NCBI GenBank assembly: GCA_030141605.1
Contig: JAQGDQ010000346.1
Span: forward strand, 101,742 to 165,741
DNA from: Tubiluchus corallicola
Lineage: Eukaryota; Animalia; Priapulida
Direction: 5' to 3'
Length of the DNA: 64,000 bases
The notes under the pieces are model-generated. The model saw nothing but the letters and a program-made list of their open reading frames with translations. It was not told the origin of the DNA and made no database searches. Made by a program: the position numbers and the translations under genes. Shown one piece after another: positions 1-64,000 of this stretch. The stretch's first letter is position 1. Each line of letters opens with the position of its first letter.

Positions 1-2124
1 AAGGATTTCCTGATTCCAGCCAAGTTCATAATTGCGTGGGAGATGAGAATGCATTGCGTGGGAGAGGAGAATGTATTGAATGATTTTCATATATTTATAT
101 TATAGAAGATTTTATGGGATGAGTTTTCATATACCTGCTATTTTTAATGCCTTTGAGCAAAATGCATTTTCTGCCTTTGAGCAAAAACCGTGGACACGGC
201 CTCCTGAATATTACCGACATATTCTGCGAATTAAATTATATATAACCACCAAACTTACATTTATTACTAAGAACGCGTCTGACGAGATACGAACCTAAAC
301 CCTTTAGTGCTACTCCTTACTGACAGTAGCTCTACCTCTGGCGATAAAGTGCATCTTCGATGATCAGGCCCAAAAATGAACAAAACATTTATAAAATAAT
401 ATACATTTATTACTATTATATTTATGCCATCACTACAAGTATACAACAGCATCCACGAGATGAACTCTGTCACAATTCCGCATCGTCACGGGTTTTAATA
501 TTTTTATTAGGTTAAACGTGTGGGAAGTAATAAACAACGCCCTCGTGATCATAACGACGTTGTAATAGAAAAATGTTCAATAAAGCATTAATAAATGGCG
601 ATAAACTGAACCAAAATAAGACGTTTTACAACGTGCTTCTGTTACAATCTCAAACAGTTTGCATACGCCTACAAACGTAGCATTTCTATTTCACAAATGT
701 TTAAAATCTCGGTAAAAAACTGAGCTTTTCCTGAATGCCATATCCGCCAAGTTAATTACATCCTTTTGAGCAATCTTTTTGAAGCCAGTTGCGAGCTTTT
801 ATGAAGCCATTGTGTGTGCATTGCAGCCGTCTGTTTACATTAACGTTCGCGTACGTTTACGTTGTTATACTACAGTTTCTCTCTCCCACGATCCCACCCC
901 CGCGTCAGTAATATATCTGCATAGCTGAAGTAAATGATACCATATTTTGCTTAAAATGCTATAACAGCATTAGGAAATTAAGCAAACGAATGAAAAAAGT
1001 TACGTATACAGCATTCAAAGCACAAGAACACCCCTTCGCTTGCATAAAGCTTAAAAAATTCGTCTTGTAATTTTATACCACTCACACAATGCCTTTTTGC
1101 ATGCAGGGCTTACGTCGGCAGTAACGCTGTATAATACCTGTAATTTAAACTACCGCGATGACCGTTAGACGCGACTATTTCGACGATAGGTCATGTGAAA
1201 CAAGTTTAGATAACGCCGAGTAAAGTTTGAAAAAATAATCAGAGCATTCGTGGCGCACACGTTACTAACTAAGTAAAATTTTAAATTACTGTATGTTGTC
1301 AATAAAATAAAAAAATACGTTTTTGGTAGTGAATGGTGCACTCCGGAGGTGAGTCATAGACATTGTGCTATTTGGTGAAAACATTTTATATAATTAATAA
1401 TTTTCTTTTTTGTCTTGCAAGTACGCAAGCGAAATGCATAGTAATACAACTTTACATGGAAAGTTTTTTTGTAACTGAACATTAAAGGAAAGGCCAAGCC
1501 TTCTGGAAAGTTAAGCTTATTTCTATGTTCGCAAAAAATGTTTGAAGGATTTAGTAATAAAACTGCAATAGGCACCTCGTGTAACTAGTAAAATCACTTT
1601 GAAGACGCTTGAGGGCTACCATTTTCAATGCCCATTCTTTTTACCAAGACGTCATTCGTCCTGAAGAAAAATAACACACTGTTAATGTTCGTCAAAAGTA
1701 TAAAAGTTGTTACAAAACACTAGATACCTGATTTTGTAGCATTTTTGCGCGAATATTAGGTAAGCTGCAGAAGTTTGAATTAATTTAAGCAGCGCACGCT
1801 CACGGAAGTCATGAAGTTTCGCAGTTACGTCATAATTTTCAAAAGAATGACGGCAACTACCACCCCTGAAAACGTCTATTCAGAGGTAGTATATTTTAGA
1901 TTTAAGCTCTATAGAAAGTTTTTTGCAAATTTCTTTGTTATGTTCTTCTACGTTTAAGAGATAACAGTAAAATAAACACAACATACTGACTGACTTGTTC
2001 TTTCCTTTAAACATATTTTCCAACAAAAGGCAAAGAACAACATTGGAAACCTCAAACACGAAGTTAGCACCCTGTAGTTCTCCCAGGACTGCTACAAGAC
2101 TTAACTGAGCCCAATAACAATGAC

Positions 2125-2325
2125 CTAAAACTCTGATACGGAAAAAGTGCGCCAAGGTACCACTGAAAATAGTTGAGTATTAAGGATAAGGAAGGGTTTC
2201 ATTGTGTATAAAGCCTCTGCTGCCTTGAGGTCTTGTAAGTTTTGCACTCTATCCAAAATGTCAAAAGCAGGGTCAAAGTTGTCCATGTCACCTCCACACG
2301 CAATGCGTTGATATTGTACTGAATG
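2125..2325 (-). mobile_element. Relic of a GIY-YIG endonuclease C-terminus, Penelope-like element type
   Basis: Minus-strand frame reads HSVQYQRIACGGDMDNFDPAFDILDRVQNLQDLKAAEALYTMKPFLILNTQL, resembling the 'F.IL......L...EAL.I....P.LN.Q' end of PLE GIY-YIG domains. No upstream RT is visible. Confidence 0.5.
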
Positions 2326-4072
2326 TCATCCAATGGTAATCTTACTTGCGTGTTTTTACAGAAATTTACATTCTAACACCTACTATAGTGACTTCGTATT
2401 TCTATAGTGTTTGTAGGCCAATAAATTTCTGTGCTAATGTTGCTAAGGAGTGTTTTTGGCCTTTTCAACTTTACAATTATTTTCAACTTGAATATAATTG
2501 TAAACCGAAACGGTCATCGCAATTGTAAATATAAATAATAATAGAAACAGAAAAGGGGTCTTTCTATGTTTTAATGCCTGATTTTATCCATGATCATCAT
2601 ATGCCCATCGTGTCTGGGCAGGTAGAATTCTAAAATAAAAGAAGTCTGGACTCAAGACAGGCAAACAGTAACACACTAGACGCTGCCATGCCAGCGGCTT
2701 GTCAATAATCATAATTGTGCTTTAACCTAGAAGTTTCCTTCGCAGTTGGACACGTTGCACCATCTACCGACAAAAACTAAAAATTGTCTTATACTGCGTT
2801 TTAGCAAGAAGCGCCTATCCTAACATTAAAATTATTTCTTCCGCACAACTTCACGTACTGAAAAAGGGAATTATTAGTGTTTCTTGGTGAAAGTATGCGT
2901 AAACTTTGTTTCAACGCTTCACAGTAAAGCGAGTAGCTATGATCCCATTGAGTTTGTTGATTTGAAGTGGGTAACTAATGACTCTGTGGAATGACTCTGC
3001 TACTTTATCTCTTATACAAAACAGGCTCACTGTTTCATTTTATGAGAACAAAGCGATAAAAATTAGACCAGACGCCCTCGTCATAAACTGATGACATTAC
3101 CTACTGCCTGTCACCGCAACTGCTACCACCATTACTATCAGCACTACAACCACAACGCCTAAGGTTAATCATTTTCTCAATACGATTCATGATTCACCAT
3201 TTATTTTTGAGCGCATTAACTGCTCATGGCCTTTTTAATTATTACTTCTGTGCAAAACGTTACCTGAAAGTGATTCATTCGATAATATTGTCCGCAAGAG
3301 TACTTTATAGAATTAATGTATCATCTTACGATGAGAATCGTGATAAACGTAAGCAAGAATCGGATACTCTAACAAGTGCAAATACAGCGATTAAGTATCT
3401 ATCCAGACGCTCGATTTAGTAACGTACTTACGAAATTGCAAAACGTACTAAAGACCTTTGGTGTAACTAAAAGAAAAAATCAAGTTTGGCTTGTATACTA
3501 CACTTTTATTTTAACAACACCGTATAACAACAAAATTCATAACACTACAGAAAGTAAAAAATTGAGCATTTCGGTGTAGCTATAACCTTTAATAAAACTT
3601 CATACCACTTCATTATCTTAAATACGTCTAATTAGTGTAATTGACTGAACATGTATGGCAACTGTTGACTCTGTCATGAATAGTGAAATAAAATCTTAAA
3701 GAAAAAACCAATTTATTAAAAAGGAAATAAAAATATGCATCGATTAAATTTAAAAATTAAACTTTTCAATTTATCAAAAGCTCAGTCTAATTCTTTTAAA
3801 AACTTACAAATATACATTAGTTTAGTTTTGCACTTTAAGTGCTCGGCTTCAGAAAATGCCACTTAATTAACTTACAGTTAAGCTAATGGATAAAAAAATT
3901 AATTTAATTTGACCACAAAATAAAATCAATGTATTGTATGTATGGACAGATAGGAATAATACTGAAATTATTTAATAAACCTGGGCAAACTGTTGGCTGT
4001 CTGTTTACTGACTTGACTTTTAATGTCGGTCCGTTTTCTCATTTTTTTAAACTACCATAAAATATTGTTCTG

Positions 4073-7000
4073 TCAGCTGCTTAATTCTCCCATTCGCCGC
4101 CGTGTGGCAGCACGCATCTTCTCGTGAATTTCTTTTCCCATGCCTGGCTGAGTTCTGAAACGGAACTGGACATCGTCTCTTCCATGTACAGCTTTGAACG
4201 AGAACATTACAGGTCTTGAACCAAACCTGGAATTTGGAAAAAATGTTAATGTCCCTTTTGACCAAAACTTGCCAATGTGTGTAACATAACAAGATGCTCT
4301 GACATCACAAAAAATTGATTAAAAGTACATCCTGCAAGATTCTGGGTAACAAAATGTGCCAAAAATTAGTGACTTACTCTCTTATGTTCTCGTAGCGCCA
4401 TCTGTTGAGCACGTGTGAAGAATCGTCTGTAGGTGTAAGCAAAACTTCTTGATGTCCGATATGGAATACATATTCCTTGCCAGGCTGTATATTTGGGGTA
4501 GTTTTCAACCCGTCTGTTTCGATGGGCTGTATAATGAATGACGAAGACATGCCTGAAAAATAGTATCTCATAAAGCTATAGTAAGTTGCTAAGATTGTCA
4601 TTGTTTTAACAAGTTTATTTATTGGTATGTTAAACATTTGACTGGTTTTTAGAGTTATTAATTAGTAGCTATTCGGATGGCATGCTACATGATTGGATTG
4701 TTGACCTGCTTCTTCAAATAGCCAGTCAATTCTGTCAGCTCGTTTAGCTAGGAGTTTGAGGTTAGATTATTAGTTGGTCACAACACTGATCAGTGTAAGT
4801 GAACTCATTTCTGGAATTTTGCTTACGTTGCCACATTCGATGCACATTACTGACTTTTTACAGCCACCTCAGTTTTTATTTTTTGAGTAGTTGTGCAGCA
4901 GGGTTATAACAGACTGATTAGATGAATGTATTTTGTGTGAATGCTTGTGGTTACCTGAGTTCAATACTCACTCTGGGTGCTTTCATTAACCACATTGATT
5001 CTGCATCATTCTAACTGTTTACCTCGTACAGGGACATGGCATTCCCATCCAAACGTGGCTGAGACATGGTTACCAATTCAGTGGAGCATCCTAAAGGATA
5101 TCCTTCACAATGAGTTATGTTCCATCACGCCACAAATGTCGGCTTGAACAGGCCATTGTTCAATCCTGCATTCCAGTTTGTACTGTGTCGAAATGTGTAA
5201 AAAAATTCAACAAATGAAAAAGTGACATTTTAAAAAACATCAAAATCTCCTTACTTTCCTGTGTTTTTACGGCTGGCTGTTCACCGCTTCCCTGAAAAAC
5301 AGTTGAGTAGTGTGGGACCTTTACCGGTGTCCTGTTATACGGTGCAACTTGAGGAACACCACCAGCAGTTCGGCCAACATAGATGACCTCGACTAGTGAC
5401 CCAGGTGCTTCTTCATGAATGGCATTGACAAGCTCTTTCACGTGGGTTGTAACAATGGTTTTTGGATGAACGATAAACTGTTCAATGACACCAAAGGTCC
5501 TGTTAACATAAAGGAAAAAAAATGAATTAATAAAATATAATGAAATTTGCAGTTACTACATAAAGGCAATATTATCAGTGTGAATTCTCATTTAATAATT
5601 TGAAGCTAATAACCGTTTGTGCAGTTAAGCAGTGTTTTCATACCACAAAATGGCTAGATAAGTTTTTTTTTGAATAAATATAATTTATTTACATTTCATT
5701 AAGTACACAAAATACAAAACACAATTAAAATTACATGATTAAAATGAATAATTTTAGATGAGTCTGCGCGATATTATATGAAATGTAGGGGATGATGAAG
5801 TGAAAGACTGATAGAGTCAGTCCCCTATCAGATTAGTTGAATGAGCTCAGATTATTAAAATTATTTTCACAAATTATTTCATCTAGTAATAAAAAGGAGA
5901 TGAGTATGAGCTTATTTAACTTTCTATTCTGAGAAAAATACATCTTTTATTTTATACACGGGTATTAGACTTTTATATATTATTTATTGCTTGATAACAA
6001 CTACCTGCCCAACTTATTTTAGTACTGCCTTTTTAAGTGTTCCGCTGCTAGTCTGTCTTTGTTGTTCGATAAATCGCATCCTTTACACTTTTACACAGCT
6101 TTGCTATAATTACAAGCTTGGACAATATTATGCTGTTTAGTGTGGCCAGGATAGTGAGGATACATCATATTATACGACTTTTTCAATATGCAGCTAAAAT
6201 ATAGGTAACAGTTTAATTATGAAAGGCAAAATTTCCGTATCTACAGAAGGGTACGGTATTTCATATCACACGGGGTCTAAAGTGTGATGGGACAGTGGCA
6301 ATAAGAATCATTTTCCCAATATGATGTAATGTCAGAAATGAAGGCAAACCTTTGCTAAGCTATCGAGAAATAGCTAATTTTAGTGTAACTCTCACTATAC
6401 GTTGCTACTTGAATTGTTTTAGTCTATTCATTTTTCTTTTTTGTTCAACCTTTTGTTCACTTGTTTGCTTCATTGTAAATTTGTTCAATTGTTTGCTTCA
6501 TTGTAAATTTGTTCACCATTTTTCTATCTATCTATTTTTCAATTGCTCAATTATTCATTTGTTCGTTCGTTCGTTCGTTCGTCCGTTCATTCATCCATTT
6601 ATTCATTCATTTATGGTGAATAACGTGATATTGTTAATACCTAACATCTTCTAACACTAGTAAGCAGTCAGCATTATTCAGGAAGACGTTTCGCAAAAAC
6701 TTCCGTCCTTCCTCCAACGTCTCCGGCTGTTTATGGTGAAACTGATACCTGTAACATTATCGGAAATAAGCTTAGGGATTGCCACATACTACACAAACTG
6801 TACTAAATACCACAAATAGAATGGCACTTTAGCACTCAGTAAAGCATCGACCCCTCCAAAGCCTGCGAAGTACAATATTAATTTGATTAAACAATGCAGC
6901 CTCATAAGTGAAGACGTCACCAATTGTATTGACGTCATCTCATTAATGACGTGTACACATGCTTTTGTAACTTTTTGTACAGCGCTCTACTGTGATGTCA

Positions 7001-9012
7001 CCTAGCATTTTCCCGCACACAGGTTATAGTTAACCAATGAGAATTGTTTCTTTCGCACTCTTCGTGGTTTGAAAGAACTCTCATTTGTCTCACGACTCAC
7101 CCCTGCACAAGGTTTCGCTGAAAGTCATTTTTGTGTAATTCTGTTGATAAACTAACAAATAAATAAGTAAACAAACAGATGTGCTGAAAATGTATATAAC
7201 CTCTTGGAGGAGATAATAACTAGAAGTAGGGTTGAACCTATTACTCAAACTGATTCAATAAGTGACAAGGACTTTGACGATTTCTAACAGGATGCAGCAT
7301 ACATGTTTGCATTCAAAGTCATGCGATGTTTTTAGCATAGCAGAGCATTAGGATGACACTGTCTACAAAAGTAACTGTGTTCATACCTTTCATCCATTCT
7401 GGTTAGCAAGGACTTCAATTTTAAATACAGTTCACCTTCGTCCGCTGCCTTTTCCATTTTCTGCCAGATTATATCTGTTGGAAATTGTTGCACATCATGC
7501 CAGAAGTTTTGCACCCTCAAAGCAGCTGCCAACAGTTCGCTCTCAGATGTGGTATCACTATCTCCATAAATTAACAAAAATCCTGGTGTTTTTCTGTTCC
7601 TTAAATTGTGTATGGACGCGACTATTTTTAAGAGGAGAGCTTGTACCTCTGGAGGTGGGCTGCTTAATACTGCCGGTGGAACAGGAACTCTCCCCCTTTC
7701 TAGAATGCTTCCGGCACTATCATTGGTCGGTTTTGCAGAATCTCTTAAACTCGTTTCTGCTTGAAATTTCGCAGCAAGTTCATCCATGTTGACTGCCTCC
7801 GTGTCCAGTAATTGAACTGCATCGTTTTTTATTGCCTGATACGTTTTTTCCACTTTGGTTGCTAAATCAGGCATCCCAATAACTTCAGGCGTCTTCAACG
7901 CCTCCAAAAACTTGTAATAGGCACGATTGTCCCTAGTTACTAAGATATCTATCAGTTTAGACGCTTTGTCATAGGGCGTTTTCTGAAAAAAGGAGAAAAG
8001 TTTTTAGAAAAACTTAACAATCAAGGTAGAAACACGCTAAAATGACAAGGGATGCGTTCAAAACTCAAACAAATTAAAAGATTAGGGCGTCAGGTATTAG
8101 GGTCAGTGATCTCTGACGCTTTCTCTGTTAGATGTCTCCCAGGGTTGATTAGAATAGGTTTATTTTGATTCATCAGACATACAAAAGCTGCCTGGTGAAC
8201 ATATGCTTGCACACATTTAGCAAATAAATTCTTGAAAGCAAACCGAAATGATCAAATATGTAAAGTCATAGTATGTATTCACAAAGTTCATTTTTATAGT
8301 ACCGCTAATTTATTTATTGCATTTTAACTTGCTCCAAAAAGTCCTCATTAACCCCGTATTCATGTAATAAGTGCTAGATCATGACTTTGAGTAGTTTTAC
8401 CCTTTGAGAGATTTCATAGAAAAATTCTCAAATTTCCTAGAACGTTAATAGTTAAAAGAACGACGTTTAATCAAGAAAAAACTAACATACAAATAGCAAC
8501 ACGATTTGCTTCGAATGTTTTGACCTTTCGGCATCAAAAATTTAATTGTAATATAGTAATCATTGTAAGCATCCTGCATTGTAAATTTGTAATACGTGTG
8601 CTTGCAAGGTGTTTTCTATATTACTGCATCGTGGTGATGTTTTAACGTCTGAACAGTCGAAATAAATCGTGTTACTAATTGTGTGGATGCTGGTGTTTTC
8701 TTAGCAGCTTTATACCGCCCACTTGTTACGTAAAGTACGCTACATTCGAAGTGTTGTAACATCTAACATTTTAATTAACATATAATTAGTAAATTAATCA
8801 AAATTTTGATCTGGTAAGACGGGGAAGGTAAAGTCCCATGTAGTACAAGCCGCTAAAATGTATGTTACCTCAATATGAATTGCGTCCTGATCGCTTCTGG
8901 TCAAGATGTTCTCTTGAAGAAGGAACGACACAGTTGAGGGAAGGCATGGTCGAATTCTGCTGACAATTTCAGCTCGGTGGCCATTAATGGCCTGTTCTTT
9001 CTGCTCTTCCAT
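4073..9012 (-). CDS. Apaf-1-like CARD + degenerate NB-ARC NBD + IRS-type PTB domain protein (~473 aa, 6 coding exons)
   Basis: Exons 8869-9012, 7387-7982, 6641-6748, 5255-5499, 4378-4552, 4073-4226. All introns are GT-AG with matching phases (0,2,2,1,2), total 1422 nt, no internal stop. CARD: MEEQKEQAINGHRAEIVSRI...FLLQENILT...KASKLIDILVTRDNRAYYKFLEAL. NBD: ILERGRVPVPP...GFLLIYG...LYLKLKSLLTRMD...LEEGRKFLR...LLVLEDV...KTIVTTH. PTB: RWRYENIREFGSRPVMFSFKA...FRFRTQPGMGKEIHEKM. Minus-strand AATAAA near 3712. Confidence 0.85.
6555..6612. repeat. (TTCG)n/(TTCA)n microsatellite
   Basis: Tetranucleotide runs visible directly; intronic. Confidence 0.85.
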
Positions 9013-10439
9013 CCTACGTGGTTGTCTCTAAATGAAATGCAAATAATGAAGTTTTGATACATGTAGCATACTGCTAAACTTGGGTGGTATTTAACAGAAG
9101 CGAAACTTTTTGGTCCAGACTAACAGTTAGTCATGGTAACCACTACAATATCCAGTAGCAAATATGTTATAGGCCTAGCACAGTTTATTAAAATATCAAA
9201 TGCATATAATAATTAATTTCGCATATTTACTGCTTATCTTGCCTAACTGTTTCTACTTGTTTATATTTATTACATAATAATAAGCAAGCCGCGTGATCTA
9301 GCATTATGAGCAGGTATTACATTTCACCATTTGAAAGAATTTGTCTGTTGTATAACAGTTAGCACGTCTTATACGCTATGATTAGAAGATCCATCAAGTT
9401 GCTGGGTTAATGACCTCAAAACGAAATTTTCTCCTTCGTCAATGTCCATTTTGGCAACAACATCAAATTTCAGAAAATCAGCTCTCTGCGGGCTGGAATT
9501 GGAACCATTCATCTTCAGAGCACTAAGTCACAATAGTAGCGGAAAGAAAACTTAACATCTAGGATCAATCACCAATGCCTAAGGAACGAAACTAGATTAC
9601 TAGATGTTGTTTGAGGCTAATTGTAGGCCAGTAATTTTTTGGTAGAGATTGTAAGAATTAGGGCAACCATTTCCAGGTCATTAATTAGATGGTTTTTCAA
9701 AGACATTAGTATTTATTAATTACGCCGAAAAGTGAAGACGAATGTTTAAACTTTTTCCTACATTCTTTTCATTTTGTTTTCAAAACAACTCGTAAAATGC
9801 GGCAAGGAGCGGTAATCCCGCGCGCGACTGGCTAAACAAACAAGCAAAACCAGTAAATAATCACAGGCAAACCATTGAACTTTGAAGCAAGTGGGATATC
9901 CTTCACTACATTCGTATTATTGGGTGGACGCCACTGTGTACAATATCGACTCCCTCCTCTGCGTAAACTTAATAATAACCATTTTAGTTCACCCAACACT
10001 CTTTTTTGTTTCAGAACTCCCTCACCAATTCGATTTCCAATTTTCTTTGCAGCTAATCGGTCAACAACGTTCGTCTTGAGGTATACTCTCACTCAATACT
10101 TAAGATTTTTAGTCTACATTTTAACTTCTTTCTGGTTAATTCTGCTACCATGCTGTTTCCAAAGCAGAAGTGTAAAATCACCGCATGACTGTAATATGTT
10201 TGTTTATTGAACCACCATTACATACATTACATTACAAACAAATAAACAAGACAGATTTAATCAACAGTGAAACAGCGTTTACTAGAGACAAAATCCCTAT
10301 ACAAAGGAACATTGTGGTTCGAGCGTACAGAACAAATCACAATAAATTCATACAAGTATTAAAAATAATAATTATCACGGCAATGTTACATAAGGTAGTA
10401 TTAACAACTGTCTACGCAAATGTATCTAGATTTCATATT

Positions 10440-10860
10440 GACAATAAATGATTCCAAGTTTGAAAGGCTGATTCCAGAAAAACTACAATAAACTTGCATA
10501 AATGGATATCTTGACTACTCATTATAAAGACAAATTTATCATTGTCATTTGGTATGGCAGAGAACTCAGGGAACAAATTTTCAATATTATTAAAAAGTGT
10601 CAATCTATCATAATGGACGTTTCATAAGTAAGTGCATATTATCTTGAATTTGGTTAAAGTCACAATAATTACAAATTGGCTCACGTGCAAAGTTTATGGT
10701 ACCGGCCAGATTCAATATTAACTATATACATGTAATCCGTATTATAGAAAGAGCGTAGTATACATAATGTGAAATCGCTTGCTGTGAACTTATGAAACCA
10801 AGTTTCTCCACCAAAAGCTCATAAATCGTAGATTTCGCAACCATGTTGTCATTCGCTTCT
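10440..10860 (-). mobile_element. Non-LTR retrotransposon (LINE) ORF2 C-terminal relic
   Basis: Frameshifted fragments ALSIIRIT / ESGRYHKL / PICNYCDFNQIQDNMHLLMKRPL / LFPEFSAIPNDNDKFVFIMSSQD match the 'L.IETGRY...IC..C...EDE.HFL..CP.Y' zinc-knuckle tail of LINE ORF2. Confidence 0.6.
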
Positions 10861-11504
10861 TCTAATAACTGTGATTTTAATTAATTTTTAAAAATACAGA
10901 GGAAATCCTGTATTACTGTGAAGTGGAGAAAAATGAGTATGACGGCAAATAAAATGGTTATTGCGAAGTTTAGGCAGAAAAGAGAGTTAATGCTAACACC
11001 CATTGGCGTCAGAAACTTTGTGCAAACTTGTAGTGAACAGTAAGATTCTACGTGAAGAATGCGAAACTTACAGTCCCCGGTGAATGCTACTTGTCACACA
11101 ATCGATAGTCACGACTTACACACGTTTTCCAGTTTATTTGAAACGGCGCCGCACAGACGCCATTGTTGTAAAACAATTCAAAACTTGAACGATAATGATA
11201 CAGTAAAGAAGCCGAAACATTCGGGGTTTAAAAGGCAAAGAGATTGTAAGTAGCGCATTGAGACTGTCAGACAAAATGCTGTCTCATTCTATTCCATTTC
11301 ATTTTATTCTATTCCAATTCTAGTTTACAATTCTGATCTGAAAAAGCTAAATGGACAACATGCATGAAACTGCCCTTCGCTGCCTGCAATCTACTCATAG
11401 GGACACTCATTTTCCAAGTAACCTGGTTCAAAGCTGACATGCGTAATTCATCAATGGTGAAATACAGCTACAGATCACTATTAATTTTGTAGGTGTACAA
11501 GACT

Positions 11505-11930
11505 AACGAAACACCTGCTTTTAATTAATTCACAGATAGTTTCAAAAGTTTATTTAAATCATTACGTTTCGCAGAAACTACATGCTCCGCCAGGCTAAAA
11601 AAACAATGATATTTTTACAATCTGCACATAGTTAATGTACAACTGTACTAGTTAAATAAAAATGGGTAAACTGGTTATTTAAATAAACATAAAAACGAAC
11701 ATCAGTTGAAAAATTAAAGCATTTTCCTGTGTGAAACGTACACTTTTTAATACTTAAGCCTTTCAAGCAACTTTACTTGGTTTTATTGCATTTGTTTATT
11801 TATACATTAGCTATGTACTAACCAAAAGCATTATAATTTTTATTGTTTCTGCGAAACATAAAGGCTTAAATAAAGAATTTTTCAAGCAAACGGCGATGCG
11901 CATTAATTTCAAAAACATCTGTCAGCAGTT
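11505..11930. repeat. Degenerate inverted-repeat (MITE/foldback-like) element
   Basis: tttatttaaatcattacgtttcgcagaaac (~11549-11578) is the near reverse complement of gtttctgcgaaacataaaggcttaaataaa (~11845-11874). Inner pair: acatagttaatgta / tacattagctatgt. Boundaries approximate. Confidence 0.55.
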
Positions 11931-14900
11931 GCTTTGCAAACATTAACACGTTCTAGATTACAAATATTACAATATGTGACAATGATAAAAAGTTGAGCAA
12001 GAAACCTGTATATACAGCATATTAAAACCTGCATTAAAACAACCTAAAGAAAATCGTGTACTCCGTGTTACAGAAACGTACAGAGAATGTAATAAATGTT
12101 ATTCAGACCTGCATGATTCTGTCTTGTTCATATATATGTCATACACGGTTACACTAAATAAGTTAATCCAAATTTTGCAATTCGCTATTTCATCCTTTTG
12201 ATATGTGCACGAATGTTTTTTGCAAACTAAATCATACGTTTCTCTCAATCTACACTGAAGCGCGCATGTGTGTCAGTCTGACGTAATAATGCGGGTAAAC
12301 GTGCCGATCCTGGGTATTAATTAACACTATAAAATATTACACAGAACGACAATAAATTAAATGGCAAAGAACGTTTGCACAGTGCTGCTGCTGTGTGTAT
12401 AAAAGCATTCTCGAAAACACGTGCTTTGCTGTGCAGGCATGCACTTTATGCAGAGCTGTTAATAAGGCAGCAAAATTTGAAGCAGCATGTGGAGAGAGAT
12501 AAACTAAATATAGAAAATGCCGCAATGAAGCCTAAAGCAATGCCAGTGTGTGTGAAATTTGACGTTAAACTAGCTACAGGTTCAAGACCTTGGGACTCGA
12601 AATCGCCTTCCGGTCAATACAGGCGACAAAACGGAAACTGAAACTCAGAATGAAGCCACAAGCTTGTCCTGCATAATTGTACTGATGTAATAGCAAGTGT
12701 CTGAATTGCCTGAATAAACGGGCAGTTTTTGATGGCCTACATCTATATTTAGAAGAAAATGTCACACATTACTGCAGACTAAACCTCAAATATTAGAATA
12801 CTGTATGCTGGTGTGCTAGTTGTATACGCTATACCGTAAGGGGAAATAACACCTTACAATACATCCCGATTCCTGATTTTAATTTGCTAACATACGGAAA
12901 TGGAAACTTACAGTCGAAATCTACGTTAAATCTAAAACATGTAGCACTAATTGTGCTTATTCATAGTCTGGTTTCGAATTAAATAGTATTAATGTAATAC
13001 AATGAAGCATTGTACTTTTTATTTTATTTATACCTATTGTTAACACGCCAGCAGTAAGTAACTCTATTCAGAGTTACACCGAGTTCTGATTGTAAATTCT
13101 GCATGTAATAATGATCGCTGGATTGCATGTGCCTGGGTAATTTATTATCACGAATATCATACCATCAGTCCATTGATTAACTGCTTTAATGATATATACT
13201 TACCATAGAATCGGAATGTTACCATATTTTGTTATACTGCGAGATTAAATACTAAACTGCAGGTAAAGGTTATTACAACTTCACTTGAGCTAGGAACGGT
13301 ATATTAAAAAACTTTCACTACAAGTATTACATATTTAAATTCGCAAAAAAACACTTACTTTTAGGCTAGATTCACTTTAATTGAAAAAATACACGTAGAA
13401 AAACAAAATCGAGTAGAATTCACTGTATTTTAGTTCAGTATGCATGTTCGTTTACCCATGAATGTCCTTGTACGTTTACAACTCAGGGCTGAGCCATGAA
13501 TTCTAATATCCTTTACCACCATATGTGACTAAACTTGGTAATAGGCGCACCTTGAGCTAAGGGATGTGGGCGGGGCTTGATTGTGACGTGTACGCACAGG
13601 CATTTTCAAAGAGAACCGGATCCCAGGTACCACTCTGCGTCAGAATTCTTCAAGCTGCCCAAAGTTCATGCTACATTGACCAGCGAAAAATTCCTTTCAT
13701 GAGCGTCGACGCCGCAACTCTGGACTGAGTTTAAAATGAAGTACATGTATGTCCCTGTTATACATAAATACAATGTTGTACACGCACAAATTAAGTGAGC
13801 TTTTTATAATGAACTGAGAAACACGCTACACACAGCTTATTGCAAGAATTATACCAAGGGCCTGATTATCCAATAGGCTTATGGCCCCTCAAACTTAGGG
13901 ATCCCTCTAGCTTTAGTAACATTTGGTAAAAAAATCTGTTTTTACTACGGTTGTGTAAGTTTATTTGCAAAAAAATCGTAAAATGGCTGTATTTCTTAAA
14001 GAATTATTTTACTGTCAAGCGAAAGAGAGCCTGTTCTACTTTGTTTCAAGAATTTGCAATAAGTTTACTTCAAGATACGTAAATGTCGCTAAAATATATC
14101 ACGAGTAAAAAATATTCAAAATGGGTGCAGGCGAGGTAGAGGACGGAATCGTCTATGACGCACCTGTCTACCAACCAACTGATGCGTCGACCAGTTGTGG
14201 ACATTGTTGCGCCTGATACAATTGACCGTCAGTTTGTATTTTTGTGTCATCATCATTTACGTTGCTTTTATGTTCTAAAACATGGCACTTTCCACCATTG
14301 ACGCCAAGCAATCCTATCTACCGTCACCGCCCCCGATGCATCATCCCTCAAATCTAGAGTTGTATATGCTAACTCTTTTTGTGGTATATCTACACACGTC
14401 AGTAACTGACCTCCTCTCGGCTGTTGTTTCAAGAGGTTTATGTAATATTATAAGAAGAGGAGATTGTTAATGTACTCTTAGTGCATGCGCAAGCCGATGT
14501 CGTCTTCTTACTTGGATTTGTTTACTCCAAGGGTTTTTTCACCACATCATACAGATCATCATTGGATTAACTGTCAAGCCACTTAACGCCTTACAGTTTT
14601 TATAGAGACGTCATTTTTTCTGCTAACATAAATTAAACATTGTGTAATATATATCAAATGTTTAAAATGTTTGTAATTTTAGGCGTATTTTTATACGTTT
14701 TAGCACTCTACAAACCGAGATTCAAGCCCTACCGATTACTTTGACAAAACTAAATCCTAGCCAATTGACAAAGGATATACCACCAAGTTTACGAAGAAAT
14801 ATTAAGATGTTTTAGCTAGATTTAGATGCGAAGTCTCAAATCGGAGTAATTTTCTACACGTAAAATAACTAGCAAATATAGAACAAAGTCAAATAATTAT

Positions 14901-15878
14901 AGGATGTAAGCGTATGGACTCAATTATTATCCGAACACAATTTAACTTTTATGTCAGTGGAAAGAGGGCTACATTATTCGTATGTGAATGTGCTTGCTTA
15001 ATACAGAATGCAATACATACTTACTTTTACAAAATTTAAAACTGGAACAAGCCTCAAACTTTTATTTCAGTGTCAGTCAGTATTCATGGTATTCTACTGC
15101 AAACTCCCTTGCCATGAAATTTTACCTAACGTTTTGCCACATTACTAGTAAATTAAGTTTTAATACTGACTCACAGGTGACGCCACACTGCAGGCGCCTC
15201 ATTATGCGAATAATAAAAGCCCAGCTTTTGGACTGGTTTAATTTTTTTATTCTGGATATGCTGCAGCTTGCAGTTGCTATCACTTATTTATAACACTGCG
15301 TCAGAGTAAGTAAGAAATTATATAAGGCCATACTGCGGGCACTACGCGAATAATTATTTTATTACTTGCAGGCTTGAGTCTGCGTACAGTACTTTGTAAG
15401 CGTTACATCACGCTTACTCCAAGGCCAATACTGTTATTTTCCATCTATAGCCTTAACTGCAGGGTAGATCCAGTTTGCAGTCTGTGTTACCATTTGACCC
15501 AATTTAAAATCAGAATTTTGCCAAATCGATGACGATGAAGTAGCTACGTTAACGAGTCTCTTTCTGGCTTTTTGTGAGCCCTAAGCAGCTTCTGGAAAGT
15601 CTTTGCAGTTATTAGCCAAAATTTGTGATGTTTCGTAGTGAACAGTTGAATTTACAACGTTAAACACGCGAAAAACTAGTCTTTTTTGAGATTGTTACAA
15701 GCGCTGATAGATTAAAACTCCAGGCAAAAGTGAATAGCTAATCTCTATAGTTCCAAAGTGCGAACATTGGTAAATAACATCAGTCAGTGATACTTATATG
15801 TGTGTGCACATTTGCGATGTAAACACAGAGTTTATGATTATAGCTTTATTTTAAAATCATTGTAACGATAATGTGAAA

Positions 15879-18800
15879 ATGCCACTCTTGCTGATACCTC
15901 GTTTTCGTGAAATTTCTGTAGCTTTCAAATTTGGAAGATTTTTCCTATCTGGTAACTATGGCAGTAAAGTCAATTACTCAGCTTTTAAAGGAAGCTTCCC
16001 ACGGAAAACTCATCATCAAGCAGGATCAAAGATAAAAACGCCTACTTCGGAAACGTTCCCAGGGAAGAGATGCGCATCTACGACGATAACGGCAAAGGCA
16101 GAGCGTGTTTATGAGGAGGCAAAACCTTTTCGTGAGATTCCTGCCGCACCTGGATTGCCACTTGTTGGCAGTTTATTCTCAGGCAAGTCTTCCTGTTTGC
16201 AAACAATATAATTATTATTATTATTATCAAAGATTAATTAGTTAGTTCAAGGCATTCCTAAGCGTATATTTGTCTACGTAACCTTGAAATAAAGTATTTT
16301 GCGAGGCGTGGTAAACTCAAAAGGTTTGTTATTGAGTCTGCGTAAGATCTTTTTGAAATATGAAATATACATTGTATCAAGACTCATTTTTTTAATTTGC
16401 TAGCTTGAAGTTTAGTCGCTTATTGCAGTAGTTAGGAACATATTTTGACGTACTTGCCACCCTCTGCGGTTGGCTTAATTTCACCTTTCGGTTGGTAATT
16501 TTTTTAAACAGAATTAAGTGTTCTTAAGCATCAGCACTACTCAGTGAGGTTATCAACTTCTGAAAATTGAAATATACGACAGAGGAGTGATGTGTTGTGT
16601 TGAGCCTGAGAGAGAGACAATTTTTTTCAAATTTAATCTTAAGGTACGACTCCATGTGCACATAATGCGTGATCCGTACTCATTCTATTTCAGTTTTTGA
16701 TAGGTGGAAGAAGCATGCAGTTATGTGTTGTACATGTAACGGCAGTTTTTTCACTAAATGATGATGCGTGCCATATTGTTCTCTCCCCTACAAAATGTTA
16801 TGCACCCAAAAACTGTGCTTTTTTTCCGTCGAATAGTGCAATAATAAGCTAATGCCGCACCTGTAATTATCACGCTAAAATTTCGACAGAGACATGCTTT
16901 CCAAAAATTATTGCTTGCAGTTTTCACGAATAGCGACCAAAACTGGCGAAAAGAGCGCCGTGAGGTTTGTTAATACACACAACGTTTACGGACACACGGA
17001 GCAGTCAATACGCATCATGCATTACGGATCACTCTCAGCTGATTAGTGTACTATCTTTAAAATGCTAACAATAACCATAACTTTACTAATCAAACTTTAT
17101 CTACATTTTAGCGATGAAGTATTTGAATGGTCGAATGTATCGCTACATGGATATTTTGCACGAACAGTATGGTTCTATCTACCGAATAAGGTTTCCAGGT
17201 TTGGGCTTTCTCATGATAAACGACCCAGACGATATAGCATCATTGATGAGGCAAGAAAGTGAATATCCCGAAAGAATGGAATTTACGCCATTTGTACATT
17301 ATAGAAAAATGAGAGACCTGCAGATGGGAGTTTTCTTAGCGTATGTATAGTCTACAAGCGTAGTCAGCGTTAAGACGCTCATATAAATTATTAATTTTTA
17401 GCGGAAAATAGCCTTTACATGCTAATGGTCCTTATATTTTAAATTGACGTTAAATAAAGTAAACCGTACCTTAACTGTAAGGTTATAAAATCACAAACAG
17501 TTGAAGACTTGAAGTTAGCTTGTGGTAACATTTCTTCTTGTTAATCGATGGCGCCAAGTTGTTTGCTAAAAATATCATATAGCAAAGTGTTTACATTACG
17601 TACTGTGTGAAGCAGAAAAATTACGATTGAACAGGGCGTGACTAATTAATTAATCAATTCATCTCACAATTGACAACTACTTTCCTTATAAACATAGTAT
17701 GCGGGGCTGAGCTTCGCGTTGTTACACCCCTGTAAATCAAAATGTAATAATTTTACCTGCATGAAATTCACAAATTCTATTTTCTGACTAGCAAAAAATA
17801 TTAAATACTTACCTGTTTTACCAGTGCAAAATCTATAAATTTAAGTGTGCCATGATTTCAGTGGTTGCTGGTGATAGGACAAGGTAACTCCCGCCCTCCC
17901 AGGAATTGTCGTCCGACAGTTTACTGTTTCAGGCGTAAATGTGAGGATGTGGTAACCCCTCACTGTAGACTCTTCTTTATGTCTTATGCTTAGCAGCTTT
18001 AACTTGCTTGAAAATGGAGGCTCGTACTATTTACTAATAATAAAGATTTATCAGTTTAGCTAATTACTTATTCAATTCAGTTATAGAGATGTTTTCACCC
18101 TAACAAAACACAGGTTTCAAACAGCTGGTGATTTCAATGTTTACCTTTTAATTAAACAATTACTATTTTATGTTGATTTACTATTACAATTACTATAAGA
18201 TTTTGGGCGGGTCTTATACCGCTCTTTTAACGCTCGTTAATGTCTCCCAGTCGTTTGATTCAAGTAATCTAATCTCAGAATGTGATATACGAACCGAAAC
18301 CTCGCTGGGTCAAAGCTGTGGGTCAAACCTTACAGGGGTTATGACAACTACCCTGGCGGCAAGAACCGGACGACAGAACAATATCTATTTTGAGTTACTT
18401 ATGTCTATTTTGATAACATACCAAACATTATCCAATTTGGCTTCTAGTTTCTGAAGCGAAATGAATCCAACAATTGAAAAAATCAAGGTGATCGACAAAC
18501 ATGAAATACGCTTATTATTCTGCATTCTGATTATTATTTCTGCTCGTTCATTTATTCATTCATTCATTTAATCACTCATTCCATTATTATTCTTCTTTGC
18601 AGTAATGGTGAAGAATGGCACAGGCAGCGCAGAGTGGTGAATAAATACCTATTGAAACCAGCTAACATCAGCTCTTATACTACTGTCCTGAACAAAACTG
18701 CCAAACAGCTGGTAAAAAATATGACGCATGGGCAGTCACTAGAAGGACATGGCGAATTTGTGCCCAATGTCCAAGAGCACCTGTTCCGATGGTCACTAGA

Positions 18801-21800
18801 ATGTAAATACTTAATAATTTCTTTGAACCCAGTGCACAAAACTTTCTATTCTGCACAGAAAATTGAAGCAGCTACCGATCCTCCTTATACCTCATTTAAT
18901 TGCAGACTTGCATGCAAGACTTAAGTCAAGATTACGACAAATGAAAATGCACAGTTTTAGTTTTGCTTTATAATCTTGACTTGTTTTTATTTGCAAATCT
19001 CTAATCATTCAAAAATTCATTATTAATATCGCTTCATAGTTTCTCGTGATCATACTTTTTTTATTAAAATTATTTCTGCCATTAATTATCCTCTTTTAGC
19101 ATGAGAGAGCTATAAAAATATCAATTTTGTTTTAGCACTTTGCGCGGTGTTGTACGATAAGGAACTCGGTTGTCTTGCTGAAGGTTTAGACAGAGAAACT
19201 GAAGCTTTCATCTTCAACACACGCGAGCTGCTCACACATTCAGAGAAACTGTTTATGCTACCCATGCGTTTGTCCAAACTGTTCTACAGGAAGCATTACA
19301 AACGATTTGTGAAAGCAATGGATGTCGCGTTTGCAATAGGTAACGTACAAGATGCATTGTGAGAAACATGTGATTAACTTTCACTTACTTATTTTAAAAT
19401 GGTTACTCAGACAGTCAAATTAAAGTAATTTGCTTAACCTATACACTAACAGCCAAAAGGGTTCATCCCTTACGCAATTTCTTTATTGGGCAGCCATGAA
19501 AATCTGCTCTTTGCTACGGCTAAGAAAGTATGCTTCTTTACTAATTGCCATAAAAGTATGTATACTGTCTACCAACTGCCAATAAAGTCCATTCATTACC
19601 AATAGCACTGGTAGTCTGCTCTTTACCGCCCATGAAAGTCTGCTTTTTACCAACAATATGAAAGTTTGCTCTTTAGCAACTCGCACGAATATCTGCTCTT
19701 TCCAGCACATATGAAAGTCTGCTCTTTACTAACACCTATGAAACCTGCTCTACTAACACCCGTGCTAATCTACTTTTTGCCACCCACGACAGGCCGCTTT
19801 TACCTACACCCAAGAAAGTTTATGGTTTACCAACACGCTCAAATTTATCTTAGCTCAAGGTTACCTATTGGGAAGTATACGCCGTGCCAATAGAGAATAA
19901 TGGAGAATGTCACTTTTATTGTTCAAAATTCAGATTTAGTTAATAAGAAATACCATTTCAATTTGTAAGTTTACTCTCTTTATGAAGAATAAACATTTTT
20001 AGCTAAGAAGCATATCGATGAAAAAATGGACGATGTGATAGACAAAGCGTTCAAGTCGAAAGAAGCGAGTGGTATATTAGCATTTCTTGTAAAGGAAGAG
20101 CTACCAACTGAAGAAGTGTATGCAACAGTAACCGATCTCATGACAGCTGGTGTGGATACGGTAAGAGCAGCTCCATCTCATGTGACGATACTGAGTTATT
20201 GTAGTTATGCGTTCCAATATAAGTAACATAACTCGGATGTTGATATAAGTAATAACAATGCGGTTTATTAATAAAATATTACAATAATAAACGTAGTATA
20301 TGTATAAACGTGGCAACAAGGATTATGAGTTCTGCCGCCACCACCAGATTGCGCGTGACTGATTCTTAAGTCGTTGCGTGACGTCATATTTACGTCACGT
20401 GTTTTGGGAAGGGGTTCCAGCATTAATTTGAGTCTTAGACATGCTCATTTAACGTTTAAATTTGTTAACATGGTTTCAGGCAAAACGTCGTGATTATGTT
20501 ACTGCTCATTCACAGTTCGATCGTATCTAAAACGGTTAAAACTCTATTAACATTTCCTGAAACTTCCTGATTAAAGCAGTACGTTCAATAAAATTTTTCT
20601 GCTACGTGTATTTAATAAAATTGTTTTGCTGGTACTTCCTCGCTCTCTCTCCGCCTGTACAACAAGCCAAAGCAGGACGGCTATAATAGCAACATGGCAA
20701 GTTAATACGGAAGATTACTTCCACAATTAAACAAGGTGGAAACAGAAAAACAAAACCAAAGTACAAAATCGTTGAAAGTGGCACAAATGTAGTGATGCGT
20801 TCCAGTATAAGTAACATAACTTGATGTTGATATAAGTAATAACATTGCGGTTTATTAATAAAATATTATAAGTGTAGTGTACGTACAAGCTTGGCAACAA
20901 GAATGAGGATTTCTGCAGCCACCACCGTATTGGGTGTATGACTAACACTTAAGTACTTGCGTGACGTCACGTGTTTTTGGAAAGGGGTTCTTATTACATT
21001 ATTTTACAATAATAAAAGAACCAAGTCTTCAGTAACCACAATATTAACGCTATTTATTTTACTCAGTAGACATTTATTAAATTACTGCGTAATTACTTTT
21101 CCAAAATAGCGTACATTTTTATTCGACGCTTATTTAATTAATATATTCGTTCGAGGTTCTGAACTAGAGTTTTTTAACCTTTTTTACACTCAGACGTAAA
21201 TAGTATTAATTTGGTAAATTTTGAGTTTTTTAGTGTATTATTCTAGTTGTGTTGTTTTCTCAGTTAATGCTGCTGTATGAATTTCGTGAACTTTCAGACT
21301 TTGACAGGCTAAATAGCTGAGAAACACCAACAAGGAAACAAAGAAAAAGCTTAATTAATGTTAAACCCTAGTTTGTTTTCTCACCAAGTTTCAAGGTTTC
21401 CCCACATTATCGGCTTCGGGAAGCCACTTCATGCTACATCAAAGTTTTTGTACATTGCTAGACATCAACGTCAGTGCAGTGGATCCTGCACATGCTTTCC
21501 AAACATCCAGAAGTTCAAGCAGAAGTTCATAAAGAACTGTTAAGCGTTCTGCCAGCAGATGGCGACAGTGATGTGACAAGCGAACATCTGCAGAATCTAC
21601 CGTATTTGCGTGCTGTAGTAAAAGAAACCCAGCGGTAAGTTGAGAGAGAGAAAGAGAAAGAGGGGGGGTGAGATAGAAAGCAAAATAAATAAAGAGAGAA
21701 AGAGCAAGAGGGAAAGGGAGAGAGAGAAAGGAGAAAGACGTAGAGAGAGAGAGAGAGAGGGGAGAAGAGCAAAAAAGTGGGAAAGAGACAGAGAAAATGA

Positions 21801-24800
21801 CAGGAAGCGAGAAGGGAGAGACAGTGAATGAGAAGATGAGGAAGACAGTTAGAACACAAACATACGTATGGTTTGCCTGATGTTAAAGATATTTTCTTAT
21901 CTCTACAAAACAGTCTTATATTATTATAATAGTCTTATATAAAATAACTCCCATCTGCTGTTTTAATGGCCGTTAAAAAAGCCTGTATTGTTTATTTTTA
22001 ATTTACCTGTGGGCTTGATAACAAAACTAACTTCCAGAAATAAAACTTCCATACTTAAAATAGTAGTTTTATCTAGTCTGGTTTTGTTATTTTTCAGTCT
22101 TTATCCTCCTACTGTTGGTAGTAGTAGAATTACGAAGACGGATTTTATTATTGGCGGTTACCACGTACCAAAAGACGTAAGTACCAGCCAAAGTATACTT
22201 TTGACTACTAATTTACCAAACCCCAAGACAAGTGGACACAAAACAAAAACATAAACAAACCATCTAAATCCCTGTGAATCAGTCTAATGCTGATTGACTG
22301 TTGTGTTTGGAGTATTATTAACCCGGGCGCGAAAATTTCTGAAAAATTTTCGTGTGTTTGCTTAACAGAAACATTTTCGAAATAAATGAAAAACAAAAAA
22401 GTTGAAAATGTCCTTAATGAATTAACTACATTTACTACGTGTTGTTGAAAGGCTGCAATATATATATATATATATAATTTGTAGGGCTGTAATATGTTTT
22501 TATAAATATTGCTCAGATTTGCACATGAAATGTTTGTGAACCACTACAGGAAATATACGACCATCAGCCATTAATTGATCCAAGTATTATCTCTAAAAGT
22601 CAATATTTCAGACCATTTCCTGGTACTTACCGATACTTACTGGTTATACTTGCAAATTAAAATTAATTAAAAAGAAGTGAGAGAAAGCGACACGTACTGT
22701 TAATCAGATAATATAGATTAGATTATTTCTTTATTCATTTCATTTTTGCACACATTTAAGCATCTCTTATATTAATATTCTTGGTATATATATATATTTA
22801 TTTATATATATATAAGATTCGAGGCTACAGCCCGGACGAGGGCACCATTTGCGGCGATCTATACATCAAACGAAAGGTCTCGATCTAGTGTCGTGCCATT
22901 GATGGTTTATTTTTCGAATCGGGCCCACCGGGAGAAAGGGGAGGCGAAAAACCTCCAAAAATGGCCATTTTTCGGCCGTTTTTTGCAAAAGTTATACGGC
23001 TGAGATGTAGAGAACGGGAACGGGCCGAGGGGGGTACTGGGTATGGATAGATAGCCCGTTCAGCGGTGGGTGTAGTAGGCATATTTAGAATTCCCGAGAG
23101 GGCCACGGCGTCCCGCAACGGGCGCTTTCCCGGACCCAACTCGCGATTTTTTCGAAATTTTGACCAAACAGCCTGCGGGAAAAACGTTCTAGCGGCACCC
23201 GGTGGGACTCTCGGGAGGAGATTTATAGCTCTTTACAAAGAGGAAGGACAGGGCTACACGATGATGTGGGTTATATTTTAGGGCAGGTCCACCGAGAGGA
23301 GTACCGACGAGTTAATTAGCTGTTCTATTTTCGGCGATTTTCGCTTAGAAAACGGTTGTGACGAATTCCATTGTGCTGACGTCATCCATTATTGCTTATA
23401 GCTTTAATTCAGCAAAAAGCTGCTTTGCGTTTGTTAAACATACAGTAGGCACGAGTACAGGTTTTGCGTTAGGTAAGTAGGCAGGATGTTACGGGCTTTG
23501 CGTTATACATGAGGACTGTGTAGGATGTTCGCGTGTTATTGATTATACGTGTTTTTTTACGCAAAATCTTTTGCGGGGATTTGCTAGTTAAAAATATTAA
23601 AACATTATACAAAATTTACAAAATGCTAAATCAGTCAGTAATTAAGACAATATTTCATAAGCAGTAGCCATTAACCAATTATTATTGATCTTTACAGACG
23701 ATCGTGTTCTTTTCCACGTATAATACAGGGCGAAATCCGAAGTATTTTAAAAATGCCGACAGTTTCGAACCGGCGAGATGGCTTCGAAAGACCGGAGCTG
23801 CTTCCGAGATTAACCCTTTCACTTCGCTGCCTTTTGGTTTCGGCGTTCGTTCTTGTGTAGGTCGACGACTAGCCGAACTGGAGATGCATCTCCTGTTGGC
23901 TCAGGTAGTTAACGTGTTCATAGATTAGCAAGACTGAATGAATTCAAATCTGTGCGGATAAAGACCGCGTCTGTGTTTATACCTGATGTCCAGTGTTCTT
24001 GACCAATTGAAAGAGGTCACTGTCCACCACACCCCTTCAATGCTTTAAATGCAGCTATGTATGCTGTGAGTTTTCTGTCTCTAACTCCTCTACGTTTGCG
24101 AGTTAACAAGAATTAAAAGAGTGGAAAAGTGGACGCCTAACATAATGAAATGATGATGATGATGGTGATGATGATGATAAAAAACCAGCATATGGGTTCT
24201 CCTACATCATCGACGCTAGCGCTCGCGGATAAAAAGACTGAAATTGCAAAATTTGAAAATAACGTCAGTATATAGATACGCGTTTTCGACAGTAGATGGC
24301 TCTAGTTTCCATTTCTTGCTTGAATGATTGAATCAAAGAGATGGATGGATGGATGGATGGATGGATGGATGGATGGATGGATGGATGGATGGATGGATGG
24401 ATGGATGGATGGGTGAATGGATAGATAGATATAGTTTAATTTTTAAGGACATGATCCACGTAAGATTACATAACAATCAGATATAAATTATCTGTGAATT
24501 ACTACTACTAGGTAACGACACATGCTCTCTTTGAGTTTCCGTTTCAAGCAAAAAACTGTGCAAATTATTTTATTATCAGTAACTATTCCAGTTTGTTCGT
24601 GGTTAACCTACATAATGCGATTAACCTCGATGCTGATCTTTCCAGATAACCGTTTTATTCCTGCCAATGTAAATTATGCTTTATATAATGCACGGTACTT
24701 ACGTACGTCTTAGAACAAAATGCTCGCTTTTTTGTCTGAAAGAAACCTTTTGCAATGCACTGTGCAGAGAAACGAATTTTACAGTAAAAATGAACTATTA

Positions 24801-25373
24801 AGTAGATGGACACATTTATGTCCCATATAGTGGTTTGTCAGAACGACATCCGAGGAATTAGAAACGTCTACATTTACCTCAGTTTGGAAATCGGTTTTCA
24901 CATTCCTTGCAAACAGTGCCATAGATTTAGTCACTTAAAAAGCAGTCAGATTTAGTCACGTAACAATAGGCATAATGGCGTACAGCACTTGTACACAAAA
25001 TTAGTCTAAATCTTCCGTATCAATGTGGGTAATCGCTTGACGAGACTAGTGAGTGAATTTCATCTAAAAAATTGCCATCGCCATATATACGGGTTCAAAG
25101 CATGTCTTCTAGCTTTTCTACAATATAAACTCACCCACAACTCACCCTGGGTCAAAAACTGTTTTTATTGTTTTTAGTTTACGTCGTTTAGTTTAGTTTA
25201 AATTTATTTTTTATCTTTAAAAGTTCCAAGTTGTAACAGTCACTTTTTCTTTTTTGCAGTTGCTGCGAAAATACAAGATCTACCCAGGCATGGCAAAGGA
25301 CGTGAACATAAAGCAAATTTTATTAATGTACCCTGACAAGTCTGTAGATATAAAACTGCAATCTCATTCTTAG
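15879..25373 (+). CDS. Cytochrome P450, mitochondrial clan (CYP27-like), ~555 aa, 9 exons
   Basis: Exons 15879-16182, 17112-17340, 18603-18802, 19136-19339, 20003-20160, 21462-21634, 22098-22176, 23698-23904, 25260-25373 total 1668 nt in frame. Motifs: basic N-terminal leader then [16 protein letters not shown] (WxxxR), AGVDTTS (I helix), KETQR (ExxR), FEPARW (PERF-like), haem loop [11 protein letters not shown]. Intron 1 has a GC donor. Confidence 0.93.
19490..19800. repeat. ~28-bp degenerate minisatellite in CYP intron 4
   Basis: Recurrent catgaaagtctgctctttac-like units, about 10 copies. Confidence 0.8.
20203..20990. repeat. Direct duplication of ~200 bp in CYP intron 5 (20203-20418 and 20791-20990)
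   Basis: Both copies run from gt(t/g)atgcgttcca.tataagtaacataact...gatgttgatataagtaataaca to tgcgtgacgtca...ggggttc. Confidence 0.85.
21640..21850. repeat. GA-rich low-complexity tract
   Basis: Purine-rich (GA)n-like run at the start of CYP intron 6. Confidence 0.85.
22790..23587 (+). mobile_element. GC-rich non-autonomous insertion, Helitron-like, in CYP intron 7
   Basis: Abrupt GC/CpG-rich island after a (TA)n start; ends in subterminal hairpin gcaaaatc...gatttgc followed by CTAG|T. The 5' boundary is uncertain. Confidence 0.5.
24340..24432. repeat. (GGAT)n microsatellite
   Basis: About 17 GGAT units, then GATA units. Confidence 0.95.
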
Positions 25374-27109
25374 AACTTAATTAAGTCATTAAGTCTTTAA
25401 TTTTTTCCAAAAACTTTTTAAGCCCCATATTAATAAATCATCTTTTGCAACGTAGTAAATGCAGCAGCTTTCTTTCGAAACAAAAAAATAGTATAATAAA
25501 AGCGGTACTATCTAAATAGCTTTAGATAACTGAACTGAACTAGAGCTAAACACACGTATAGGCAAAGTTCAAAATTGCAATTATTGGAAAATTACGTTTG
25601 CGAAAAATACCCGTTTCTGCAAGGATGCAAGGATACAATAACATTTATGTTCTTATAACTGAATTAGTAAAATAATTAAATTACATATACTACCAGCAGC
25701 AAGAATTATAACCTCTTATTACTAGTAAATTAGATATACATACATTGTTTTCTTGAACTTGTATTCACTTATTCAACTTGTCACTGTAACCCTTGCTTTA
25801 ACTGGACATGTTTGGAGCAATTTATATAAAAATTCTGAAATTTTTGTAATTATCTTGACATTGTTTATGCCTGTAAACACTGTAAGTCTGTGATTTTGTA
25901 TTTAAACTGTATATAATAAAACGTAAAAATCACTAGTACAACAAAGCATATTATTACTTTATGATGACTTGAGTTTTTTCTGCATTATAGAATATAATAG
26001 AATAATTTAAATAATAACAACCCGTCAATGAATTATTACAATCATAGCCAAACGTACATACTGCAGTCGACACAATACATTGACACACGACAATTATTTG
26101 TGAAGGTTGTCGTAAAGAGGAACAAGGAGAGAGTGTTTTCTAATCAAACTCCTACAAGGGAGTACCATAATTGACAATACTACTCTAAAAATGTATTTGT
26201 GATCGGGAAACTTGTGAAATTTAAAGTACAATTGCTACATCACACTGGTTTTACAATATTTTTTGCAATAGGTAAACACTTGAACATTTAGAACTACTAA
26301 AAAACTCTGAAGACACTATTCTCAGACAGTATCAATAATTCTTAAAATAGTTATATCTATAACACATTTGCTGAACAGAATGGGAATAACTATCAAATAG
26401 TATTTGTTTAACAGATTTTTTTAAAAAAATATTTAAATTACGCAGTTTAAATTTTTCACAGGTGTTCAACTAAAGTTTTATTGCATTATTATTTAGTTGT
26501 TTGGTAAAATAATTTATTCGTGGCATAAAATAGATGCATATATGGTGTAGTGATCAGGAGTATGGAGAGCTGGCGTAAAGGATTCAAAAAATGCAGGATA
26601 TAATTTTTCGTAATGAAAGTTGTAAACAAACATAAAGGAGCACAAATCGTATATGCTTACATATTACATTAGTTTCACGATAGTAAGGAGCTGAATGGAT
26701 TATTTTAGGCATTTCATTTTGAACTTTCGAGCTCAACTAAACTAGAATTATAACCTGCACTGTGTGCCATACCAGTTTCTTAATTTATTTTTAACTGTAG
26801 GTAAGCGTAAATAAAATAGAAATTTTGAAAATATTTTTAACCAAAATGTCCTAAAACTGATAACCGTAAAGCAGCACATTGCCCCAAATGTTTAACTGTT
26901 GACTGTTGTTCAAAAAATATACTGTAGTCCTGTAAGCCTGATGCGTTATTGCTGTTGCTGCTTTTTGTCGCTGTGAATAAAACTAATAGTTGAAACAGTG
27001 AGCTAATCAGTCGCTAATCAGCGCTAAACTACAAGATAAATTTAGTAATCATACTACATGCCTATATGTAGGCGCCAAGAAAATAATAATGATGTTGTTA
27101 ATGGTGATG

Positions 27110-27380
27110 ATGATAACAATAAGAGCCATTATTTAAAGTCTGCTTTAAATTCCACATACAACGCAGGCCTGCCATGCAGCTTTTATCCGCCGACTGTAAA
27201 TAACGACACCTACATAACATTACCCAGGCAGCTTTTGCCTTAAGTATCCCGTGCTAGGCAAGACAACTAAAGGTACCATATTTTTATAATGTCATTGGTA
27301 TTGCCTGGCCGCGGTATTGAACTCTCGAATTCTCAGGCAGAAAGCAAACCCAGACTTATCTATTACACTATATCGTCTGG
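27110..27380 (-). mobile_element. tRNA-derived SINE relic (Meta-domain-like core)
   Basis: Minus strand has an A-box-like tagtgtaatag and B-box gagttcaatacc, then ccaatgacattataaaaatatggtacc...cctagcacgggatacttaagg resembling the MetaSINE core, ending in a short-repeat tail. Confidence 0.5.
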
Positions 27381-27419
27381 TACCAAACTTAGTAATAGTA
27401 ATACGTAATAAATATAAAT

Positions 27420-27790
27420 ATAATTTTGATATTAAATAAATAAATAATAATTTTATTGCCTAAAATCTATATAAATATGCTCTTTGGCGTACAAAGCATT
27501 TACCAGTAAGCAACGAATAAAATTTTAAAAAGCATAATTGCGTACAAACTAAAAAAAATAACCCTGCTATATTACACACACATAGATTAAAATAACAAAA
27601 ACTTAAAAAGTTTCTAAAAATAAAAATGTTTTAATTTGATGTTTAAACAGCAATACTTTGGGAGTTTTTGACTTCATCTGAAAGAAGCATTCCCTAAACG
27701 AGAGACAGCACTGGAAAAAGATCTATCTCCAGTTGAAACAAGATTAATTCGAGGTTGTACTATAAGTATCAGATGATTTTAGTCGCCTGG
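27420..27790 (-). mobile_element. L2-type LINE 3' end relic
   Basis: Frameshifted GDRSFSSAVSRLGNA/DEVKNSQSIAV/KHQIKTFLF matches the L2 ORF2 end, followed by a short 3' UTR and an (ATT)n tail. Confidence 0.65.
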
Positions 27791-28639
27791 GTGGTGTGTA
27801 CGTTTGTAAAAGCTCATGCAAATAACTGCAATGTCAGTGGATGTTCTAAAACGCAGATTTTTTACGCTGTTAAACATGTAACTATTGTTATTCTTTTGAC
27901 AACTCATAGGTCTTGGATACCAGCAGTCTATTGTTAATTTCTGCCTGGTTTTTGTTGCTACATGTGGTTGAGATTCTACAAGTCACTGCAAATCTATGTG
28001 TTTACAAATACTTTGTCACTATAACACACCTTGTCCTATAACCAGACTACAGCCTAGCTATTCAAATGAAACGCTGACCCTTCCCTCTGCTTAGTCGAAG
28101 TTCGCCTAGTTCAAAGGGGGAAATTTAACGTGTGTAGTTGCAGCGTGGCTTTCTTGTAACTATAAACACTTACTCGCCATCCCCATGAGTTAAATGGTTT
28201 AACCCCGCAGGTCCTACAAAAATGTACAGTACAATGAAACCTGTTTATTCTGACTTAGGCTGTATAGCTCTGGTGTGATGTGTATGGCTCTGGTGTGTTA
28301 TTAAACTGCAAATAAGATTCATTTATTCATATACATGAGCTAATGACGTCAGTTTTCGTATTTGTATCGCAGGTATGTGCTAAAATTTGTCAACGTATTT
28401 AAAAATCAAGTCGAAACAATTTCAGAAGTTATCTTTTAAACCAATTGCACATTACTCAACGGAAGTGCATTAGAAGCATGTTAAATAGTACGATTTAAGG
28501 ATTTAATTTACACATGTTAACTGTAAATTCATCTATATGTATTCCTAGTGAATGAAAGTGAGAAAATATTAAAGTGACATGTTTACGTTGAATCATACAT
28601 TGCATTTACAATCGTTTTCACCGTTCTATGCACGACTAA

Positions 28640-29560
28640 AATTTATACGTAAATCCAGACATTTAATCTTACAAGTCACTGCCTATTAAGGCCAAATGAT
28701 TTTCGTAAAGTGTGCACTTAACAAAAATCTATACGGGTCATGTCATTATACAAGATTATTTTAAATTTTTTTACAAGATTACACAGTCATTGCTTGTAGA
28801 TTTCTTTTTGCCTCCTCAAGTAAGAGTTTTGTATAAAACGAGCAAGACTTCTAGTTAAAACATCTGTATTCATAACGAAAGCAAGTTTTTCAGTATTCAC
28901 CAGTTGCATGAAATTTTTTTTAATGTGAAAACATTTTTGAAATAAATCCTTTCTTGGGCGTTATAAAACGGGCTAGTACTCAAGCTGGGAAGTTTTCCAA
29001 CCTCATCTAAATAATTTGTTGTATAATCTACGATTATTGTTGCGCCCTGCTTTTAACACAGGACTGTTGTAAACGAGCACTGTACTCAGTCAGGTTTAAA
29101 GATTTTTTTGCATGAGACTGGCCGATTCCATGCACTTGCTTTACAGGAACGAATATGTGTAATTTAGGCGAGATAGTAAACGAGATGAAGATATTTTTTC
29201 CTTTTTGAATGAGCTTTTTACAATTCATAAAGAAGTGAATTTATTTAAAAAATATTGTAACATTGAACGAAATTTCATGCAACTGTTGAATACTGAAAAC
29301 TTGCTTTATTATAAATAGAGATTTTTAACTAGAATCCTTGCTCGCTTTATACAAAATTCTTTCTTGAAAAGGCAAAATATTGTATAGTTTGTAACTTTTC
29401 CAGAATTGCTAAGTAATCTTGTACCATACGTATAATCATATGATCCGCATGAATTTTGCTACGTGCGTACACGCCTTGTCGAAAGCTGCATTAATTGTAG
29501 ACTCCCACATCTCATGATTAATTATAGTTAGGCCGTAAAATTTTAATGTCTAAATTTCTT
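28640..29560. mobile_element. Foldback/MITE-like element with long inverted arms
   Basis: 28805-28915 (tgtataaaacgagcaagacttctagttaaaa...cagtattcaccagttgcatgaaattt) is the reverse complement of 29271-29378. Weaker outer matches: 28721 vs 29415-29460 and 28658 vs 29531. Confidence 0.7.
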
Positions 29561-29839
29561 CTTCGACCCATCAGTGCGCATAGTTCATTTGTACACTAGG
29601 ACAGGGGTACAAGCCTGATAAACTGAATGTACAGTGACTTCTTTAGGCTACACTATACTTGTAAATCGTCCTTTATCAATGGGACCAAATTTAGGTCAGA
29701 ATTTGAAATTAGACAGGGCTTCGTGCAGTACTGCGCACATCACCAGTGTCACTGACAAGGTGGGAAAAGCGAAGTACTGTAGTTTCGTAAGCTTTGGCGA
29801 ACTCAAAAGGCTCTCAAAAGGAAAAAATGTAATAAAAGT

Positions 29840-29873
<34 letters not shown>

Positions 29874-30488
29874 TATAATATACTCCCGCGATTTACCTTT
29901 TTGTTGAAACCTACATCTAAATGTTAGACACGCCGTTTGTGAGAATGAGGGTCTTATTTATTAGTAATATAATGAGACATCTTGTCTTAGGCAATGTACA
30001 TTTACGATCATATGTGTGCCAGAATACATTTAATACTTCTCTTTTACTATTTGAGGAACTTTAATGTTTACACCTGATCGATGCTAAAAATTAATTTGCA
30101 CTCGCAATTACGTCTCTAAAATTGTAACATTGATGCTTGATTGTAGTACAGTATAGTGGGAAATACACTTTTTCTGTTTTTGGAGGAGCTTAGACCACAT
30201 ACAGTACGTAAGAGTACTTTTCTATGTATCTTTTATAATAATAAACGCTTGTTTTTCACCACTGTGTCCAACTACTTTAACTTCACTAGTTCTGCCATAT
30301 CTAATGTCAACGTTATAAAACATTTATACCTCCACTGGCTGCAATATCCATTTAAATATGGAGAAAGCGACTTTTACAGTCTGCAGTGATTGTATTGCTA
30401 CAAGTGCTTCATGTATGTGTTCTTTCATAATTTATTCTTCTATTTGAACAAAGCCCCTTTAATCGGTAATTTTTGTTTATTTTCTTAG

Positions 30489-33400
30489 ATTACAAACATT
30501 CTATAGCACTAACTGTTGGATCAACATTGCAAGTATTGGATGAACAGCACCGTGTGCCAGTAGTCTTGGTGTCTAAGCAACTGTCATGGCAGCCTTAACA
30601 TTAGAAGTCTCCTGAAACCCCTGATAGTGGCTGCGATTGAGTGTGATCGTATTTGCATCTTTTTTGATGCATATCATTGCTGAAGGTGTTACTTTGAAAT
30701 CTTTTTGTGGAATTTCTTCAACATTTTTATGGAACCTCATCACAGACTGCATGGATCAGCATCGTCTTATGCTTGGAACAGGTAATAATAAAATATAGCA
30801 AATTAACTTACATCCAGTACTAGAAGGAAAATATAGTTTGACCTGAAGACAGTAAGGCCAAGTTGGCCGGGTCACCTCGATGATTACCCAAAATTTCAAA
30901 TCATGTTCCCATACCTTCTAGGTTGTGGTGTGACATGCATCACCTGAATTTAGCAATTGCTTTTCTGTAAGACCTTTCTTGTTTACCAAAGCAATGTATT
31001 GCAATACAGCACATCCCTTAACTAATGTAGGTTGAGTCTATCATTTGTTGTTCATTATTCATTTCAAGAATGGATGGGCCTGCATTCATGCCAGCTAGTT
31101 ATTTAAACGTCAAATCAAGAATCTGATACATTCAGCTCTTATTTAGTCACTATCATTAGTTCAAAAACTCTGACATTTTTGAGGTGTGTGCGCATTAACT
31201 AACATGCTCAACTGATATTATGACAAAGAGTCTTAATTTTGCTGATGGTTAGGGGTGAGCATTCTCTACCAGAAAATGAACCGAACTTCAGTATTGAAAT
31301 TGATAAATTTTCGAATCACCAACAAAAATTTGGCTTATAGACATATTAGGGACTTTGTTGTGCATTAAAACTAATTTTGTTTAAAAATTGTGCGCAGAAA
31401 TCACAGCTAAATTATGCTAATTGCATGATGTTTCAAAAGTTTTAATGATAAAGAACGTGTGTGGTTGAAGTGCTGAATAATTCTAATCTATAGTTTTAGG
31501 TTTGATGCTTACCCCTACTGATGGTTTTAGTTAAGAAGAAATGAAACAATTACAAATTAGTTTACATTCTGCAGTTAATCATACATTCTGATTATTTAGG
31601 CAATTATAGTAATTAATTAATGATGCATTAATAATGGGTGGAAATCCATGTTGTAATTCATGTATTAACATGTTTGTTGGACAGCTAAAAGTGAGAGTCA
31701 TAAACTTCACCATTATATGTTTCAGGATCGAGTCCAAGTGCACTAACCGTCAAGTTTGGCTGTCGTATTGTTAGAATATTAGGAGGCAGCATGTGCTTTT
31801 GCCTTTCTTTGATTGTATTTTACCTGTGTGACAGGTAAGCCTTACATAGCTACCTAAATTTTTGAAATAACTAGTCCAAAAACAGAAATATTATCAAGGA
31901 GCTAGTATTAGTATTATTATTTATTATTAACAATTATAATCAGAGGTGCTGCTGCTTTTTTTCTGAGTGTTTTTGCCACAAGTGCTGCCTTTCTTAATTA
32001 AGTATATTGTAAATTAATATTATCATGAATAGTCAGAGTTTTGGAGTAATGTGTGGAACTTAGGATATAAGTTTTCTATAGTAATTTGTAAGACAACTAA
32101 AAAACTAAGTAATCATTCGTAATCTTTATGAACAATGTGCAAAATAACCAATCAGAATTAATTACTGATACGTAAAATAAAAAAATTGTACAAAACAAAT
32201 GTGCCCAGAGTTTTATGGCAGTGCAATTAATTTCACATTTGTCTAAAAATTTCTATTTTTAAATAATGTGTATTAATTATTTACCTACAAATTCATTCTT
32301 TTCTTGTAAATATGTTTATGGTCCATGGCTTTTTTTAATAATGCATTTAATGCTCTTTTATGTGTCGATCACGTATTTTAATACAGGTCAGGAATTATAC
32401 ATTTTTATGCTGCAGAAATTCAATAAATGTGTATGTGCGTGCATGCATGCGTATGTAGTTGTAAGTATATATGCACAGGCCTGCTAAGAAGTTTGTCTTA
32501 AACTATAACACACATTTCACACCTCTCATAATTGTTGTTTTTCAGGACTTGGACTTAGCCTAGATGACTTATTTCAAATGTTCTTGCTCTAAGTAAGCAG
32601 TTTGTCTAACCTAAAAGGTAGAGACTAATAACAGTTGGACCTATTATATGTTGCTATTGTTCTATGCATAACCAGAAAGAAAGCACCAGCCAAGTCAATG
32701 GCAGACTCGATTCTATTGTTGGCGTGACTATCAGCATTGGACCAGTGATATTGGGATACATATCTGATAGTAAGTTCAATTGTTAGTTCATTTGTCTACC
32801 ATACATTGTCTTCCTTCCAGATTTGTTCTTCATTTTTTATAAGTTAAGATGTTTCATAAGAATTGTTTGAAACAAATGATGCCCTTGTTTTTTGCTGATT
32901 TATTTGCTTTGTTTTGTTGTAAATGTAACTATTTTACTCAATAACTATTCTACAGTTTTCAGTACGATCTTTACCCATTGTTTTGTATTTAGTTTTTTTA
33001 GGGTTTAACAGAGACCATAGAGTGGGAATATCTGATTTGTGTCCTATTATTTGATAGGTTTTTTTGGGTGGGGAGGAGGATTTCATGAGTTAATGCATTT
33101 CTTTATTGACTCCCATGGCAGTGGCATCCTTAGTTGGGCATTATTCTTTTATGGATGTTTGAAGGTTAAACATCAAACTTGCTTAAATCTAACTTTGTAA
33201 TATATTCATTTGTTTATATCTAACGAGAGATTACAAAAAATACAAAAGTGATGCTCAGTCTGCCAAAGTATTCCAGTATTCCAGCGTTCCAGTACTGAAA
33301 AGAACATTTAGCTAAAGCTATAAATTTTTAGAAACGAACTGAATATTTTCTCATTGGAATACGTTTGACACTTTCATCTTGTTATGTGTCCTCAACCTTA

Positions 33401-33513
33401 CCTTACTGACCTCAACCTTACGGGTTGATCTCTTGGGCCTGGAAAGACTTAGTTCTTTTGAACTAGTATTGCTTTTTCAGGGTCTGGCTTCAGTCATAGG
33501 TCCTGCTCAGCTG
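30489..33513 (+). pseudogene. SLC16/monocarboxylate transporter (MFS) unprocessed pseudogene
   Basis: Exon relics: 30489-30781 (PETPDSG.../VIVFASFLMHIIAEGVT/FVEFLQHFYGTSSQTAWIS), 31726-31834 (SALTVKFGCRIVRILGG), 32546-32769 (GLGLSL...SIVGVTISIGPVILGYISD), ~33350-33513 (VDLLGLERLSSFELVLLFQGLASVIGP). Stops, frameshifts and deletions are present. Confidence 0.8.
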
Positions 33514-35158
33514 GTAAATAGCATGTGGCAAATGCTTTAAATGTGACCAGTCTCTGCATGTCAGAAGTACAAGAAGTATAGTACTTTTCGCATAAATGCT
33601 CGCATGCGTGCTAATTAAACTCTGTGATCAGTTGATGAGTTTATAGTTACAGAAGTCTTTTAAATTTAAATGTGATCGCGGCTTAGAACAGACATTTAGT
33701 CCAGGTACCTAGATGAACTTGTAATCAGTCTGGTAAGGTGATGTACCCTTGCCAACTTTATCTCCTGTAACCTAGCACAGACCACCTACCAAGCAATAGC
33801 TTTTACATTTAATGTTTAATGTAGTGTTTGTTTTATTTCTAGATTTTGGAGATTGGGAATCATAGAAGCTATTGCGACAACATCGAAGAAGTGCATTGGA
33901 ATATGGGCGAGGTTCTTAACACTCTGGATAAACTAAGAATAGAAAACAACATTATTGTTTACTTCTTGTTGATCAAGGTCATTGCGTAGAAAAGAGAGAG
34001 ACCTAGATGGGCATGGAGAAGGTGACTTGGATCAAGACTTTCAAGATAAGATAGTTTTAAAAATTTTCATTGCTAATTGTTTTGTAGTTGTAATTAACTT
34101 ATGAAGGTGTTGTGTCCTACTGTAAATAATTTATACTCTTTTATATATTTTGCTCATTGTTTGTTTTTGACAACTTATCTAATTATAATGACGAAGGCAG
34201 GTTGTTGTCATAGGAATGATAATTACAATTAAAATTCTTGGCTATTTTCCGTTTCGAAGCAGAATTAAATTATAGCAGCTCTGCAGATAATTTGCGGTTA
34301 AAATTGAAAATCTTTTGTGCAGCTGGCTACTATGTACAACTCAAGCAAATGCTTAATTCTTTGCCATGAAAATTAAACATAAAACCCACTTAAAGCAACT
34401 ATTTTAATTTACCAAAAACCGGTTTATAAGCTTTTTACAAAGGTCACTGTAAACGAAATTAGGTGTCTTTTCAAACGTTGGTAACTCTGCAATTGACAGT
34501 TAACCAATTGCACATTTTAATGTAAATTAAAAATTAAATTTGCTGAAGCATTTTGCATGTGAACAGTTGGTTTGTAGCTGTGTGAATTTGTGTGTGTGTG
34601 TGGGCATCAGAAGTTGGCTGTGGTGTACCAATTTTGTTTTCATTTTAACATGAAAAATACTTTGGAGTAACGACCATGTTTCTTTGGTCATGAGAACAGA
34701 ATCCCTGAAAGTTGAGACTAAGTTTCACATTAGGTACGTCATCGATGATAGTGATAGTGTAATGTCTGACTGACTGTACAATACTGACGTACAACATATC
34801 AAATCCAGTTAATTTTTAAATTTTGCGAAAAAATGTTTCCACTGGCGAATTTTCTAAGCCTTCTAGCAAGAATTCTAGACAATTTTGTTCATTTTATTAA
34901 CACTAGGGGCTCTCTCAAACCAGTGTTGGTGGTAAACTTCATAATTTCAATAGCAAACTAAGGAAAGTGCAGTTGCTTTTTAACCGGTTTCTGCAGCTTC
35001 AACAAATAGCTTCAAACAAAGTTATTTGCAGACGACAGATTTTTGCTCCCCTTTACCGCTGCCTCTTCCTTTTTCATCTAACTAAACATTGCTTACTGTC
35101 TCTTTTATTTGAACTTAGCTGGTTGGCAAGCTGGTGATCAGGTAACTATACTGTAGCA

Positions 35159-35540
35159 CCCTCATTAGCTGATTTTCTACTTCGTCCTAGTGACCATGTT
35201 GCAGAGCCCTCATTAGCTGATACTTCCTACTTCATGCTAATGATCATGTTGCAGAACTTCCATTAGCTGACAGTTCCTACTTTGCTCTAGTGACCATGTT
35301 GCAGGATTCCCATTAGATGACACTTCGTACTTCGTCCTAGTGACTATGTTGCAGGACTCCAATTAGCTGATACTTCCTACATCATGCTAGTGACCAAATT
35401 GCAGAGCCCCCACTAGGTGACACTTCATACTTCGTCCTAGTGACCATGTCACGGGATTCGTATTAGGTGATACTTCCTACTTCGTCCTACTGACCATGTT
35501 GCAGGACTGGATTAGGTGACACTTCCTACTTCTGTCTAGT
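35159..35540. repeat. ~49-bp minisatellite, ~8 copies
   Basis: Unit approximately cattagctgatacttcctacttcgtcctagtgaccatgttgcaggactcc, head to tail with no unique spacers. Confidence 0.9.
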
Positions 35541-37462
35541 AGTTATATAGGTTTGTCCTAATGCTGATGGCTATTAAATGTGAGTAAATAGGGTAAGATG
35601 CCCTCTTAAAGTAAAAAAGCTCATGCTTTGGGCTATTCGAATAAAGGGAAACGACAAATGTTAACAACACAGTGTTGCGTGCTGCATCAACTAACCACTG
35701 ACAATGAATACAAGTTCAATTACAGCACTTTTCCTGACCTCCCTATAGACAAGTGAGTCCCTTTCAGACATATATACTAGAAATAAAATAGTTGGTGCAA
35801 GAAATAAAAAATTGTGCTATTGTAAAATTGAATAATTACTATTTATGTGAAAGAAGATAAAAATTGCATTACACAAAACATCAGTTATACGTACATATTA
35901 ATCAATACATACACGTACAATACGTTACTCATGATTAAGTCAAATATGTTACCTTTTATTAACAATTTGAGCAACTCGTGACAGATCGGAATCACCACTT
36001 AAATTTAATTACACTCTTACTTTCTAACAAGGTGTTATCTTGAAATAATGCCATTTTCAATAAATGGCGCCATAAACAAGGCATCATTTTTACCTACTAA
36101 TTTTTGCAATGGAATATTGCAAGCAGCCTTCAACTTAGCTATAACAAGTCAAGGTCCCTCCATTTCCCTTCTTTTCCCTTACCGCCTCTGTTTCTTTCTC
36201 ACTATTTATCCTTTGCTGCTCTCTTCTCCCCTTTCTTTTCCTGTTATTTTCCTCTCATTTGTTATTACTCTATTCTTTCTCCATTTTTCTTCGTGTTTTT
36301 GTCCTATTCACTTCTCTTTTTTTCTCACTTTTTTTCTACTTGTTGTGCTTCTTTTTTACATTTGTTTGCAAATTATTGTTTCGTTTTTTTTGTACTGTTT
36401 AGTGAAAATTAACCTTCACGTTTTCAAATGTGCCAATTGTGAAGTTAAATATTATCAAATACTTGAAGAAAAATTGTTATATTACTTGAATCTTAGATCA
36501 TGATTTTTTGCGTGGTCTTGTCTAATTTGTTGATCATTTCCTTGTATTTTGTTTGTATTGTGTTTGGATAACATTTGGAACACCTGGTTTCATAGGCTGA
36601 CCTTTACAGCTCTCATACGTGACATTTATAATGCAATTATGAATAGGCATAACGTGTTTTTGTAAATTATGATCTTTGTACACATATCTTTTAAGCAACT
36701 GCAACATATATGTTATTCAGGATTATCTTTAACTTTGATGTTGCAAAAAAACTAATTTTACGAAAGTCACTAGAGCTGTTGTAACTGCTCCTGCAATAAC
36801 TCGAGTATTTTTTCAACTTGAATTTTAGAGATTATTACATCTTCTCTGATGAAAATGCTTTCTATTCACAGTGTGTCTCTACTATTATGTGTAAAGGAGA
36901 TAAGTGGGAGTTAGAGGTACTTGGGAATTTTAGACGGGTAAGGAAGCTGGAGTTGCAGGCATATGGGAATTTTAGATGGATCGTTTGTTTCATTAGTTGT
37001 TTTTCAATACTAACAAGCAGCGAAACATTAACTTTAAATAGGAAGCATTGTCATCATGTAAGATGTATGTTGTCAGAAATTAATATCAAATCACGTTATC
37101 TAAAAATATGATCATTACTGATTTTTCAGTTGTACGATTGTCCGTTTGATATTTGCTTGTTTTTGGAAAGATTTCAATTCACCTTTGTTTATTTATGTTG
37201 ATCATGATGTGTGCATGAAATCACGTTTATCATTAAATTGGTGATTGTCTTTAATAGTTTTCCTGTTTAGCCATTCCCCGAGTCAATAATTACACAATAA
37301 GAGGAAGCTTTGACCATAATGTCTTTGTTAGCGTGTTTGATTTATGTTCATGGCGAACTGAAGAAACAAATTCTTCTGCCTGTCGGTTACTTGTAAATTC
37401 TCTTTCTCTGTCTCGTTTTGTCTGCTCCACCTTTCATTCCTGTTGTTCGCCTTTGTAATTGT

Positions 37463-37755
37463 GAACCACTACAATTCCACCCTTCTGAACTACTATAATT
37501 CCACCCTTCTGAACCACTATAATTGCACACTTCTGAGCCACTATAATTGCACACTTCTATAATTTCACCTTCCTGAACCATTATAATTCCACCCTCCTGA
37601 ACTACTATAATTTCACGCTTTTGAACTACTAAAATCCCACACCTCTGAACAACTATAAATCCACCCTTCTGAACAACTATAACTGTACTCTTTTGAACTA
37701 CTATAATTCCATCCTTTTGAACCACTATAATACCACCCTTCTGAACCATTATAAT
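37463..37755. repeat. 24-bp minisatellite, ~12 copies
   Basis: Unit gaaccactataattccacccttct; it produces the IIVVQKGG repeat ORF on the minus strand. Confidence 0.9.
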
Positions 37756-38589
37756 TCTTTCCTCGTTTACCACTTTATTTATACTGTAAGCAGGGTCAAA
37801 TGCCACCTAGAATTCAAATATGTCTAGTGTGAACATGCTAAAACCTATATGAAGTTGTCTCTACATACACGACATTGTTAGTCACAATATCTTTCGTTTT
37901 AGAGTTTTCTTATATATTTAAAAAAAAAAGAAGAAAGAGAACAAAGGCAAAAAAAGAAAAGAAAAATTCCATAAAAGAAAATGTCAAACCAATTGCCAAA
38001 AATATATCATACACAAAACTGGGTTCTTCTGTGGGCTTGGCTGCTTTCTGAAGCCACCACACATGGGTGCATTCATGGTTGTGTGTAGATTTTGCAGTGG
38101 GATTTGGGGCTAGAAATTATTTGAATGGAGTAAAAGTTATACCCTCTCAGATCTCACCAGGTATGACCTGATAAAGTAAATAAAGCACTGTTTAACAGAA
38201 AATGAACTTATTTTACTTTAAGCACTGTTGAAGATGAAATGAACTTTCTTTTTCAGTAATTGAAAGTTTACCCAGAAGGTAGGCTCAACGACACACGAGC
38301 AGTTTGCAGAGGTTGTCACTTTTTTTCTAATTCTGTAAATCAAGATTTTATTTTTAGCCATCGTTATATCAATTGAACAATTTATCTGTCCAGTGAAGGT
38401 TTCTATCTCATATTATTTGTTTTTTTGTTGAGTACACCTGATTGTATCTGATGTTTATAATTATAGTCCAGTCACTTTTCATAGAAACTTTTTGCACAGT
38501 CATTCAAAGTTTTTTTTTGCAAACCAGACATGAAGTGTCTAAGCTTTGTGATTTGTTTGAAATATTGCTGTTAACTTTTTTAGATGTCA

Positions 38590-38950
38590 GTGATGATAGT
38601 GACGACAATGACGAAAATGATTATGGTGATTATGAAGAGAAACATGAAGATAATGCGGAGGATGATGATGGTGATGGCCAACAGCTGAAGAGAATGCATG
38701 ATGATGACCATTGTGGTGACTTGACTGCTTGTGGGTGGAGGAGGATTTGGGTAAGTCAGTTCACTTTTTTGCTAATGAAGGTATGCATTCTGGTCGAGCC
38801 TAGAATTGAGACACTCACATTGCATGTTTCCCATCAGAAACCACACTTGCCTCCTGTTAGGTTTGCCTCAAGGGTGACATTACTGATTGTATGAAGTTTA
38901 CTAACTGTGGAAAAGTGAAACTTGTGAGTCATCTTTGTAGCTCAATGCAA
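38590..38950 (+). repeat. Left arm of a diverged inverted duplication (partner 42150-42460)
   Basis: Shared core gctaatgaagg.atgca.tctg.tc.agcctagaa.tg.ga.actcacattgcatgttt.ccatcagaaaccacactt.cctcct, preceded by a GAT-rich tract in both copies. Confidence 0.8.
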
Positions 38951-38990
38951 TGGGAATCTTTCTTGAGTCAACATTTGGCTTTCTAATAAA

Positions 38991-39140
<150 letters not shown>

Positions 39141-40379
39141 CTGAATTAATTTCACTGACAAATAACACGTTTTTTTTAAATTGTTGTTTGACATTCAGAA
39201 CAGCAGTGTGACGACTTTTATGTTCAACGTTTTCAGTTAATTATAATTATATTTTCACATACAGGATTGTAAATAATGCAAATTAAGCTACTAGTGTAGA
39301 AACATTATCACATTTCCGAAAAGGATGGAGAAATACATGTACATAAAACAAGAGTGTAAAAGAAACAGGCCAAAAAGGGAGAGTGGTGGGCGAGACTTAT
39401 ATTTGATTAATATTTCCTGTTTTATTGAGATATTTCTTATCCAAACACATCCATAGGTCTCAACTTAAAAATTCTCTTGCCTTGAATTTGAAATCCATTC
39501 AAGTTAAAAAGCCTTTTTTATTGACTTATTCCGCCCAAGTATTGCAGATTACAAGACTTTTGGCACAAATATCTGCAAGCAAAAACGATTATTCAATTGA
39601 CTTCATTGATCAATCAGACAGTCAAGCTGCTGCTTGTTCATAGAATAGTTAACTACTATTATTGGTATTTACTAGTGTTAGTACCTACTAACTAATAGAA
39701 ATACTATAGTTTAGCTAACTTGTTATGGTAGAAGGCGGGGTTCACTCTGGGTTGACTGATTGCTGTTAAATGAATGCCTTTTTTGTGAATGTATTTAATG
39801 TTTTTCCCCATTGACTAACGAGCCCTACCTTCCTCCACAACACATTATTACGATAGCAATAAGGTATTTTCAGAGTTCTACAAAGTTTGAGTGCTGCAGA
39901 AAATGTTTGTTCTTTGTGAAACTCTGAATATTTTAGTTAGAACTGGGTAGATTAGTTATATTACATTATGTTATACTAACGCAATAGTTAGCTACGCAGT
40001 ACTATTAGTGATTGGTATTTAATCAGTGTTGGGTAATTTAAACTGCAGGCTAGGTGGGTACGTTTCTCCAACTCAGTAATAATCGTGCAAAGTAACAACG
40101 GTATAACAGTAGATTTTATAAACAAATTCTTGTTCTTGAACTAAACTTCCATTATTTCATTATTCAAATCTATTTAAAAACCTGGAAATGTAAGAATGTT
40201 TCTTTACTTGCTGCATCTTAAATTTGCATTTATTACAATCTTGAAAAAATCCCATAATAATTATAATCAACTGAAGGGGTGAAGTATTACAAAACGTGTC
40301 ACTGAATGTTTGGTCAAACAAACAATGTGAAAAAGGCGTTTTCTTGGTAATATTAATTTGATTTTTTTCAAGCGCAACT

Positions 40380-40700
40380 TCTCTTTCTCCTCTCTCACTC
40401 TCACTCTCTCACTCTCACTCACTCTCTCTCACTCTCTCTCCCTCACTCTCACTCCTCCTCTTTCTCTGTACCTTTCTCCCTCTTTTGCTCTTTCTCTCTC
40501 CCTCTCTACTCTTCCTCTCTCTTTCTCTTTCTCTCCGTATCTTTCTCCCTCTCTCCCTTCCACTTTCTCTCTCTCTCTCTAGCTCTTTCCCTCTGCTTCC
40601 TCTTCCTGTTTTTCTCTCTCTCGCCTTTCCCCTTCTGTCTTCTCCTATCTCTTGCTCTCTCCCTCCTCCCTCTCTCAGTCTCTTGCTTTTTCATTTTTAG
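40380..40700. repeat. CT-rich low-complexity tract
   Basis: Near-pure pyrimidine degenerate (CT)n. Confidence 0.9.
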
Positions 40701-40779
40701 TTCTTTCTTGTTCTTGTATTTTTTATCTCTAATTTCAGTTTTTTCTGTGGTGCTGTTTCTCTTCCTCATGCTATATTCT

Positions 40780-41110
40780 AAATAAAAGGGGGTGACATTT
40801 GATTTCCGTATAGGAAGCTTTTCTTGTATAGTTGGTTCCTCGTGTCTCTCTAAACTTCTGTCTCAGTTTTAAGCCTAAAGAAATCTTTCCGCCATAGTTC
40901 CCAGTTTTGCTATATCTGCAAACTTGGATTGGGTAAGCCCTAGGTCAGCAGTCAAGTAAATAGATGTAAAATGTTACTGGCAAGGAGTAAATCATTGTCA
41001 AACGTGGGGCTATACGCAATAATGGGCATCTCTATTTCAGCTGTTAATAAACTGGGTTCTTTCGTATGCGTGCTAGTCAGGTCAGATTTCGCCAATTTAT
41101 AAATTTTCTG
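40780..41110 (-). mobile_element. Possible highly decayed CR1/L2 RT fragment
   Basis: Minus-strand SKFADIAKLG resembles the CR1 motif SKFADDTKLG; flanking frames are broken by stops. Confidence 0.3.
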
Positions 41111-41565
41111 AATTATCAAATTTTAACGGTCAATTTGTTGTAAAATGTTAGTTGCAGGCAGTGGGTACATAATCGACAAGGTGGCTATACAGTGTTGGGG
41201 TCTCTGTTTTCCTGTTCCTAATTATTAACATGATTTTTCCCTAAACATGTTTGTTCCCAGTTATTCAGTGAAGGTAAAAAGTGTGAAAGTAAGAAAATAA
41301 GCTGTACAAAATGTAGAATTGACTGTAGAACTTACGAGCAAAACAACTTTAAAAGCAGAGATAAGATCTGATTTCAGTTTAGCAACTAACAAAATGCATT
41401 GGGTAACATTTGCCACTTCTCAGCTGTAGCTGAAATTACTCTTTTCGCTCTGTCTCGTCTGTTCTTTTTATCTACCTGTCTAAGGACGGTCTTCCTTCTT
41501 GTTTCTTACTCCCTCTTTTTACTTTCCATGTCCATTTTTTTCCTACTTTCTCATCTCTTTTTACT

Positions 41566-42085
<520 letters not shown>

Positions 42086-42149
42086 TCATCAATCTCACTA
42101 ACTTCAAGTTTTTTGAGGGTCATGTGCTTGCTCTTGAAACATTTCTGTT

Positions 42150-42460
42150 GTATTATGCTGCATTGACTCTCCACAACTTCGTTTTTGTGCAGTTCCGTAG
42201 GCTTCATAGAGCCGGTAACGACAACTTGAGACTTGCCCATCTAGGAGGTAAGTGTGGTTTCTGATGGAAAACATGCAATGTGAGTATCCCACTTCTAGGC
42301 TTGATCAGAGTGCATTCCTTCATTAGCTTAAACCTGAGCTGGTTTACCCGAAACCTTTTCCATCCACAAGCAGTGGTCACCATCATTCATCCTCATCAGC
42401 TCTTGGTCATTATCGTCACTGTCACCATCATCATCATCATCTTTCTCATAACCACCACAG
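42150..42460 (-). repeat. Right arm of the inverted duplication (partner 38590-38950)
   Basis: Its reverse complement matches 38690-38950; both ORF translations share LTLHV.HQKPHLPP. Confidence 0.8.
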
Positions 42461-42479
42461 CTCTGAGAGTTCACAAGTG

Positions 42480-45130
42480 GTGATCTAACCGGGAAAGTTT
42501 ATCAGTTAAAAGACATACTAAAATTGTTTCGGAATTGAGTGGTTATCAAAATTTGGGTACAGTTAGTGTAGTTGGTGTTAGTGGTAGCAAACTTTCTTCT
42601 TCTGTGTGTTTAAGAGGTTATTATAGTGGTCAGAAGATAGATAATTATCTTGTTAAGAGAGGTGCAGATAAGTTGGGTGCAGTGCAGTAGATCAGACTGA
42701 AAAGTTAAAAGGGACTTGGCAGGTGAGGCCCAAACATTATAACTTTAGTAGGGAGTGTTTAGCTTTTTTAGATAAGCAGTCTCCTGATTTGAAGGATGTG
42801 CATCCGAGTTGTTTGGTTTATTTAGTTCGGCAGATAAAGACATCAGATTACTAATAGCTCGTTTTCATGGTATTTTGCATAAGATGGAGACACTGGGTGG
42901 CATTCATATGAAGGTTTCTTCTTTTAGTATATTAAAGGAGATATAAAGAAGAAGTTCTAGTATATTAAAACAAGCAGAGGAGTACATTACACTATACTAC
43001 ACTATACTATACTACCAAGCTATTCTAAAATTTTGTGTTAAACTATACTGTGGGAGGCTTTTTGGCTTTGTTTTAAAGTTTGTTTTTTGTGGGTTTTTTA
43101 AAAGATTTTATTGGTTATTTTAATTTATTTTTAATTAGATTTGTACTTTAATTTGTACGATTTGCATTATATTTGGTCTTTAGTTCGTGTTTGTTTTTGT
43201 GTGACCTTTTTTATTGTTTTAATTTTGCATAAAGCTTTTGTTTGAGGTATGGCTGATGAAATTGGTGATTAAATTTGTTTGATTGCTTAAGAATTTTTGC
43301 TTTTTTCTTAAATGATCTTAAATACTTCTTAGTGATTTTTTGCTAGACTATTTGATTGTTTTAATTTTTGCATGTATGCTGACCTTAAAGGAATCTGTAG
43401 AGACTGCTTCGTTAAAGTATATTTTACGTTTGTTAAATATATGGAAAAAGCATACAAGGGTGGAGATATTGAGGTATTTAAATCATCCGGATTTAGCGAA
43501 AACTGCAAAGATAGAGATTACAAATATTTTATTTAGGTTAGATAGGGAGATAAGTAGAATTAAGCATTATGGGCTAAGCACTCTAAAGGGTTCTACAGTT
43601 TATTGAACATCTGAGATTATTAATGGTTTGAAGAAATTGGCTAGGCGTAATGGTTTAGTTATTCGTACAGCTATTAAGAATTGTGGTTTTTCAGTAAATA
43701 CTTTGGAGTATTATCGTAGGGAGTATGATCGTCATCTTTCTCAATCTTGTTATGAAACGTGTAGCTTGAAGGCGGCTCAGGTCTTAGGGGAATGTAAGAG
43801 TCGTGTTGAGTTTTCTGTTCGAACGTATATTGCTCGGATTAAGGGTATCAAAATTTATATAGATGTTTCTGGCAGGGACGTTTATTTACCTAAAGTGACT
43901 GAGGTTGCTGCAGTACTACGTTCAGAAAGAAGTTGTAGTGTTCCATATATGGTTTTATTGCCCAAAGTTCATAAATTAATGTATAGTTCTCCAGAGACTG
44001 AGTTCCAGCTGAAGTGTAGGCCCATTATTACTGGCTATGATGCGGTGAATTTGGAGTTAAGTGAATTAGTTGGTAAGAAGTTAGACAAGATAAATGAGGC
44101 ATTGCTTGAGAGGATGCAGTCTGAATTTTTGGGGTACGGACTCTTGTTACAAATCGTTCTAGGGCGGCTGCTGTTTTGAAAACTTTGGATATTTCGCTTC
44201 GTTTAGCAATAGTGGAGTTTGACTTTGCTGAATAATATACTAATGTGAGCCATTTTGATGTATGTTCTAGCGTCAAGTCAAGTTTGCTTAAGTTTGTGTT
44301 GATTTTTATGGTATAGAGTCTTTTTTGCTTGTTTTAGATGAATCCATAGATCAGAATTATTTTAGGGTGGGGGATTATATCTATAGGCACGTTTCAGGTT
44401 TATTTATGGGTTCTAAGAGCTCATATTTATGGGCAGCTGTCAATAATGTTTTGATATTTTCTGAGTATAGGTTGTATAAGGATCAGTCAAGTTTAATGAG
44501 TAATGTTAAGTTCTTTAAGAGGTATGCGGACGATGGTTTAGCTTCGGTTCTTTTTGATTATCTTTTGATGTTTTTGGATATTATTAAGCAATACTATTCT
44601 GGAAGTTTGTCTTTAGAGATGAAAGTGGGATTCGATCGTGCTGTATTCCTGGATTTGGAGTTACGTTTGTCAGGTACTAGGAGAAGGAGGGCATTGATTT
44701 ATACGCATGTGAAGTCTCAAAATCCTATGGTTTATTTGCATTATGACTCAAATCATCCTGATTTTGTCTTTAAAGGTTTATGTCTTACGGAAAATGTGAG
44801 GTGAGGAATGATCGTATTTGTAATGATTATGTAGAGTTTCAGCATAGGATAGAGGTCTTTTCTTCGTATTTGCGATGCCTGGGTTATCCTGCTTCTGTTA
44901 TTCGCTCTCATGTAGGGAAAGTTGGTAATATTCGGACTGCTTCATCGCCGAGAGTTCATAATGGTGGTTTTAGGGTGTTCTATACTTGTTTGTTTGATGC
45001 TGTTACAGGAATGTCGTCCATGGTTAGTCGCATGCTAAGGTTGAAAGGGGTTATGCATGCTAATTCCGTAAAAGGTAAATTGCGAAATGTTTTATTTCAA
45101 AAGGCATCTTTTATAAGAGCTTTGGACTAT
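42480..45130 (+). mobile_element. Degenerate Penelope-like retroelement (RT ORF broken by stops and frameshifts)
   Basis: Ordered PLE RT motifs across 43340-45130: LVIRTAIKNCG, LLPKVHK, CRPIITG, FDFAE*YTNV, NYFRVGDYIYRHVSGLFMGSKSS, KRYADDG, FLDLEL, YLHYDSNHP...FKG, RICND, GYP. 42480-42980 has the same G/T-rich coding-like composition, so the 5' boundary is inferred. Confidence 0.85.
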
Positions 45131-47639
45131 AGGCCTACTTCACGTCTGCAACGAAATTTCCCAGAACTAGGTTATCACGACTACAATGAAATTTTCTAGA
45201 ACTGAATAGTTTATCACAACTGCAACGAAACTGCTCAGAACTTACTTCTCACTTGAGCCTTAGATTAAGGTTACTGTGGTCACTGGTGTAGGGGTGTGAG
45301 GCAGCTGTTTTTGCTGATGACTGCCTAAATTTTTTCGTGACTGTCCATTTCACCGAGAATGGATGGTCACCTGTCTGGTAGTTGTTTAGTGGTAACTTGT
45401 AACAATCAAATGCAACAAGTGGGCTACAATACAGTTTCACATACTTCCTGTGGTAATTTATCACTTGTGAAATTTGGTTGTAGGAGTTATATTAATAATT
45501 CACACTTACTTTAGAAGCACCTGCCTCGTTCCCACTTTCCTGCCATTGGTTATGGTTAATTTATATTTGACAGCGGGGGCTCTTAATAAATGCTAAAATG
45601 AGTGCATAAATTGCGCACACCATAATCAGCTGATCCAAATATCATGCTGCTATTACTGTGTTCATGAATGACTGAGTGATGAACACTTCACGTTTCTTGG
45701 AACCAGTTTTGTCAAAAGCAGTCACATTTTTTTGTTTTTCCACCCTCTACAACTTTTATTATAAAAGCCGAGTATCGTGTTGAATGGCAAAAGTACTACC
45801 AGACACCGATACTTCACAGGTGATTTGCTCTTCTTCTCCTGTTACCCCTTTTTCTCCTTCCCTCCCGCTGTGTTAGCGCTTGCCTACTTAAAGAACAGCA
45901 TCTAGTTCAAATATTGAAGCGCCTTAGTTTGCTTACAAAACCGAATTTTACTCCCAAATTGAGACACTGTGTATGGAGTGCCCTTAGGGGTGTTTACTAC
46001 ATTGTCAGATTTTGGCTTGGTCTTTGAAGAGCTTAGAAAAAATACTCATGGAGACATTATATTAACTTTCATATGTCCAAGAGGACAGCGACTGACCAAA
46101 CTATTTGGCCGTTTGTCATTCATCTAAGTACTAAACTGATAAAGCAGTGGTTAACTTTGGTTTCAACTTCAGGGAATCAATTGTAGGCTATCTGCTCGGC
46201 AAAGTGCATGTTTGTCTGACTTTTCAATTTCAACGTATTTATTCTCTTTACGAAATAACAGTATTCTTTTAAATATCCGTTTTGCCTTCTGGCGAGCTTT
46301 GGGGCTAAGAACATTGAGAGACAGGAAAATTATAAACTAATACAATAAAACTGAGTGTGTTTTGTGTGAGCTTGGAATGTATATTTACGGGTTAGTGTTA
46401 TTAGCTTGAGCGATGTTGTTCGGCTAACACCTAATACAGTTGGAACTGTGTGAGTTGAGTGAAAGAATTAATTGATTAACGATTTCACAAATGATTAAAA
46501 TAATGTGAATAGATTATTTTTAATATTATTTTTAATATAAATAGAATTCTTATTTATAAATGCTAATTTGATTATTGCTATTGATTAATGTTAGTGCTAA
46601 TGATCAATATCAACCGTTGGGTCCATTTATCCTTTCTGAAAATCATTTTTGCCACACTGTATAGTTTAAGCGTATTAAATTAACATAACTTGTTAGTGTT
46701 TTATTTTCTATTACTGAACCACATTCAGAGCTAATGGTATACAAGTGATACCAGTTATTGTCGAATTATGAGTTGAATAAATTAGTAACTAAAGACTCGC
46801 AAATTTATTAAAAAAGAACAAACTTTATAAGTACACTACACGTTTCTGTGATTTTAATAAAGTTTGCTTGCTTATGTAAATGTGTGAGGTGATTATATAG
46901 TAACTATTTCTTTTTACGCTCTGCAAAATTTAAGTTGCGAGAAATGTTGTTTATATGACAGGCATTTAAGCTGCACTTATGGTTCGTTGTTGGTCTAGCT
47001 TGACCGTCCAATAAAAAACGTTCACATGTTTTAAGCGACTATAAACTTTTACTTAATGTTATTATGAATCTAGCCCCTTCTAAGCAATTAAAGCATTGTT
47101 TAAAATGCATTTTGTAGTATTACGGCCTACTTCAGCATATAGAATAAACACGTCAGCCCAGGTAATTGTCTAAAATGCTTTTGTAATATTGATGCCTACT
47201 TTTGTACACGAACAAGCTGGCCAGATTGATTGTTTAAAATGCATTTTTTAATGTTCGTGCCTATTTTTGTGTAGTAAATGGACATGTAGGCCTAGGTATT
47301 CCTAGTTGTTAGCATACAATGCGTAATGGAGATGAATGTTAGCTAGCCTAGCGAATTATTATTTTTTACTTTTATTATGTACTGTTTAATTCTGTTCTGC
47401 ATTCTAAACTGGTAATGTTCAAACCTACATGAATTGAACGTGCATGGCGAAAACCAAAAAAACCTATATGATGGGCAATTGCACATAACATTTTTGCAAA
47501 TATTTTTCTTAAAATGTAATGTCACTTGTTAATAATATATAAAATTATTATACACAGAAGATGTGATAAAAAATTTATTGTTACTGGTTAAGGAAATACT
47601 GGTTAAGAAGATTTCTTTTAAAAAAATAATTGTATTATT

Positions 47640-48520
47640 TTGCACACTGAATAAGTAGGCATTGTTTCTCCATATTTGTTGAAAATATATTATATTATTC
47701 ATTTGCAATATGGATATGTATCCCTGCATTTTGTGCTGTGGATATGTGCACCTACATTTATTGCACCTGCACTTTACTATTTATTGAAGTGTTTTGAATG
47801 TATTACTTTGTTTTGTACTGTAAATATTTATGCCTACATTGCATACTTCTCTAGTTACTGAAAAGCATTGAATATATTGTTGTTGTTATTAATGTTATAT
47901 TACTGAATGTATTATTATATTGAACACTGAATAAGTAGGCATTGTTTCTCCATACTTTAAACTAATTTATTGTCGAAAATATATATGTTATTCTTTTGCA
48001 ATATGGATATGTATGCCTGCATTTCGTGTTGTGAATGTATTACATTGTTTTGTACTGTAAATATGTATGCCTATGTTACATACTTCTTTAGTTCTTGAAA
48101 TGCATTGAATATAGTATTATTATTATTGTTATTAATATTACGTTATTATCGGAGTGTATTATAATATTGAAGTGGTACTTAATTGTCGAAAATGTATTAT
48201 ATTATTCTTTTGCAACGTGAATTATGTATGCCTACATTTTGCACTTTACTATTAATTTAATTGAAGTGCATTGAATGTATTATATCATTGTTTTGTTTGT
48301 AAATATGTATGCCTATGTTGCGTGCTTCTCTAGTTATTGAAATGCATTGAGCATATTATTATTGTTGTTATTGTATGGTATTACAATATTGTTTTGCACT
48401 GTGAATATGTATGCCCACATTTTGTATTACCTACTTACTACCTTTATTTACCTTTATCTACATACTTTTATTTCCTACTTTACTATTTACTAAAGTGCCC
48501 TGAATGTTGTTAATATTTAG
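47640..48520. repeat. Degenerate tandem duplications (~240-280 bp units)
   Basis: cactgaataagtaggcattgtttctccata at ~47645 and ~47925; aaatatgtatgccta-like anchors at ~47822, 48059, 48301, 48403. Confidence 0.75.
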
Positions 48521-49671
48521 CGCATTATTGTTATTATGCGTTATGCGTGCTTTATTCACAAAATTTAATTATTGACTTTGCCATTCAAAATTCAGTTGCT
48601 TAACACGTATTTAGCACTTTAAACAATGAATGTTAATTCCTAATTATTGCGTGCAATACACGATGAAACTGTTGAAGATGAAAAAAAGCTTTTCTTACTT
48701 GTTAATCGACGAGTGTTGATTCTTATAATTACTGCATGCAATTTACAACGAAACAGTTGAGATTAAATAAGCTTATCTTACTTGTTAATCGATGAATGTA
48801 AATTGTTCACTGTTTATTATTATTATTATTATTCGAATGAATTCGATGATTCGAATTTGAAAGTCACAAATTCGGTTCGATTCGAATTCGCTTTCTGGTA
48901 GAGAATGCTCACGAACCAAAACGCCAAGAAATGTGGCGAGGACAGTTTAATGTACACCGTCTGATACTTTGCCAATAATTTCTTCAATAGCAATTGCTAA
49001 GGATTTTTGACATACAGCCTGGCGTGGTATAAACAAATATTTAATCATTCATTGGTGAATATTAAGTCTATCCAAGGTATATCGCTCGTGGAATATTGCT
49101 TTTGAAAATTGTTAGTTTGTGATATAATCTATTATTTAAATACAGTATCAGAAACTCTTTTGCAAAATTAATTGTGTTAAAATGTATACTTTTAGAATTT
49201 TTTGCGTAGAAGAATATTGCTCAAGCAATAGTTGTTTACGGTTGCTTACTTGGCATTTCGGCTGGCCTAATGGCTGTACACACCCACAACGCTCGATCTT
49301 TTATCACGTCATTTATTAGAGGCTCTCGTCCCTATATGAAAACGAATTTTTTTAGACAGTGCTAACACAAAACGTGATGACGGTTCAAAGCAGGCGAGGT
49401 AGATCTAATAGCATGGCCAGAGAAACCATAAACATAACATTTCAATGACTGGCTTAGGTTTATGTAGTACTGCTACAGCAACGATGTCTGTTAAGCTGAT
49501 GGATTAACGTCAAATAAATTTCCTGTTCACAAACGAAATAACAAAACAGCACTTTTATTTAGGTATAAAAACGAAATACATGTTTTTGTTGTAGATTTTG
49601 GAAATGTCAAGAAAGCTACCTAGGTATTTTGTATAAGTTTAAATATATTAACAATAATAGCAAAGGTAGTG

Positions 49672-50067
49672 CTAATAACATGCAGGTTGTAACAGTTTTA
49701 AAAGACGAGATAATGTAACAAAGAGCAGAAGAGTAATGATAATTGCAAAATTGTTCTTGTGAATATGAATTCCTGAGCCGTCACGGAGTGCCCCTCTGTT
49801 TTCGTACTCTCCTTCGCAATGCTCGAACATTTCCTCTTCGGTGCAGCATCTTGTATAGTAGTCTGCGTTTCCTTTTGGCCACGCGCAGTATGCACAGACA
49901 TGTACAACTTCGGTACCATTTTCAGTTAACTGGGTACACTTTCCTATGTGCTGTTTTATCAATTCCTTTATTTTCTGTTTCTCATCTGGCAAACATCCAT
50001 CTGATAATTGAAAAAGTACTGTGAGGAGGAAAGACACCACAAGGACACTGCGTACCAAAGACTTCAT
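49672..50067 (-). CDS. Small secreted cysteine-rich protein with C-terminal hydrophobic anchor (131 aa; CHH/ITP-like Cys spacing)
   Basis: Signal peptide (aa 1-24, ending LSDG); Cys at 25, 44, 58, 61, 74, 75, 84; NGT sequon; hydrophobic tail FAIIITLLLFVTLSRLL. Splice acceptor ttgtttttggtag lies directly before the ATG, with a candidate UTR-exon donor near 50645. Confidence 0.75.
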   Translation of the reverse strand: MKSLVRSVLVVSFLLTVLFQLSDGCLPDEKQKIKELIKQHIGKCTQLTENGTEVVHVCAYCAWPKGNADYYTRCCTEEEMFEHCEGEYENRGALRDGSGIHIHKNNFAIIITLLLFVTLSRLLKLLQPACY

Positions 50068-51175
50068 CTACCAAAAACAAAGTACATTATTCATTTCGTA
50101 TCTTTAGTTTCTCAGTTTTAGGAACTAGATACAGTTCCGAATTATTAGGCAAGAAAGGGAACTTATTCCCAGGGAACTAATCAACGTTCCAGGTTTCTCT
50201 GATTTTTTTGGAAAAGAAATTTGTTCCAGTAAGCAACCTAGAATAGCTAACGCCTTTTAAATATTCCTGAAAACAAGTTTTGCTTTTTTTTGTGAGACAA
50301 TTTATCAAAGAAAGGAAGAACAAAAATGTAGAAATTCTACTTAACAATTTTCAGTTCCAATTTCTTCTCTGATAAAAGGAAATAATTCGTGCTTTTATTA
50401 ACTTTTTAAAAAAGGAGCTAGTTCCAGCCCAGCTGGACGGCATGGTTCAATTCGCATGTTACGTATGCTAAAAATATGTGCTAACATCGAGTTTAATATC
50501 AAAATAATAAAATTGTAAAATTAAATTAGTCAATTTAATAGCCATTTAGTCGAGCATTTTCAGTGTATTATTATTTTGTCACAATAACAATAAGCGTAAA
50601 TTTCGATGTACATAATGGTTAATACTATGACTAGAAGCTCCTTACTTGTTCTGCAGCTGTGGAGGTCTGACGGTTGAAGTGAGTAAAAAAGAACTAAACT
50701 CATTCGTTCTGCTCTTGTGTTTTAAATTAAAACAATTCACCATGACGGATCAAAAACAATACAAAGGAACGTTCCTTTTTTTCATGAAAACAAAGTTTTA
50801 TGACGAGCGTTTTTCTTTCAGTTTTCTAAACCAAAAATCTTTCTTCAATATTTTTTTCAAAATAATAATAAGTCACTCACCAATTTTATTTTGAAGTTGC
50901 TTTGCAGCTAATCAGTTGACAGCGTTTGTTAATTCATTTCACTTAACAACTATATAGTCCACTATGCCGTTCTTATGACAATTTAGCCGTGCAGCGATTT
51001 TACACATCTGTTCTAAGGTTAGCAAGGTAACAGAAAAGTTAACCACAAGCTAAACGTTGTTAACCGATTAGCTGCAAAGAAATTTGAAAATAAAATTGGC
51101 GAGTGACTTATGAATGTAGGCTAAGAATCGGACAGGTAGGAATGGCACAAAAAAATTTGCACATAAGGTCTCGGT

Positions 51176-52329
51176 CAGTGGCGTCGTGCTATAGAGGCCT
51201 GCCCCCTCTCCCCTCTCCCCCTCTAATTGTTTACAAAATGTCAAAAATTTTAAGGGTTTCAGCGGCTTGTAATCATACCAATAAGGTGTAAAGTTTTGAG
51301 GAACGGTGAAATCTCCCACTGTAGCATGATATGCGATTATATATAAACATAGATATGATTATTGATTGAATCTAATGTTAAGATGGAGAAAGTCGCGATT
51401 CTGCACCTTCTACATGGCTGATCTCATTTAAGAAACCCTCGAGTTGGAGTACCTCTTGTTCACTCATGCTGTCGCTGCAGACTCTGTTCCTGAACATGTC
51501 AACACAAACTGCATTCACTCGGTATACTGTTATATGACTTCGTCTGGACTGGACAAACTTTACCCAATGATCTCCATCACATAACAGTTGATTGTGACAC
51601 TGCCCGTTACGTCTTGCTCTTGTGAGAGATCCTTTTCTGCTCTTAAATTTGTCAAGAGTGCTCTCCGCAGTACAATGAGTCAGTCACGACTGAATGATCT
51701 GATGGTCCATGCAGTCGAGGCTGAGAAAACAAAGAATATGGACTTGAAGTCTGTGGTTGAGCTCTTCTGGAGTGGTATTCTGCGTCGTTAGTACAAATTT
51801 TTAGTGCATTAATTCATATGTGTCGCTGTATATCGCTTTTTACGCTTCAACCTCTTTGCTTTATCTTGGTGTAATACCTGTCATTGCTTTTCTTCTATAC
51901 CCCTATAATCATCCTGTAATGTATTCATGTTATGTTGTTGGCTTTGACTGTGTTGCTGAATCATTTAAAAATAACGCTTGTTGTTTGTTCAATATCTTCA
52001 TCTTGTCTCGGAATAAAAAGTTTAATAATTGTTAAAAATATTAAATTAAAGGTACATATGTTTTGGTAGTCGTCTTTTCATCGAATCTTTGGATTCCTGA
52101 CAGCTAATAAATACTTAATTAAATTTTAATTTTAATTAATTTTTAATTTTAATTAAATTTCTGTAGCTATAACTTAAGTTAAATGCCAGTTGGGAATAAA
52201 TAAATCGTTTTTCTTGCACGCAAAATACTGGTGTGGGAATTCAAAATTATACGTATTTTAAACAGTTAAGTTCCGCCATTATATACAGTCGGGGCCCCCC
52301 TAATTTTTTTTTGGTGCACGATGCCCCTG
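51176..52329 (+). mobile_element. Non-autonomous hAT DNA transposon (internal deletion derivative)
   Basis: TIRs CAGTGGCGTCGTGC / GCACGATGCCCCTG; 8-bp TSD gtctcggt / gtctcagt. Retains the hATC dimerisation domain TLPVTSCSCERSFSALKFVKSALRSTMSQSRLNDL (51588-51791). Confidence 0.9.
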
Positions 52330-52386
52330 GTCTCAGTCTATGAACGTCACCAAAATTTAATGGTAAAAGAGTAAATTAATATTATT

Positions 52387-52495
52387 TGGAACATTCGTGC
52401 ATTATTGATTATAAATTTATTTAACGAGCCAATACTATGTGGAACGTTCGTGCATTATTGCTTATAAATCAATTGAACGAGCAAATATTTTGTGA
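52387..52495. repeat. Tandem duplication of ~53 bp
   Basis: ggaac(a/g)ttcgtgcattattg.ttataaat...aacgagc.aata occurs twice. Confidence 0.8.
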
Positions 52496-52661
52496 GTCTT
52501 GCTAGTCTATATAATATCAATACAGGTACATATTTGTGTTTGCTTGTTTATCTTGCGTTAACTTTTCTAGCAAGTTAGGATTGTTCGGCTTTGGCGAAGA
52601 TCTGCTTCCTACTAAGCCATTTTATTTATGCTATTTTGATGCAATCAATTTCTATAGTAAA

Positions 52662-52797
52662 ACTATAGTATAGTATAGTGTTGTTCTATAGTATAGTATG
52701 GTATGGTATGATATGGTATGGTACGGTACGGTACGGTACGGTACGGTACGGTACGGTACGGTACGGTATGGTATGGTATAGTATAGTATAGTATAGT
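52662..52797. repeat. Compound pentanucleotide microsatellite (GTATA/GTATG/GTACG)
   Basis: Directly visible; unit variants are nested symmetrically around the GTACG core. Confidence 0.92.
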
Positions 52798-53260
52798 TTG
52801 TTTAGTGAATGGTGTTCAATTTAAGTCACATCGTGGATGTACAGTTGTGCACTTCCCTAAAAGTAAATGCCACTGAATTTTTTGATGTACTGTACACTGG
52901 TAAAAATAATACACTTTGTTTTTTTATAACCAAGACTGTTCATCCATAATTACAAAGGCATATCAAAATCAGTCAAACATGACACAAAACGTCTGATGAT
53001 GTCCAACACTGTTATAATTGAAGTTATAATTATGAAAACTCAAGACTAGGACATCTTGATTTGATACTTCTATAGAAGCATTCTGACATTACCTGTATCT
53101 TCCTTAAAGATCTCCCGATATCATATGCTGATCGCCATAAACAACAAGAACTACTATATTTGTTATTTTGGTCAAATTACAAACTAAGACAGATTTTTAA
53201 TTCGCACACGTTTGTACTGAAGTATCTTGGTAATACAATACCTTACTCAGTAAGCAACAA

Positions 53261-56200
53261 TTAAACCACATAAGTGTCAGCCTGATCACTTTTCAAATTA
53301 CTAGTCCAATATATAATAATTCGTAGAATTATTGCAGTGACCAAAGCCAAAGATGGTTTCGAAGCTGAAGACGGTGTCTCAGGTTCCTGCACACACTGCC
53401 AACAATCAAACACATTATCTGGATCCCAGTTTTTCTTGATAGTCAATAGTCTTTCATATGTGTGGCTGTCCCAGAATTCCGAGATATCCTCCACCTGACG
53501 GCCAGGTTGGTTGTAGTATGATCCTATTCCGTGTTTCTTCATCATCATTCGCCACTCTTTCTGCATAAAGCGGACACTGCGGTATTTTGCCTGTGGCTCT
53601 GCTTGCCAGTTAGCCAAGCAGACTGTGTGCCAGACTGCCTTGCGGAACGGCGTCCCAATTGAGGTGGAGCCCTTTCCTGGAAAACTGGCATTTGCCTTGC
53701 CGCCCAGATGATCAATGGTACAAGATATCGAGATGTAGTCATTTTTCCTGTTTATGGAAGCATCAATCATTAGACCTATAAAATCATTCAAGAACTTTTC
53801 GTTGAGAAACTCTTTCTGACTAAGCTGTCCATCTTGGTACACCGACACCTGTAAGCTTTCTTTGACCATCTCTTGATACTCCCAAAAATTGCCATACTCC
53901 TCAAAAGCACATTCATCCGGTCGATATGAAGAGTCCATTTTCACTAACGGATCAAAAACCGAACGAGCCTCTGCATCTGCATGGCCATTGTGCAGCATCA
54001 CAAAAACCACGCTCCCCCTTTCCATCACAATTTTCACCTCGGAGTCGTCTTGTTGCTCCATATCTTTTCTTGTTGTATATGTGGGTTGGTTCAGCATAAT
54101 TTGTCCACCCCATTCTTCGGGCAAACGCGGTAAGACTTGTTCGAAATAAGTTTTTAGAATTTTCGTGGCGTATATTTCCTTGCCATCGGAGGACATCATG
54201 TGAAACGAGCAATAGAAACAAACGTATTTTTCTCGTTCTGGATAGAGCTTGATGACGTACTCTGTGACGATGCCAAAAGCGCCTCCACCTCCTCGGATAG
54301 CCCAAAACAAGTCCTGCACACCTGCACTTGTTTCACCCTGTAATGAGAGTTTTGTTAAAGCAAAACCGGACCCAATTTTAAACTGTGGGTCAAAACAATC
54401 AACTCTTTAAAATATTGAAAGAAAACATGCTATTTTTTCGAAAATGGCTAACGTGCCAAATTGTCACCTCACAAGCACAATTTCGCTTTCGCGCTACTAG
54501 TTCTTCGCTGTTACATGCATTTCGCCATTTCGCTCGTTAGACGGGCATTCGCACCTGCATTTCGGAAACGCATTGCACAAAAAACAGGTGCTGTATCTTT
54601 CAGTTCAAATGTGTTAGTTTGTGACGAACTACACACGTTCGACAGCTCATGAGTGAGCACAGTCGTAAATTTGAACTTTGAATTTTTATCTTAAAAAATT
54701 TGCCTAGTGTTAGTACAACTTGGTACAACTGAATACACTGAAACCTTACAGTAGCACTGTACTTCAATTTTTGCTTTCGCAAACACGCGCAGCACGCTCA
54801 TGAAATATTTTTCCTGTTGAAACTATGTTAGTTTGTGATGTCATCAATAATTGGGCTCCCCGCCGTTAATTTAGATTTTAAACTATTATTTAATTATCAG
54901 AAAACTTTTTCAGTGTTATTGGTGTTAAAGTGTATACTTTTTATCGTGTTTGGTAAAATGGGGTAGCTACAATTAGTGTTTCTTGTGCGGTTATGTGTTT
55001 TAGCTTTTAATAATTTTAAAGTTAATAATAGCAGCTGCTATCAAATTTAATTCACTAAGCTACGTAAGTCTTTTACACACTTTTTAACTACACTATCATA
55101 AATGTAATTTTGTAATTTATTTATTTATTTGGAACAATGAAAAATATACTGTTAATATTAATGATTATGATATGACAGCATGCTTATGTCATTGACGACA
55201 AGAACCAGAAGTAAAAACTTGTTAGGTGCTTGCGCCACTGTAAGTACGTCCAGAATTTAATGATAATGGAATACAAGAGCAAAAAAACTGGCTCTTTAAA
55301 AGGAAAAACTTTGCGCAAAACAAGGACAAGTGATTCTTTATTTTCACTTAGTACTTTGTCAAAACAGCTGCAGTTTGTGAAGTAAAAAAATTCGTACAAT
55401 GAAAAATGAGAGTTTGAAGCTTAGTTGCACCACAATGACTAAGTGAAGAATTTATAAAACACCCGTTTAATAAAATCCCAAAACAGATTTTTAAAATTAG
55501 CAGCAACACTATTAAGATAATTATTTACAAGATACGTTGCAGCTCTGTCTTACCCCATTTTTATCAATTTTTGAATTCAAGTTGACTGTGCTTCCATCTG
55601 CAATTACAATAGTGGCATTGAGTAGGTTATCCACGGCTAGTCCCAGGGATCGAGTGTTTGGTCCTATTCCACCACCTACAACAAACCCACCCAAAGCTAC
55701 GGTCATGCTACTGCCACCTGGCGCTAGGAGACCTTTTTCGTGCGCCTGCAATTCCAAAGTACTAATTAAAACAGGTAAACTTAGACTTAGTGTGTCTCAA
55801 AAGTCATATTTTTCTTTCTACTTTTCCCATCAATCTAGGCAAGCTCTGGCAGAAATAAAAAGCCGTCTTTGAGATTTTTTTTGTATTTGACCTTTAACTA
55901 GGTCGCCATTAGTATGACAAGCTGAGAAACACTCAATGCAAGATTTCCCATTCTGACGGTTTAGTCGCAGAAGCCCTTCAGAAATGGAATGCTGCACATT
56001 TTCAAATTTCGTTCCCTGCGATTTTTATAGGGCTAAATCAAGAAAAGCGCGTATGCAGCAAGCCTAAGACATCTCAGAAACTTGAAATGAATTGAAATGA
56101 ACTTTTTATTTGCACTTCTAGCATAGTAACAATGCATAAATAAATAGTAAAAATTTAAAAGTGCTGGAGCAACCAGCGCTAACAAGGCACAAAAAATCCG

Positions 56201-58273
56201 ATGCAGAAAATCGTAATTACTTTTGACGTTACGACAGGGACTTAAGGAGCCCCATAGTTAGTACAATAAAAGTATTGATCATCTAAAACTATGAAATTAC
56301 AACCGATAAGCAGAAAAGGGCAATTGGGTAAAAATTTATATGATCATACAGATATATCATATAAATTGTTAGTGACTAATGTAAAATACGTATGCACATT
56401 GGAATTTAAGGGATTACTAGGAATAGCATCTAAAAGGAATAACTTTTAGACTGTTTTTGAGGGAAATGTAGGGAGTCATGACACCACGAAAATGAAGAGG
56501 ATTCCAAAGCGATATAGTTCTAAACAAAAAAAAAGAGTTTTGCCTTACAGTTTTCTTACACCTAGGAAGAAAAAGTTTATAAGGATGACCCCTCATAGTG
56601 GTCAAACTAAGTGTGCATTTACTGCGACATTTAGATGCGTCAATTAAACCAAGATCAACTGTAGCGATTTTGAAAACCTCTAAAAGTTCTAGCGGGTCTA
56701 TCCTGAATCGTTCCTTGTACAGGCAACCCGTTCTCAAAAACTCGCCAAGCAACCTGCATGTGAATGATTTTTACATATGTTCAAGTTTATCGTTAAAACC
56801 AATACGACTTGATGTACAATTTAACATTGGTGTGCAAACATTTGAGTTGAGAGCTGATGTATTAATTATGGGCTTGAAAAAGGTGGCACACATGTAGAAG
56901 TCTACCACCAGTTCTTTTCAATTTTCAATCTAATGACTAGAGTTTTATTTATTTGTGCCTGTTTTCAACCATTTTGCCTTGTTTGTTTAAACCAGTCAAA
57001 TGCATTGTTAATTCTGAGACAACCAGTATACGTGACACCGTTTCGGCTATCATAACCCTGATTATATTATCAGGCACTCTGTTGTACAATAGCGTTTACA
57101 CTATCATGCAAACAGATGAAATACCATGTAGTGAAGGTCCTTCATGGGTAAGCCTGGCTGAGCAACAATATATGCACCCGTTTCAGGCGAAGTCTCGAAG
57201 TCATCGGTGTACACTGTCGCTGCCGCCATAAGCTGCATGTTGATTATCAGGGCATCGTCTTCAGACGATCGACCAATGTAACAATGTCCAGAAGAATAAA
57301 CGCTCACACGAATGTTGTAGTGGACTGCAAATAGCAACGACTTGCGTACATCATCCGTAGTCTTAACTCTTACTATGATGGCTGGCGAGCTGCAAAAGAT
57401 CAACGTGATGAAAACGCCGGTGCTTAAAAAACTGAAAATAGTGTTTAAAATTTCCTATAGATACATAAAGGGGATCTTAAGGTTTGATCATAATAAAAAA
57501 ATTTAGTACTGTTAATGTGATTTTCAATGCAATCGCATAGGTGCTTTGGTAATAGATGAAAATATAGCGTTTGTTCGTTTTCATAAAATTATCAGTTTTT
57601 TAGCTCTCTGTTAGGATGATGCTGTGAACTGATAATAAATTAATCAATGTCAGCGGAAAAGCTTTTCATCAGCAACAAGACTGTGTCGAAATCAGATGTG
57701 GGCCATTAATGTACAGATAAGGAAAAACAGTCAGTGGTCCTGACTTCTAAGGTGGATCATGATGGTTCGACCACAGATTTAAATACCGTGCTTGCTTGTC
57801 TCTGCGGACGCATCTAAATCTGTGGGTAAACCCTGCTCAGTGTTTTGCGTATAAACTGTGCAGACTTAGTGAATGCTCAAAATCAACGTTCATGTCAAAT
57901 AAACGTCTCCAAGATGGACTTTAAAAAACAACTTGCAAAAAAAATGATTTGCGCGACGGTCTGCAGTGTGGATCTGTGATAGAACAACTTTCTCCAAGTA
58001 GAAATAAAGGATCTGTAATTAGTTAATACTAGATACTCTCATGCAGTACCTTGTCTCTCTTCTGTTATACATCTGGGCACCCAGAAAGAATGCTAGTCCC
58101 AAATCTCTCGTCAACAGAACTGCTTCATCTGAAAGTTCTCGGCGAAGTGCATCGATAGCCTTTGTACTCGGCCAACAAGACATAATAGGTGTGCAATAAG
58201 ATTTGGCTTTAACAATTTGAACACTCCTACACAAGACCAATATCGCTATTAAGAAGATTTTTCTGTAGTCCAT
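53261..58273 (-). CDS. Secreted FAD-linked oxidase, berberine-bridge-enzyme-like (VAO/PCMH family), ~585 aa, 4 exons
   Basis: Exons 58050-58273, 57125-57389, 55554-55745, 53261-54337; GT-AG, phases 2,0,0; 1758 nt in frame. Signal peptide, CTPIMSCWPS, PAIIVRVKTTDDV, SSGHCYIGRS (covalent-FAD His), VALGGFVVGGGIG...GLAVDNL, DLFWAIRGGGGAFGIVT, BBE end SYYN...YERLLTIKKNWDPDNVF. Confidence 0.92.
56400..56900 (-). mobile_element. CR1-type LINE 3' relic in oxidase intron 2
   Basis: DPLELLEVFKI...RGHPYKLFLPRCKKTVRQNSFFLFRTISLWNPL matches the CR1 ORF2 end (RGH..KL....R..FF..RV...WN.L). Confidence 0.75.
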
Positions 58274-61200
58274 TGCATGCCACAACTGAAAATAGTAACA
58301 ATAGTATAATAAATTAGATTTCCTCAGTTTTACGTTGAAATAAAATAATTAACCGATTTAATTCAATAAGTTAAAAACTATTATATGTACACATAAAATT
58401 TGCACACATTAGTATAAAATACATTATACATACATATAAAACAATAAAAGCACTCAAGAAAAGGAGAGGATGAAGTTAAAACTCATATTTTCCTTCCCCT
58501 TTTATTTGTCATTATTATTTCCATGCATTATTTCCAAAGTTTTTTGATCTTATTATTTATGATTATAGAGTATGCATTATATTACACATTACATGTACTT
58601 CACACTAACACATGCACACACACACACATTAAATGGTATAAATATACACTACATGATATCACATATGTTACACTAAATAATACATATTAAATTAAATTTT
58701 ACTTCTAAAAATGTTCTTCTAAAATTGTTTTTACATCTAAAATGACAAATTACGTCATACAATAAAACTACATCTAAAATTACATATTATACTAAAAGGT
58801 TATCACAGTACTTTTTAAAATTGTCCACTAATGCGCTCATAACTTTTAGCAGCTGCCTTTTGTAAACAATTTTGCACACTTTCTGGCAACTCATTTTTTT
58901 CAGCATTGTACGTTATCAATTTAATTAATTTATTTAATTAATAAACTAGAATTTATTTTGAAAACTAATAATTACCTGGTACAAAGCTAAACCCTGTAAA
59001 TGGGCGAAAATCATCTCTGTGATCCATCACCCAGCAGTTGACTCTCCTTCATATATCTTTTTATATACACCAGTTCTGATCCATCATCTTTCCACCAGTA
59101 GGTACGCCAGCTGTATTGCCATGGTAACCATACAAGCATAATTTATAAGAAGTAATGACGTTGCTTAGTGCAATGCTATAAACATCGTCATCAGTGATCA
59201 AGACTTGCAGTAGATTAAAGAGGAAAGGGGAATAAACACGAATTTTAAGGTATTTTCCTAAAATGCTTCCATGTTATATTGCTTGATTTGGCATTAGCGC
59301 TTGCCTGTTTGAAAGACTTATGTAATTGGGAAAGAAAATTCTTAATAATTTAGAATATTCGAGCAACCTTGTAAAATGGCAGCGCATCGCCATCCCAGTT
59401 TGTGTAAACATTAGTTCAGAATAAAGAATGCTTTAAAATATTGAAAATTACAATAGCTTTTTTAAAATCAAAGCTTAGATTAAATAATAATTACCATGGA
59501 TACTCAAACTTCGTTAAACTTTCAAAGCTACGCGCGGCTCAGTGAACCTACTAAGATTGGCAGCGGCGCCTTTTTGTCACATTCGCGTGGCGGACAAATA
59601 GAAGGCGGTACCGTGATAAGCATGATCATGAACTACAGTGTTAGTTTCTGACGACATATGATGTAAAGCCCATTTTTCCTGACATCATGCGTTTAAACAG
59701 TACTGCAACACTTGTGCAAATGTGCTTGATGCGCAAGGGAAGACGCCTGCCATTGCACTAACTGTGATTAGTTTCTGACGTAAGCAATGGCTGTGTTCGG
59801 TTGCCGTTAATTAACTTTCTAAGCTAATTATTCAAATATAAGGAACAATTGTTAACTTTTATAGGCAAGAAATGTATATTTTGGACAATAAATTAAAATG
59901 AGATTGAGTCGAAACAATCGTCCGGTCTTCCTTTAAAGTGGTCGCGCCTAATGGTTAACGCGGGAGTTTAAATTTACAAGATTTATACAGCACTGCTGCT
60001 AATGTAAGCTCTATATGCAATAAGACAGCATGAAAGTGATATAAAATTTCAAAACAGATGTTTAAGATTTATTTATTAAAAGTGTTTACTTGTGCTTTAA
60101 CTACTTACCAGTGACAGACATTTGTAATTTATCTTACGAACAAAGGCATTCGTGAGATCATTGATAAATGTGGCCCTTGTTGAAATGTTCAGAATGCGCG
60201 TTCGCGCACATAGTTACTGCACTTTAATGCTAGGTTATTTATGCAAGTAATATTATTACTAGTGAATCGGTCATTTGGTGATATACATCAAATAGAAGTT
60301 TTTTGACGGTACGTTTGAAGGTATTATAGTCACGTTAAGTAAAACGACCTTTTTTCTGTCCGTTTCTTTTCTGCACATATTGGTCCAAGTGGTCCGCTTC
60401 ATCAGGGGCCCCGGGGAAACTTGACCGCCCTCCTCCAACAATTGCAGTACCAGTTTATAGGCAGAGCAGCAAGTAAGAGGTTATAAAGTTAAATTTTCAC
60501 TATTTTTTAAACATTTTAGAGAGGATTTGATGATAGAATATAAAAGTCCAATAGTCTAACAACTCCAATAGACTGTTGTTGATTATAATTGTAAAGCGGG
60601 TAGCTAGCGGAAAGTCTGCACTTCTTGCTGGCTGCACTGTAAAAAACCACTGATTTGTACGATAGATAATATATTTATTAAACACGATAATTCAGTAATA
60701 CGTAATCTCATCTTTATTCTTTCATAAAATTAAACGGAAAATTGTAATTAACACGAGCAAGTGTTAACGATACAAGAACCTAACACATACATAATATGTA
60801 AAAATAATACATAATGACAAAAACAATATGAACAAACGCATCTTACAGTGGTTTGTTACGTCATTGTAACTAAGTGGTAAACGCTTGGTAGTAAGCGCTT
60901 TTTCTGAAACAAGAATATTAACAGTCATGCAAAACTATATAAAAAAATAGCAGTGTTAACCACTATAAATATATTCTGTTAGCTATAAACGATTTGAGTT
61001 AGTTTATTTGCATATCTATTCTGGTTAAGTCATACGCCTACACTAGTTATTGAAAAGAACTGCTACACGTTAAGTGTCATTTGCATCTCAGAACCCACAC
61101 GCAAGATGATTTACCTAGTACACATAATAAATAGATTAACAGAAGTGACTTTCTAGAACATCTAAAACGCACACAAACGCTACTACAGACTTACATTTCC

Positions 61201-61959
61201 AGTGATGGTCTGCTGTTTGTTTGAACTTTCTACCTGACTACAGAACTGCAGAATCACAGATTCGTTATTATCACAACGTTGCAACACTGACACTAAGCTA
61301 CTTCACACATTAATAACATTCTACTGCATACTTTTCACCAGTAACCGAACAATTTGAACTTAACTGCTATAAAAGACTTCCAAATCTCTCAGATTCATTC
61401 TATTTTGTTACTTTACATAGACGTGACCTCACATCCGGAACTCAGATCTTAAGAAACTGACGTCTGTGTTTCTACCTTGAAGACACAAAAAAAAATCACT
61501 GCTAAGCAGAACATTCTAAATTGCAAACTATACTGCAAAAATTAAGCAGTTATTATTTTTGTGGTTGATTACTACGTTATTACAGCAAAAAGGATTGTTA
61601 CTTTATTAGCCCCATAAACTTTATATGATACACTGTACAGCAATAAACAGCGATCACTAAACTTTTACACAGTATCAAAAAGAAAAGAACATCACTTAAC
61701 ATCACAGAATGCCACGGACTAATAATTTTTAACTGACAATTTTGTTAGTGTGTCGGAGGAAGAATATTCCAGCACCATGTGAGTGTGGGAGAAATTATAA
61801 TTAAGTCATTGTTTGAGATTACTACATATCAGCTACTGAAAGCACACACAAGTCCAAGCTATAAAAGAGTCACTGAAACCAGTTCCATCCTGCTCTGTAA
61901 GAACAAAAAATGATGAATTGTGTTTATTTTGTAGTATTGGTGAAATGTGAAACAACGGG

Positions 61960-63112
61960 TTAAGGACGTCCAAACAGTGGAGCTTGAGCATTCAGGTCAA
62001 AGTTCAAGTTATTACGTTCAGCTGCCACATTCTGGTTCACTTCAGTGAAGATGTCGCGAATAGGGGACCCAAAGACGTTACTCCCTCGCTGAGAGTTTCC
62101 ACTTCGCCGGAAGTTCAATAGAGGATTGTCATTTGGTGAGGTCCGTGGTGCTCTTCTGACTGATGTCACTTCTGTCCTAATTGCAGAAGCCCTAGGCCTG
62201 GGCCCGAATCCTACACGCGGACGTTCAGCAAAGACACGATAGTCCATGTCTGGGTGGTCATTGCATAACCTCATTTCATTCCTATGTGTAAAAAACAAAT
62301 TTAATTGCAGTTACATATGTGTATATGTTTGTGCATGTGAGTAGATGTGATATGAGTGCTCCTGGAAATACTCGAAATCTAAGAGTGCTTGTGGTAAACC
62401 AGTGTACATGGTCAAACATGAAAAGTTTACTCTACAGCTAAAAAAGCTGGTGATACACCAAAGTGCATGACCAAACCTGAAGAAGTTTAATCATTAATGA
62501 CAACAAAGATTTCCAGATGGCACAAACTCAGAATTAATTAAATTTTGATACCAAGCTCCAAAGACAAAAAATGTAAAAAAGTTGGCATACGCCATGGATA
62601 TGAACCAAATAGACACCTTAGACCATTGGTTCACGACATTCTTCAATGAAGTAAACTATACTGAAAAACTAGACAGCAAAAAATCACCATTTAATACCTT
62701 AGGTCCCACGTTCAAATCCAGGCAGCATTTCAAGTTTTTCACATTTCCTGTCGTTTAAGTTTAGCATAAAAATTTAATTAATTGATGGTTTACATCATCA
62801 TTAAATAATAATAATCTCGACAATAATGTTATAATAATTAATAGAATTATTGATACGAGAATTTTTGTGCTCTGGTGCTGACCCCGTTTCGATTATGAAT
62901 ACTTCTGCCTTTCAGTCTTTTTACCTTACAAGGACCATTAACACTTTCGCAATTATTCTACGCACTGTAACAATTACAAATATTTAATATAATTCTAATT
63001 TACCCTCTGTTGTTTTCGAGGAACATACACCTGGGTTGCAGCCTCTGCATGAAATCTGTGTTTGAACATGTCACCTTTGCCAGGGTCATCTTTCTTATCT
63101 GCCTCAATTGGT
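61960..63112 (-). CDS. Animal haem peroxidase, last two exons (rest of gene presumably beyond the window)
   Basis: Exon 63004-63112 (QLRQIRKMTLAKVTCSNTDFMQRLQPRCMFLENNRG) splices in phase 2 to 61960-62281 (NEMRLCNDHPDMDYRVFAE...). This matches the 'QL.EIRK.SLAR.IC.N......Q...F......C......D...W.E' end of peroxidasin/peroxinectin-type domains. Confidence 0.8.
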
Positions 63113-63787
63113 CTGAAAAAAAGAAATGGTCAATAATGACAAGTCTTTTTTTATATACAGCATAGACACGCATTTATATGAAAGGCTTCTATTTACAGTA
63201 GCGTAAAAATTATGCAATAATAATGATGCTACTGACGATTGAATAGCTTTAACACACTAAAATTGAGATAAAACACATTTTAGCAAATAATCATAATAAA
63301 AATGTGAATGTGACAAACTCTAATGTGAATGTAATAAACTTTAGAAGAATCCGAAAACACCAACCAATCAAGCGGTCTAGCTGACTATAGCTAATTCTGG
63401 CGTCTCGAGACTTTATACGTGATTAGATTTTTACTCAGGTGACAACGCTGAATTTTCCGCACAAAACCTTGATATCACGCACATATTCTTGATCGAAATT
63501 ATTAAGTCCTCTTTGCCATGATTTGCTAAACAATTTTTGTAGCCAGATAATTATAATAGCGATGCATTTACTGGAATAAGTAAGAAATCATTATAAAACA
63601 AACTTTTCGTGTTTCCTATACGTTTCTAGTACGGTAGCTATTGTGAGTCAGCAAGAGTTTGTGAGCCTTGGCCAGGAAGACCTGGCTTAGCGATTGTCGG
63701 TCTGTGTATGCAGTTACTGTGGGGTTAAAACGAAACAAAATAGAAGAAAAATCGCCAATGTACCTGATGTTGGCTAGATTTAACTTT

Positions 63788-63920
63788 AAAACGTGTTAAG
63801 ATGAGCATCCAGATTCTGAAAACCCGTTATCACATCATTATTTTTTCCGGATTTTGGATCAGACTCAGAAAACCCTTTATTACAGCATTATTTTTTTCAG
63901 ATTTTGGACCAGACGCAAAC
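63788..63920. repeat. Short tandem duplication (~52 bp)
   Basis: cattattttttc(c/a)gattttgga.cagac.ca occurs twice, plus a partial copy. Confidence 0.65.
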
Positions 63921-64000
63921 TATATTAACACGCCACGTAAAATTTTTTATCTCGAAGTTAAGCAAGGCGGTATTTCCTTCTGCATCAGCTATATCAAACG

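Follow-up and report, generated by a model that had tools for sequence, protein, structure and literature searches.

The window, a 64-kb stretch of Tubiluchus corallicola DNA, contains on its minus strand a six-exon gene predicted to encode a CARD, a degenerate nucleotide-binding domain (pseudo-NBD), and an IRS-type PTB domain in one chain (Table 1). The fusion frame described in an earlier note was confirmed: all exons lie where that note had placed them, 5 of 5 introns are bounded by GT..AG with matching phases of 0, 2, 2, 1, and 2, and the 1422 nt translate into 473 aa with 0 internal stops. No further exons of the gene were found within the window. In a per-exon search, Pfam recognized both terminal domains as halves, with the CARD profile divided between exon 1 (profile positions 2 to 40, 16.6 bits) and exon 2 (44 to 81, 19.7 bits) and the IRS profile between exon 5 (12 to 46, 12.7 bits) and exon 6 (48 to 92, 13.4 bits), each piece being below the Pfam cutoff by itself. 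Because the CARD profile continues from exon 1 into exon 2 and the IRS profile from exon 5 into exon 6, the chain of exons is not due to chance.

Table 1. Features of the predicted CARD-pseudo-NBD-PTB gene (positions in the window)
Feature	Position	Strand	Content
CDS exons	9012-8869, 7982-7387, 6748-6641, 5499-5255, 4552-4378, 4226-4073	minus	
Probable 5' exon	12109..12234	minus	5' UTR and in-frame ATG at 12114; upstream limit approximate
Exon 1	8869..9027	minus	ATG at 9012; CARD first half, aa 1-48; phase 0
Exon 2	7387..7982	minus	CARD second half to aa 93; variable linker, aa 94-137; start of pseudo-NBD, aa 138-247; phase 2
Degenerate acidic Walker A loop	7536..7565	minus	aa 188-197, within exon 2; HMMER alignment to Apaf-1
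Exon 3	6641..6748	minus	Second ISM helix and altered Walker B (aa 276-282); phase 2
Exon 4	5255..5499	minus	Sensor I zone; last NBD strand to aa 326; variable linker; phase 1
Exon 5	4378..4552	minus	IRS-type PTB first half, from aa 369; phase 2
Exon 6	4073..4226	minus	PTB second half and stop codon
3' UTR	3971..4072	minus	ATTAAA polyadenylation-like hexamer from 3976 (hexamer scan; putative function); X2 contig extends to 3993

Contigs 90 to 97% identical to the window came from a sequencing run (X2) that is RNA by the tool's guess, and overlie parts of exons 1, 2, 3, 4, and 6 (8869-9029, 7740-7984, 7383-7644, 5332-5498, and 3993-4201). Intron 3 is spliced in one of them, which joins 5498 to 6640. 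No piece of exon 5 was among the X2 contigs listed; because the contigs are short, this missing cover is not evidence. A second run (X1) was rejected as a source of RNA because it behaves as DNA, with an X1 contig passing intron 5 unspliced. At the other end of the gene, the contig covering 8869-9029 has a loose end at 8869 consisting of 9 letters that resemble the start of exon 2 (8 of 9 equal), followed by adapter. Behind 9029, an X2 contig carries a 124-letter loose end in which 24 letters correspond to 12111-12134 with 3 mismatches (0 of 100 shuffles), the basis for a probable 5' exon with a GT donor at 12108 and an AG acceptor at 9029-9028. Its in-frame ATG would lengthen the protein by 7 residues. 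Against this placement, the loose end was not placed at 12109-12234 at 80% likeness.

The closest match to the protein is LOC106808101 of Priapulus caudatus (XP_014666159-162), a RefSeq predicted model named "uncharacterized protein." Its isoform P0005 aligns with the window model over residues 1 to 472 in one HSP (201 identities in 481 columns, 42%, E 3e-127), and the two proteins have the same length, domain order, and motif losses. In a tblastn search with the P. caudatus sequence P0001, exons 2 to 6 were matched in order by 5 HSPs (E 5e-14 for exon 5, 65% identity for exon 6), with exon 1 absent from the HSPs. Apart from its species, what distinguishes LOC106808101 is that it is uncharacterized and has a middle domain without Pfam annotation: its CARD and IRS domains, precomputed in Pfam, reach 40.6 bits (cutoff, 23.9) and 30 bits (cutoff, 22), and Pfam misses its NBD. 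The NB-ARC profile had no match at E 10 in either the window exons or the P. caudatus ortholog, so of the three profiles proposed as a check on the domains, CARD and IRS were borne out in the ortholog and NB-ARC was not. Judged from these alignments, the gene is conserved across two priapulids, and the fusion is independently predicted in P. caudatus.

Conservation differs among the parts of the protein. Between the window and P0001, identity is 52% in the NBD (96 of 185), 57 of 102 residues in the PTB, 36% in the CARD (32 of 90), and 18% in both linkers, so that conservation is lowest, among the three domains, in the CARD (Fisher P 0.014 versus the NBD). For exon 2, identity is 43% to P0001 and 37% to a further ortholog, P0002. 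The known range is these three sequences (window, P. caudatus, and P0002). A phmmer search of exon 2 against 1.84 billion representatives returned 4 matches: P0001, P0002, and a pair of proteins full of repeats (10 and 15 stretches), which were dropped as spurious. Word-based searches found nothing among longer proteins for exon 2 (0 of 3659 candidates) or for residues 1 to 330 of P0005 (0 of 5179 at E 10), and only P0001 itself among 7993 proteins near its length; these blanks are weak because human Apaf-1, a true relative, was missed. NCBIfam profiles matched 0 of 2 proteins, and none of the pattern matches from two scans of metagenomes was confirmed (0 of 81 and 0 of 186). An AlphaFold2 model of P0005 from a 5-row alignment had a pLDDT of 38 and a pTM of 0.20.

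Comparison with solved structures points to Apaf-1 as the relative of the N-terminal two domains. The six best PDB matches to the ortholog profile were all Apaf-1 (best E 6e-19), covering the CARD and NBD residues 107 to 274, and neither CED-4 nor Dark was among the 60 PDB matches listed. The NBD part matched Apaf-1 107-274 with 41.6 bits (E 7e-10), and the CARD part matched Apaf-1 at E 1e-7, ICEBERG at E 0.0014, and RIPK2, NLRC4, and CARD11 at E 0.03 to 0.8. Searched singly, exon 1 and exon 2 gave no significant PDB match; matches to designed armadillo proteins involved a short proline stretch only and were set aside. Exon 2 matched NB-ARC/STAND clusters in the Atlas at 0.78 to 0.84, values under 0.9 that serve as leads only.

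Within this Apaf-1-like region, the residues expected to handle nucleotide are altered. The lysine of the Walker A consensus GxxxxGK[S/T] (Apaf-1 Lys160) is replaced by Glu (Glu195 in the window), Gly157 by Asp or Glu, and Gly159 by Ser, with one residue extra, in 3 of 3 orthologs, leaving a nearly identical loop with 4 acidic residues per 10 in all three. In Walker B, Asp243 has become Glu280 and Asp244 is retained as Asp281, and the sensor I arginine (Arg265) is His (His302 in the window) in both orthologs that cover the position; the roles of the Walker B and sensor I residues in Apaf-1 are taken from the part of PMC5050015 used here. By sequence, the NBD is a putative pseudo-NTPase whose nucleotide-binding residues have been lost, and because the motif losses are common to the orthologs, they are old and fixed. 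These alterations, together with the missing Pfam NB-ARC match, are what a decaying Apaf-1 relic with a drifting NBD would leave. The near identity of the altered P-loop in 3 of 3 orthologs argues against drift, as do the differences between the X2 contigs and the window. Among the 40 differences listed of 91, 34 are coding, affecting 27 codons synonymously and 6 nonsynonymously (P 3e-10 versus a mutation null), and the listed changes in the pseudo-NBD comprise 21 synonymous and 2 nonsynonymous codons. The pseudo-NBD is under purifying selection, and decay is largely refuted, retaining scarcely any probability.

As the earlier note proposed, the Apaf-1-like part ends after the NBD: homology stops at Apaf-1 residue 274 and is followed by about 40 variable residues and then the PTB, with HD1 and WHD, which in apoptosome proteins complete the nucleotide pocket and the outer ring, absent and no Pfam match in the ortholog or the window exons to the WD40 sensor, a part that CED-4 also lacks. 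Compared with human and mouse Apaf-1 (PDB 1z6t, 3jbt, 5juy, and 3sfz), the priapulid protein shares a homologous CARD and NBD and differs in lacking the Walker A Lys, sensor I Arg, HD1, WHD, HD2, and WD40, in having an approximately 45-aa CARD-NBD linker and a C-terminal PTB, and in the replacement of most ring contacts. According to the portion of PMC4691890 relied on here, three quarters of the inter-subunit surface of Apaf-1 is NBD-NBD and Apaf-1 without its WHD still oligomerizes, which implies that scaffolding is possible with just an NBD. That portion names four central NBD-NBD contact pairs, and none of them is retained on both sides. Asp225, Arg233, Glu146, Gln121, and Gln257 are replaced, Glu116 has become Arg, and retention or conservative substitution is limited to Arg205 and the Thr204/Arg215/Glu222 set. 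With HD1 and WHD also gone, the label "apoptosome-like" is weak.

The C-terminal domain occupies the place of the helical and WD40 sensor domains, as had been claimed, and is an IRS-type PTB above the Pfam cutoff in the ortholog. Its sole PDB matches were DOK chains, and these were weak (E 0.16 and 0.55); in the Atlas, exon 5 matched FERM-C/IRS clusters at 0.78 to 0.86, with Myosin-X FERM-C level with IRS (0.86 and 0.86), again leads only. IRS, DOK, and FRS2 proteins consist of an N-terminal membrane anchor (PH or myristate), a PTB, and a tyrosine-rich tail. The priapulid protein has the same type of PTB (Pfam PF02174; DOK5 1j0w, DOK2 2dlw, DOK1 2v76), but at the C terminus and with a CARD at the N terminus, no PH domain, and no tyrosine-rich tail. 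We take the arginines in the LRRYG and FEAGR motifs of DOK proteins to correspond to the phosphotyrosine-holding arginines of IRS-1. In alignments with DOK5 and DOK2, the first arginine of LRRYG is kept, and the FEAGR arginine aligns to Asp in P. caudatus or His in the window, with a conserved Arg two residues further on. The IRS-1 residues concerned are Arg212 and Arg227 (PMC3507883). By this alignment, the first phosphotyrosine arginine is plainly retained and the second is doubtful, which leaves docking on phosphorylated NPxY uncertain.

The explanation we favor, tentatively and at a little under an even chance, is a one-chain adaptor made of an Apaf-1-derived CARD, a switch-dead NBD likewise derived from Apaf-1, and an IRS-type PTB; it would attach through the PTB to the tail of a membrane receptor and recruit an initiator caspase that has a CARD. 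One transcript would cross the 5255/4552 junction. Having presumably lost nucleotide binding, the protein would have neither an ADP/ATP switch nor a cytochrome c gate, and the pseudo-NBD could act as a fixed scaffold through which the protein self-associates or binds partners. The PTB would be the input, binding an NPxY-like tail with the phosphate present or not, and clustering at the receptor would activate a caspase by proximity. Caspase-9, suggested earlier as the target, is reported as deuterostome-only (PMC10959488), so an ecdysozoan partner would be of the caspase-2/Dronc/CED-3 type. The gene likely descends from a vertebrate-type Apaf-1, as a duplicated or leftover copy that was truncated behind the NBD and fused to PTB exons. 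The proposed logic is that of engineered DED-PTB/SH2 adaptors, which likewise combine a death-fold with a receptor-docking domain but are synthetic, DED/caspase-8 based, and without an NBD; with DED-PTB chimeras, tyrosine kinase signaling is redirected so that it leads to apoptosis (Howard et al. 2003, cited in the portion of PMC2575513 used here). Points against this adaptor are the unseen joint contig, the exon 4 stop with its downstream AATAAA hexamers, the status of the P. caudatus support as a predicted model, the mostly replaced ring contacts, and the single phosphotyrosine arginine clearly kept. A CARD that is the least conserved domain also fits poorly with the CARD being the main constrained output. 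The reading in the earlier note was partly supported: the architecture stands, with the same fusion in P. caudatus, and three elements need amending, the apoptosome-like label being weak, caspase-9 an improbable partner, and docking on phospho-NPxY uncertain.

A bolder form of the adaptor is a natural receptor-coupled apoptosome that discarded the switch, in which the conserved acidic residues of the P-loop would hold a permanently assembled-type scaffold and the trigger would be the PTB on activated receptor tyrosine kinases; we regard this as unlikely. Somewhat better placed, yet still rather improbable, is a nonapoptotic scaffold, in which the PTB would bind an unphosphorylated cortical or receptor partner in a FERM-F3/Dab-like mode, the CARD would recruit a CARD adaptor or kinase in immune or developmental signaling, and the pseudo-NBD would bind a new partner. 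The greater conservation of the NBD and PTB than of the CARD, the doubtful second arginine, and the Myosin-X clusters (as leads only) are consistent with this, as are Apaf-1-like proteins for which the part of PMC11747288 used here reports roles outside apoptosis, with DNA binding by the NB-ARC and NF-kB activation. Against it, the best solved relatives of the CARD are Apaf-1, far ahead of RIPK2, NLRC4, and CARD11.

Low probability also attaches to a tethered decoy that would block death for as long as a survival receptor stays active, either through a CARD that sequesters an initiator caspase or through a pseudo-NBD that caps a canonical Apaf-1 ring. ICEBERG and COP are known CARD decoys with no working switch, which this protein resembles, and ICEBERG is among the weak CARD matches. 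Growth-factor receptors bound by IRS-type PTBs usually give survival signals. The 5 Bcl-2 proteins of P. caudatus, Bax included, suggest that a mitochondrial pathway to restrain may exist (PMC8998228, in the portion drawn on). The human-type contacts needed for capping are mostly replaced, however, and no canonical priapulid Apaf-1 was found in the word-based search of 5179 candidates, which is weak evidence. Far less probable is a wrong joining, by the earlier note and an annotation pipeline alike, of two neighbors: a CARD-pseudo-NBD gene with its end at 5160 and a PTB-only gene whose start is the ATG at 4550, two bases into exon 5. No X2 contig was seen across 5255/4552 (the NBD/PTB joint) or 4378/4226, unspliced exon 4 reads through to the stop at 5160, AATAAA hexamers lie at 4880, 4623, and 4619 between exons 4 and 5, and the linker is among the 18% identical segments. 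The gap is 702 bp, however, with a good donor and acceptor in agreeing phases (the exon 4 donor at 5254 was the best among those scored), the NBD-PTB linker has 41 residues versus 39 aligned in P. caudatus in a protein 42% identical, and 3 of 3 listed P. caudatus isoforms carry the PTB in the fusion.

A literature search found no paper on a CARD-pseudo-NBD-PTB fusion. The architecture was already in RefSeq as an uncharacterized protein with Pfam CARD and IRS annotation. Apaf-1-like proteins with shuffled domains occur in amphioxus, sea urchin, and Nematostella (PMC2246300), including BbeApaf-J (PMC11747288). In the portions of these reports used here, they share with the priapulid protein an Apaf-1 core and an exchanged C-terminal sensor, with TPR or death domains, or nothing, in place of WD40; none is described there with a PTB, and the lancelet forms retain Walker A and B, whereas the priapulid NB-ARC module is reduced to a pseudo-NBD.

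What is known of cell-death control in ecdysozoans derives from flies and nematodes, and both have lost the Apaf-1 of vertebrate type (PMC2246300, in the part cited). A slowly evolving ecdysozoan lineage appears to carry a derivative of that Apaf-1 type, remodeled in a manner that did not turn up elsewhere in our searches, with the switch residues gone and the sensor swapped for a receptor-docking domain. Should the gene activate caspases, a direct death signal from receptor kinases would become possible. A receptor-coupled apoptosome, if true, would be a third initiator-caspase route beside death receptors and mitochondria, a counterpart in nature of the engineered DED-PTB chimeras, and a STAND domain that selection maintains without nucleotide. 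Even without caspase activation, the gene is a clear example from nature of selection acting on a pseudo-STAND domain, and it allows one to ask whether the Apaf-1 NBD scaffold works without nucleotide, HD1, and WHD.

Six exons on the (-) strand splice into one stop-free frame of 473 residues, as the earlier note had described. All five introns (886, 638, 1141, 702, and 151 bp) are bounded by GT..AG, with matching phases of 0, 2, 2, 1, and 2. In an exon-by-exon scan, the Pfam CARD match fell into abutting halves on exon 1 (profile positions 2 to 40) and exon 2 (44 to 81), the IRS match was divided between exon 5 (12 to 46) and exon 6 (48 to 92), and exons 3 and 4 had no Pfam match. CARD or IRS was matched by five of the eight pieces scanned, every piece singly scoring below the Pfam cut-off. 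Some 40 variable residues separate the last strand of the middle domain (NBD) from the PTB domain. A six-frame profile scan of the window returned these six exons and three chance-level matches, with no further exons of the gene.

A phmmer search with exon 2 against 1.84 billion representatives matched four proteins, two of them genuine; the other two, repeat-rich, were discarded as noise. P0001 (487 aa, 43% identity to exon 2) is an uncharacterised RefSeq prediction from the ecdysozoan Priapulus caudatus, LOC106808101, whose three listed isoform sequences differ at the N terminus only. The closest match of the window gene among the proteins found is priapulid. P0002 is a 205-aa fragment spanning only the CARD and half of the NBD, with 37% identity to exon 2 and 66% to P0005, another LOC106808101 isoform. 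P0005 aligned with the 473-aa model in a single stretch (residues 1-472 versus 1-474, 201 of 481 columns identical, E = 3e-127). Among the domain profiles suggested in the earlier note, CARD (40.6 bits) and IRS (30 bits) exceeded Pfam cut-offs in P0005, but NB-ARC gave no Pfam match. The end-to-end alignment and both Pfam domains place the same fusion in a second, distant species, in an independent (predicted) gene model. Identity to P0001 was 96/185 in the NBD, 57/102 in the PTB, 32/90 in the CARD, and 18% in both linkers.

Human Apaf-1 was the first PDB match of P0001 alone (E = 3e-11), and a profile from A4, a five-row ortholog alignment, matched it at E = 6e-19; this alignment ran in order through the CARD (28 bits) and then residues 107-274 of Apaf-1 (41.6 bits). 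With CARD and IRS in the ortholog and Apaf-1 homology of the NBD by profile, the proposed architecture of CARD, degenerate NBD, and PTB is correct; the gene is real and conserved in at least two species, and the fusion itself is held with high confidence. Apaf-1 ranked first and CED-4 and Dark were absent among the 60 PDB matches listed for A4, which points to the vertebrate-type Apaf-1 branch, reported lost from nematodes and insects in the available text of PMC2246300.

Residues expected to bind nucleotide have been replaced. In three of three orthologs, Gly157 of Walker A (human Apaf-1 numbering) is Asp or Glu, Gly159 is Ser, Lys160 is Glu, and Arg129 is Pro; the Walker A loop is longer by one residue, and 4 of its 10 positions are acidic. 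Asp244 is retained and Asp243 is Glu; in two of two orthologs, His takes the place of sensor I Arg265. The phosphate ligands of Apaf-1 are Lys160 and Arg265, and its nucleotide sits between NBD and HD1 (PMC5050015, available text). Since both ligands are replaced and HD1 is missing from the gene model, nucleotide binding has in all likelihood been lost.

According to the accessible part of PMC4691890, NBD-NBD contacts make up three quarters of the surface between Apaf-1 subunits, and Apaf-1 still oligomerises when its WHD is missing. Ring-building elements are conserved relative to P0001 (22/38 identical in the helix alpha-8 zone, 19/42 in the ISM zone). The human contacts Asp225, Arg233, Glu146, Gln121, and Gln257 are replaced, and Glu116 is Arg. 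Arg205 is retained or conservatively changed, as is the Thr204/Arg215/Glu222 set, which the available portion of PMC5050015 names. These residues lend no support to a pseudo-NBD that forms, or caps, a ring of the human kind; a re-coded self-contact is possible.

The only PDB matches of the PTB, both weak, were DOK5 (E = 0.16) and DOK2 (E = 0.55). Aligned with these DOK chains, both species retain the first LRRYG arginine and have Glu at the next position; opposite the FEAGR arginine they carry Asp or His, and both have an Arg two positions downstream. We take these DOK arginines to correspond to Arg212 and Arg227 in IRS-1 numbering. Phosphotyrosine is held by these two IRS-1 residues (PMC3507883, available text).

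Two sequencing runs with the same species label, X1 (DNA-like) and X2 (RNA-like), were compared with the window. In exons X2 differs from it by 3-10%, and X1 contigs by ~1-3%, a contrast that may point to cryptic species or to very high polymorphism. Neighboring features are listed below. The P450 gene, whose N terminus resembles that of mitochondrial-clan P450s, lies head to head with the probable 5' exon of the CARD-NBD-PTB gene, ~3.6 kb apart. To our knowledge, FAD-binding/berberine-bridge-like oxidases are uncommon in animals. The 130-aa ORF product, possibly membrane anchored, weakly resembles the centipede peptides k-Ssm1a (E = 0.034) and SSD609 (E = 0.5) in PDB, which we take to suggest a CHH/ITP-like hormone fold. 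The YADD ORFs resemble a reverse transcriptase, now broken up, from a Penelope-type element. Judged by their depth and loose ends in X1, two regions flanking the gene are probably interspersed repeats, and the 116-aa ORF probably belongs, as an exon, to a gene that leaves the window or lies close to its end.

Features neighboring the CARD-NBD-PTB gene in the window
Feature	Position	Strand	Observations
Cytochrome P450 gene	15879-19200+	+	Pfam p450 on 18547-18801; spliced in X2
FAD-binding/berberine-bridge-like oxidase gene	58348-53264	-	Pfam FAD_binding_4 and BBE above cut-off; signal-peptide-like start
Single 130-aa ORF	50067-49675	-	Signal peptide, cysteine-rich core, hydrophobic tail; no Pfam match
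Three adjoining ORFs, different frames	43607-45196	+	YADD motif; two scanned, no convincing Pfam match
Long (AG)n/(CT)n microsatellite tracts	41.4-42.2 kb, 40.3-40.9 kb		Spurious long ORFs, strong skew
High X1 depth	1500-2200, ~10240-10500		Many loose ends
116-aa ORF	62310-61963	-	Rich in Arg, Pro, Asn, Ser; no Pfam match

None of the runs recorded as RNA covers the gene; X2 was included by its species label, its RNA nature being guessed and then judged from contig behavior. Its contigs fall on exons 1, 2, 3, 4, and 6, one removes intron 3 exactly by linking 5498 with 6640, and another is spliced over introns of the adjoining P450 gene, so X2 behaves as RNA. A loose end at 8869, with 9 letters resembling the exon 2 start and then adapter, lends weak support to intron 1. 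Another, behind 9029, matches 12111-12134 (24 letters, 3 mismatches, 0/100 shuffles), where an in-frame ATG at 12114 would add 7 residues; because it found no placement at 80% likeness, a 5' exon there is only probable. No X2 contig spans 4378/4226 or the NBD/PTB joint at 5255/4552. For the latter joint this fits two separate transcripts, a reading made very unlikely by the same fusion in the independent P. caudatus model. Codon counts rest on 40 listed of 91 X2 differences, 6 in the 3' UTR and 34 in 33 codons. Among those listed, 29 of 34 coding differences occupy third positions, and 27 codons changed synonymously versus 6 non-synonymously (expected synonymous share 0.29, P = 3e-10), including 3 versus 2 in exon 6. 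The gene is alive and its middle domain is under purifying selection; a decaying relic is extremely improbable given 21 synonymous versus 2 non-synonymous listed changes in the NBD.

Tentatively, and at somewhat below even likelihood, we favor an adaptor whose PTB would dock on a receptor tail, whose nucleotide-free NBD would form a fixed scaffold, and whose CARD would bring in an initiator caspase activated by clustering. A caspase of the caspase-2/Dronc/CED-3 type would fill this role, because PMC10959488 (available text) reports caspase-9 from deuterostomes alone and the host lineage is ecdysozoan; the caspase-9 link proposed earlier would thus not apply. A scaffold for non-death signaling is rather unlikely, and a tethered decoy more so; the replaced contacts do not favor a decoy that caps a ring of the human kind. 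Equally doubtful is a receptor-coupled apoptosome. The gene derives from Apaf-1 but lacks working-switch residues and helical domains, and is therefore not classed as an apoptosome protein; of the label "apoptosome-like," descent of the CARD and NBD survives, whereas the switch, the helical domains, and most ring contacts do not. Nor is the gene one of the IRS/DOK docking proteins.

Literature searches, with subscription journals largely uncovered, found no study of CARD, IRS/PTB, and Apaf-1 combined in invertebrates; the single mention of PTB alongside Apaf-1 found concerned engineered chimeras (PMC2575513, available text). In the parts available, PMC7531772 and PMC8998228 do not mention the gene, PMC11874512 mentions neither PTB nor IRS, and the main texts of PMC10959488 and PMC11463336 name no priapulids; one PMC10959488 supplementary file gave no match, and its tables S2/S4 (Apaf-1) might include a sequence from a priapulid. 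Within the reach of these searches, the gene is unstudied. The architecture, earlier called unfamiliar, is so in this literature, but the ortholog's CARD and IRS pair already stands in automatic annotation. Amphioxus, sea urchin, and Nematostella are known to have Apaf-1-like genes with shuffled domains (PMC2246300 and PMC11747288, available text), so shuffling by itself is to be expected. What is new is a PTB joined to a cut-down, switch-dead yet conserved NBD, a variant of Apaf-1-like proteins.
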